Under the pieces are notes generated by a model. It saw nothing but the letters and a program-made list of their open reading frames with translations. It did no database searches and had not been told where the DNA came from. The translations under genes and the position numbers were made by a program. From a virus, in UHGV virus genome UHGV-0329186: a stretch of DNA of 23,864 bases; one strand, given 5' to 3'. How positions within the stretch are numbered: the first letter of the stretch is position 1; the number at the start of each line of letters is the position of its first letter. Positions 1 to 23,864 of this stretch are shown here, one piece after another.

Positions 1-733
1 TCGATGCGGCGGCCAAATCGTTGTAAATCCCCGTAAAGGCAGATGCGTGCCATGCCCGGTGACGCCAGAGGGAGTGTGTGCGTCGCTGCCATTTGTCGGT
101 GTACCTCTCTCGTTTGCTCAGTTGTTCAGGAATATGGTGCAGCAGCTCGCTGTCACCACAGTAAATGGCGGCATGATTCGGCACCGATGAACCAAAACAG
201 CACAGCAGCACATCGCCCGGCTGCGCCGCTGACAACGGCACCTGATACAACCCTGTGGCCTCCAGATTATCCAGATAGAGATTCTGACCGTGACGCCACC
301 AGTCATCCTCGCGATGAAAATCCGGCATCTCAATCCCCGCCAGATGGTAAGCATCCCGGAACAGCGTGTAACAGTCCGTCACCCCGTGCTCAAAGCGCCG
401 CCCGGAAAGATGTGGCACACAGCGGAACTTGTGAATCGCCCCCCGGCAAACCAGCCACCACGGCAAATCACTCTGCACCTGCAGCCGCCGGTCGGTCTCA
501 CTCAGCCAGGGCAGACCACCGGGGTGGCTGTGGACCAGCGCCACAATCTCACCCTGCATCTCTGCCCGCAGCCAGTCCTCCGGCGACATCCGGAAATACG
601 CCTCCGGCTCACCGGAGATATTTACGCAGGTAAGATATCTGTCTCCCTCCGGCGTTCTCACCACAAAGCCGCACGACTCCGCTGGCGCACATCGCCGGGC
701 GTGCGCCAGAATCGCTGATTCTGTCTGTGTCAT
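1..733 (-). CDS. K: Tail tip assembly protein K (3' end runs off the window; last few codons missing)
   Basis: Manual minus-strand translation from ATG at 733-731 gives MTQTESAILAHARRCAPAESCGFVV... and stays open to position 2, matching my recollection of lambda gpK. Absent from the ORF track because no stop lies inside the window. Confidence 0.85.
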   Translation of the reverse strand, partial: MTQTESAILAHARRCAPAESCGFVVRTPEGDRYLTCVNISGEPEAYFRMSPEDWLRAEMQGEIVALVHSHPGGLPWLSETDRRLQVQSDLPWWLVCRGAIHKFRCVPHLSGRRFEHGVTDCYTLFRDAYHLAGIEMPDFHREDDWWRHGQNLYLDNLEATGLYQVPLSAAQPGDVLLCCFGSSVPNHAAIYCGDSELLHHIPEQLSKRERYTDKWQRRTHSLWRHRAWHASAFTGIYNDLAAAS

Positions 734-738
734 GGGAT

Positions 739-1437
739 TTACTGCGAAAGTTTGTTAATGGAAAGGAAGCCGCCAAAGTTGCCGACGTTATTGCGAAACT
801 TACAACCGCTCAGGCATTTGCTGCATTTATCCTTCGTGATATCGGATGTAGGCTGGTCATATTCATCCGCGACAGCCGGACCGTGATAACCGCACTCATC
901 ACCGCGATAGGTCCAGGTGCAGGTATTAGCCAGCATGATGCGCCCCGGAAAAACAGCACCATCCGTTTCCGTCGGCGTGGACAGTACAAAAGAGGCACTG
1001 ACCGCGCTCAGTTCGCTGCACTGCTCGATGCGCCAGCGGCTGATCACCTCCTGCTCCGGATCGGCGTCGCTGTTTCCGTTGACGAAGTTCACCGCATCCA
1101 GAAAACGGGCATAAACCTTACGCCTGACCACCGTTCCGCCGACCAGACTCTGCAGGTCTTCCGCCATCCCGGTGACCATACCGTACAGGTTAGAAACCGT
1201 CAGCGTGGGGCGCGTACTGGTGCCTTTGCCATTCAGTTCGAAACCACTCCCCTGAATGGGATACGGCTGATACTGTCGCCCCTGCCAGGTGACCGGCTCA
1301 CCTTTTTCGTTCTGCTCATTACAGAAAAAATAACGTTCTCCACCAACCTCTGTCAGATCGATTTCCCAGAGCACCACGCAGGCAGACTGCTCCGCACGGG
1401 TGCATTCATTCAGTGTTTCCTGTCGGATATCCTGCAT
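739..1437 (-). CDS. L: Minor tail protein L
   Basis: 232 aa ORF between K and M, same length as lambda gpL; conserved lambda order K-L-M-H. Confidence 0.88.
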   Translation of the reverse strand: MQDIRQETLNECTRAEQSACVVLWEIDLTEVGGERYFFCNEQNEKGEPVTWQGRQYQPYPIQGSGFELNGKGTSTRPTLTVSNLYGMVTGMAEDLQSLVGGTVVRRKVYARFLDAVNFVNGNSDADPEQEVISRWRIEQCSELSAVSASFVLSTPTETDGAVFPGRIMLANTCTWTYRGDECGYHGPAVADEYDQPTSDITKDKCSKCLSGCKFRNNVGNFGGFLSINKLSQ

Positions 1438-1766
1438 CAGTTCACCACCTGTTCAAACTCTGCGCTGAACTCAACACGCAACATACTGACCCGCGACGAC
1501 CATTTTGCGCAGGTCACCTTTATCTGCCGGTAGCCATAAGGCGGCGTCCACAGAAAGGCCTTCCAGCCCCCGTGCTCAGCCAGAAACGACTCCAGCGCCG
1601 CGGCCTCCCAACGGGGAACAGAAAGCGTCACGCTGTACGTTTTCAGGTTGGCATTCAGCCCGGCAGGCGCTCGCTGGGAATAGCCATCACCAAAGCGCAC
1701 CTTTCTTACAGAAGGGGCCGAAGCCACATCCATACCGGGTTTCACTTTCCAGCGGAAGGTTTTCAT
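1437..1766 (-). CDS. M: Minor tail protein M
   Basis: 109 aa ORF (MKTFRWKVKPG...), same length and position as lambda gpM; overlaps the H stop. Confidence 0.88.
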   Translation of the reverse strand: MKTFRWKVKPGMDVASAPSVRKVRFGDGYSQRAPAGLNANLKTYSVTLSVPRWEAAALESFLAEHGGWKAFLWTPPYGYRQIKVTCAKWSSRVSMLRVEFSAEFEQVVN

Positions 1767-4324
1767 CGTCCACCTCCGGAGAACAGGCCACCATCACGCA
1801 TCTGTGTCTGAATTTCATCACGGGCACCCTTGCGGGCCATGTCATACACTGCCTTCATCATCTGTGGACCTGGCAGACCATTCGTACCGTCGTTCTGAAT
1901 CACCACGTGATTGTTCTGATTAAAATTAATGCCTTCAGCCCGCCGCATCTGCGCCGGACTTCCGGCACCGCCCACATAACCACCTTCCGCATAGCCGCGC
2001 ATCAGCCGGTACAGGTTGCCGACACCAATCCGGCTGGTTGCCTCCTTCGTGAAGACAAATTCACCACGGTGAACAATCCCCGCTGGCTCATATTTGCCGC
2101 CGGTTCCCGTAAATCCTCCGGTTGCAAAATGGAATTTCGCCGCAGCGGCCTGAATGGCTGTACCGCCTGACGCGGATGCGCCGCCACCAACAGCCCCGCC
2201 AATGGCGCTGCCGATACTCCCGACAATCCCCACCATTGCCTGCTTAAGCAGAATTTCTGTCATCATGGACAGCACGGAACGGGTGAAGCTGCGCCAGTTC
2301 TGCTCACTGCCGGTCAGCATCGCTGCCATATTCTGTGCAATACCATCAAAGGTCTGCGTGGCTGCACTTTTTACCTGCGACATACTGTCCGTGGCGCTCT
2401 CTTCCCACTCACTCCAGCCGGACTTCAGGCCTGCCATCCAGCTCCCGCGAAGCTGGTCTTCAGCCGCCCAGGTCTTTTTCTGCTCTGACATGACGTTATT
2501 CAGCGCCAGCGGATTATCGCCATACTGTTCCTTCAGGCGCTGTTCCGTGGCTTCCCGTTCTGCCTGCCGGTCAGTCAGCCCCCGGCTTTTCGCATCAATG
2601 GCGGCCCGTTTTGCCCGTTGCTGCTGTGCGAATTTATCCGCCTGCTGCGCCAGCGCGTTCAGGCGCTCCTGATACGTAACCTTGTCGCCAAGTGCAGCCA
2701 GCTGGCGTTTGTACTCCAGCGTCTCATCTTTATGCGCCAGCAGGGATTTCTCCTGTGCAGACAGCTGGCGACGTTGCGCCGCCTCCTCCAGTACCGCGAA
2801 CTGACTCTCCGCCTTCCACAAATCCCGGCGCTGCTGGCTGATTTTCTCATTTGCTCCGGCATGCTTCTCCAGCGTCCGGAGTTCTGCCTGAAGCGTCAGC
2901 AGGGCAGCATGAGCACTGTCTTCCTGACGATCGCCCGCAGACACCTTCACGCCGGACTGTTTCGGCTTTTTCAGCGTCGCTTCATAATCCTTTTTCGCCG
3001 CCGCCATCAGCGTGTTGTAATCCGCCTGCAGGATTTTCCCGTCTTTCAGTGCCTTGTTCAGTTCTTCCTGACGGGCGGTATATTTCTCCAGCGGCGTCTG
3101 CAGCCGTTCGTAAGCCTTCTGCGCCTCTTCGGTATATTTCAGCCGTGACGCTTCGGTATCGCTCTGCTGCTGCGCATTTTTGTCCTGTTGAGTCTGCTGC
3201 TCAGCCTTCTTTCGGGCGGCTTCAAGCGCAAGACGGGCCTTTTCACGATCATCCCAGTAACGCGCCCGCGCTTCATCGTTAACAAAATAATCATCCTTGC
3301 GCAGATTCCAGATGTCGTCTGCTTTCTTAAACGCAGCCTCTGCCTTAATCAGCATCTCCTGCGCGGTATCAGGACGACCAATATCCAGCACCGCATCCCA
3401 CATGGATTTGAATGCCCGCGCAGTCCTGTCTGCCCAGGTCTCCAGCGTGCCCATGTTCTCTTTCAGGCGGCGGGTCTGGTCATCAAACCCTTTCGTTGCG
3501 GCCTCGTTCGCCGCCTGCAATGCCCCGGCTTCATCGCCGGAACGCTGCAACTGAGCAACATACGCAATCTGCTCCGCCGTCACGTTATGGAACTGGCGCG
3601 CCATCGCCGTCAGCCCCGACGTCGGGTCAGTGGTCAGCTTCCCGAAGGCTTCAGCGACCTTGTCCACCTCCACACCGGATGCAGAGGAGAAACGCGCCAC
3701 ACTCTGGCTGATGGACGCAATCTGAGCCTCACCGCTTACCCCCGCCTTAACCAGTGCACTGAGTGACTCGCTGGTCTGGTTAAACGTCAGCCCTGCCGCC
3801 TGCCCGGCTCTGGACAGGACCAGCATACGATCTGCCGTCAGACCCGACTGATTACCGGAAAGGACCAGCGTTTTGTTGAAATCGGACAGGGTTGAGTTAC
3901 CCTGATACCAGGCATACGCCAGCGCACCGGTCGCCACCGCCAGCGAGGTGGCCCCGACCATCGGCAGGGTGATCGCACCGGCAAGCCCCCGGAACATGGG
4001 GATCATCCCGCCGAAGGAGTCCTTAACCTGACCACCCTGTTGCAGCAGGATCAGCCACGGGCTTTGCCCGCCTGCAAGCTGCGTGGCCACGTCGGTGAAC
4101 TGTGCAGGCAGCATACGCATGGCGGCTTTATACTGCCCGACGGAAATCCCCGCTTTCTGTGCAGCCAGCGCCTGTCGGCTCAGCGACTGTTCAACGACTG
4201 CCGCTGTTTTTTTCGCATCACTTTCCGTACCGGAAAAATGACGCCTGACTCTGGCCATCTGCTCGTCAAATCTGGCCGCATCCAGACTTAAATCAACGAC
4301 CAGATCGCCTACCGGTTCAGCCAT
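1763..4324 (-). CDS. H: Tail tape measure protein H
   Basis: 853 aa ORF, same length as lambda gpH; Ala/Gln/Glu-rich coiled-coil centre and Gly-rich C-terminus; sits between G/T and M. Confidence 0.92.
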   Translation of the reverse strand: MAEPVGDLVVDLSLDAARFDEQMARVRRHFSGTESDAKKTAAVVEQSLSRQALAAQKAGISVGQYKAAMRMLPAQFTDVATQLAGGQSPWLILLQQGGQVKDSFGGMIPMFRGLAGAITLPMVGATSLAVATGALAYAWYQGNSTLSDFNKTLVLSGNQSGLTADRMLVLSRAGQAAGLTFNQTSESLSALVKAGVSGEAQIASISQSVARFSSASGVEVDKVAEAFGKLTTDPTSGLTAMARQFHNVTAEQIAYVAQLQRSGDEAGALQAANEAATKGFDDQTRRLKENMGTLETWADRTARAFKSMWDAVLDIGRPDTAQEMLIKAEAAFKKADDIWNLRKDDYFVNDEARARYWDDREKARLALEAARKKAEQQTQQDKNAQQQSDTEASRLKYTEEAQKAYERLQTPLEKYTARQEELNKALKDGKILQADYNTLMAAAKKDYEATLKKPKQSGVKVSAGDRQEDSAHAALLTLQAELRTLEKHAGANEKISQQRRDLWKAESQFAVLEEAAQRRQLSAQEKSLLAHKDETLEYKRQLAALGDKVTYQERLNALAQQADKFAQQQRAKRAAIDAKSRGLTDRQAEREATEQRLKEQYGDNPLALNNVMSEQKKTWAAEDQLRGSWMAGLKSGWSEWEESATDSMSQVKSAATQTFDGIAQNMAAMLTGSEQNWRSFTRSVLSMMTEILLKQAMVGIVGSIGSAIGGAVGGGASASGGTAIQAAAAKFHFATGGFTGTGGKYEPAGIVHRGEFVFTKEATSRIGVGNLYRLMRGYAEGGYVGGAGSPAQMRRAEGINFNQNNHVVIQNDGTNGLPGPQMMKAVYDMARKGARDEIQTQMRDGGLFSGGGR

Positions 4325-4757
4325 ACCGGACTCCTCCTGCGATCCCTTCTGATACTGTCATCAGCATTACGTCATCCTCCGTCATGCCCGCCATATCCGG
4401 GGAAGCGGGGATAACTTCATTTCCGTCCGGGTCAAAGCGGACGCCTCCGGCAAGCCCTGCCGCTTTCTGCATCAGCACATCATCTTCAGGCTCTTCGTCA
4501 TCCTCACGCCGGTTCAGCAGACTGAAATCCAGCGGATGCATATCCGGATCGCTGAAAAACAGGCTGAGCACAGTGTACGTCAGCCCGGAAAAGTGCATAT
4601 CCAGCAGAACATCATGAAAATAATGGGTACTGTAAAAGCGGTGCCAGTCGGCATACTCCGTGGATGACATCCCGGCAAGCATGGCGCGCCAGTCGGGTCG
4701 CCCCATCTCACGCGCCAGTTTCAGGGCAAAACTCAGCTCACCGTCGAACACTTTCCC
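4317..4757 (-). CDS. T: Tail assembly chaperone T, expressed as a G-T fusion by -1 programmed frameshift
   Basis: ORF in the -1 frame relative to G overlapping the G 3' end; slippery heptamer GGGAAAG at 4751-4757; translation after the slip reads ...GKVFDGELSF..., as in lambda gpGT. Confidence 0.75.
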   Translation of the reverse strand, partial: GKVFDGELSFALKLAREMGRPDWRAMLAGMSSTEYADWHRFYSTHYFHDVLLDMHFSGLTYTVLSLFFSDPDMHPLDFSLLNRREDDEEPEDDVLMQKAAGLAGGVRFDPDGNEVIPASPDMAGMTEDDVMLMTVSEGIAGGVRYG

Positions 4758-5155
4758 GCAGAAACAGGCTCTGCAGGCCCGGCGTCCTCTGCCTGTTCAG
4801 GGGCATTATTCACCACAAACTCAGACATACCGGACAGCCGGTACACCACGTTTTCAGCATGAGAAATTGCCTCTGTGGGCCAGGTGGTAAGCACTTCCTG
4901 CTCAATCTGTTTAACGGCCTCATTCATGGACGGCATCTGCGTCTTCTTCGGATGGTTATGCCACAGGGACATCGCCACCAGAAACGCGCCGGTTCTGATG
5001 ACGTCTTCCACAGTAACCTGACGGTTGCTGTCGGATCCCGCCTGTTCTGCCTGCCGTTTCATCAGGGCAAGATGCTCAATACGCTGCAGGGCTGACAGTT
5101 CAGAAAGCGTGACGGTCACGCCGTTATATTCAAATGATTCGGTTTTCAGGAACAT
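4733..5155 (-). CDS. G: Tail assembly chaperone G
   Basis: 140 aa ORF ending ...SAGKCSTVS, same length and C-terminus as lambda gpG; directly downstream of V. Confidence 0.9.
   Translation of the reverse strand: MFLKTESFEYNGVTVTLSELSALQRIEHLALMKRQAEQAGSDSNRQVTVEDVIRTGAFLVAMSLWHNHPKKTQMPSMNEAVKQIEQEVLTTWPTEAISHAENVVYRLSGMSEFVVNNAPEQAEDAGPAEPVSAGKCSTVS
4751..4757 (-). promoter_or_regulatory. -1 programmed ribosomal frameshift site (G GGA AAG) for G/GT
   Basis: Plus strand reads ctttccc at 4751-4757, i.e. GGGAAAG on the coding strand, just upstream of the G stop, in the position of the lambda G/GT frameshift. Confidence 0.7.
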
Positions 5156-5170
5156 CGCTGACTCTCCGGA

Positions 5171-5911
5171 TTAACTGGCGGTGACGTTGATTTCTGCAAC
5201 CGCAGCAAACTCACCATTACCGGATACGACCGGAATGTTGACCTTGCCTGCAGCAACGCCGTTCACGGTGATGGTCATACCACTGACCGACACGGTGGCT
5301 TTTGTTTTATCCGCAGACACCGCACGAAAGCTCTTGTCGGTTACGCCCTCCGGCTGGAAGGCCACGGTCAGCGTGGTGCTCTGCCCTTTCACCACCGAGG
5401 TGCTGGCAGGCGTCACGGTCATGCCGGTTGCCGCTGTTACCGTGCTGCGATCTTCTGCCATCGACGGACGTCCCACATTGGTGACTTTCACCGTACGGGT
5501 GATCACTTCCTTCGCCATCACCGCCTTACCGATACTGCTGACCCAGCCACGGAACACATCGACCGTGCCGTTCGGGAAGCGGATTTTATAGGCACGGGTA
5601 TCGCCTTCATTAAACCACGCCAGCAGCGCCTGCTGCCCCTGCTCTCCGGGCATCCACGCCAGCGTGAAGCTGGTATCTCCGGCAGATTTCTGCCCCTGCC
5701 CGGTCGCAGTCCAGTCCGCATCTTCATCATCGAGATAGCTGTCGTCATAGGACTCAGCGGTCAGTTCGCCGGGTGTCAGGTCTTTAACTTTTGCCAGACG
5801 CGACCAGTCAACGTCTGAAAGCGGGTTCGCATAAGGGTCACCGTTCCCCTTATAAACCCACAGTGTGGTCCCGGCCCCTTTCACCGGTGCCAGAGGATTT
5901 GGTGTTGGCAT
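5171..5911 (-). CDS. V: Major tail tube protein V (with C-terminal Ig-like domain)
   Basis: Track ORF trimmed to the internal ATG at 5911-5909 ([22 protein letters not shown]...), giving 246 aa as in lambda gpV; C-terminal Thr/Val/Ser-rich segment typical of the Ig-like domain. Confidence 0.9.
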
Positions 5912-5918
5912 ATCGTCC

Positions 5919-6314
5919 TCACATTTCATAGGTAATGACATAAGTCAGATCGGCTGAACTCCACAGGCCCGCATCATCGTCGCGCCGGTAGTCATAGCCA
6001 CTGGCCACCATACTGGTGATCAAATCTGACAGTGCCGGGATATCGCTCATCACCGGATAAATCCGGGACTCCATCCACGCATCCAGCTCTGAATCCGGCA
6101 CCTGAGCAGGCAGGAAAACTTCGATATGCAGCTCCGCCTGCCAGGTATCGCTGTCCAGCTCTTCGCCCGTGTATTCAGCGCCGGTGAGATAAACGGCAAC
6201 TGCCGGAAAATCCGCCTCATCAAAAACAGCGGGGCGACCATCAAAAAGCGTCGCCCCGGTGTCATGCTTCTCCAGTGCATCCAGTACGGCTGCACGGAGT
6301 TCAGTATGTTTCAT
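5919..6314 (-). CDS. U: Tail terminator protein U
   Basis: 131 aa ORF, same length and position as lambda gpU (between Z and V). Confidence 0.87.
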
Positions 6315-6889
6315 CGCTTTATTACCATTCTCAGTTGATGCTGCAGCGCATAGCCCAGCTCTTTCGGAAGACGCTCACGCCGTATCCGCTCAATATTCTG
6401 TTTAAACGCCGTGGTCAGCGGCACCGCCATCGGGATTTTCACCACATCAATGGGGTAACGGTTTTTCCCGGCCACACGCTGCATGACATGCCACCGGCCA
6501 TTTTTCAGTTGCTGAATAAACGCGCCGGGAATACGACGGTTTCCCACCACAAGCACGCTGCCGCCACCTTTCAGGGATGAACGCTGCCCCTTTTTACGAC
6601 GCCTGCGGCGGGACAGGACAACCCGCGCATTACCCAGCCTGATTACGGGCAAATCCCCCCGGTTAACCCTGATTCTGGCCTGCGGATTTTTGACCGTGGC
6701 CCTTTTCAGCCTGGCCCTTTCCTTTACCAGTTTCCGGCGTACCTTTGTCTCACGGGCAACCTGTGACGCAGACTGCGATATCGCGGATGAAGCAACGCGG
6801 TTAATGGCCATTGCGGCGGCACCAGGCACCGCCGTTTTGCTGATACGGCTGAGGTTTTCAACGGCCTGCTCAAGACCTTTTATGGCCAT
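6311..6889 (-). CDS. Z: Tail completion protein Z
   Basis: 192 aa ORF, same length and position as lambda gpZ; its stop overlaps the U start. Confidence 0.87.
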   Translation of the reverse strand: MAIKGLEQAVENLSRISKTAVPGAAAMAINRVASSAISQSASQVARETKVRRKLVKERARLKRATVKNPQARIRVNRGDLPVIRLGNARVVLSRRRRRKKGQRSSLKGGGSVLVVGNRRIPGAFIQQLKNGRWHVMQRVAGKNRYPIDVVKIPMAVPLTTAFKQNIERIRRERLPKELGYALQHQLRMVIKR

Positions 6890-6900
6890 ACATCCCCCTT

Positions 6901-7254
6901 TCAGCGGCGACGGTTAACGGCAGGCGGTACGCCCCGCCCAAGCCAGAGATGACAGCTTCCGCCATCATCCGGCGTAACCCGATCTACCCAGAAGTTTTCC
7001 TCACCGATGATCAGCGTGTCTCCACGCCGCAGCTGCCGCACATCATCAGTCCGGACAAACAGGGACGGGCTGGAGCCTTCAACGCGCACGCCCTGTCCGG
7101 CATAGCTGATATTTTCAGGGTCATCAAAAACACCACGTATCACCGCACCGGACTGCTCACCGGATGTCATGGTGGCTGACGTTCCCATGTACCCGCGTAT
7201 CGTTTCATCAGCGCGGGCAATGGCAGCATCGAACAGGTTATCGAAATCAGCCAC
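6901..7254 (-). CDS. FII: Head-tail joining protein FII
   Basis: 117 aa ORF, same length and position as lambda gpFII. Confidence 0.87.
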   Translation of the reverse strand: MADFDNLFDAAIARADETIRGYMGTSATMTSGEQSGAVIRGVFDDPENISYAGQGVRVEGSSPSLFVRTDDVRQLRRGDTLIIGEENFWVDRVTPDDGGSCHLWLGRGVPPAVNRRR

Positions 7255-7265
7255 AGCGCCTCCCG

Positions 7266-7664
7266 TTATTGCATTCTGGCCAGGCCACGTTCTGTCATTT
7301 CGGCTGCCACACCGGCAGAGACACGAAACGCCGTTCCCGGCAGCACAAATGCCACAGGTTTATCCCGCGTGGCGTGAAGCGCATCAGTATGCAGCGTCAC
7401 CAGTGCCACGACCGTGACCAGTTCAGCCGTATCCTGAATCACGGTATCCGGCTGCGCTGATACCACCTCATTTTCATGCCCGGTCAGCACATTTTCCCGG
7501 CTGAGAGGGGTGTCCTGACCGGCAGTTTCATCCGTGTCATCAAGCTCTTCTTCCAGCTCTGCCACACGAAGCGCCAGTTCTTCTTTCGTTCCCGTCAAAC
7601 TGACATCGCGGTTCAGTTGCTCACCCAGCTCCTGAAGACGGGCAATCAGTTCATCTTTCGTCAT
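7266..7664 (-). CDS. FI: DNA packaging protein FI
   Basis: Track ORF trimmed to the internal ATG at 7664-7662 (MTKDELIARL...), giving 132 aa as in lambda gpFI; acidic EELDDTDE stretch. Confidence 0.85.
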   Translation of the reverse strand: MTKDELIARLQELGEQLNRDVSLTGTKEELALRVAELEEELDDTDETAGQDTPLSRENVLTGHENEVVSAQPDTVIQDTAELVTVVALVTLHTDALHATRDKPVAFVLPGTAFRVSAGVAAEMTERGLARMQ

Positions 7665-7705
7665 GAACTCCTCCACAGAGAGAAAATGGCCCCGAAGGGC
7701 CATGA

Positions 7706-8731
7706 TTACGCCAGTTGTACAGACACGAACTCATCAGGATCAGCCAGCAGCATCAGCGGTGCTGACTGAATCATGGTGAACTCACGCGCCGGATCGCCGG
7801 TGGTCACCCAGTTTTTCGGGTAACGGGCAGAGGCGTTAATGCCTTCGCGCTGTGCGTCCGCATCCTGAATGCAGCCATAGGTGCGCAGACCGCGTGCCTG
7901 AGTGTTCCCCAGCACCATCGTGTTGTCCGGCAGGAAGTTCTTTTTGACGCCGTTTTCCACGTACTGTCCGGAATACACGACGATGGCCACATCGCCATAC
8001 ATCCCCTTATAGGACACCGCTTTGCCCAGGTCTTTCACCGCTGTCTCCAGCTCGGAATGAGAGCCACGACGGGTATCCAGCTTCTCCTTGACGGCTTTGA
8101 AGGAACGGAACAGCGCCCAGCCTTTCGGATCGAACACGATGATATTCACCACACCGCTGGCGTTCAGCGCGTAGGCTTCGATATCGTCGGTCGGGTCATA
8201 CGTGGACTTGTCACGCTTGCTCCACTCCGTGCCGCCGGACTGCGTGATGTTATTCTCCTCACTGCGGCCCATATCCACCTCAACCGGATCGAAGGCTTCA
8301 CCGGTCATGGTGTATTTGCCCTTAAGCACGGCAGAAACTGCCTGCATCTCTTCGACCTGAGCAATGGCCAGCTCTTCGTCACGCATGTTCTGCATGATGA
8401 TGCGACGGCGGCGGTAAGCCGGGTCCGCCAGATTCTGCGGATCTTCATCCGGCAGGCGACGCAGGGTCATCTGCGGATTCACTTCATGCTTCGGCTTGAC
8501 ATATCCCGGCGTAAATTCAGAGGTGGAGCCGCCACGGGAACGGATAACCTCACCGGAAACAATCGGCGAAACGTACAGCGCCATGTTTACCAGTCCCGGA
8601 ATTTGTGAGAGATAGACTTTCTCCGTGGTGAAGGGATAGCTCTCACGGAAAAAGAGACGCAGAAACAGCGGATCAAACTTAAATTTCTGCTCATTTGCCG
8701 CCAGCAGCTGGGCGGTTGTGTACATCGACAT
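7706..8731 (-). CDS. E: Major capsid protein E
   Basis: Track ORF trimmed to the ATG at 8731-8729 (MSMYTTAQLLAANEQKFKFDPLFLRLFF...), giving 341 aa as in lambda gpE. Confidence 0.92.
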   Translation of the reverse strand: MSMYTTAQLLAANEQKFKFDPLFLRLFFRESYPFTTEKVYLSQIPGLVNMALYVSPIVSGEVIRSRGGSTSEFTPGYVKPKHEVNPQMTLRRLPDEDPQNLADPAYRRRRIIMQNMRDEELAIAQVEEMQAVSAVLKGKYTMTGEAFDPVEVDMGRSEENNITQSGGTEWSKRDKSTYDPTDDIEAYALNASGVVNIIVFDPKGWALFRSFKAVKEKLDTRRGSHSELETAVKDLGKAVSYKGMYGDVAIVVYSGQYVENGVKKNFLPDNTMVLGNTQARGLRTYGCIQDADAQREGINASARYPKNWVTTGDPAREFTMIQSAPLMLLADPDEFVSVQLA

Positions 8732-8743
8732 AAAAAAATCCCG

Positions 8744-8767
8744 TAAAAAAAGCCGCACAGGCGGCCT
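8744..8767 (-). terminator. Stem-loop plus U-tract in the D-E intergenic space (attenuator-like)
   Basis: Minus strand reads GCCGC-CTGT-GCGGC followed by TTTTTTT, between the D stop (8787) and the E start (8731). Confidence 0.4.
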
Positions 8768-8786
8768 TTAGTGATGAAGGGTAAAG

Positions 8787-9119
8787 TTAAACGATGCTGA
8801 TTGCCGTTCCGGCAAACGCGGTCCGTTTTTTCGTCTCGTCGCTGGCAGCCTCCGGCCAGAGCACATCCTCATAACGGAACGTGCCGGACTTGTAGAACGT
8901 CAGCGTGGTGCTGGTCTGGTCAGCAGCAACCGCAAGAATGCCAACGGCAGCACCGTCGGTGGTGCCATCCCACGCAACCAGCTTACGGCTGGAGGTGTCC
9001 AGCATCAGCGGGGTCATTGCAGGCGCTTTCGCACTCAATACGCCGGGCGCGGTTGCGGTATGAGCCGGGTCACTGTTGCCCTGCGGCTGGTAATGGGTAA
9101 AGGTTTCTTTGCTCGTCAT
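8787..9119 (-). CDS. D: Capsid decoration protein D
   Basis: Track ORF trimmed to the ATG at 9119-9117 ([26 protein letters not shown]...), giving 110 aa as in lambda gpD. Confidence 0.9.
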
Positions 9120-9128
9120 AAACATCCC

Positions 9129-9734
9129 TTACACTGGTGTGTTCAGCAAATCGTTAACGGCATCAGATGCCGGGTTACCTGCAGCCAGCGGTGCCGGTGC
9201 CCCCTGCATCAGACGATCCAGCGCAGTGTCACTGCGCGCCTGTGCACTCTGTGGTGCAGCTGCCAGAATGCGGCGGGCCGTTTCCACGGTCATACCGGGG
9301 GTTTCTGCCAGCACGCGGGCCTGTTCTTCGCGTCCGTGAGCCTCCTCACAGTTGAGGATCCCCATAATGCGGCTGTTTTCTGCCGCAACCGCAGCGGTGA
9401 TCTGCGCGTTCACGTCCGGCTGCGCCGCGCTGGCGTTTTCGCCCTCCGTCGCTGGCACCACGTCAGTAACGTCAGCCTGCGAAGCAGTGGCTGAAACAGT
9501 TGTTGATTGAGTCTCTTTGGTCATTCGCCCTCCTGAGAGACGGGATTTACGTGCATCCAGTGCATCACGCATAACGGTGATCGCATCGGTACTGTTAACA
9601 AGTTCATCAGCCAGTCCGGCATCAATGGCCTCCTGACCGCTGTACACTGCAGCCTCGGTATCCAGCACAGCCTGCACAGACAGGCCGGTATATGCCGACA
9701 CCTTCTGCGCAAACATCTGGCGGGTTGCGTCCAT
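9129..9734 (-). CDS. Nu3: Capsid scaffolding protein Nu3 (nested in-frame within the 3' part of C)
   Basis: In-frame ATG at 9734-9732 inside C gives a 201 aa product (MDATRQMFAQKVSAYTGLSVQ...) sharing the C stop, the same nested arrangement and length as lambda Nu3. Confidence 0.6.
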   Translation of the reverse strand: MDATRQMFAQKVSAYTGLSVQAVLDTEAAVYSGQEAIDAGLADELVNSTDAITVMRDALDARKSRLSGGRMTKETQSTTVSATASQADVTDVVPATEGENASAAQPDVNAQITAAVAAENSRIMGILNCEEAHGREEQARVLAETPGMTVETARRILAAAPQSAQARSDTALDRLMQGAPAPLAAGNPASDAVNDLLNTPV

Positions 9735-10428
9735 CCGGGACTGCAGTGTCTCCCGGACGTCATCCGGAAGATGGCTGTAGGGATTGCCATCCACCTTATG
9801 GCTGCCGCTGTAAATCAGCGTGATTTCCACGCCCTGTTTCTCCAGCGCAGCACCGTAATTGCTGTGAGCCATCATGACGCCGATGGAGCCTGTCCGGGCG
9901 GTCTGCGTGACCAGACGCCGGGAGGCGGCGCTGGCAAGCAGCTGACCTGCACTGCAGTTCATGTCGTTGGCCAGCGCCCATACCGGTTTTATGTCTCGCA
10001 CACGGGCGATGATGTCAGCACAGTCAAATGCTCCCGCCACCATCCCGCCCGGTGTGTCCATATCCAGCAGAATGCCGTCCACCATCGGATCGCTGGCAGC
10101 CTGTTGCAGACGGGCGATAATGCCGTTGTAACCGGTCATCCCCGAGTACGGCTGCAGCGCCCGCGTCCGGCTGACCAGCGTACCGGACACCGGCAGCACG
10201 GCGATGCCGTTCATGACCTGATAGCTGCGGGCCTGTCGTGGTCCGTCATCATCACCGGATAACGCCAGCGCCGCGGGTGCCTCTCCGGCAGTCAGGCTGT
10301 CGCCGGATACTGCATCCGTCAGGCGGCTGATCCCAAGCTGGCCTGCAAGCGCACAAAAGAAAACCCGCGCATAGGCGGGTTCAAGCATCAGCGGCTCATT
10401 AAAAGCCATGCTGGCAATATGCGGGAGA

Positions 10429-10448
<20 letters not shown>
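9129..10448 (-). CDS. C: Capsid assembly protease C
   Basis: Track ORF trimmed to GTG at 10448-10446 (V-TAELRNLPHIASMAFNEPLMLEPA...), giving 439 aa as in lambda gpC; the start overlaps the B stop. Confidence 0.85.
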
Positions 10449-14129
<3,681 letters not shown>

Positions 14130-14155
<26 letters not shown>

Positions 14156-14675
14156 TCAGCAACCCCGGTATCAGTTCATCCAGCGCGGCTGCTTTGTTCA
14201 TGGCTTTGATGATATCCCGTTTCAGGAAATCAACATGTCGGTTTTCCAGTTCCGGAAAACGCCGCTGCACCGACAGGGGGATCCCGTCGAGAATACTGGC
14301 AATTTCACCTGCGATCCGCGACAGCACGAAAGTACAGAATGCGGTTTCCACCACTTCAGCGGAGTCTCTGGCATTTTTCAGCTCCTGTGCGTCGGCCTGC
14401 GCACGCGTAAGTCGATGGCGTTCGTACTCAATAGTCCCAGGCTGGAGATCTGCCTCACTGGCAGCCCTGTAATCCTCAACCTCTTTACGGAGTTTTTCAT
14501 TTTCGATATCAGCTTCCCTCTGCGCATACCACTGAATTGCCATGGCGGTATCAAATCCAGATTCAACGCCCTTACCACCTCCGGAGACGCAAGGGAGTCC
14601 CTGAGACTGCCAGCGTTCAATCGTTCGCGGATCCACGTTGAAAATTTCGGCAAGTTTCTTTTTATTAACCTTCAT
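14130..14675 (-). CDS. Nu1: Terminase small subunit Nu1
   Basis: 181 aa ORF ([28 protein letters not shown]...), same length as lambda Nu1 with an N-terminal winged-HTH-like segment; immediately downstream of cos. Confidence 0.9.
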
Positions 14676-14850
14676 GAAACAGTCTCACAATAAATACAGG
14701 GGCCGACATGAAAGTGCCCGAAAATGACTTTTTTAGGCGTTTCATGTCGGACCTTTTACGGATTCGATATTAGAAAAAACAAATAGTTATGTTCGAGAAG
14801 TACCGACATGATTTTCCCCAGAAAATTTTCATAAATAGCGAAAACCCGCG
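14676..14850 (-). promoter_or_regulatory. cosB region (terminase/IHF binding region between cosN and Nu1)
   Basis: Non-coding interval between cosN and the Nu1 start whose sequence matches the lambda left end as I recall it (CGCGGGTTTTCGCTATTTATGAAAATTTTC... on the minus strand). Confidence 0.65.
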
Positions 14851-14862
14851 AGGTCGCCGCCC
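14851..14862 (-). other. cosN, the 12-nt cohesive-end site
   Basis: Plus strand aggtcgccgccc is the reverse complement of GGGCGGCGACCT; the flanking sequence (…ACGGGTCCTTTCCGGTGATCCGACAGGTTACG | GGGCGGCGACCT CGCGGGTTTTCGC…) matches the lambda genome ends as I remember them. Confidence 0.85.
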
Positions 14863-15061
14863 CGTAACCTGTCGGATCACCGGAAAGGACCCGTAAAGCG
14901 ATAATGATTATCATCTACATATCACAACGTGCGTGGAGGCCATCAAACCACGTCAAATAATCAATTATGACGCAGGTATCGTATTAATTGATCTGCATCA
15001 ACCTAACGTAAAAACAACTTCAGACAATACAAATCAGCGACACTGAATACAGGGCAACCTC

Positions 15062-15295
15062 ATGTCAACGAAGAACAGAACCCGCAGAACAACAACCCGC
15101 AACATCCGCTTTCCTAACCAAATGATTGAACAAATTAACATCGCTCTTGTTCAAAAAGGGTCCGGGAATTTCTCAGCCTGGGTCATTGAAGCCTGCCGCC
15201 GGAGACTGTGCTCAGAAAAAAGAGTTTCGCCTGAAGCAAACAAAGAAAAGAGTGACATTACTGAATTGCTCAGAAAACAGGTCAGACCAGATTGA
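15062..15295 (+). CDS. Small basic protein, possibly ribbon-helix-helix DNA-binding; resembles the YlcI/YnfO (DUF3950) family of E. coli cryptic prophages (from memory, unverified)
   Basis: 77 aa ORF on the strand opposite the late operon, 200 bp from cosN; Arg/Thr-rich N-terminus then NIRFPNQMIEQINIAL...FSAWVIEACRRRL. Confidence 0.45.
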   Translation: MSTKNRTRRTTTRNIRFPNQMIEQINIALVQKGSGNFSAWVIEACRRRLCSEKRVSPEANKEKSDITELLRKQVRPD

Positions 15296-15351
15296 AGCAA
15301 TTTAGATAATCGTGCAGACTACCCCCCTCATATCACATGGAAGGTACTACA

Positions 15352-15762
15352 ATGGCTCAGATTGCCATTTTTAAACAAATATTCGATAAAGTGCGAAATA
15401 ATTTAAACTATCACTGGTTTTATTCTGAACTAAAACGTCACAATGTCTCACATTACATTTACTATTTAGCCACAGAGAATATTCATCTTGTTCTTGAAAA
15501 CGATAATACGGTTTTAATAAAAGGACAGGGTAAGGTTGTAAATGTAAGATTTTCAAAAAATAAATGCCTTATAGAAGCCACCTTAAAAGGATTCAAATCA
15601 GGAGAGTTATCATTTTACGAATACAGGAAAAATCTTGCTACAGCAGGGGTTTTCAGATGGATTACAAATATCCACGAAAACAAAAGGTATTACTATACCT
15701 TTGATAATTCATTACTCTTTACTGAGAACATTCAGAACACTACACAAATATTTCCGCACTAA
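15352..15762 (+). CDS. YbcV/YdfO-like (DUF1398) protein, function unknown
   Basis: AT-rich ORF; start moved to the second ATG (15352), which has a GGAAGG Shine-Dalgarno 7 nt upstream and gives 136 aa ([17 protein letters not shown]...); sits in the Rz-to-cos moron position. Confidence 0.55.
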
Positions 15763-16069
15763 ATCATAACGTCCGGTTTCTTCCGTGCCAGAACCGGACT
15801 CGCTGGCATGATGAAATATGTGTACCCGGTAACCCCGGTGTGCATCGTTTTTGATTATTCCCCCACACTTGTGCAGAAGGAGTTCCCCGTCAGGCTACAG
15901 TCATAATTAATGCAAGAGTACAGCGACGATACAGCGCACAGAAATAAATCAGGTATCCATTGACTTCACAAAGACGGTACATAGCATCGACAGGAGTAAT
16001 TGCGTAAATTGAACTCTTGGCACACTTTAGCCACCGGCGAATCTTCAGCGGATTATCCTTGGCCGGTTT

Positions 16070-16534
16070 TTATCTGAGGCATTGCTCTCGAATGTATAGC
16101 TGTGCCCCTTCAAGTTGTTTTTGCATTATTATCAGTCGCGCTCTGAGGGTGAAATAATCCCGTTCAGCGGTGTCTGCCAGTCGGGGGGAGGCTGCATTAT
16201 CCACGCCGGAGGCGGTGGTGGCTTCACGCACTGACTGACAGACTGCTTTGATGTGCAACCGACGACGACCAGCGGCAACATCATCACGCAGAGCATCATT
16301 TTCAGCTTTCGCATCAGCTAACTCCTTCGTGTATTTTGCATCGAGCGCAGCAACATCACGCTGACGCATCTGCATGTCAGTAATTGCCGCGTTCGCCAGC
16401 TTCAGTTCTCTGACATTTTTGTCGCGCTGGGCTTTGTAGGTAATGGCGTTATCACGGTAATGATTCAGCCCCAGACTAAGCGCACCACAGGCCACCAGCA
16501 GGGCAATGATGACCACGCACAGTACGCGGTTCAT
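16070..16534 (-). CDS. Rz: Spanin inner-membrane subunit Rz (i-spanin)
   Basis: 154 aa; N-terminal TM segment, then ...[107 protein letters not shown]..., close to lambda Rz as I recall it. Confidence 0.9.
16132..16314 (-). CDS. Rz1: Spanin outer-membrane lipoprotein Rz1 (o-spanin), embedded in the +1 frame of Rz
   Basis: 60 aa, [20 protein letters not shown]... with lipobox LVVVGC and a proline-rich [15 protein letters not shown] segment; lies wholly inside Rz. Confidence 0.88.
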
Positions 16535-16535
16535 T

Positions 16536-16634
16536 TCACCACCAGCGTATCTGACCGATGAAATAACCAGAGGCCATAATCACAAACACCAGCCAGATAA
16601 GAATGAACTTCCAGGTGGATAATTTTTCAGCCAT
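16536..16634 (-). CDS. Candidate 32-aa single-TM peptide between endolysin and Rz (hypothetical)
   Basis: ATG at 16634 preceded by GGGAGA about 9 nt upstream; [32 protein letters not shown]; its TGA stop is 1 nt from the Rz ATG. Below the ORF-track length cutoff. Confidence 0.3.
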
Positions 16635-16709
16635 CACTCGAATCTCCCGAATCAGTTTGCTAAAATCAAACACACTTTCTCCTTTGACTTTTCCGGAGTC
16701 AGGAAACAC

Positions 16710-16742
16710 AAAACCCCGCTTGGTGCCAACAAACGGGGTTTT
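16710..16742. terminator. Hairpin flanked by A/T runs (bidirectional terminator-like) in the endolysin-Rz spacer
   Basis: aaaaCCCCG-(15 nt loop)-CGGGGtttt; a U-run follows the stem on both strands. Confidence 0.3.
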
Positions 16743-16832
16743 TACTTTTATTCACTTACGTTTCGCCACTTCGCAGGATTTCATGTTATCCGCCCGCGTG
16801 GCCATGCCTTATTTTTCAGCAAAATATTCTGC

Positions 16833-17366
16833 TTATCTGTCGATACCCCAGCACGCCAGCGCGCTCTCCTGGTCACGACGGGATACCTGACCGTAGCAGT
16901 TGTTTGAACGAATACGGCAGTCTCTGCCACCGTCCTTAATCCACCAGCGAATCGCCTCACACGCGCCCCTGCGATCACCTGCATTAATTCGTTTATAAAA
17001 CGTCGACGGGAAACACTTACCGGGACCAATGTTGTACGGACAGAATGACGCGATCCCCGCTTTCTGGGGTTCGCTCAATGGCACTTTGATGTTTTTCTCC
17101 ACCCATGCCAGCGCCTTATCACGCTCAATGGCGTTGACCTGGTCGCATTTTTCCTTCGACAGTTTCATACCGGGAAAAACGGGTTTTCCATCCACCATCG
17201 TGGCCCCCCGACAGATGGTCCAGTTGCCGGAACCATCGCGGTATGCCGTAGTGTGGTTACCCTCTTTTTCATCCAGAAACTGGTCAAGTATCTGAGGAGC
17301 TGATGCGCCTGCTCCAATCAGCGCCAGAACTGCAGCTGACAGGCCGTATTTGATTTTTGCGTTCAT
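16833..17366 (-). CDS. R: SAR-type endolysin (phage-21 R-like lysozyme)
   Basis: 177 aa; N-terminal Gly/Ala-rich weakly hydrophobic segment (YGLSAAVLALIGAGASAPQIL) typical of a signal-anchor-release domain, followed by E...D...T spacing (EGNHTTAYRDGSGNWTICRG) like T4/P21-type lysozymes. Confidence 0.8.
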   Translation of the reverse strand: MNAKIKYGLSAAVLALIGAGASAPQILDQFLDEKEGNHTTAYRDGSGNWTICRGATMVDGKPVFPGMKLSKEKCDQVNAIERDKALAWVEKNIKVPLSEPQKAGIASFCPYNIGPGKCFPSTFYKRINAGDRRGACEAIRWWIKDGGRDCRIRSNNCYGQVSRRDQESALACWGIDR

Positions 17367-17471
17367 GGATATTTATCAGGATTTATCGGTTTCTGAACCC
17401 TGGATATGTTTATCTGTCCCGGCCTGTTGAATCAGGCGGGGAAAAGGTAAAGACAATCAAGAGGATTATTT

Positions 17472-17744
17472 ATGGACAATAGCACCATTTCTCTACAGGA
17501 GTTGCTCGACTGCATTTCCAGGCTTCGGGATGATGTAAATGCCCTCACTGTTGCATTTTCACATCTGGCCTTATCAATTCCCAGGGAGCAAATGCTGCCA
17601 ACGCTGGCATCCATTCATTTTGAATCACGCAACCCCAAATGGTCCCAGGAACAACAAAATTCTTTCAAGTGGCTGGCGGCATTGCTGGAAGAAAATTATG
17701 CTGGCAAAACTACCATTTCGGCGGAGTCTTCAGGGAACCAGTAA
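17472..17744 (+). CDS. Hypothetical protein, antisense to the late operon inside the lysis cassette
   Basis: 90 aa ORF with AAGAGGA Shine-Dalgarno 6-7 nt upstream of the ATG; no homolog recognised by eye; its 3' end overlaps the 3' end of the convergent 17710-18054 ORF. Confidence 0.4.
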   Translation: MDNSTISLQELLDCISRLRDDVNALTVAFSHLALSIPREQMLPTLASIHFESRNPKWSQEQQNSFKWLAALLEENYAGKTTISAESSGNQ

Positions 17745-18054
17745 TCCTTCCCGGTAGCTTTCCTTTGTAGGTTATCCATACATTCTGCGCCTCTAAAATT
17801 ACGGGGCGCTTTTCCGGCGACTGCTCATCCCCTTCACATAACCCGGCAGCGACATCCAGGAAGACCTGTCTGATGCTCCTTCTGGCCGCTGCCTCATAAA
17901 ACTCCAGCGCAGCACCTTCAACACGGTCCAGCGAGATGTCCAGGTCAAAAATTTCACCGTCAAAGCGTTCTTTGTCCTGTAATGCTAAAGTTACCGTAAC
18001 TTTATTCTCAAAATTGCGGATCCCTTTCACAATCAGTTCATAGTTTTGAGTCAT
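17710..18054 (-). CDS. YdfR-like (DUF1327) protein of the kind found between holin and endolysin in E. coli lambdoid prophages
   Basis: 114 aa ORF immediately downstream of the holin; motifs VKGIRNFENKVTVTLALQDKERFDGEIFDLD...EGAALEFYEAAARRS resemble my recollection of Qin-prophage YdfR. Confidence 0.5.
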   Translation of the reverse strand: MTQNYELIVKGIRNFENKVTVTLALQDKERFDGEIFDLDISLDRVEGAALEFYEAAARRSIRQVFLDVAAGLCEGDEQSPEKRPVILEAQNVWITYKGKLPGRITGSLKTPPKW

Positions 18055-18058
18055 TGAA

Positions 18059-18274
18059 TTACTCTCCCCGTGCCGCCTTACGACGGTCCTCTCTGATTTT
18101 GAAATACAGGTTAGTCAGATATGTCAGCAGCCCAAACAGCAGACTCCCCAGCACGCCTATTGCCGCCCACTGAGACGGGGAAACCCTGTCCAGCAACTGC
18201 AGGAACCAGTAGCCCGTTCCCACCGCTGACGTGGTGTATGACACACCTGTTGTGATTTTTTCCATCTGGTCCAT
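18059..18274 (-). CDS. S: Class II holin, phage-21 S-type (pinholin) with dual start motif
   Basis: 71 aa from ATG 18274 ([26 protein letters not shown]...[36 protein letters not shown]); second in-frame ATG at 18265 (Met4); two TM segments and a basic C-terminus as in S21. Confidence 0.85.
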
Positions 18275-18581
18275 ACCCCGTCTCCCGTTATCCGGAAGCT
18301 GAAAACAATAAAAAAGCCACCAGTTAACTACTGATGGCTCTGATAACTCATGCAAGCGTCTCAGACGACCCACTGACACTACCGGTGAGTTTAACGATAC
18401 CTTCCATTTGACTGGCTCACTTTTTATGATGATGCCGGTGCATTTATCTCCAGCGCCAGACTTTCTATCTCAACGCCATACGTTACATTTTTGGTAATAT
18501 CCATCAGCGTCAGTGCATTTAGTCCCACTGCCAGACTGTCTTTTATGGCCTGGAATGCCGGGCCAGTACGATGACGTAGTA

Positions 18582-18770
18582 TCACTCCGGCTCAGTTGCA
18601 CCACTGACCACCACATCACCTTCTGCTGCAATCGCCTGCATCAGGGTATAAGGGGTTATGGCCACCGGACTACCAAACGGCTGCCCGCCCTCTTTCAGTT
18701 TATGTGTCAGCTTTTCCGCAAGATCTGACGGCGGCGCCGCCCTGACAACATCATAGTGTTTAAATGCCAT
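18582..18770 (-). CDS. Small conserved hypothetical protein upstream of the holin (possibly DUF1737-like)
   Basis: 62 aa from ATG 18770 (MAFKHYDVVRAAPPSDLAEKLTHKLKEGGQPFGSPVAITPYTLMQAIAAEGDVVVSGATEPE) with a GGAAAG RBS-like sequence; the track ORF starts 4 codons earlier at GTG. Confidence 0.4.
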   Translation of the reverse strand: MAFKHYDVVRAAPPSDLAEKLTHKLKEGGQPFGSPVAITPYTLMQAIAAEGDVVVSGATEPE

Positions 18771-19023
18771 GGTTCTTTCCACTATCTGAAAAATAATTCT
18801 TTAAAATACCGGATATGTAATACAGAAAAAACACAAAACCATACCTTAAATAAAAACCTGATTATCAAGCAGATATGCATGGATAAACTACAAGACGAGA
18901 TATAAACCACCCTGCATTTAAATAAACAACATCAGAAAAATAATTCTGCGCTATGGTTTACATTCAAAAATATCATTTATACTTTTCAGAACATCACCAG
19001 CAAGGCATAAACAAGGAAGCTAA

Positions 19024-19359
19024 ATGAAGTGGATTGTGATTGATACAGTTATCCAGCCATCATGCGGAATATCTTTTTCAGTCATATGGAGTAAAGTAAA
19101 ATTAATAATCTGGTATCAATCGGATGCTTTCTTACCTCCTGAAAGTATATTTACACTGACTCACACAGGTATCATGCTCAATAACAAAGTGCTACCTGTA
19201 ACCATTTACAACGTAGTACCATTCAATAAAACATTCTGGAATTTAATCAAAAACAGCCAGGAATGCCCTACAAATACAGATAACGTATTGAATGAATGCT
19301 TTAATAACCGTTGCACTCTGCAAATATGTCCTTATGGACTAAAACAACAAAGTCCATAA
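19024..19359 (+). CDS. AT-rich hypothetical protein (moron cargo), antisense to the late operon
   Basis: 111 aa ORF with AAGGAAG Shine-Dalgarno; markedly lower G+C than neighbours; four Cys in the C-terminal 30 residues; followed by two strong hairpins. Confidence 0.45.
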
Positions 19360-19415
19360 GGAGTTTACTCACATCTGACAAAATCAATATAAACAGCCCC
19401 TCCGGAGAGGGGCTG
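19333..19415 (+). terminator. Two stable hairpins at and just after the 3' end of the 19024-19359 ORF
   Basis: tatggact-(10 nt)-agtccata at 19333-19358 (8-bp stem) and cagcccctc-cgga-gaggggctg at 19394-19415 (9-bp stem); neither has a clean U-tract. Confidence 0.3.
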
Positions 19416-19806
19416 GAGAGTGGCGCTATGTGCCATTGCATGGTGCCGGGTGCCTCCCGGTGAATTCAGTACCAGCACCTGAATCCGCGATTATCCCATA
19501 TACCTACTCGCTGATTGCCCCTCCGCACAGGGGGATTCACCATGCCAGTTTCTTTTAACAAACTCCCCGCAAACCAGACAACAGTCAACCGCCTGAATTG
19601 TGAAGTATTTAAAAATTTCTCCCGCTAACTGATACCCGGCTAACAGTCTGGCGTTTTCTTTTTCAGCAACGGGAAAGCAACAACCACCACACCCGCCACC
19701 AGCACACCGTCAGCCAGCACTGACATTATCCGGCTGCTGCAATGCCATTCACAAAAACAGTAAGCAATCACTTTTTACCGTAACAGGTGATAATCCAGAT
19801 ATGTAT

Positions 19807-20160
19807 CTACCCCAGATGAGTAATCCGAAGTTCATCCATACCACAGGTCCTGGCTATTCTGTTGTACTCCTGAACAAGAGCAAATAATTCTGAATTAGCA
19901 ACCATGAACTCATCGCAAACCCTCTGTATAGCATCACTATTCAGAAGAATAACGTCTCTTCCCGAAAGACGATCAGGAGTACAGAACAAAACTGTCAAAC
20001 GGCTGAAGGCCTTTGCTCGTGCTGCATTGACTATATCAATACGCTGCCTAAGGATGAAACACCCCGACGCCTCATCAATATTCACTCTACCCACACCATA
20101 TGAATGATAAATATTTAATACTGAAAAAACCATTAGACCGTATAACAAACACTCAATCAA
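19807..20160 (-). CDS. Hypothetical protein in the late-operon orientation; start uncertain (TTG at 20160 or ATG at 20133)
   Basis: 108-117 aa ORF, AT-rich; hydrophobic N-terminus; no family recognised; weak RBS at both candidate starts. Confidence 0.35.
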   Translation of the reverse strand: MIECLLYGLMVFSVLNIYHSYGVGRVNIDEASGCFILRQRIDIVNAARAKAFSRLTVLFCTPDRLSGRDVILLNSDAIQRVCDEFMVANSELFALVQEYNRIARTCGMDELRITHLG

Positions 20161-20270
20161 TACTTAACAGAACTTTTATTTTTGACAAACATATAATATT
20201 TTCAACAATATCCTGAGCCAGGTATATTCCAGTATAAGGCTCTGCCGGAAGGAATCTGGAAGAATGAATA

Positions 20271-20347
20271 TGGCGCGCTGTACTGGATTCGAACCAGTGA
20301 CCGATTGCTTAGAAGGCAATTGCTCTGTCCGGCTGAGCTAACAACGC
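20271..20347 (-). tRNA. tRNA-Arg (anticodon TCT)
   Basis: Minus strand folds as a cloverleaf: acceptor GCGTTGT/ACAGCGC, D stem GCTC/GAGC, anticodon stem ATTGC/GCAAT with loop CT-TCT-AA, T arm ACTGG-TTCGAAT-CCAGT, discriminator G and encoded CCA. Confidence 0.85.
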
Positions 20348-20360
20348 TGAATACCGATAA

Positions 20361-20446
20361 TGGACCGCCATCGGGGACCCGCCCCCCCCCCCGCACCAAC
20401 ACCCCTGTTATCGTGTCGTCTGCTCTTCCTGATAAGCTAATGGCGG
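20361..20446 (-). pseudogene. Degenerate tRNA-like element (possible decayed tRNA) containing a G11 homopolymer
   Basis: 7-bp acceptor-like inverted repeat CCGCCAT...ATGGCGG followed by T-CCA; D-arm-like GCTT/GAGC with a GG-containing loop; anticodon and T arms do not fold canonically. Confidence 0.3.
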
Positions 20447-20453
20447 TTTGTGA

Positions 20454-20529
20454 TGGTGGCCCTTGCTGGATTTGAACCAGCGACCTGGCGATTATGAGTC
20501 GCTCGCTCTCACCACTGAGCTAAAGGACC
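20454..20529 (-). tRNA. tRNA with CAT anticodon (Ile2/ileX-ileZ type, or Met)
   Basis: Minus strand GGTCCTTTAGCTCAGTGGTGAGAGCGAGCGACTCATAATCGCCAGGTCGCTGGTTCAAATCCAGCAAGGGCCACCA: canonical acceptor, D and T arms, anticodon loop CT-CAT-AA, encoded CCA; very similar to E. coli ileX as I recall it. Confidence 0.85.
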
Positions 20530-20565
20530 GGGAGCAGAATAATAACGGTCCGTAATTAATTCCGC

Positions 20566-20592
20566 AATAAAAAACCCGCTCGGCGGCGGGTT
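20566..20592 (-). terminator. Intrinsic terminator downstream of the putative late promoter (tR'-like)
   Basis: Minus strand AACCCGC-CGCCGA-GCGGGTT followed by TTTTATT; lies between the Q stop and the first tRNA. Confidence 0.45.
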
Positions 20593-20639
20593 GTAGAAAC
20601 TCTTCTAACGTCAGGCATAAAACGCCCATCGTTATGACG

Positions 20640-20667
20640 AATTTACCACAGATTCCGGAAAAATCAA
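20640..20667 (-). promoter_or_regulatory. Candidate late promoter (PR'-like) with the expected qut region
   Basis: Minus strand TTGATT-N16-TAAATT, 6-30 nt downstream of the Q stop, in the position of PR' in lambdoid phages. Confidence 0.35.
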
Positions 20668-20672
20668 CCTTG

Positions 20673-21494
20673 TTACCTAGTTACCTTTTTTAACTGCCGC
20701 TCAGCCCATGCTTCTTCAATATCAAACCGGGTCACCAGCGCATCATAGAATTTCTTAACTGTTTTTTCCCATGACGCGCGTGTTATCTGGTTTGTCACCT
20801 CGCATATAGCATTAAATGCCTCCGTTGATGGTAGCCTTTCATAGCCACGACCACCACAACGCTGGCAGTCTCTGATAACAGGCATACCACGTTTTACCGA
20901 CTCTTCACGATGAATGGCGACACCACGCCCACGGCAATCCTTACAGGCGGTGGAAACCTCACCCTTCCCGCCACACTCCGGACAGGCAACTTTTACCACC
21001 TCCCTGACTTTTTTCCATTCTTCCCAGTAAGACGGATACACACCTTTCGTACACTTTGCCCATACCGGCGGCTTACCATCCGGATACTGGACCTTGTTTG
21101 TAAAAACTACGCTTTCAATAAATTTTTCCCCATAGCAACAAGGGCACAGCTTTTTACTCGCTGCGCTGCGGGCATAATCCTCAAAAGCGCACGAAGCCAT
21201 AATGCGCATCACTACCGGTTTTATTTCTGCCGGAAGTTTTCTCAACGCCGCCACACGATCGCACCGACTGAGTGCATAATCTGCCAGTAATTCTGTTGCC
21301 CGCGCCCTGTCATTCATACTGATGCCCATCTTCCCCAGGAACGCAGAAAACCCCATCTCAGCCCGATTCTGTGTCATGCCCTGCGCGGCCATCACATCAG
21401 TGATACTCAGCGCATCTTTTGACGTTGAGGCCGATGCATCGGTCAGGCAAGGGGATTTTGGGGAGTAGTATTTCGGTAAATCTTCCAGTTTCAT
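20673..21494 (-). CDS. Putative late-gene antiterminator Q (long Q21/QuuQ-like type) with CxxC zinc-finger motifs
   Basis: 273 aa ORF immediately upstream of the PR'-like promoter and downstream of rusA (ATGA overlap); motifs ACPECGGKGE...CKDCRGRG...CQRCGGRG. Confidence 0.55.
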   Translation of the reverse strand: MKLEDLPKYYSPKSPCLTDASASTSKDALSITDVMAAQGMTQNRAEMGFSAFLGKMGISMNDRARATELLADYALSRCDRVAALRKLPAEIKPVVMRIMASCAFEDYARSAASKKLCPCCYGEKFIESVVFTNKVQYPDGKPPVWAKCTKGVYPSYWEEWKKVREVVKVACPECGGKGEVSTACKDCRGRGVAIHREESVKRGMPVIRDCQRCGGRGYERLPSTEAFNAICEVTNQITRASWEKTVKKFYDALVTRFDIEEAWAERQLKKVTR

Positions 21495-21865
21495 TTTTTG
21501 ACCTGCTCTTCATGCATTATGGGGTAAATCTTCACCCCCAGACGTCCACCAGATACTGGCTGACCACGAACGATATTGATTTCATCAAACTGCTCATCGT
21601 CCATTAACACTCCCGCATGCGTCAGCGCATCCAGCGGTGCTTTCAGGATATTGTCCAGGTCGCGACGACGCTTATCCGGTGGCTCTGCAATCACCTTTAT
21701 CGCCAGCCTTCCGGACAGGCTTAATTTCAGCCGCTGCTGGCGAACAATAAGCGCCACAGCACGGCGATAACGCTTTCCCTCCTCCGAGATAAAATATGTG
21801 CTGCCACGGCGTCGCCAGTAAGTGTTCACCGTCGGCGGGTAAGGTAAAACCAAATCTATGAGCAT
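21491..21865 (-). CDS. rusA: Holliday junction resolvase RusA
   Basis: 124 aa; PYPPTVNTYWRRRG...KRRRDLDNILKAPLDALTHAGVLMDDEQ...GGRLGVKI matches the RusA signature (RRRDLDN, catalytic Asp cluster); strong SD AAGAGGTGA upstream. Confidence 0.85.
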   Translation of the reverse strand: MLIDLVLPYPPTVNTYWRRRGSTYFISEEGKRYRRAVALIVRQQRLKLSLSGRLAIKVIAEPPDKRRRDLDNILKAPLDALTHAGVLMDDEQFDEINIVRGQPVSGGRLGVKIYPIMHEEQVKK

Positions 21866-21877
21866 CAGTCACCTCTT

Positions 21878-22927
21878 TTACCCAAGCACGCCAGTTGCAA
21901 AGGCGTGATCAAGAAAACGAAAAATTAAATCAACCTGAGAACCATGCTTTTCTTCGAACGCCAGCGGATCCGCATGAAGCTCGTTGTGATGCTCCCGACA
22001 CAGCGGTAGCGTGAAAATATCGTGAGATTTTGTCCCCATTCCGCCCTGACCATGACCAATCAGGTGATGGGGATCGTCGGCTGGCTTACCACAACACGCA
22101 CACGGCTGTGTCTTCACCCAGCGTGTGTATTTCTCGTTAACCCAGCGGCGACGTTTAGGTCGTTTCATGAAAGATTCCGGAGACTCAGGATCAACGGCAA
22201 TGCTGACCACCGTCTTTTCCTGTGGTGGGTTCTGTTGCTGGTGGGCGTGAGGCAGCGGCGCAAGATTTTTTGTGCGCTGTTTCAGTATGCTGGTGGCGGT
22301 CTGCTCTCCCGGTACGATGTCGCTTTCACGGTACATTGAGCGGATTTTTTCCGCACGCAACCCCAGCGAACGACGTAATACCGCTTCCGGTAGCGCGTCC
22401 GCCACCTGATTGCGGACCGCCCACCAGGATAATTCAGCCAGAGATAATTCACGCTCCTGCGTACCGCTTATTGCGTGACCGATGACGTCAATCATCCATG
22501 CTGACAGGTTTTGATGAGCAACTTGCTCGAGTGATTCGGATGTCTGGTCACGCAGCTGGTTGTCGCAGTGCCAGCACAACACCATTGCGCCGGTACCATA
22601 ACGGTGAATGACGGTTTCGCTGTGATGATAATCGCCGTGTGGCCACTGGCAGGATTTAATATGGCGCAACAGCCAGTCAGACAATGCACCAGCACCACCA
22701 GCAGCACGAATCACCCGTGCGTTACTGAAAAACGGCAGCAATGTTTTGTCTTCCACCAGCGGCTGGCGAGCGGCAGGAACGACCCCGGACGGCAGATTAC
22801 GCATGCTTTTCGGTTCCGGCTCCACCAGTAACCGGGTATTGTGGAATACCGGCATGGATTCACGGCCCGGCTTAACGATCACCAGCCCGAGTTCCGGTAC
22901 CAGAACAGGTCGAAGTAATACCCGCAC
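21878..22927 (-). CDS. DUF968-like prophage protein with C-terminal HNH-like Cys/His cluster
   Basis: 349 aa ORF, GTG start with GGAGG SD; C-terminus CACCGKPADDPHHLIGHGQGG...CREHHNELH; occupies the nin-region position upstream of rusA. Confidence 0.5.
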   Translation of the reverse strand: MRVLLRPVLVPELGLVIVKPGRESMPVFHNTRLLVEPEPKSMRNLPSGVVPAARQPLVEDKTLLPFFSNARVIRAAGGAGALSDWLLRHIKSCQWPHGDYHHSETVIHRYGTGAMVLCWHCDNQLRDQTSESLEQVAHQNLSAWMIDVIGHAISGTQERELSLAELSWWAVRNQVADALPEAVLRRSLGLRAEKIRSMYRESDIVPGEQTATSILKQRTKNLAPLPHAHQQQNPPQEKTVVSIAVDPESPESFMKRPKRRRWVNEKYTRWVKTQPCACCGKPADDPHHLIGHGQGGMGTKSHDIFTLPLCREHHNELHADPLAFEEKHGSQVDLIFRFLDHAFATGVLG

Positions 22928-22928
22928 G

Positions 22929-23318
22929 TTACCTCCAGATGCGTTGCTGGAATGTGCGGGATGGACGCGGTGGGCGTTCGGAGTAAGGCAATCTGACTGA
23001 GATTATCCAGTGACGGTAGTCGAGGCTAAGGGCTTTTTTAACCTCGTATCCGCGCCTGCGGTAACACTGAATTATCCATTCAGCCTGCTCTTCAGTGCAT
23101 GGTGGATGCTGGAACCAGTCCGATTTGAATGCATGAAAACGCCGTCCGCACCTGCTGGCAAAGACGGCAGAATCATCAGAATTGTGTAATTTGGTATCGT
23201 GCGCCATCGGTTGTCTCTGCTGGCGCAGCAGGTGCCAGTTGTTCAGGCTGGCGTATAAAGTATAAATAAACTGGTTCCAGTGTAAAGCCCCTACATTAAT
23301 GGAATAAAAGTCAAACAA
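22929..23318 (-). CDS. Hypothetical nin-region protein (start uncertain: TTG at 23318 or ATG at 23207)
   Basis: ORF whose stop is 1 nt from the downstream GTG start, suggesting translational coupling; no family recognised. Confidence 0.35.
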   Translation of the reverse strand: MFDFYSINVGALHWNQFIYTLYASLNNWHLLRQQRQPMAHDTKLHNSDDSAVFASRCGRRFHAFKSDWFQHPPCTEEQAEWIIQCYRRRGYEVKKALSLDYRHWIISVRLPYSERPPRPSRTFQQRIWR

Positions 23319-23472
23319 CAGATTGTTGGGATAAACACAACGCTTATTATTAAAAGCGATTAGATAAATTAAATTTTAATGTTATGCAATTTTACCAGAT
23401 CATCATAACATCTCGTTTGAAACCACCGAAACAACAACCATATCAATATTGATTATGTTAAAGTGAGTAAAT

Positions 23473-23559
23473 ATGGAAAACAACAAATCTGCACATTACG
23501 CTCCTTTTTTATCTGTGATACTTTTTGTTTTATGCTGTGTGTGGGCATTATTTTTATAA
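23473..23559 (+). CDS. Candidate 28-aa hydrophobic peptide (hypothetical small membrane protein)
   Basis: ATG with a weak GAG RBS; MENNKSAHYAPFLSVILFVLCCVWALFL; possible upstream TTGAAA-N18-TATCAA promoter; embedded in AT-rich DNA. Confidence 0.25.
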   Translation: MENNKSAHYAPFLSVILFVLCCVWALFL

Positions 23560-23569
23560 AAATATTCAC

Positions 23570-23597
23570 AGATAAAATAAACCCGCCGAAGCGGGTT
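23570..23597 (-). terminator. Hairpin plus U-rich tail on the minus strand (terminator-like)
   Basis: Minus strand AACCCGC-TTCG-GCGGGTT followed by TATTTTAT. Confidence 0.3.
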
Positions 23598-23834
23598 AAG
23601 TGCGGGTGCATTGAGGATGCCTGACACATCCGAGGTGGCGAGGGATTTCTCCCTCGCCGGGTCTCTTACTCCTCAGGTTCGTAAACTGTGAAGACAGCGA
23701 CCTCCGTCTGGCCGGTTCGGATTCGTTTGAAGTTCTGGACGGTGCCGGAATAGAATCAAAAATACTTAAGTAGCGCGCAGGGATAAGAGGGATGGTCCCT
23801 TAAAGGGGAGAGCTAATTATCCGGAAGGATTCTG

Positions 23835-23864
23835 ATGATGAACATCGAAGAATTGCGTAAAATT
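23835..23864 (+). CDS. 5' end of an ORF running off the window (MMNIEELRKI...); possibly GnsA/GnsB-family
   Basis: ATGATG preceded by GGAAGGA SD (5 nt spacer) and a possible TTGAAG-N18-TAGAAT promoter; only 10 codons visible. The N-terminus resembles MNIEEL.K of GnsA/GnsB as I recall it. Confidence 0.3.
   Translation, partial: MMNIEELRKI

What the first reader, a model, noticed from the sequence alone, without database searches (positions are those of the whole stretch)
16535..16832. 300-bp spacer between endolysin and Rz holding a terminator-like hairpin and an orphan 32-aa TM ORF coupled to Rz
In lambda the R and Rz genes abut. Here they are separated by about 300 bp containing a 9-bp-stem hairpin with U-runs on both sides and a 32-codon ORF ([32 protein letters not shown]) that has a GGGAGA Shine-Dalgarno and a stop 1 nt before the Rz ATG. 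It could be a genuine small lysis-associated membrane protein, or a relic N-terminal fragment of a displaced i-spanin gene left by recombination between a P21-type lysis module and a lambda-type Rz/Rz1. Either way it marks a module junction.
Basis: partly seen in the sequence, partly recalled or inferred. Interest (0 to 1): 0.5.

Follow-up and report, generated by a model that had tools for sequence, protein, structure and literature searches.

The report
Small membrane-protein gene between endolysin and Rz
The 298-bp "spacer" between the prophage's cell-wall-cutting enzyme gene and its Rz gene is an add-on gene cassette, with a terminator-like RNA hairpin followed by a conserved 45-codon gene for a tiny membrane protein of unknown function that is read in tandem with Rz.

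Summary
The 298-nt gap (16535-16832, genes on the minus strand), the hairpin and the small ORF ending 1 nt before the Rz ATG are all there.

The ORF is a real gene, not a spanin relic.
- It is most likely 45 codons long, starting at GTG 16673 with an AAGGAG Shine-Dalgarno 5 nt upstream.
- It matches phrog_6632 (unknown function). PGAP annotates it as a hypothetical protein.
- dN/dS is 0.08-0.21 against copies from Salmonella phage SPN3UB and an unrelated myovirus-like contig.
- All convincing homologues among 1.84 billion representative proteins are 31-90 aa. None is an i-spanin.

The hairpin (13-bp stem, -18.9 kcal/mol, U-tracts on both sides) belongs to the small gene. The same type of hairpin, with compensatory changes, lies about 30-45 nt upstream of family members in every genomic context inspected: lysis cassettes with three endolysin types, tail gene clusters, and just upstream of terminase genes. 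These come from Enterobacterales, Burkholderiaceae and metagenomic phage contigs.

Close relatives (Perceval, PhiR55_1) have R overlapping Rz with no cassette, so it is accessory. In other E. coli phages the same slot holds three other small membrane-protein families.

The function is untested. My best inference is a terminator-gated, late-expressed inner-membrane microprotein that modulates lysis.

The parts
16833..17366 (-). Endolysin gene (177 aa, rrrQ/H-19B R type, with a hydrophobic N-terminus of the SAR kind). It forms the upstream border of the spacer.
   Evidence: PF00959 E 4e-24; phrog_7 endolysin; 87% DNA identity to Qin rrrQ, ending 10 nt past the stop codon.
16752..16832 (-). Leader of about 80 nt that travels with this endolysin type. 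No conserved ORF. It contains an 18-nt block, CCACGCGGGCGGATAACA (16784-16801), conserved as far as Salmonella phage SPN3UB.
   Evidence: Shared at 83-89% with VT2-Sakai/933W-type phages, where ant follows instead. Present in SPN3UB. Absent where the cassette follows other endolysin types.
16700..16756 (-). Intrinsic-terminator-like hairpin (stem 16710-16742, 13 bp) with an upstream A-tract and a downstream U-tract (UUUUGUGUUU). It is the 5' element of the small-gene cassette.
   Evidence: -18.9 kcal/mol. The same type of hairpin lies upstream of family members in all contexts inspected. 4 of 13 pairs show compensatory changes on both sides in 11 sequences.
16674..16699 (-). Short 5' UTR with a small stem (TGACT/AGTCA) and the Shine-Dalgarno AAGGAG (16679-16684), 5 nt before the GTG start.
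   Evidence: Read from the sequence. A strong Shine-Dalgarno 5 nt before GTG/TTG, and upstream of the ATG starts of more distant members, is kept although the sequence differs: GGGAGG-5-TTG in 783R2 and GGGAG-5-GTG in SPN3UB, L210 and Yersinia.
16536..16673 (-). Small gene 'A' of 45 codons plus TGA: M(V)[44 protein letters not shown]. Predicted as a cytoplasmic amphipathic helix (residues 4-17), a kink, then a membrane helix (20-44).
   Evidence: phrog_6632 E 1.4e-29 over residues 13-57 of the 57-aa frame. PGAP annotates it as WP_000459345.1. dN/dS 0.08-0.21. AF2 pLDDT 84. 95 of 95 copies are intact in the IMG/VR hairpin loci. The internal ATG with an SD-like motif is kept in 11 of 11 genes.
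16070..16534 (-). Rz (i-spanin). Its ATG lies 1 nt after the stop of gene A, and the last codons of A (TGG TGG) supply an SD-like GGTGGT. It is a chimera: the membrane-segment codons (16475-16534) are H-19B-like and the body (16175-16474) is lambda-like.
   Evidence: PF03245 E 1e-52; identity profiles; breakpoints.
16132..16314 (-). Rz1 (o-spanin lipoprotein), embedded in Rz.
   Evidence: PF06085 E 5e-20.

Best explanation
The 298 bp are an accessory gene cassette inserted between R and Rz of a pinholin / SAR-type-endolysin lysis operon. It has three parts.
(1) A leader of about 80 nt that belongs to the endolysin module.
(2) A GC-rich hairpin with U-tracts, built like an intrinsic terminator. 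It is the conserved 5' element of the small gene.
(3) A 45-codon gene (GTG 16673, strong Shine-Dalgarno) for a single-pass inner-membrane microprotein of family phrog_6632. It has a short amphipathic N-terminal helix predicted to face the cytoplasm, one membrane helix and three residues (RWW) outside.

The gene ends 1 nt before the Rz ATG, and its last codons form the Rz ribosome-binding site, so Rz translation is coupled to it.

Shown:
- the anatomy;
- purifying selection on the protein;
- the width of the family;
- the constant hairpin-gene association with covariation;
- that the cassette is accessory, since close relatives lack it;
- that it is not derived from a spanin.

Inferred:
- The hairpin stops ordinary transcription, so the gene (and here also Rz/Rz1) is made only from Q-antiterminated late transcripts that read through it. 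After processing, the hairpin may also stabilise the flanking mRNAs.
- The protein acts in the inner membrane late in infection. In this location it most likely tunes lysis (timing of membrane depolarisation, endolysin release or spanin action) rather than being required for it.
For: Real gene:
- dN/dS is 0.12 (window vs SPN3UB), 0.21 (vs L210) and 0.08 (SPN3UB vs L210), with dS 0.8-2.2. Second codon positions change least.
- The start codon with a Shine-Dalgarno 5 nt upstream is kept with different sequences.
- It matches phrog_6632 full length.
- Of 35 profile hits, 34 are 31-90 aa.
- 48 relatives occur in Citrobacter, Enterobacter, Salmonella, Yersinia, Klebsiella, Providencia, Burkholderiaceae and Mycetohabitans.
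- 95 of 95 copies are intact.
- AF2 predicts helix-kink-helix with pLDDT 84.

Hairpin is part of the unit:
- The same AAA[A/G]CCCCG...CGGGG[T/C]UUU hairpin plus U-tract lies upstream of the gene after three different endolysin types, after tail genes, and before terminase genes.
- It shows compensatory changes.

Accessory cassette:
- Perceval and PhiR55_1 have the same holin-YdfR-lysozyme genes, with R overlapping Rz by 4 nt.
- The closest Rz relatives that follow lambda-type or DLP12-type R also abut it.
- Among 120 IMG/VR loci with the hairpin, the slot holds family A, D, C+D, C+B or A'+B+C'+D, sometimes with ant or a methyltransferase-like gene.

Coupling:
- Stop, 1-3 nt, then ATG is kept with different downstream genes: Rz, a lipoprotein gene, and a 211-aa gene.

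Late-operon positions:
- All contexts that can be classified lie in phage late regions.
- No sigma-70-like promoter was found between the hairpin and the start.
Against: - There are no expression data. No Ribo-seq, proteomic or Hfq-CRAC signal was found for this site.
- Termination at the hairpin and read-through by Q are inferred only from its shape.
- The lysis-tuning role is weak. Distant family members sit in tail or packaging regions, away from lysis genes, which argues for a function not tied to endolysin or spanin.
- Relatives without the cassette are phage isolates.
- A few database copies are frameshifted.
Confidence: 0.6

Rival explanations
1. The same real gene, but its function has nothing to do with lysis. 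It would be a mobile 'moron'-type membrane protein, for example superinfection exclusion or another effect on the host envelope, that can land anywhere in a late operon. Its place between R and Rz would be incidental.
For: - Family members lie after a tape-measure gene (L234), after tail-tip genes (L230), after the tail M-L-K genes (L226) and before terminase genes among toxin-antitoxin modules (L220, L221, L231).
- The R-Rz slot also accepts ant and a methyltransferase-like gene.
- From my own knowledge: small inner-membrane morons such as HK97 gp15 give superinfection exclusion.
Against: - No promoter was found for expression in lysogens, and a terminator-like hairpin sits directly upstream.
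- Four of the contexts inspected place it immediately after an endolysin gene and coupled to Rz or a lipoprotein gene.
- No PADLOC match.
Confidence: 0.3
2. Relic N-terminal fragment of a displaced i-spanin (P21/Qin-type Rz), left by recombination.
For: There is a weak resemblance of the membrane segment to the RzpQ N-terminus (SGFIVGNVW vs [10 protein letters not shown]). The Smith-Waterman score is 38, z 2.9, reached by 1.9% of shuffles.
Against: - That score is not significant after testing four spanins.
- No spanin PHROG hit at E <= 1.
- Apart from one 1109-aa protein that matches in 7 stretches, no protein longer than 90 aa appears in the profile search of 1.84 billion representatives.
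- The family has its own start, its own ribosome-binding site and a conserved N-terminal helix. It also occurs with no spanin nearby.
- Purifying selection acts on it.
- DNA homology to Qin stops 10 nt after the R stop.
Confidence: 0.03
3. Type I toxin-antitoxin-like unit. The small hydrophobic peptide would be a toxin, and the two-way hairpin would terminate an antisense RNA that starts inside or after the ORF and covers its ribosome-binding site.
For: - The peptide is small and hydrophobic.
- The hairpin has a conserved U-tract on the opposite strand too.
- There is a promoter-like site on the plus strand at 16551-16580 (9 of 12 matches) and one downstream of the Burkholderiaceae copy.
Against: - No antisense promoter-like site was found in SPN3UB, C. 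braakii or L210.
- The window's candidate site lies in codons 32-41, whose DNA is not conserved.
- The gene is embedded in an operon and coupled to the next gene.
Confidence: 0.05
4. The peptide itself is irrelevant. The ORF would serve only as an upstream reading frame that delivers ribosomes to Rz after the hairpin, or the conservation would be at the RNA level.
For: - The stop lies 1 nt before the Rz ATG.
- The WW codons form GGTGGT, which serves as the Rz ribosome-binding site.
Against: - dN/dS is 0.08-0.21 with near-saturated synonymous change.
- There are invariant residues in the N-terminal helix.
- Family members with other C-termini have no coupled downstream gene (L226, L224, 783R2).
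Confidence: 0.05

Closest known systems
Lambdoid lysis cassettes: lambda S-R-Rz/Rz1 and the phage 21 / Qin type (pinholin, SAR endolysin)
   Same: The gene order is holin (PF04971, P21 holin S family), lysozyme (PF00959), Rz (PF03245) and Rz1 (PF06085). It is a late operon.
   Different: In lambda, DLP12, Qin, Perceval and PhiR55_1 the R gene overlaps or abuts Rz. Here a hairpin and an extra 45-codon gene lie between them. A YdfR/DUF1327 gene also lies between the holin and R.
Phage 'morons' (extra genes between neighbours that are adjacent in related phages; HK97 gp15 is an example of a small membrane moron, cited from my own knowledge)
   Same: It is extra DNA present in some relatives and absent in others at the same junction. 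It is a small membrane protein and moves between unrelated phage contexts.
   Different: Classical morons carry their own promoter upstream and a terminator downstream, and are expressed in lysogens. Here no promoter was found, the terminator-like hairpin is upstream, and the 3' end is translationally coupled to the next gene.
Holin/antiholin dual-start pairs (lambda S107/S105, phage 21 S71/S68; from my own knowledge and the H-19B annotation)
   Same: It is a small membrane protein in a lysis cassette. Two in-frame starts, each with an SD-like motif, are conserved.
   Different: It has one membrane helix and no charged C-terminal tail. The two possible products differ by 13 residues rather than 2-3. 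There is no match to any holin family. Use of both starts is untested.
Accessory lysis regulators such as the phage Mu releasin gp25 (PMC9239132)
   Same: It is a small membrane protein encoded in a lysis region that contains a SAR-type endolysin and spanins. It is accessory to the core enzymes.
   Different: There is no sequence relation. Family A also follows endolysins that are not of the rrrQ SAR type, and it occurs outside lysis cassettes.
Terminators read through by lambda-type Q antitermination (tR' downstream of PR')
   Same: The hairpin has a GC-rich stem plus a U-tract inside a late operon. In the Burkholderiaceae prophage it follows a near-consensus promoter and a first terminator-like hairpin, as in a PR'-tR' arrangement.
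   Different: It lies within the operon, directly upstream of one small gene. It travels with that gene rather than with the promoter or Q module.

Membership tests
phrog_6632 (PHROG family of unknown function, 45-residue profile) | Full-length HMM match | tested here: met
   E 1.4e-29, residues 13-57 of the 57-aa frame match profile positions 1-45 of 45.
i-spanin (Rz, PF03245 and the spanin PHROGs) | N-terminal membrane helix followed by a periplasmic coiled-coil domain of roughly 100 residues | tested here: not met
   Only 3 residues follow the membrane helix. All convincing homologues are 31-90 aa.
i-spanin (Rz, PF03245 and the spanin PHROGs) | Sequence similarity to a spanin family or spanin N-terminus | tested here: not met
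   No spanin PHROG hit at E <= 1. No Pfam hit. Smith-Waterman comparison with 4 spanin N-termini is not significant.
Holin / pinholin | One or more membrane helices plus a charged, hydrophilic C-terminal tail | tested here: not met
   There is one helix, but the protein ends in RWW with no tail.
Holin / pinholin | Match to a holin family model | tested here: not met
   No holin PHROG or Pfam hit. The cassette's own holin is the separate 71-aa PF04971 gene.
Holin / pinholin | Dual-start motif giving holin and antiholin | tested here: inconclusive
   The internal ATG with an SD-like motif is kept in 11 of 11 genes. This could equally be a constraint at the protein level.
Holin / pinholin | Lethal, timed membrane permeabilisation | not testable with these tools
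   Needs expression experiments.
Moron (in the sense of Hendrix and colleagues) | Extra DNA between genes that are adjacent in related phages | tested here: met
   R overlaps Rz in Perceval and PhiR55_1, which have the same upstream genes.
Moron (in the sense of Hendrix and colleagues) | Own sigma-70 promoter upstream and terminator downstream | tested here: not met
   No promoter-like site lies between the hairpin and the start in the window, SPN3UB, C. braakii or L210. The terminator-like hairpin is upstream, and the gene is coupled to the next gene.
Intrinsic (factor-independent) terminator | GC-rich stem-loop directly followed by a U-tract | tested here: met
   13-bp stem, -18.9 kcal/mol, followed by UUUUGUGUUU.
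Intrinsic (factor-independent) terminator | Structure conserved by compensatory change | tested here: met
   4 of 13 pairs have changes on both sides in 11 sequences. 96.7% of cells are paired, against 37-64% when the partners are slid.
Intrinsic (factor-independent) terminator | Terminates transcription in vivo | not testable with these tools
   Needs 3'-end mapping with and without Q.
Type I toxin-antitoxin | Small hydrophobic toxin peptide | tested here: met
   45 aa with one membrane helix. Toxicity is untested.
Type I toxin-antitoxin | Antisense or divergent small RNA with its own promoter | tested here: not met
   No antisense promoter-like site in 3 of 4 Enterobacterales copies. The window's candidate is not conserved. 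No Rfam match.

The most novel reading that the evidence does not exclude
The hairpin, mini-UTR, small membrane ORF and ...RWW stop form a self-contained, mobile late-operon cassette. An upstream terminator keeps it silent unless RNA polymerase is antiterminated. Its last codons supply the ribosome-binding site for whatever gene it lands in front of, so insertion does not cut off downstream translation. It makes two isoforms (45 aa and 32 aa) from conserved dual starts, which act as an effector/inhibitor pair on the inner membrane to set the time of lysis. In Stx phages this would also set the time of toxin release. The other small families in the same slot (phrog_4906, phrog_1115, phrog_4493) would be interchangeable payloads on the same leader.
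Probability: 0.2. Interest if true: 0.7.

Novelty: new member of a known kind. Interest (0 to 1): 0.45.

Why it matters
Lysis timing decides burst size. In Stx phages it also decides when Shiga toxin is released. This cassette sits in the lysis operon of H-19B-type Stx1/Stx2 phages and of prophages in common ExPEC lineages (UTI89, S88, APEC O1).

The standard holin-endolysin-spanin model has no place for a conserved 45-aa membrane protein that is translationally coupled to Rz, or for the three other small membrane-protein families that share the slot. If they tune lysis, they are unrecognised regulators.

The constant pairing of a terminator-like hairpin with a promoterless small gene, across Enterobacterales and Burkholderiaceae, is also a simple and testable design for how phages add potentially harmful small genes to late operons.

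If the gene proves to have no phenotype, the finding is just one more hypothetical phage microprotein.

Tried and rejected
- Rfam on 15500-18500, both strands, E <= 1: only a chance-level rimP-leader hit (24.7 bits against a gathering score of 47), on the antisense strand.
- Literature: no paper contains the peptide or WP_000459345. A survey of Stx-phage lysis cassettes does not mention genes between R and Rz. The Sakai small-gene Ribo-seq supplements do not contain the peptide.
- Hfq-CRAC sRNA table for Sakai: no peak at an R-Rz interval. EcOnc10/11/12 lie downstream of Rz on the other strand. Sakai Sp10 and Sp15 carry the ant + family B arrangement, not this one. The anti-sRNAs AgvB and AsxR lie 3' of PR', not here.
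- Phage 21 itself (M65239) is not in the collections, so the P21 R-Rz junction could not be read. What I say about R21 rests on my own knowledge and on the H-19B annotation.
- Pfam, NCBIfam and PADLOC: no family for A or for families B, C and D.
- The genome-contig scan found only 2 loci. The first of the two peptide patterns assumes an ATG start, which may have missed the copies with GTG starts. The protein searches showed a much wider distribution.
- Antisense 95-aa ORF (16603-16890, plus strand): rejected, because the 297/298-nt length difference in the A-run breaks it in H-19B.
- 17-aa ORF in the leader: its ATG is not conserved.
- Antisense promoter / type I toxin-antitoxin idea: rejected for lack of conserved promoters.
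- Idea that gene A is tied to SAR endolysins: rejected, because it follows a GH19+PG_binding endolysin and a phrog_873-type endolysin as well.
- Idea that the IRWW tail is only a by-product of the Rz ribosome-binding site: weakened, because Burkholderiaceae and metagenomic members with other downstream genes also end in RWW or KWW.
Full report
1. What is in the window

The lysis genes run on the minus strand.
- A 71-aa holin of the phage 21 S family (PF04971) is at 18059-18274.
- A YdfR/DUF1327 gene is at 17710-18054.
- A 177-aa lysozyme (PF00959) is at 16833-17366.
- Rz (PF03245) is at 16070-16534, with Rz1 (PF06085) embedded at 16132-16314.
- Between the lysozyme stop and the Rz ATG lie 298 nt (16535-16832).

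The window is 100% identical over this region to prophages of UTI89, S88, APEC O1, IHE3034 and ATCC 11775. It is about 94-95% identical to phage H-19B and many Stx1/Stx2 phages. The H-19B record shows the same 297-nt unannotated gap.

The hairpin is 16742-16710 in the gene sense. The free energy is -18.9 kcal/mol (z -3.15). It is followed by UUUUGUGUUU and preceded by an A-run. It is the only terminator-like site in 15800-17600. It is also the only site in the window matching CCCCG-N8-22-CGGGGYTTT, where 0.01 matches are expected.

The 32-codon ORF, its GGGAGA motif and the TGA-A-ATG junction with Rz are as described.

The frame is open back to 16709. PHROG family phrog_6632, a 45-residue profile of unknown function, matches residues 13-57 at E 1.4e-29. 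PGAP annotates exactly this 45-aa protein (WP_000459345.1) in some RefSeq genomes. The start is GTG 16673, with AAGGAG 5 nt upstream.

Copies in very different settings keep the same layout with different nucleotides.
- Salmonella phage SPN3UB: GGGAG, 5 nt, GTG, 45 codons, then TAA-C-ATG of Rz.
- A Citrobacter braakii prophage: the same protein, following a different endolysin type.
- A myovirus- or tailocin-like contig, L210: it follows a GH19+PG_binding endolysin, and its stop is followed by AT-ATG of a lipoprotein gene.
- Phage 783R2: TTG start with GGGAGG 5 nt upstream. The copy is not adjacent to Rz and has a different C-terminal half.

Selection is clear. dN/dS is 0.12 (window vs SPN3UB), 0.21 (window vs L210) and 0.08 (SPN3UB vs L210), with dS 0.8-2.2. 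Differences by codon position are 14/4/20, 9/4/16 and 15/4/18. All 95 copies in the IMG/VR loci that carry the hairpin are intact. A few frameshifted copies exist in the protein database.

AlphaFold2 on a 9-sequence alignment gives pLDDT 84, with helix 4-17, a break at 18-19 and helix 20-44. This means a short amphipathic helix, then one membrane helix, then RWW. By the positive-inside rule I infer N-in, C-out.

More distant members start with ATG at the equivalent position. This supports the long form as the main product.

Two isoforms are therefore possible but unproven.

4. It is not a spanin relic

- No spanin PHROG matches at E <= 1.
- A profile search of 1.84 billion representative proteins gives 35 hits. 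All are 31-90 aa except one 1109-aa protein that matches in 7 stretches. None is an Rz-length protein.
- Smith-Waterman scores against the N-termini of the window's Rz, lambda Rz, SPN3UB Rz and Qin RzpQ are within or near the shuffled range. The best is RzpQ, at z 2.9 and reached by 1.9% of shuffles, among four tests.
- DNA homology to Qin stops 10 nt after the lysozyme stop.

5. The spacer is mosaic, and the cassette is accessory

Pairwise comparisons place the breakpoints.
- Homology to Qin ends at about 16823.
- VT2-Sakai/933W-type phages share R and the leader down to about 16738. They then carry ant and another small gene, and homology resumes at 16537.
- The Citrobacter prophage shares 16751-16155, which is the hairpin, gene A and Rz.
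- L210 shares only 16718-16531.
- Lambda and DLP12 share only 16471-16079 at 94%.

The 60-nt identity profile shows that the window's Rz is a chimera. The membrane-segment codons are 100% H-19B-like and 43% lambda-like. The next 300 nt are 98-100% lambda-like.

Phages Perceval and PhiR55_1 have the same holin, YdfR and lysozyme genes, but R overlaps a lambda-type Rz by 4 nt. The closest Rz relatives that follow lambda-type or DLP12-type R also abut it. The cassette is therefore not needed for a working lysis operon of this type.

Among 120 IMG/VR loci that carry the hairpin, the distance from the hairpin to the Rz ATG falls into classes.
- 171-180 nt: family A alone, as here.
- 210-211 nt: family D, phrog_4493. 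It also ends IRWW, 1 nt before Rz.
- 313 nt: C+D.
- 354-375 nt: C+B.
- 517 nt: A'+B+C'+D.
- About 1300 nt: C+B plus a methyltransferase-like gene.

The family assignments (phrog_4906, phrog_1115, phrog_4493, all of unknown function) are.

6. The hairpin belongs to the small gene

This was the unexpected result. A second protein search widened the family to Citrobacter, E. fergusonii, Enterobacter, Salmonella, Yersinia, Klebsiella, Providencia, Burkholderiaceae and Mycetohabitans.

Contexts of distant members are not lysis cassettes.
- After a tape-measure gene (L234).
- After tail-tip genes (L230).
- After the tail M-L-K genes (L226).
- Directly upstream of DUF5681 and terminase genes, among toxin-antitoxin modules (L220, L221, L231).
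- In two metagenomic phage contexts (L222/L232 and L224).

In every one of them, about 30-45 nt upstream of the start, there is a hairpin of the same build: an A-rich run, AAA[A/G]CCCCG, an upper stem that differs in sequence but stays paired, CGGGG[T/C]UUU, and a U-rich tail.

On an 11-sequence alignment RNAalifold recovers the stem. 4 of 13 pairs show changes on both sides, for example A-U, G-C and C-G at the fourth pair. On a 7-sequence set, 96.7% of cells pair, against 37-64% when the partners are slid by 1-3 columns.

The same hairpin and the following UTR (CUGUUUCUGCACCUUGA..AAGGCAAGGGAGAAC) also precede family C and D genes in PhiR12_1 and GER2. The leader therefore behaves as a platform with exchangeable small membrane ORFs.

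In the Burkholderiaceae prophage the hairpin follows a near-consensus promoter (TTTACA-17-TATCAT) and a first terminator-like hairpin. The whole leader, about 400 nt long, is duplicated in front of a second small gene. This resembles a PR'-tR' arrangement.

7. How it most likely works

Shown: the anatomy, the coding constraint, the association with the hairpin, the coupling to the next gene, and that the cassette is accessory.

Inferred:
- No promoter-like site lies between the hairpin and the start in four copies, and all classifiable contexts are phage late regions. The gene is therefore probably expressed only when antiterminated late transcription reads through the hairpin. This keeps the gene, and here also Rz/Rz1, silent otherwise.
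- After processing, the hairpin could also protect the flanking mRNAs.
- The last codons of A (TGG TGG) give GGTGGT 5-6 nt before the next ATG, so the cassette brings a ribosome-binding site for the downstream gene.

The protein's target is unknown. Its position here, after the endolysin and coupled to Rz, and its frequent placement after endolysins favour a role in tuning lysis. The tail and packaging contexts favour a function that does not depend on lysis partners. I put the lysis-tuning reading at roughly 0.35-0.4 and a non-lysis moron function at about 0.3.

8. Rivals rejected or weakened

- Type I toxin-antitoxin. The plus-strand promoter-like site at 16551-16580 lies in non-conserved codons, and SPN3UB, C. 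braakii and L210 have no antisense promoter-like site.
- A pure coupling ORF or an RNA-level element. This is contradicted by the dN/dS values and by members with no coupled downstream gene.
- A known RNA family. None was found in Rfam.
- A known sRNA. None of the Hfq-CRAC peaks in Sakai lies in an R-Rz interval, and Sakai carries the ant-type arrangement anyway.

9. Comparison with what is known, and novelty

The ORF is already in the databases as a hypothetical protein (PGAP, PHROGs). I found no functional study.

It fails the defining features of i-spanins and of holins. It fits the 'extra DNA' criterion of a moron but not the promoter-gene-terminator layout.

I file it as a new, uncharacterised member of the broad kind 'accessory small membrane proteins of phage late/lysis operons'. 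As far as I could find, the conserved upstream terminator-type hairpin and the exchangeable payloads have not been described before.

Interest is moderate. The cassette is conserved, easy to test, and sits in the lysis operon of Stx phages and common ExPEC prophages. It has no demonstrated function, and close relatives do without it.

Noticed in passing
window 16784-16801 (minus strand): An 18-nt block, CCACGCGGGCGGATAACA, in the leader after R. It is identical in Salmonella phage SPN3UB and nearly so in H-19B, GER2, 783R2 and VT2-Sakai. GCGGATAACA equals a lac operator half-site. It could be a protein- or RNA-level signal, or chance.
   Followed up: no
window 16070-16534: Rz is a chimera. The membrane-segment codons (16475-16534) are 100% identical to H-19B and 43% to lambda. 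The next 300 nt (16175-16474) are 98-100% identical to lambda and 68-90% to H-19B.
   Followed up: yes
window 17472-17744 (plus strand): A 90-aa ORF antisense to the lysis operon, in the gap between the YdfR-family gene and R. The corresponding opposite-strand ORF is annotated by PGAP as a hypothetical protein (WP_001351274.1), and a similarly placed one in PhiR12_1 is annotated as DUF1823-containing.
   Followed up: no
L009:2221-2334, L007:2157-2485, L008:2032-2282, L006:~3350-3484 (between ant and Rz): Three other small single-pass membrane-protein families occupy the same R-Rz slot in other E. coli phages: phrog_4493, phrog_1115 and phrog_4906, all of unknown function. In VT2-Sakai and Sakai Sp10/Sp15, phrog_4906 sits between ant and Rz. 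phrog_4493 also ends IRWW, 1 nt before the Rz ATG.
   Followed up: partly
L214:1611-1727 (Salmonella phage SPN3UB): An extra unannotated membrane ORF (38 aa from TTG, 36 aa from ATG) that overlaps the endolysin stop codon. It gives a weak hit to phrog_14810 (E 3e-4).
   Followed up: no
L210:90-4142: Here the hairpin and gene A sit in a cluster with this order: tail-fibre assembly gene, GH19+PG_binding endolysin, the cassette, two small lipoprotein genes (58 and 67 aa, no PHROG match), tail sheath and tail tube. This is a myovirus- or tailocin-like layout with no recognisable i-spanin.
   Followed up: partly
L220:2590-2990 and 3296-3700 (Burkholderiaceae prophage): A leader of about 400 nt, containing a near-consensus promoter, a first terminator-like hairpin and then the family-A-type hairpin, is duplicated. 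Copy 1 precedes the family-A gene and copy 2 precedes a 58-aa gene. Both lie among ParE/RelB/HicB-type modules upstream of terminase genes.
   Followed up: partly
Sakai NC_002695.2 about 1946819-1946867 (L228), from Tree et al. 2014 Table S2: The Hfq-CRAC peaks EcOnc10/11/12 lie 75-120 nt downstream of Rz, on the strand opposite to the late genes. This is probably the 3' end of the convergent small gene (ECs_1967 in Sp10). The equivalent place in the window would be about 15770-16060.
   Followed up: partly
L001:2084-2618 (E. coli ATCC 11775): In this otherwise identical prophage, PGAP marks the lysozyme gene as frameshifted. In the window it is intact at 177 codons.
   Followed up: no

What the first reader, a model, noticed from the sequence alone, without database searches (positions are those of the whole stretch)
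18783..20270. AT-rich cargo island of unknown function in the Q-to-holin slot, where Stx phages carry stx
Between the tRNA cluster and the holin lies about 1.5 kb that is visibly AT-rich compared with the structural genes (by eye; no computed value). It holds two unrecognised ORFs in convergent orientation. The 19024-19359 ORF (111 aa, Cys-rich C-terminus) is antisense to the late operon and has its own Shine-Dalgarno, a possible promoter (TTTACA...TATACT, short spacer) and two strong downstream hairpins, the classic moron layout. The 19807-20160 ORF (108-117 aa) sits in the late-operon orientation. In lambdoid phages this slot is a known hot spot for horizontally acquired cargo such as stx and nanS-p. 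I recognise neither protein, so a novel host-modulating, toxin or anti-phage function is possible but unproven.
Basis: partly seen in the sequence, partly recalled or inferred. Interest (0 to 1): 0.62.

Follow-up and report, generated by a model that had tools for sequence, protein, structure and literature searches.

The report
Known iraL moron plus STnc100 sRNA
The AT-rich stretch between the phage late-gene activator Q and the lysis genes is real. Its main gene is the already characterised stress-response modulator IraL, next to a known phage small RNA, so only one small conserved protein there remains of unknown function.

Summary
Window 18783-20270 is the most AT-rich 1.5 kb of the window (39.6% GC against 53.1% overall) and sits between the Q/tRNA genes and the lysis cassette of a lambdoid E. 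coli prophage.

It is not an island of unknown function.
- **ORF 19024-19359 (+)** is IraL.
- **The "two hairpins"** belong to an STnc100-family sRNA on the opposite (late) strand, 19385-19574 (Rfam 132 bits, threshold 47). STnc100 is a known Hfq-associated prophage sRNA that also lies just downstream of stx2.
- **The second ORF** is a real, selected gene (dN/dS about 0.2, intact in 79 ungapped viral-contig copies). It most likely starts at GTG 20085 (92 aa). It is a predicted two-helix hairpin from a small enterobacterial phage family with no assignable function. Elsewhere it is followed by TerB-DUF3927-holin. PGAP leaves it unannotated in every close-copy E. coli record listed (about 1,183 genomes carry it).

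Verdict: ordinary and largely already known. The residual interest is this ORF only.

The parts
18957..18991 (+). iraL sigma-70 promoter: -35 TTTACA 18957-62, 15-nt spacer, -10 TATACT 18978-83, TSS A at 18991
   Evidence: The published 5'-RACE mRNA start, ACATCACCAGCAAGGCATAAACAAGGAA (PMC4045071), occurs once in the window, at 18991. The -35, -10 and spacer are identical to CFT073. The generic promoter scan missed it because of the 15-nt spacer.
19024..19359 (+). iraL: 111-aa RssB anti-adaptor of the IraM/IraL family, transcribed against the late operon
   Evidence: NCBIfam NF007393 scores 161.4 bits against a cut-off of 121. It matches 110/111 aa and 334/336 nt of CFT073 C_RS06710/c1429. It is 59.5% identical to K-12 IraM. 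PDB 8twd IraM matches at E 8.4e-32. PGAP annotates it as IraM.
19385..19574 (-). STnc100-family sRNA gene (RF02076) on the late-operon strand
   Evidence: cmscan gives 132.4 bits against a gathering score of 47, E 4e-30, covering model positions 1-206. The MFE fold is -74.6 kcal/mol with z -2.26. Homologous copies occupy the same slot in other phages.
19394..19415 (-). Rho-independent terminator hairpin of STnc100 (9-bp stem, 7 GC, then TTTATATT). It lies 35 nt beyond the iraL stop codon, so it may act in both directions
   Evidence: Terminator scan, Rfam alignment and fold. There is no T-run on the + strand, so termination of iraL here is an inference.
19640..19771 (-). DUF3927 / TciB-like 43-aa hydrophobic mini-protein
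   Evidence: Pfam PF13064 at E 1.7e-27. PGAP protein WP_000562553.1. It is 48% identical over 31 aa to P1 TciB.
19807..20085 (-). ORF2 core: 92-aa conserved protein of unknown function (phrog_2873) with a GTG start. Upstream in-frame ATG 20133 and TTG 20160 are probably not used
   Evidence: phrog_2873 at E 1.8e-69. dN/dS is 0.20-0.25 against homologues of about 75% nt identity, with differences by codon position of 19/18/42. Conservation begins exactly at the GTG, and PGAP starts the homologue there. Across 79 ungapped copies there are no stops; the extension has 1 synonymous and 6 nonsynonymous changes, the core 5 and 4. AF2 predicts a two-helix hairpin at pLDDT 84.8.
20271..20347 (-). tRNA-Arg(UCU), upstream boundary of the slot
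   Evidence: ARAGORN, Rfam, PGAP.
20454..20529 (-). tRNA with CAU anticodon: Met by ARAGORN, Ile (lysidine type, ileZ-like) by PGAP
20573..20592 (-). Terminator-like hairpin just downstream of Q; probable tR' of the late operon
   Evidence: Terminator scan. The role is inferred from lambdoid late-operon architecture.
20673..21494 (-). Q antiterminator
   Evidence: Pfam PF03589 at E 5.8e-54; phrog_127.
18582..18782 (-). DUF1737 stub: the N-terminal remnant of a nanS-p-type esterase gene, and the downstream boundary of the slot
   Evidence: Pfam PF08410. It matches the first 58 positions of the 634-position profile of phrog_143. PGAP flags it as truncated, missing the C-terminus.
18059..18274 (-). 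S21-type class II holin, start of the lysis cassette
   Evidence: Pfam PF04971; PGAP.

Best explanation
The interval is a mosaic accessory segment in the Q-to-holin slot of a phi-potB/Qin-like lambdoid E. coli prophage. It is built from independently assorting cassettes.

1. **iraL moron.** iraL is transcribed in the lysogen from its own sigma-70 promoter, against the late operon. Its product binds the RssB adaptor and blocks delivery of sigma-S to ClpXP, which raises sigma-S and general stress resistance in growing cells. This is shown for the 99%-identical CFT073 gene and inferred here.
2. **STnc100-family sRNA.** It lies on the late strand, and its terminator hairpin abuts the iraL 3' end. 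It probably also insulates iraL from the late operon in the lysogen. After induction, Q-modified polymerase would read through it and run antisense across iraL (inferred).
3. **DUF3927/TciB-like mini-membrane protein.**
4. **ORF2.** A 92-aa two-helix-hairpin protein co-oriented with the late operon, so presumably made late from pR'. Elsewhere it is the first gene of a recurrent ORF2-TerB-DUF3927-holin arrangement. My best guess is that it acts as a small protein-binding accessory factor of that envelope- or lysis-proximal module. Its target is unknown.
For: IraL:
- NF007393 is above its cut-off.
- 110/111 aa and 334/336 nt match CFT073 iraL, in the same gene order Q-tRNAs-DUF3927-iraL-DUF1737-holin, with 94.9% nt identity over 3.7 kb.
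- The -35, -10 and mapped TSS are identical.
- Published work shows RssB binding and sigma-S stabilisation, and expression in lysogens (PMC4045071, PMC7157518, PMC12890032).

STnc100:
- Rfam gives 132 bits, well above threshold.
- There are 12 further copies in the same slot of other phages, all on the late strand.
- In EHEC the family is transcribed, confirmed by Northern blot and Hfq-associated, and a copy sits 75 nt downstream of stx2.

DUF3927.

ORF2:
- Purifying selection and intact frames.
- It always lies downstream of Q/tRNAs in late orientation.
- It is followed by TerB-DUF3927-holin in E. coli, in L100 and in Citrobacter at 41% identity.

Cassette independence:
- mEp460 has ORF2-DUF3927-STnc100 without iraL.
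- 640R1 has iraL-STnc100 without ORF2.
- The 80 viral contigs show both patterns.
Against: - There are no expression or binding data for this strain.
- The protein differs from CFT073 IraL at one residue (V25 versus I25), and the promoter region has a 7-bp indel near -60 plus 4 substitutions.
- There is no T-run after the hairpin on the + strand, so iraL termination there is unproven.
- This STnc100 copy scores lower than others (132 against up to 172 bits), lacks part of an internal loop, and has a modest fold z-score of -2.26.
- ORF2 has a weak Shine-Dalgarno and a GTG start, and PGAP does not call it.
- Its function rests only on position and neighbourhood. TerB is absent here, so any module-partner role may be defunct.
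Confidence: 0.88

Rival explanations
1. The island carries a novel toxin, anti-phage defence or other previously unknown host-modulating cargo.
For: The segment is AT-rich and sits in a known cargo slot. ORF2 has no Pfam, NCBIfam or PADLOC hit and no informative structural match. Only 20 representatives were found among 1.84 billion proteins.
Against: The moron ORF is IraL. The hairpins are STnc100. PADLOC has no hit for any ORF tested. ORF2 lies in the late operon orientation without a convincing promoter of its own: promoter-like sites are no more frequent than in shuffled sequence. That is atypical for lysogen-expressed defence genes.
Confidence: 0.07
2. ORF2 (19807-20160) is not a gene. 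It is a chance open frame in conserved non-coding or regulatory DNA downstream of the tRNAs.
For: PGAP annotates nothing there in any close-copy E. coli record listed, among about 1,183 genomes carrying it. The Shine-Dalgarno is weak and the start is GTG. A terminator-like hairpin lies inside it. The N-terminal extension accumulates nonsynonymous changes.
Against: dN/dS is 0.20-0.25 with an excess of third-position differences against homologues of about 75% nt identity. The frame is kept open down to 21-41% aa identity in other genera and contexts. There are no stops in 79 copies. The AF2 model is confident. PGAP does annotate the divergent homologue.
Confidence: 0.08
3. The iraL copy here is a silent or decaying relic of no consequence to the host, like many cryptic-prophage genes.
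For: It is flanked by degraded genes: the DUF1737 stub and a PGAP pseudo-CDS. It is AT-rich at 33% GC, which may attract H-NS silencing (my inference from general knowledge). The paper notes some strains carry a mutated -35 copy.
Against: The ORF is intact and 99% identical to the functional allele. The -35, -10 and TSS are unchanged. The gene is at least 99% identical in 1,263 genomes. The same promoter fragment is active in CFT073 and in K-12.
Confidence: 0.1

Closest known systems
IraL (c1429, formerly ycgW) of uropathogenic E. coli CFT073, potB prophage island (Hryckowian et al. 2014, PMC4045071)
   Same: 110/111 aa and 334/336 nt are identical. The -35, -10 and TSS are identical. The neighbours are the same: Q, tRNAs, DUF3927, STnc100 region, DUF1737, S21-type holin.
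   Different: V25 replaces I25. There is a 7-bp indel and 4 substitutions in the -100 region. CFT073 has an IS200 and three tRNAs after Q, whereas this window has two tRNAs.
IraM (K-12, next to e14) and RssC (Salmonella): PmrD-fold RssB anti-adaptors
   Same: Same family: NF007393, and PDB 8twd at E 8e-32. The four C-terminal cysteines and contact residues C14, F18, W30, I61 and Y62 are conserved.
   Different: Only 59.5% aa and 68% nt identity. There is no homology to the K-12 iraM upstream region. The literature reports IraL binding only the RssB N-terminal domain and acting in log phase rather than under Mg2+ starvation. T13S, H63N and I64V differ.
STnc100 (RF02076), also described as EcOnc27/sRNA103, related to PasD: prophage sRNAs of Salmonella and E. 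coli
   Same: A full-length covariance-model match with terminator, on the late strand between tRNAs/cargo and the esterase/holin genes. This is the position of the copy 75 nt downstream of stx2B.
   Different: It scores lower than other copies and has a shortened internal loop. Here it is convergent with iraL rather than following stx or preceding nanS-p. The targets of this variant are unknown.
TciA-TciB(-TciC) of phage P1 and JLK-2012 (TerB-family protein plus DUF3927 mini-protein)
   Same: The DUF3927 ORF is TciB-like (48% identity over 31 aa). In relatives, the pair TerB-DUF3927 sits in this slot, near tRNAs as in P1.
   Different: No TerB/TciA gene is present here. The DUF3927 protein is the short 43-aa form. 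ORF2 is not TciC, which is 35 aa and gave no profile hit.
Lambdoid morons and Q-S slot cargo (stx, nanS-p, bor/lom)
   Same: An AT-rich insert with its own promoter, transcribed independently of the late operon, in the same slot as stx and nanS-p.
   Different: The cargo is a regulator of host proteolysis, not a toxin or esterase. The esterase gene is reduced to a DUF1737 stub.

Membership tests
IraL / IraM anti-adaptor family | Sequence reaches the curated family threshold (NCBIfam NF007393) | tested here: met
   161.4 bits against a cut-off of 121, covering residues 1-110.
IraL / IraM anti-adaptor family | iraL allele: at least 95% identity over the whole coding region to CFT073 iraL (criterion used in PMC4045071) | tested here: met
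   334/336 nt and 110/111 aa.
IraL / IraM anti-adaptor family | iraL-type sigma-70 promoter and mapped transcription start conserved | tested here: met
   The published 5' end sequence is found at 18991. The -35, spacer and -10 are identical to CFT073.
IraL / IraM anti-adaptor family | RssB-contacting residues of IraM (T13, C14, F18, W30; I61, Y62, H63, I64) | tested here: inconclusive
   C14, F18, W30, I61 and Y62 are kept; T13S, H63N and I64V differ. The same residues occur in functional CFT073 IraL.
IraL / IraM anti-adaptor family | Binds RssB and lengthens sigma-S half-life | not testable with these tools
   Shown for the CFT073 protein that differs by one residue (PMC4045071).
STnc100 sRNA (Rfam RF02076) | Covariance-model score above the gathering threshold over the full model | tested here: met
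   132.4 bits against 47, E 4e-30, model positions 1-206, not truncated.
STnc100 sRNA (Rfam RF02076) | Intrinsic terminator at the 3' end, and the prophage late-strand context shared with other copies | tested here: met
   GC-rich hairpin plus T-run on the minus strand. 12 other copies in the Q-S slots of other loci are all co-oriented with the late genes.
STnc100 sRNA (Rfam RF02076) | Expressed as a discrete Hfq-associated RNA | not testable with these tools
   Reported for EHEC copies: RNA-seq and Northern in PMC5331693, Hfq-bound EcOnc27 cited in PMC12711010.
DUF3927 / TciB-like | Pfam PF13064 above threshold | tested here: met
   95.6 bits against 25, E 1.7e-27.
DUF3927 / TciB-like | Paired with an upstream TerB/TciA gene | tested here: not met
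   Only 35 nt separate it from ORF2 and there is no TerB ORF. TerB is present in L006, L100, L101, JLK-2012 and P1.
Moron (independently expressed prophage cargo) | Own promoter, own termination signal, deviant base composition, not needed for the phage cycle (variable presence) | tested here: met
   Promoter and TSS; hairpin 35 nt after the stop codon; 32.6% GC; absent from mEp460 and from part of the viral contigs that keep the neighbouring genes.
Known anti-phage defence systems (PADLOC) | Any component model matched | tested here: not met
   No hit at E up to 0.1 for IraL, ORF2, DUF3927 or the neighbouring small ORFs.
phrog_2873 / phrog_4827 (ORF2 family, function unknown) | Profile match and conserved open frame under purifying selection | tested here: met
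   E 1.8e-69 and 5e-05; 9-10 of 10 family members match both profiles; dN/dS 0.20-0.25.

The most novel reading that the evidence does not exclude
ORF2 is a 92-aa two-helix-hairpin protein conserved as the first protein gene after Q and the tRNAs, and recurrently followed by TerB-DUF3927-holin. It could be an undescribed late-operon function, for example a partner of the TerB/TciB module acting on the envelope, lysis timing or superinfection. Standard annotation leaves it uncalled in E. coli genomes that carry a close copy. A second, weaker possibility is that the convergent iraL and STnc100 transcripts overlap at their 3' ends and regulate each other, which would couple sigma-S control to an Hfq sRNA.
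Probability: 0.15. Interest if true: 0.4.

Novelty: already known. Interest (0 to 1): 0.15.

Why it matters
It matters mainly as a correction. The "unknown cargo" is a published prophage-borne regulator, IraL, carried by about 27% of complete E. coli genomes. It rewires the general stress response and is enriched in uropathogens and Shigella. The adjacent hairpins are a known Hfq-associated sRNA family that also accompanies stx2.

The survey also shows how this slot is assembled from interchangeable cassettes joined at STnc100 copies. It flags one small, selected but uncharacterised gene that PGAP left unannotated in every close-copy E. coli record listed (about 1,183 genomes carry it). That gene is a modest annotation and function gap, not a discovery.

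Tried and rejected
- Pfam, NCBIfam and PADLOC gave nothing for ORF2.
- Foldseek of the ORF2 model against PDB and BFVD gave only generic helical hairpins, with E above 0.3. The afdb50 library was unavailable.
- A profile search against PDB sequences gave GapR/UPF0335 at E about 0.1. I rejected this as insignificant, and Pfam shows no DUF2312 hit either.
- I tested whether ORF2 is P1 TciC. It is not: TciC is 35 aa, and the ORF2 profile finds nothing in the P1 tci region, JLK-2012, 640R1, phi296 or the K-12 iraM region.
- I tested whether the upstream region resembles the K-12 iraM promoter region. It does not: the best local alignment is 22 nt.
- I tested whether the longer 108- or 117-aa forms of ORF2 are real. 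This is disfavoured: conservation starts at the GTG, and the extension carries 6 nonsynonymous changes against 1 synonymous.
- The PGAP pseudo-CDS at 19430-19555 (+) lies antisense within STnc100, so I treat it as spurious.
- The generic promoter scan found no more sites than in shuffled sequence and missed the real iraL promoter because of its 15-nt spacer.
- The first alignment (A3) was too divergent for the search for related loci.

Full report
**Setting.** The window is a lambdoid prophage, 99.9% identical over the finding's 1488-bp span to E. coli MLI121, with its late operon on the minus strand. The order is:
- Q antiterminator, 20673-21494
- a terminator-like hairpin, 20573-20592
- tRNA(CAU), 20454-20529, and tRNA-Arg(UCU), 20271-20347
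- the interval in question
- a truncated DUF1737 stub, 18582-18782
- a 53-aa ORF
- S21-type holin, YdfR, lysozyme and Rz
- terminase and the head and tail genes.

**Observation.** The interval 18783-20270 is 39.6% GC, against 53.1% for the window. Only 0.1% of equally long windows are as low, and the lowest 600-bp window coincides with the iraL cassette. Composition is patchy. The two ends are AT-rich (32.6% and 31.4%) and the middle is not (55% and 51%). The two ORFs, the Shine-Dalgarno, the Cys-rich C-terminus, the TTTACA/TATACT pair and the hairpins are all present.

**ORF 19024-19359 (+) is IraL.**
- It exceeds the NCBIfam threshold for the IraM subfamily (161 against 121 bits).
- It matches the crystallised IraM core (8twd, E 8e-32).
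- PGAP names it anti-adapter protein IraM.
- Fetching the CFT073 potB prophage showed the same gene order and a 111-aa protein identical at 110 positions. The two share 334/336 nt, and 94.9% nt identity over 3.7 kb of surrounding DNA.
- Identity to K-12 IraM is 59.5%, matching the 58.9% that Hryckowian et al. report for IraL against IraM.
- That paper (PMC4045071) shows IraL binds the RssB N-terminal domain and doubles sigma-S half-life in log phase. It also shows iraL works from its native promoter in K-12.
- The 5' end mapped there by RACE occurs once in the window, at 18991, seven bases after TATACT.
- Later work reports iraL (c1429) induced at 37 degrees C, and IraL levels raised in a fur mutant.
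- iraL at 90% identity or more is present in 1,446 of 5,426 complete E. coli genomes.
- The upstream region has no similarity to that of K-12 iraM.

**The hairpins are an sRNA.** Rfam places a full-length STnc100 (RF02076) at 19385-19574 on the minus strand, at 132 bits against a threshold of 47.

Twelve more copies were found in the Q-S slots of the other loci fetched, one to four per locus, all on the late strand. In a stx-less Traversvirus the copy sits between the tRNAs and nanS. In Stx2 phages a copy lies 75 nt after stx2B. The family is transcribed in EDL933, has been confirmed by Northern blot, and overlaps the Hfq-bound EcOnc27. A 2026 preprint relates it to PasD.

The terminator lies 35 nt beyond the iraL stop codon but has no T-run on the plus strand. 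Bidirectional termination, and any iraL/STnc100 3' overlap, are therefore inferences.

**Other content.** At 19640-19771 (-) lies a 43-aa DUF3927 protein (Pfam E 1.7e-27). It is TciB-like, with 48% identity to P1 TciB over 31 aa. The PGAP pseudo-CDS at 19430-19555 lies antisense inside STnc100 and is probably spurious.

**ORF2.**
- The frame 19807-20160 (-) matches phrog_2873 (E 1.8e-69), yet PGAP annotates nothing there in any close-copy E. coli record listed; about 1,183 genomes carry it.
- It is nevertheless a real gene. Against homologues of about 75% nt identity, dN/dS is 0.20-0.25 and differences fall 19/18/42 by codon position.
- The frame stays open down to 21-41% aa identity.
- 79 ungapped viral-contig copies have no stop codon.
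- Conservation begins exactly at GTG 20085, where PGAP starts the divergent homologue. The upstream extension carries 6 nonsynonymous changes and 1 synonymous, against 4 and 5 in the core. The product is therefore most likely 92 aa.
- AlphaFold2 gives a confident two-helix hairpin (pLDDT 84.8), which has only generic structural matches.
- The family is tiny, with 20 representatives in 1.84 billion proteins. In the species-level genome set it was found only in E. coli, Citrobacter and one evidently enterobacterial contig mislabelled as Bacillota.
- Its position is constant: it sits downstream of Q and the tRNAs, co-oriented with the late genes.
- In E. coli MS 119-7, in L100 and in Citrobacter braakii it is followed by TerB, DUF3927, holin and endolysin. 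In this window TerB is absent.
- It is not P1 TciC.

**Assembly of the slot.** The cassettes assort independently. mEp460 has ORF2-DUF3927-STnc100 followed by a TolA-like gene instead of iraL. 640R1 has iraL-STnc100 without ORF2. Among 80 viral contigs with ORF2, most carry the full arrangement, and a minority lack iraL and DUF1737 but keep the holin. The whole 1.5-kb arrangement occurs in 863 complete E. coli genomes.

**Mechanism.**
- Shown elsewhere and inferred here: IraL sequesters RssB, sigma-S escapes ClpXP, and the lysogen has higher stress resistance during growth.
- Inferred: the STnc100 terminator insulates the convergent units in the lysogen, and Q-modified polymerase overrides it after induction and transcribes antisense to iraL.
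- Inferred: ORF2 and DUF3927 are made late. ORF2 is probably a small binding protein linked to the TerB/TciB module.

**Verdict.** It is a moron in the stx slot that modulates the host, but it is not novel. Two of the three main elements, IraL and STnc100, are already described. Only ORF2 is uncharacterised, and nothing points to a toxin or defence role.

Noticed in passing
window 17472-17744 (+): A 90-aa ORF (phrog_2411, PGAP hypothetical WP_001351274.1) lies on the plus strand between the lysozyme and YdfR genes and overlaps the 3' end of YdfR. It is another antisense, moron-like ORF inside the lysis cassette, and is also present in CFT073.
   Followed up: partly
window 15062-15762 (+): A second AT-rich plus-strand island (35% GC) carries YnfO and a DUF1398 protein. 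The DUF1398 protein is 43% identical to K-12 YcgX, which lies near iraM (two small genes between). The K-12 iraM-ycgX region therefore looks like a remnant of this type of prophage lysis region.
   Followed up: partly
L008 2434-5136; L002 3609-4266; L010 2344-5839: STnc100 occurs in arrays of two to four co-oriented copies within single Q-S slots, at the junctions between different cargo genes. This suggests the copies serve as recombination joints for cassette exchange.
   Followed up: no
window 18582-18782 (-): The DUF1737 ORF is the N-terminal stub of a nanS-p-type sialate esterase gene; PGAP flags the C-terminus as missing. The esterase cargo has therefore been lost from this prophage.
   Followed up: partly
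window 19430-19555 (+): The PGAP 'hypothetical protein, partial' pseudo-CDS lies entirely antisense within the STnc100 sRNA. It is probably an annotation artefact, and it recurs in CFT073.
   Followed up: partly
window 20454-20529 (-): ARAGORN calls this CAU-anticodon tRNA Met, whereas PGAP calls it Ile (lysidine type). It corresponds to the ileZ-like tRNA of Stx phages. The window has two tRNAs where CFT073 has three.
   Followed up: no
window about 18925-18935: Relative to CFT073, one copy of a 7-bp AATAAAC repeat is missing about 60 nt upstream of the iraL transcription start. Any effect on regulation is unknown.
   Followed up: no
window 20381-20393: An uninterrupted C-rich run (cccgccccccccccc) lies between the two tRNA genes. 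Such a homopolymer could vary in length or be error-prone in sequencing.
   Followed up: no
L100 (JAEWMQ010000075.1): A 2.7-kb contig binned as a Bacillota MAG carries a typical enterobacterial prophage segment (ORF2 homologue, TerB, DUF3927, holin). It is most likely a binning contaminant.
   Followed up: no
window 23666-23821 (-): A hokD type I toxin gene lies at the early-region end of the window, inside a third AT-rich patch (38% GC over 23150-23650).
   Followed up: no

What the first reader, a model, noticed from the sequence alone, without database searches (positions are those of the whole stretch)
23320..23834. Terminal AT-rich region with a 28-aa hydrophobic ORF, a convergent terminator and a GC-rich structured element
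Upstream of the nin-region genes there is an AT-rich stretch with a possible sigma-70 promoter (TTGAAA-N18-TATCAA) driving a 28-codon ORF for a peptide that is almost entirely hydrophobic after a short polar N-terminus (MENNKSAHYAPFLSVILFVLCCVWALFL). About 20 nt after its stop a hairpin with a U-rich tail on the opposite strand looks like a terminator for a convergent minus-strand transcript. Next comes about 180 nt of GC-rich, hairpin-dense sequence (e.g. GGCGAGGGA-TTTC-TCCCTCGCC) with no convincing ORF. The arrangement resembles a small toxic membrane peptide with an antisense or adjacent structured RNA (type I toxin-antitoxin-like, or a prophage sRNA), but I could not match it to Hok or any other family. 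On the antisense strand of the small ORF there is also a 12-codon ORF with a perfect AAGGAG SD, so even the coding strand is ambiguous.
Basis: partly seen in the sequence, partly recalled or inferred. Interest (0 to 1): 0.55.

Follow-up and report, generated by a model that had tools for sequence, protein, structure and literature searches.

The report
Truncated hokD plus conserved tiny ORF
The "structured RNA" is the leftover 3' end of a well-known prophage toxin gene (hokD) cut off by a rearrangement, and the neighbouring 28-codon hydrophobic ORF is a separate, unannotated but conserved mini-gene present in about a fifth of complete E. coli genomes.

Summary
Together they make a composite of three pieces, not one system.

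1. Window 23580-23726 (minus strand) is the 3' end of a hokD (Hok/Gef, type I toxin) locus. It holds the last 19 codons plus stop, a 3'-UTR hairpin, the fbi element and the terminator. The start codon, transmembrane half, mok/Sok leader and promoter are missing, so it is a dead remnant.

2. Homology to the intact locus stops at 23726. From 23724 the sequence is 100% identical to the region upstream of rem in a Qin-like prophage, in the opposite orientation, with 3 nt of microhomology (cgt). I found this junction in no other genome or metagenome.

3. The 28-codon ORF (23473-23559, +) is independent of hok. It forms a ~220-nt module with an almost invariant 47-nt block (23343-23389). The module is in ~1,178 of 5,426 complete E. 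coli genomes and is never annotated. All 118 loci found through the block alone carry an intact 28-codon ORF. Substitutions are biased towards silent changes in this frame only.

The tiny ORF is probably a real small membrane protein gene. Whether it is a toxin is untested.

The parts
23343..23389 (+). Almost invariant 47-nt AT-rich block at the left edge of the small-ORF module (CTTATTATTAAAAGCGATTAGATAAATTAAATTTTAATGTTATGCAA). Its role is unresolved; it may hold a promoter or a regulatory site.
   Evidence: Conserved in all 13 representative variants, including L131 whose left flank is unrelated. The block is in 1,177 genomes and the ORF in 1,178.
23379..23411 (+). Conserved hairpin: outer stem ATGTTATG/CATAACAT plus an inner 4-5 bp stem whose sequence differs between variants.
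   Evidence: Predicted in every variant. On the + strand 100% of cells pair, with GC->GU five times and UA->UG once. On the - strand 93.2% pair. No double compensatory change occurs in the outer stem, so the evidence is weak.
23452..23479 (-). Promoter-like site TTTCCA-16-CATAAT overlapping the start of the small ORF. It is a candidate start for a divergent or antisense RNA.
   Evidence: Flagged in the window, L090 as TATGAT and L131 as AATAAT, but not in L104. The number of promoter-like hits does not exceed shuffles in any of these regions.
23461..23467 (+). Shine-Dalgarno-like AAGTGAG, 5 nt before the ATG. Most other variants have AAGGTGAG/AAGGTGG; the most divergent, L131, has AAGGTAG.
   Evidence: Alignment.
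23473..23559 (+). 28-codon ORF (MENNKSAHYAPFLSVILFVLCCVWALFL). It has a polar N-terminus followed by 18 hydrophobic residues running to the C-terminus. It is unannotated and conserved.
23458..23496 (-). 12-codon antisense ORF with AAGGAG. Rejected: it is a by-product of the Ala-Pro-Phe codons of the + strand ORF.
   Evidence: It is 9 codons long in the L104 group and starts with GTG in L131. In its frame 12 of 16 variable codons change the residue.
23580..23597 (-). Intrinsic terminator of the hokD mRNA.
   Evidence: It is the last hairpin of the intact hok mRNA fold.
23602..23616 (-). fbi (fold-back inhibitory) element of hok mRNA: CCUCAAUGCACCCGC on the minus strand. Its partner tac is missing here.
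   Evidence: In the intact relative L001 it pairs with the 5' end CUGCGGGUGCUUGAGG. The tac/fbi role is described in PMC9841398.
23637..23658 (-). 9-bp hairpin in the hok 3' UTR (GGCGAGGGA/TCCCTCGCC).
23666..23726 (-). hokD coding remnant: stop codon (23668..23666), the last 19 codons RIRTGQTEVAVFTVYEPEE, and 1 nt.
   Evidence: 100% identical to the annotated hokD locus of MLI121. Translations. Pfam HOK_GEF 23.8 bits, profile 28-42/42.
23724..23726 (.). Rearrangement junction with the 3-nt microhomology cgt shared by both parents.
   Evidence: Parent sequences. The junction 33-mer is absent from genome contigs and metagenome contigs. None of 5,426 complete E. coli genomes spans it.
23727..23834 (+). 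Region upstream of rem from a Qin-like prophage, including promoter-like TTGAAG-18-TAGAAT (23727-23756).
   Evidence: 100% identical to L002 4001-4141. Promoter-like site.
23835..23864 (+). Start of rem (MMNIEELRKI...), cut by the end of the window.
   Evidence: Annotated rem in strain 190.
22929..23207 (-). First nin-side gene, 92 aa (phrog_1212, unknown function), followed by DUF968 at 21878-22927. It gives the module its context.
23259..23286 (-). Promoter-like TTTACA-16-TATACT upstream of the 92-aa gene.
   Evidence: 10/12 match in the window, L104 and L090. Conserved in the alignment except in L131 and L101.

Best explanation
The region is a composite of three unrelated pieces lying between the cargo slot and the nin genes of a lambdoid prophage whose lytic genes run on the minus strand.

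A. Window 23580-23726 (minus) is the 3' end of a hokD type I toxin locus. It keeps the last 19 codons and the stop, a 3'-UTR hairpin, the fbi element and the terminator. In an intact locus, fbi pairs with the 5' tac element and keeps the full-length mRNA closed and untranslatable. Slow 3' trimming then opens it, and Sok antisense RNA controls translation through mok. Here the 5' two-thirds of the locus are gone: promoter, tac, mok/Sok leader, start codon and membrane helix. No toxin can be made. Only the terminator could still act.

B. The truncation comes from an illegitimate join at 23724-23726 (cgt) to the region just downstream of the hokD terminator of a second, Qin-like prophage in the opposite orientation. 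Two prophage late arms therefore diverge from this point. This is inferred. A large inversion between a prophage at tRNA-Ser/mtfA and Qin would produce such a junction.

C. Window 23343-23562 (+) is a self-contained module of about 220 nt: a nearly invariant AT-rich block with a conserved hairpin, about 60 nt of variable leader, a Shine-Dalgarno sequence and a 28-codon ORF. Most likely (inferred) it is transcribed against the direction of lytic transcription, like a moron. It would be translated into a single-helix inner-membrane peptide. Its activity is unknown.
For: A. hokD remnant
- Window 1-23726 is 99.9% identical to a prophage of E. coli MLI121.
- Window 23320-23726 is 100% identical to MLI121, where RefSeq annotates hokD on it.
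- The intact CDS gives the 51-aa HokD, Pfam HOK_GEF 78.6 bits. The window remnant gives 23.8 bits over profile positions 28-42 of 42.
- Rfam sok (RF01794) matches directly 5' of the CDS in L001 (100.8 bits) and L002 (112.7 bits). It finds nothing in the window.
- The 429-nt intact mRNA folds with its 5' end paired to the fbi sequence (-175.7 kcal/mol, z = -7.7). This is the architecture described in PMC9841398.
- The window frame reads YF*FYSGTVQNFKRIRTGQ...EE* with no in-frame start codon.

B. Junction
- Homology to MLI121 ends at 23726.
- Window 23724-23864 is 100% identical to the rem upstream region and start of rem in strain 190, on the + strand.
- Both parents share cgt at the break.
- In MLI121 the same prophage continues to an integrase at tRNA-Ser/mtfA, with no rem nearby.

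C. Small-ORF module
- The ORF is in 1,178 and the block in 1,177 of 5,426 genomes, never annotated.
- Homology breaks right after the stop codon in several different contexts: hokD, IteS peptidase, TehB/DUF1971 and others.
- All 118 evaluable loci found through the block alone have an intact 28-codon ORF (15 peptide variants, 19 nucleotide variants).
- Of 26 variable sites, 13 are at third codon positions. Seven of 18 variable codons are silent in this frame, against 0-4 in the other five frames. pN/pS is about 0.2-0.36 for the distant pairs.
- Random placement of the same substitutions gives so few residue changes without a stop with P = 0.002-0.008 for the distant DNA-found lineage. For L131, P < 5e-5.
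Against: - There are no expression data for any strand.
- No + strand promoter is both convincing and conserved.
- The window's own variant has a weakened Shine-Dalgarno sequence (AAAGTGAG instead of AAGGTGAG).
- Many of the loci are near-identical copies, so '118 of 118' represents few independent lineages.
- L131 was found through a peptide pattern, which favours a coding-like result.
- The last 19 nt of the ORF are invariant even at silent sites. That could reflect a DNA-level constraint.
- The junction is seen only in this window, so an assembly chimera cannot be excluded.
Confidence: 0.82

Rival explanations
1. One reading: the 28-aa peptide is the toxin of a type I system, and the adjacent GC-rich structured sequence is its antitoxin or regulatory RNA.
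For: The peptide is small and hydrophobic. The structured element lies 40 nt away and folds well.
Against: The structured element is the 3' end of hokD mRNA on the other strand. The ORF occurs without any hok within 2.5 kb in 36 of 131 loci, and next to unrelated genes. Homology between contexts ends at the ORF stop codon.
Confidence: 0.03
2. The small-ORF module is a previously undescribed type I toxin-antitoxin pair. In this model the 28-aa peptide depolarises the membrane. A cis-antisense RNA starts at the minus-strand promoter-like site that overlaps the start codon (TSS near 23445). It runs through the conserved hairpin and block and pairs with the 5' UTR of the toxin mRNA.
For: - The peptide is hydrophobic with no charged C-terminus, like ShoB or Ibs (own knowledge).
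- The minus-strand -35/-10 recurs at the homologous place in three sequence groups.
- A conserved upstream block and hairpin suggest a regulated leader.
- A weak terminator-like hairpin on the minus strand at 23358..23341 would give an RNA of about 100 nt.
Against: - Promoter-like hits do not exceed shuffles in this AT-rich DNA.
- The -35 is fixed anyway by the Met-Glu-Asn codons.
- The terminator-like hairpin is not kept in the L104 or L131 groups.
- The wobble pattern of the hairpin favours the + strand, not the antisense RNA.
- No known toxin family matches.
- Toxicity is untested.
Confidence: 0.15
3. The 28-codon ORF is not translated. Its conservation reflects a DNA or RNA element, for example a module-boundary sequence used for recombination between mosaic lambdoid phages, a promoter or silencer region for the nin genes, or a non-coding RNA.
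For: - The block and the last 19 nt of the ORF are invariant at every position, including silent ones.
- The element sits exactly at the border of a highly exchangeable cargo slot.
- There is no expression evidence.
- The ORF is not among the translated intergenic small ORFs listed in the held supplementary files of the O157:H7 Sakai study. One matched file was cut when stored, and it was not checked whether Sakai carries the module.
Against: - The bias towards silent changes and the absence of stops or frameshifts are specific to this frame.
- A Shine-Dalgarno sequence at the right distance is kept in the variants.
- Start and stop sit at the same positions in all 19 nucleotide variants.
Confidence: 0.15
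4. The junction at 23726/23727 is an assembly chimera formed at the two hokD repeats, not a real rearrangement. In that case hokD is intact in the real genome.
For: The junction is unique. It is absent from 5,426 complete E. coli genomes, from one genome per species and from metagenome contigs. Both breakpoints lie in or next to a repeated element (hokD). The junction is only 138 nt from the window end.
Against: - The two hokD copies would be joined in a non-homologous way.
  - One breakpoint is inside the CDS of one copy and the other is 105 nt past the stop of the second.
  - The two copies lie in opposite orientations.
  - Repeat-collapse errors do not normally produce this.
- A 3-nt microhomology is typical of real illegitimate joins.
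Confidence: 0.15

Closest known systems
[quoted passage not shown]
   Same: Window 23580-23726 is identical to the 3' part of an annotated hokD locus. It has the same C-terminal codons, 3'-UTR hairpin, fbi and terminator. Hok genes are reported to be enriched in prophages (bioRxiv 10.1101/2025.08.07.668861).
   Different: The window copy lacks everything 5' of codon 32: promoter, tac, mok, the Sok gene and target, start codon and membrane helix. Chromosomal hok loci inactivated by IS elements, point mutations or rearrangement are known (own knowledge: Pedersen and Gerdes 1999). This particular truncation was seen nowhere else.
Short type I toxins: ShoB (26 aa), Ibs (18-19 aa), TisB (29 aa), DinQ (27 aa), ZorO (29 aa)
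   Same: Similar length, one hydrophobic helix, a short polar N-terminus. Such genes are encoded in intergenic DNA and usually missed by annotation. ZorO was found in E. coli O157:H7 as an unannotated-type small ORF (PMC2887945).
   Different: There is no sequence similarity to any family in Pfam, NCBIfam or PHROGs. No antitoxin RNA has been demonstrated and toxicity is untested. The module is prophage-borne and sits at a fixed place next to the nin genes.
Prophage morons / accessory loci expressed in lysogens
   Same: It is a small autonomous unit inserted between phage modules, on the strand opposite to lytic transcription, next to a slot that carries hokD or defence genes. Accessory loci are often expressed while the prophage is repressed (PMC7067206 abstract).
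   Different: Its own promoter and terminator are not established. At 28 codons it is far smaller than typical morons.
Qin prophage rem region (hokD-rem-ydfU)
   Same: Window 23724-23864 is 100% identical to the rem upstream region and the first 10 codons of rem.
   Different: In Qin-like prophages rem follows hokD on the same strand. Here it abuts the broken end of a hokD from another prophage on the opposite strand.

Membership tests
[quoted passage not shown] | ORF of about 50 aa of the Hok/Gef family with an N-terminal membrane helix | tested here: not met
   Only the last 19 codons are present (Pfam HOK_GEF profile 28-42/42, 23.8 bits). There is an upstream in-frame stop and no start codon. 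The intact relative L001 scores 78.6 bits over profile 1-42.
[quoted passage not shown] | mok leader with the Sok antisense RNA gene and target (Rfam RF01794) | tested here: not met
   No hit in the window at the gathering score or at E<=10. Hits of 100.8 and 112.7 bits lie just 5' of hokD in L001 and L002.
[quoted passage not shown] | Long-range tac (5') - fbi (3') pairing that closes the full-length mRNA | tested here: not met
   fbi is present at 23602-23616 but tac is absent. In L001 the two pair in the minimum-free-energy fold (z = -7.7).
[quoted passage not shown] | 3' UTR stem-loop and intrinsic terminator | tested here: met
   Hairpin at 23637-23658 and terminator at 23597..23580.
[quoted passage not shown] | Nucleotide identity to an annotated hokD locus | tested here: met
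   100% over window 23320-23726 with hokD annotated under the match. The verdict is a remnant of a member, not a functional member.
Type I toxin (generic), for the 28-aa ORF | Peptide under 60 aa with one hydrophobic helix | tested here: met
   Residues 11-28 are PFLSVILFVLCCVWALFL, and their hydrophobic character is kept in all 15 peptide variants.
Type I toxin (generic), for the 28-aa ORF | Antisense or divergent antitoxin RNA complementary to the toxin mRNA | tested here: inconclusive
   A minus-strand promoter-like site recurs. It does not exceed the chance level, it is absent by the scan in L104, and there are no transcript data.
Type I toxin (generic), for the 28-aa ORF | Growth arrest or membrane damage on expression, relieved by the RNA | not testable with these tools
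   This needs inducible expression in vivo.
Type I toxin (generic), for the 28-aa ORF | Sequence membership in a described toxin family | tested here: not met
   No hit in Pfam or NCBIfam, and nothing better than E = 0.1 in PHROGs. The exact peptides are not in the 15-billion protein collection.
Genuine protein-coding small gene, for the 28-aa ORF | Reading frame kept and purifying selection on the peptide across diverged copies | tested here: met
   118 of 118 block-ascertained loci are intact. The silent-change bias is frame-specific. Simulation gives P = 0.002-0.008, and <5e-5 for L131.
Genuine protein-coding small gene, for the 28-aa ORF | Evidence of transcription and translation | not testable with these tools
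   No paper holds the peptide. It is not in the held Sakai small-ORF supplementary files, one of which was cut when stored.

The most novel reading that the evidence does not exclude
The 220-nt module (block, hairpin and 28-codon ORF) is a new, prophage-borne family of membrane-active small peptide genes. It may be a type I toxin controlled by a cis-antisense RNA from the promoter-like site overlapping its start codon. It would be carried by about a fifth of E. coli genomes at the edge of a defence/cargo slot, and it has been invisible to annotation because it is only 28 codons long.
Probability: 0.15. Interest if true: 0.6.

Novelty: new member of a known kind. Interest (0 to 1): 0.35.

Why it matters
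- **The hok part is ordinary.** It removes the apparent mystery of a structured RNA with no family. It also shows that a truncated hokD can look like a novel non-coding RNA when read from raw sequence.
- **The small ORF is the useful by-product.**
  - It is a conserved, never-annotated 28-codon hydrophobic ORF with its own conserved upstream element.
  - It is present in roughly 22% of complete E. coli genomes.
  - It always lies between the nin genes and a slot that carries hokD or, in some loci, an anti-phage gene (IteS).
  - If it is translated, it adds a widespread small membrane protein to the E. coli pangenome. It would be a candidate for prophage-conferred phenotypes such as exclusion, membrane stress or toxin-like activity.
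- **The junction, if real, documents an illegitimate join between two different prophages at their hokD loci.**

Tried and rejected
- **Rfam on the window.** Nothing at the gathering score in 23200-23864. The best sub-threshold hits (rsmX at E = 0.029, Phe leader) only reflect the terminator and hairpin.
- **Family searches for the peptide.** Pfam, NCBIfam and PHROGs gave no family.
- **Large protein database.**
  - An exact look-up of six variants found none.
- **Full-text search for the peptide strings.** 0 papers.
- **Specific papers.**
  - The Fozo 2010 type I survey does not mention the peptide.
  - The held Sakai small-ORF supplementary files do not contain it; one of them was cut when stored.
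- **Junction 33-mer.** Absent from genome contigs and metagenome contigs.
- **Peptide-pattern scan of one genome per species.** Only E. ruysiae and Shigella flexneri matched. The patterns were strict, so more distant relatives could have been missed.
- **Antisense 12-codon ORF with AAGGAG.** Rejected. It is 9 codons long in one group and starts with GTG in L131, and in its frame 12 of 16 variable codons change the residue.
- **Alternative + frame ORF of 53 aa (GTG 23463).** Rejected. It collapses to 6 codons in the distant variants.
Not flagged by the scan and not conserved in the L104 and L131 groups.
- **Minus-strand terminator-like hairpin 23358..23341.** Flagged in the window and L090 but not in L104 or L131.
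- **Lipoprotein reading of the peptide.** I considered it by eye and rejected it. The residue before Cys is Leu in most variants, and the mature part would be only 7-8 residues.
- **ylcH of DLP12 as an equivalent.** Rejected. It lies on the same strand as the nin genes, and the module is absent from that region.
Full report
**What is in the sequence.**
- GC content is 26-34% from 23250 to 23599 and rises to 58% at 23600-23749.
- The 28-codon ORF is at 23473..23559 on the + strand.
- Twenty-one nucleotides after its stop there is a 7-bp G+C-rich hairpin with a T-rich tail on the minus strand (23597..23580).
- The hairpin GGCGAGGGA-TTTC-TCCCTCGCC lies at 23637-23658.
- A 12-codon antisense ORF with AAGGAG lies at 23496..23458.
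- The proposed promoter TTGAAA-N18-TATCAA is present at 23417-23446. It is not reported by the consensus scan because its -10 hexamer lacks the final T.

**The GC-rich 'structured element' is the 3' end of hokD.**
- Window 1-23726 is 99.9% identical to a lambdoid prophage of E. coli MLI121, with the late genes on the minus strand.
- Window 23320-23726 is 100% identical to that genome, and RefSeq annotates hokD under the match.
- The intact CDS encodes the 51-residue HokD, MKQQKAMLIALIVICLTVIVTALVTRKDLCEVRIRTGQTEVAVFTVYEPEE. It scores 78.6 bits against Pfam HOK_GEF.
- The minus strand of the window reads ...YF*FYSGTVQNFK-RIRTGQTEVAVFTVYEPEE*. Only the last 19 codons and the stop (23725..23666) are hok. 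There is an in-frame stop upstream and no start codon between them.
- Twenty residues covering this remnant (the 19 hok residues plus the preceding Lys) still match HOK_GEF at profile positions 28-42 of 42 (23.8 bits).

**Comparison with the known hok mRNA architecture.**
- The 429-nt mRNA of the intact relative folds with its 5' end (CUGCGGGUGCUUGAGG) paired to CCUCAAUGCACCCGC near the 3' end (-175.7 kcal/mol, z = -7.7).
- This is the tac/fbi fold-back described for hok mRNA. It keeps the full-length transcript untranslatable until 3' trimming opens it (PMC9841398).
- The window keeps fbi (23602-23616), the 3'-UTR hairpin and the terminator.
- Rfam's sok family matches directly 5' of hokD in two intact loci (100.8 and 112.7 bits). 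It finds nothing in the window.
- This copy therefore has no promoter, tac, mok, Sok, start codon or membrane helix. It is a dead remnant. Its good folding (z = -4.2) is inherited from the hok 3' region.

**Why it is truncated.**
- Homology to the MLI121 prophage stops at 23726.
- From 23724 to the window end the sequence is 100% identical to the stretch that starts 105 nt after the hokD stop of a Qin-like prophage (strain 190) and runs into rem. It lies on the + strand, and the rem ATG is at 23835.
- The two parents read ...ggattcgt|acctcg and ...caacgcgt|ttgaag, so they share only cgt at the break.
- The result is two prophage late arms pointing away from each other.
- In MLI121 the first prophage continues through its early region to an integrase at tRNA-Ser/mtfA, with no rem nearby.
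- By inference, a large inversion or another illegitimate event joining that prophage to Qin would give this junction.
- None of 5,426 complete E. coli genomes spans the junction. A 33-mer across it is absent from one genome per species and from metagenome contigs.
- It is therefore strain-specific, or less likely an assembly chimera.

**The 28-codon ORF is a separate, conserved module.**
- A DNA search with 23380-23579 finds 1,178 of 5,426 genomes, with nothing annotated under any listed match.
- The distant hits cover only 23452-23560, which is the ORF plus its ribosome-binding region.
- In related loci the ORF always has the nin-type genes on one side: DUF1367-DUF1364-DUF1133, or as here a 92-aa gene and DUF968.
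- On the other side it has very different neighbours:
  - hokD;
  - the S8 anti-phage peptidase IteS;
  - a TehB/DUF1971 gene;
  - an IS421 insertion.
- Homology between these contexts ends within a few bases of the stop codon.
- Of 131 loci, 82 have an intact convergent hokD 106-109 nt beyond the stop, and 36 have no hok within 2.5 kb.
- To the left, an almost invariant 47-nt block (23343-23389) is shared even by the most divergent locus, L131, whose further left flank is unrelated.
- The block occurs in 1,177 genomes, matching the ORF count. The unit is thus about 220 nt long.
- It was found only in Escherichia and Shigella. It is absent from the K-12 DLP12 region and the Qin-like locus that I fetched.

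**Is the ORF coding?**
- I searched IMG/VR for the block alone, so that loci were chosen without reference to the ORF. All 118 evaluable loci carry an intact 28-codon ORF with start and stop at the same places. They comprise 15 peptide and 19 nucleotide variants.
- In the first set of ten distinct nucleotide variants, 13 of 26 variable sites are at third codon positions. Seven of 18 variable codons are silent in this frame, against 0-4 in the other five frames. pN/pS is about 0.2-0.36 for the distant pairs.
- I placed the observed substitutions at random positions. So few residue changes with no stop arose with P = 0.002-0.008 for the lineage first found by DNA search. For L131 (15 differences, 4 residue changes) P was below 5e-5, with the caveat that L131 was found through a peptide pattern.
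- A Shine-Dalgarno sequence (AAGGTGAG or AAGGTGG) sits 5-7 nt before the ATG in most variants. The window's own variant has the weaker AAAGTGAG.
- The antisense 12-codon ORF and the overlapping 53-codon + frame ORF are not conserved.
- The peptide keeps a polar MENN(K/N)xxH N-terminus and an 18-residue hydrophobic tail.
- No protein family, exact database entry or paper matches it.

**Regulatory features of the module.**
- A hairpin at 23379-23411 is predicted in every variant. Its outer stem is ATGTTATG/CATAACAT, and its inner 4-5 bp stem has a different sequence in different groups.
- Its two variable outer pairs change to G-U or U-G on the + strand, so 100% of cells pair there. On the minus strand they become mismatches, so 93.2% pair.
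- This hints that a + strand RNA includes the hairpin, which would mean a leader of at least 92 nt. There is no double compensatory change in the outer stem, so the evidence is weak.
- No + strand promoter is both convincing and conserved.
- A minus-strand promoter-like site overlapping the start codon recurs in three groups as TTTCCA-16-CATAAT, TATGAT or AATAAT. It is not flagged in L104.
- Promoter-like hits never exceed the shuffled expectation in this AT-rich DNA.
- An antisense RNA from this site is therefore only a hypothesis.

**Verdict.**
The locus is hokD, a known family, and here it is a truncated remnant.
- The 28-codon ORF is an independent, unannotated and probably protein-coding small membrane peptide gene of Escherichia lambdoid prophages.
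- I commit to this peptide being translated and inserted into the inner membrane as a moron-like accessory product (about 0.6). Type I-toxin behaviour is a minority possibility (about 0.15).
- Overall interest is modest. The main feature is already known, and the small ORF is a new member of a known kind.

Noticed in passing
window 23724-23864; L002 4001-4141; L254: The window ends in a join between two different prophages: a prophage that sits at tRNA-Ser/mtfA in MLI121, and the hokD-rem interval of a Qin-like prophage in the opposite orientation. They share 3 nt of microhomology. I found the junction in no other genome. The predicted rem promoter-like site TTGAAG-18-TAGAAT begins exactly at the break (23727).
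   Followed up: partly
L001, L002, L003, L005, L006, L008, L009, L010 (slot to the right of the small ORF): The slot next to the small ORF is a cargo hot spot. In different prophages it holds hokD, the S8 anti-phage peptidase IteS with an FtsH-like ATPase, QueH, a 'beta family' protein with an sce7726-family protein, a DUF4209 protein, or a TehB/DUF1971 gene.
   Followed up: partly
window 19385-19574 (-), 20274-20347 (-), 20457-20529 (-): There is an Rfam STnc100 sRNA hit (132 bits) and two tRNA genes downstream of the antiterminator gene. RefSeq annotates the tRNAs as Arg and Ile in the identical MLI121 prophage.
   Followed up: no
window 22929-23318 (-) and 23259-23286 (-): The mechanical ORF is 129 codons from a TTG start. 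RefSeq annotates only the 92-codon ATG form (22929-23207; phrog_1212, unknown function). A 10/12 promoter-like site, TTTACA-16-TATACT, lies about 50 nt upstream and is conserved in front of either type of first nin gene.
   Followed up: partly
L001 4500-4670 (-), L002 3571-3745 (+): The Rfam 'sok antitoxin' model matches the same strand as the hokD CDS in both intact loci, that is the hok/mok leader sense strand. It does not match the strand from which Sok is transcribed.
   Followed up: no
L007 2328-3440; L016/L012/L014/L015; L087: Next to intact small ORFs the hok locus is sometimes decayed. L007 has an IS421 inserted between the two. The L016 group has a mutated terminator stem (GCGGG to TCAAG). 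In L012, L014 and L015 the match to the hokD CDS stops 2 nt before its 3' end (positions 1-154 of 156). In L087 the hokD start codon is lost.
   Followed up: partly
L131 779-862 and flanks: The most divergent copy of the small ORF has 15 nucleotide differences and only 4 residue changes. It lies in a different context, next to a gene of more than 600 aa on the other strand, with an unrelated left flank. This locus defines the left edge of the module.
   Followed up: partly
window 23541-23559: The last 19 nt of the small ORF (TGGGCATTATTTTTATAA plus the following A) are almost invariant across variants, including at silent sites. The only differences seen are in the IteS-context variant (L008/L003). 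This may reflect an additional DNA-level constraint or recent recombination at the module edge.
   Followed up: no
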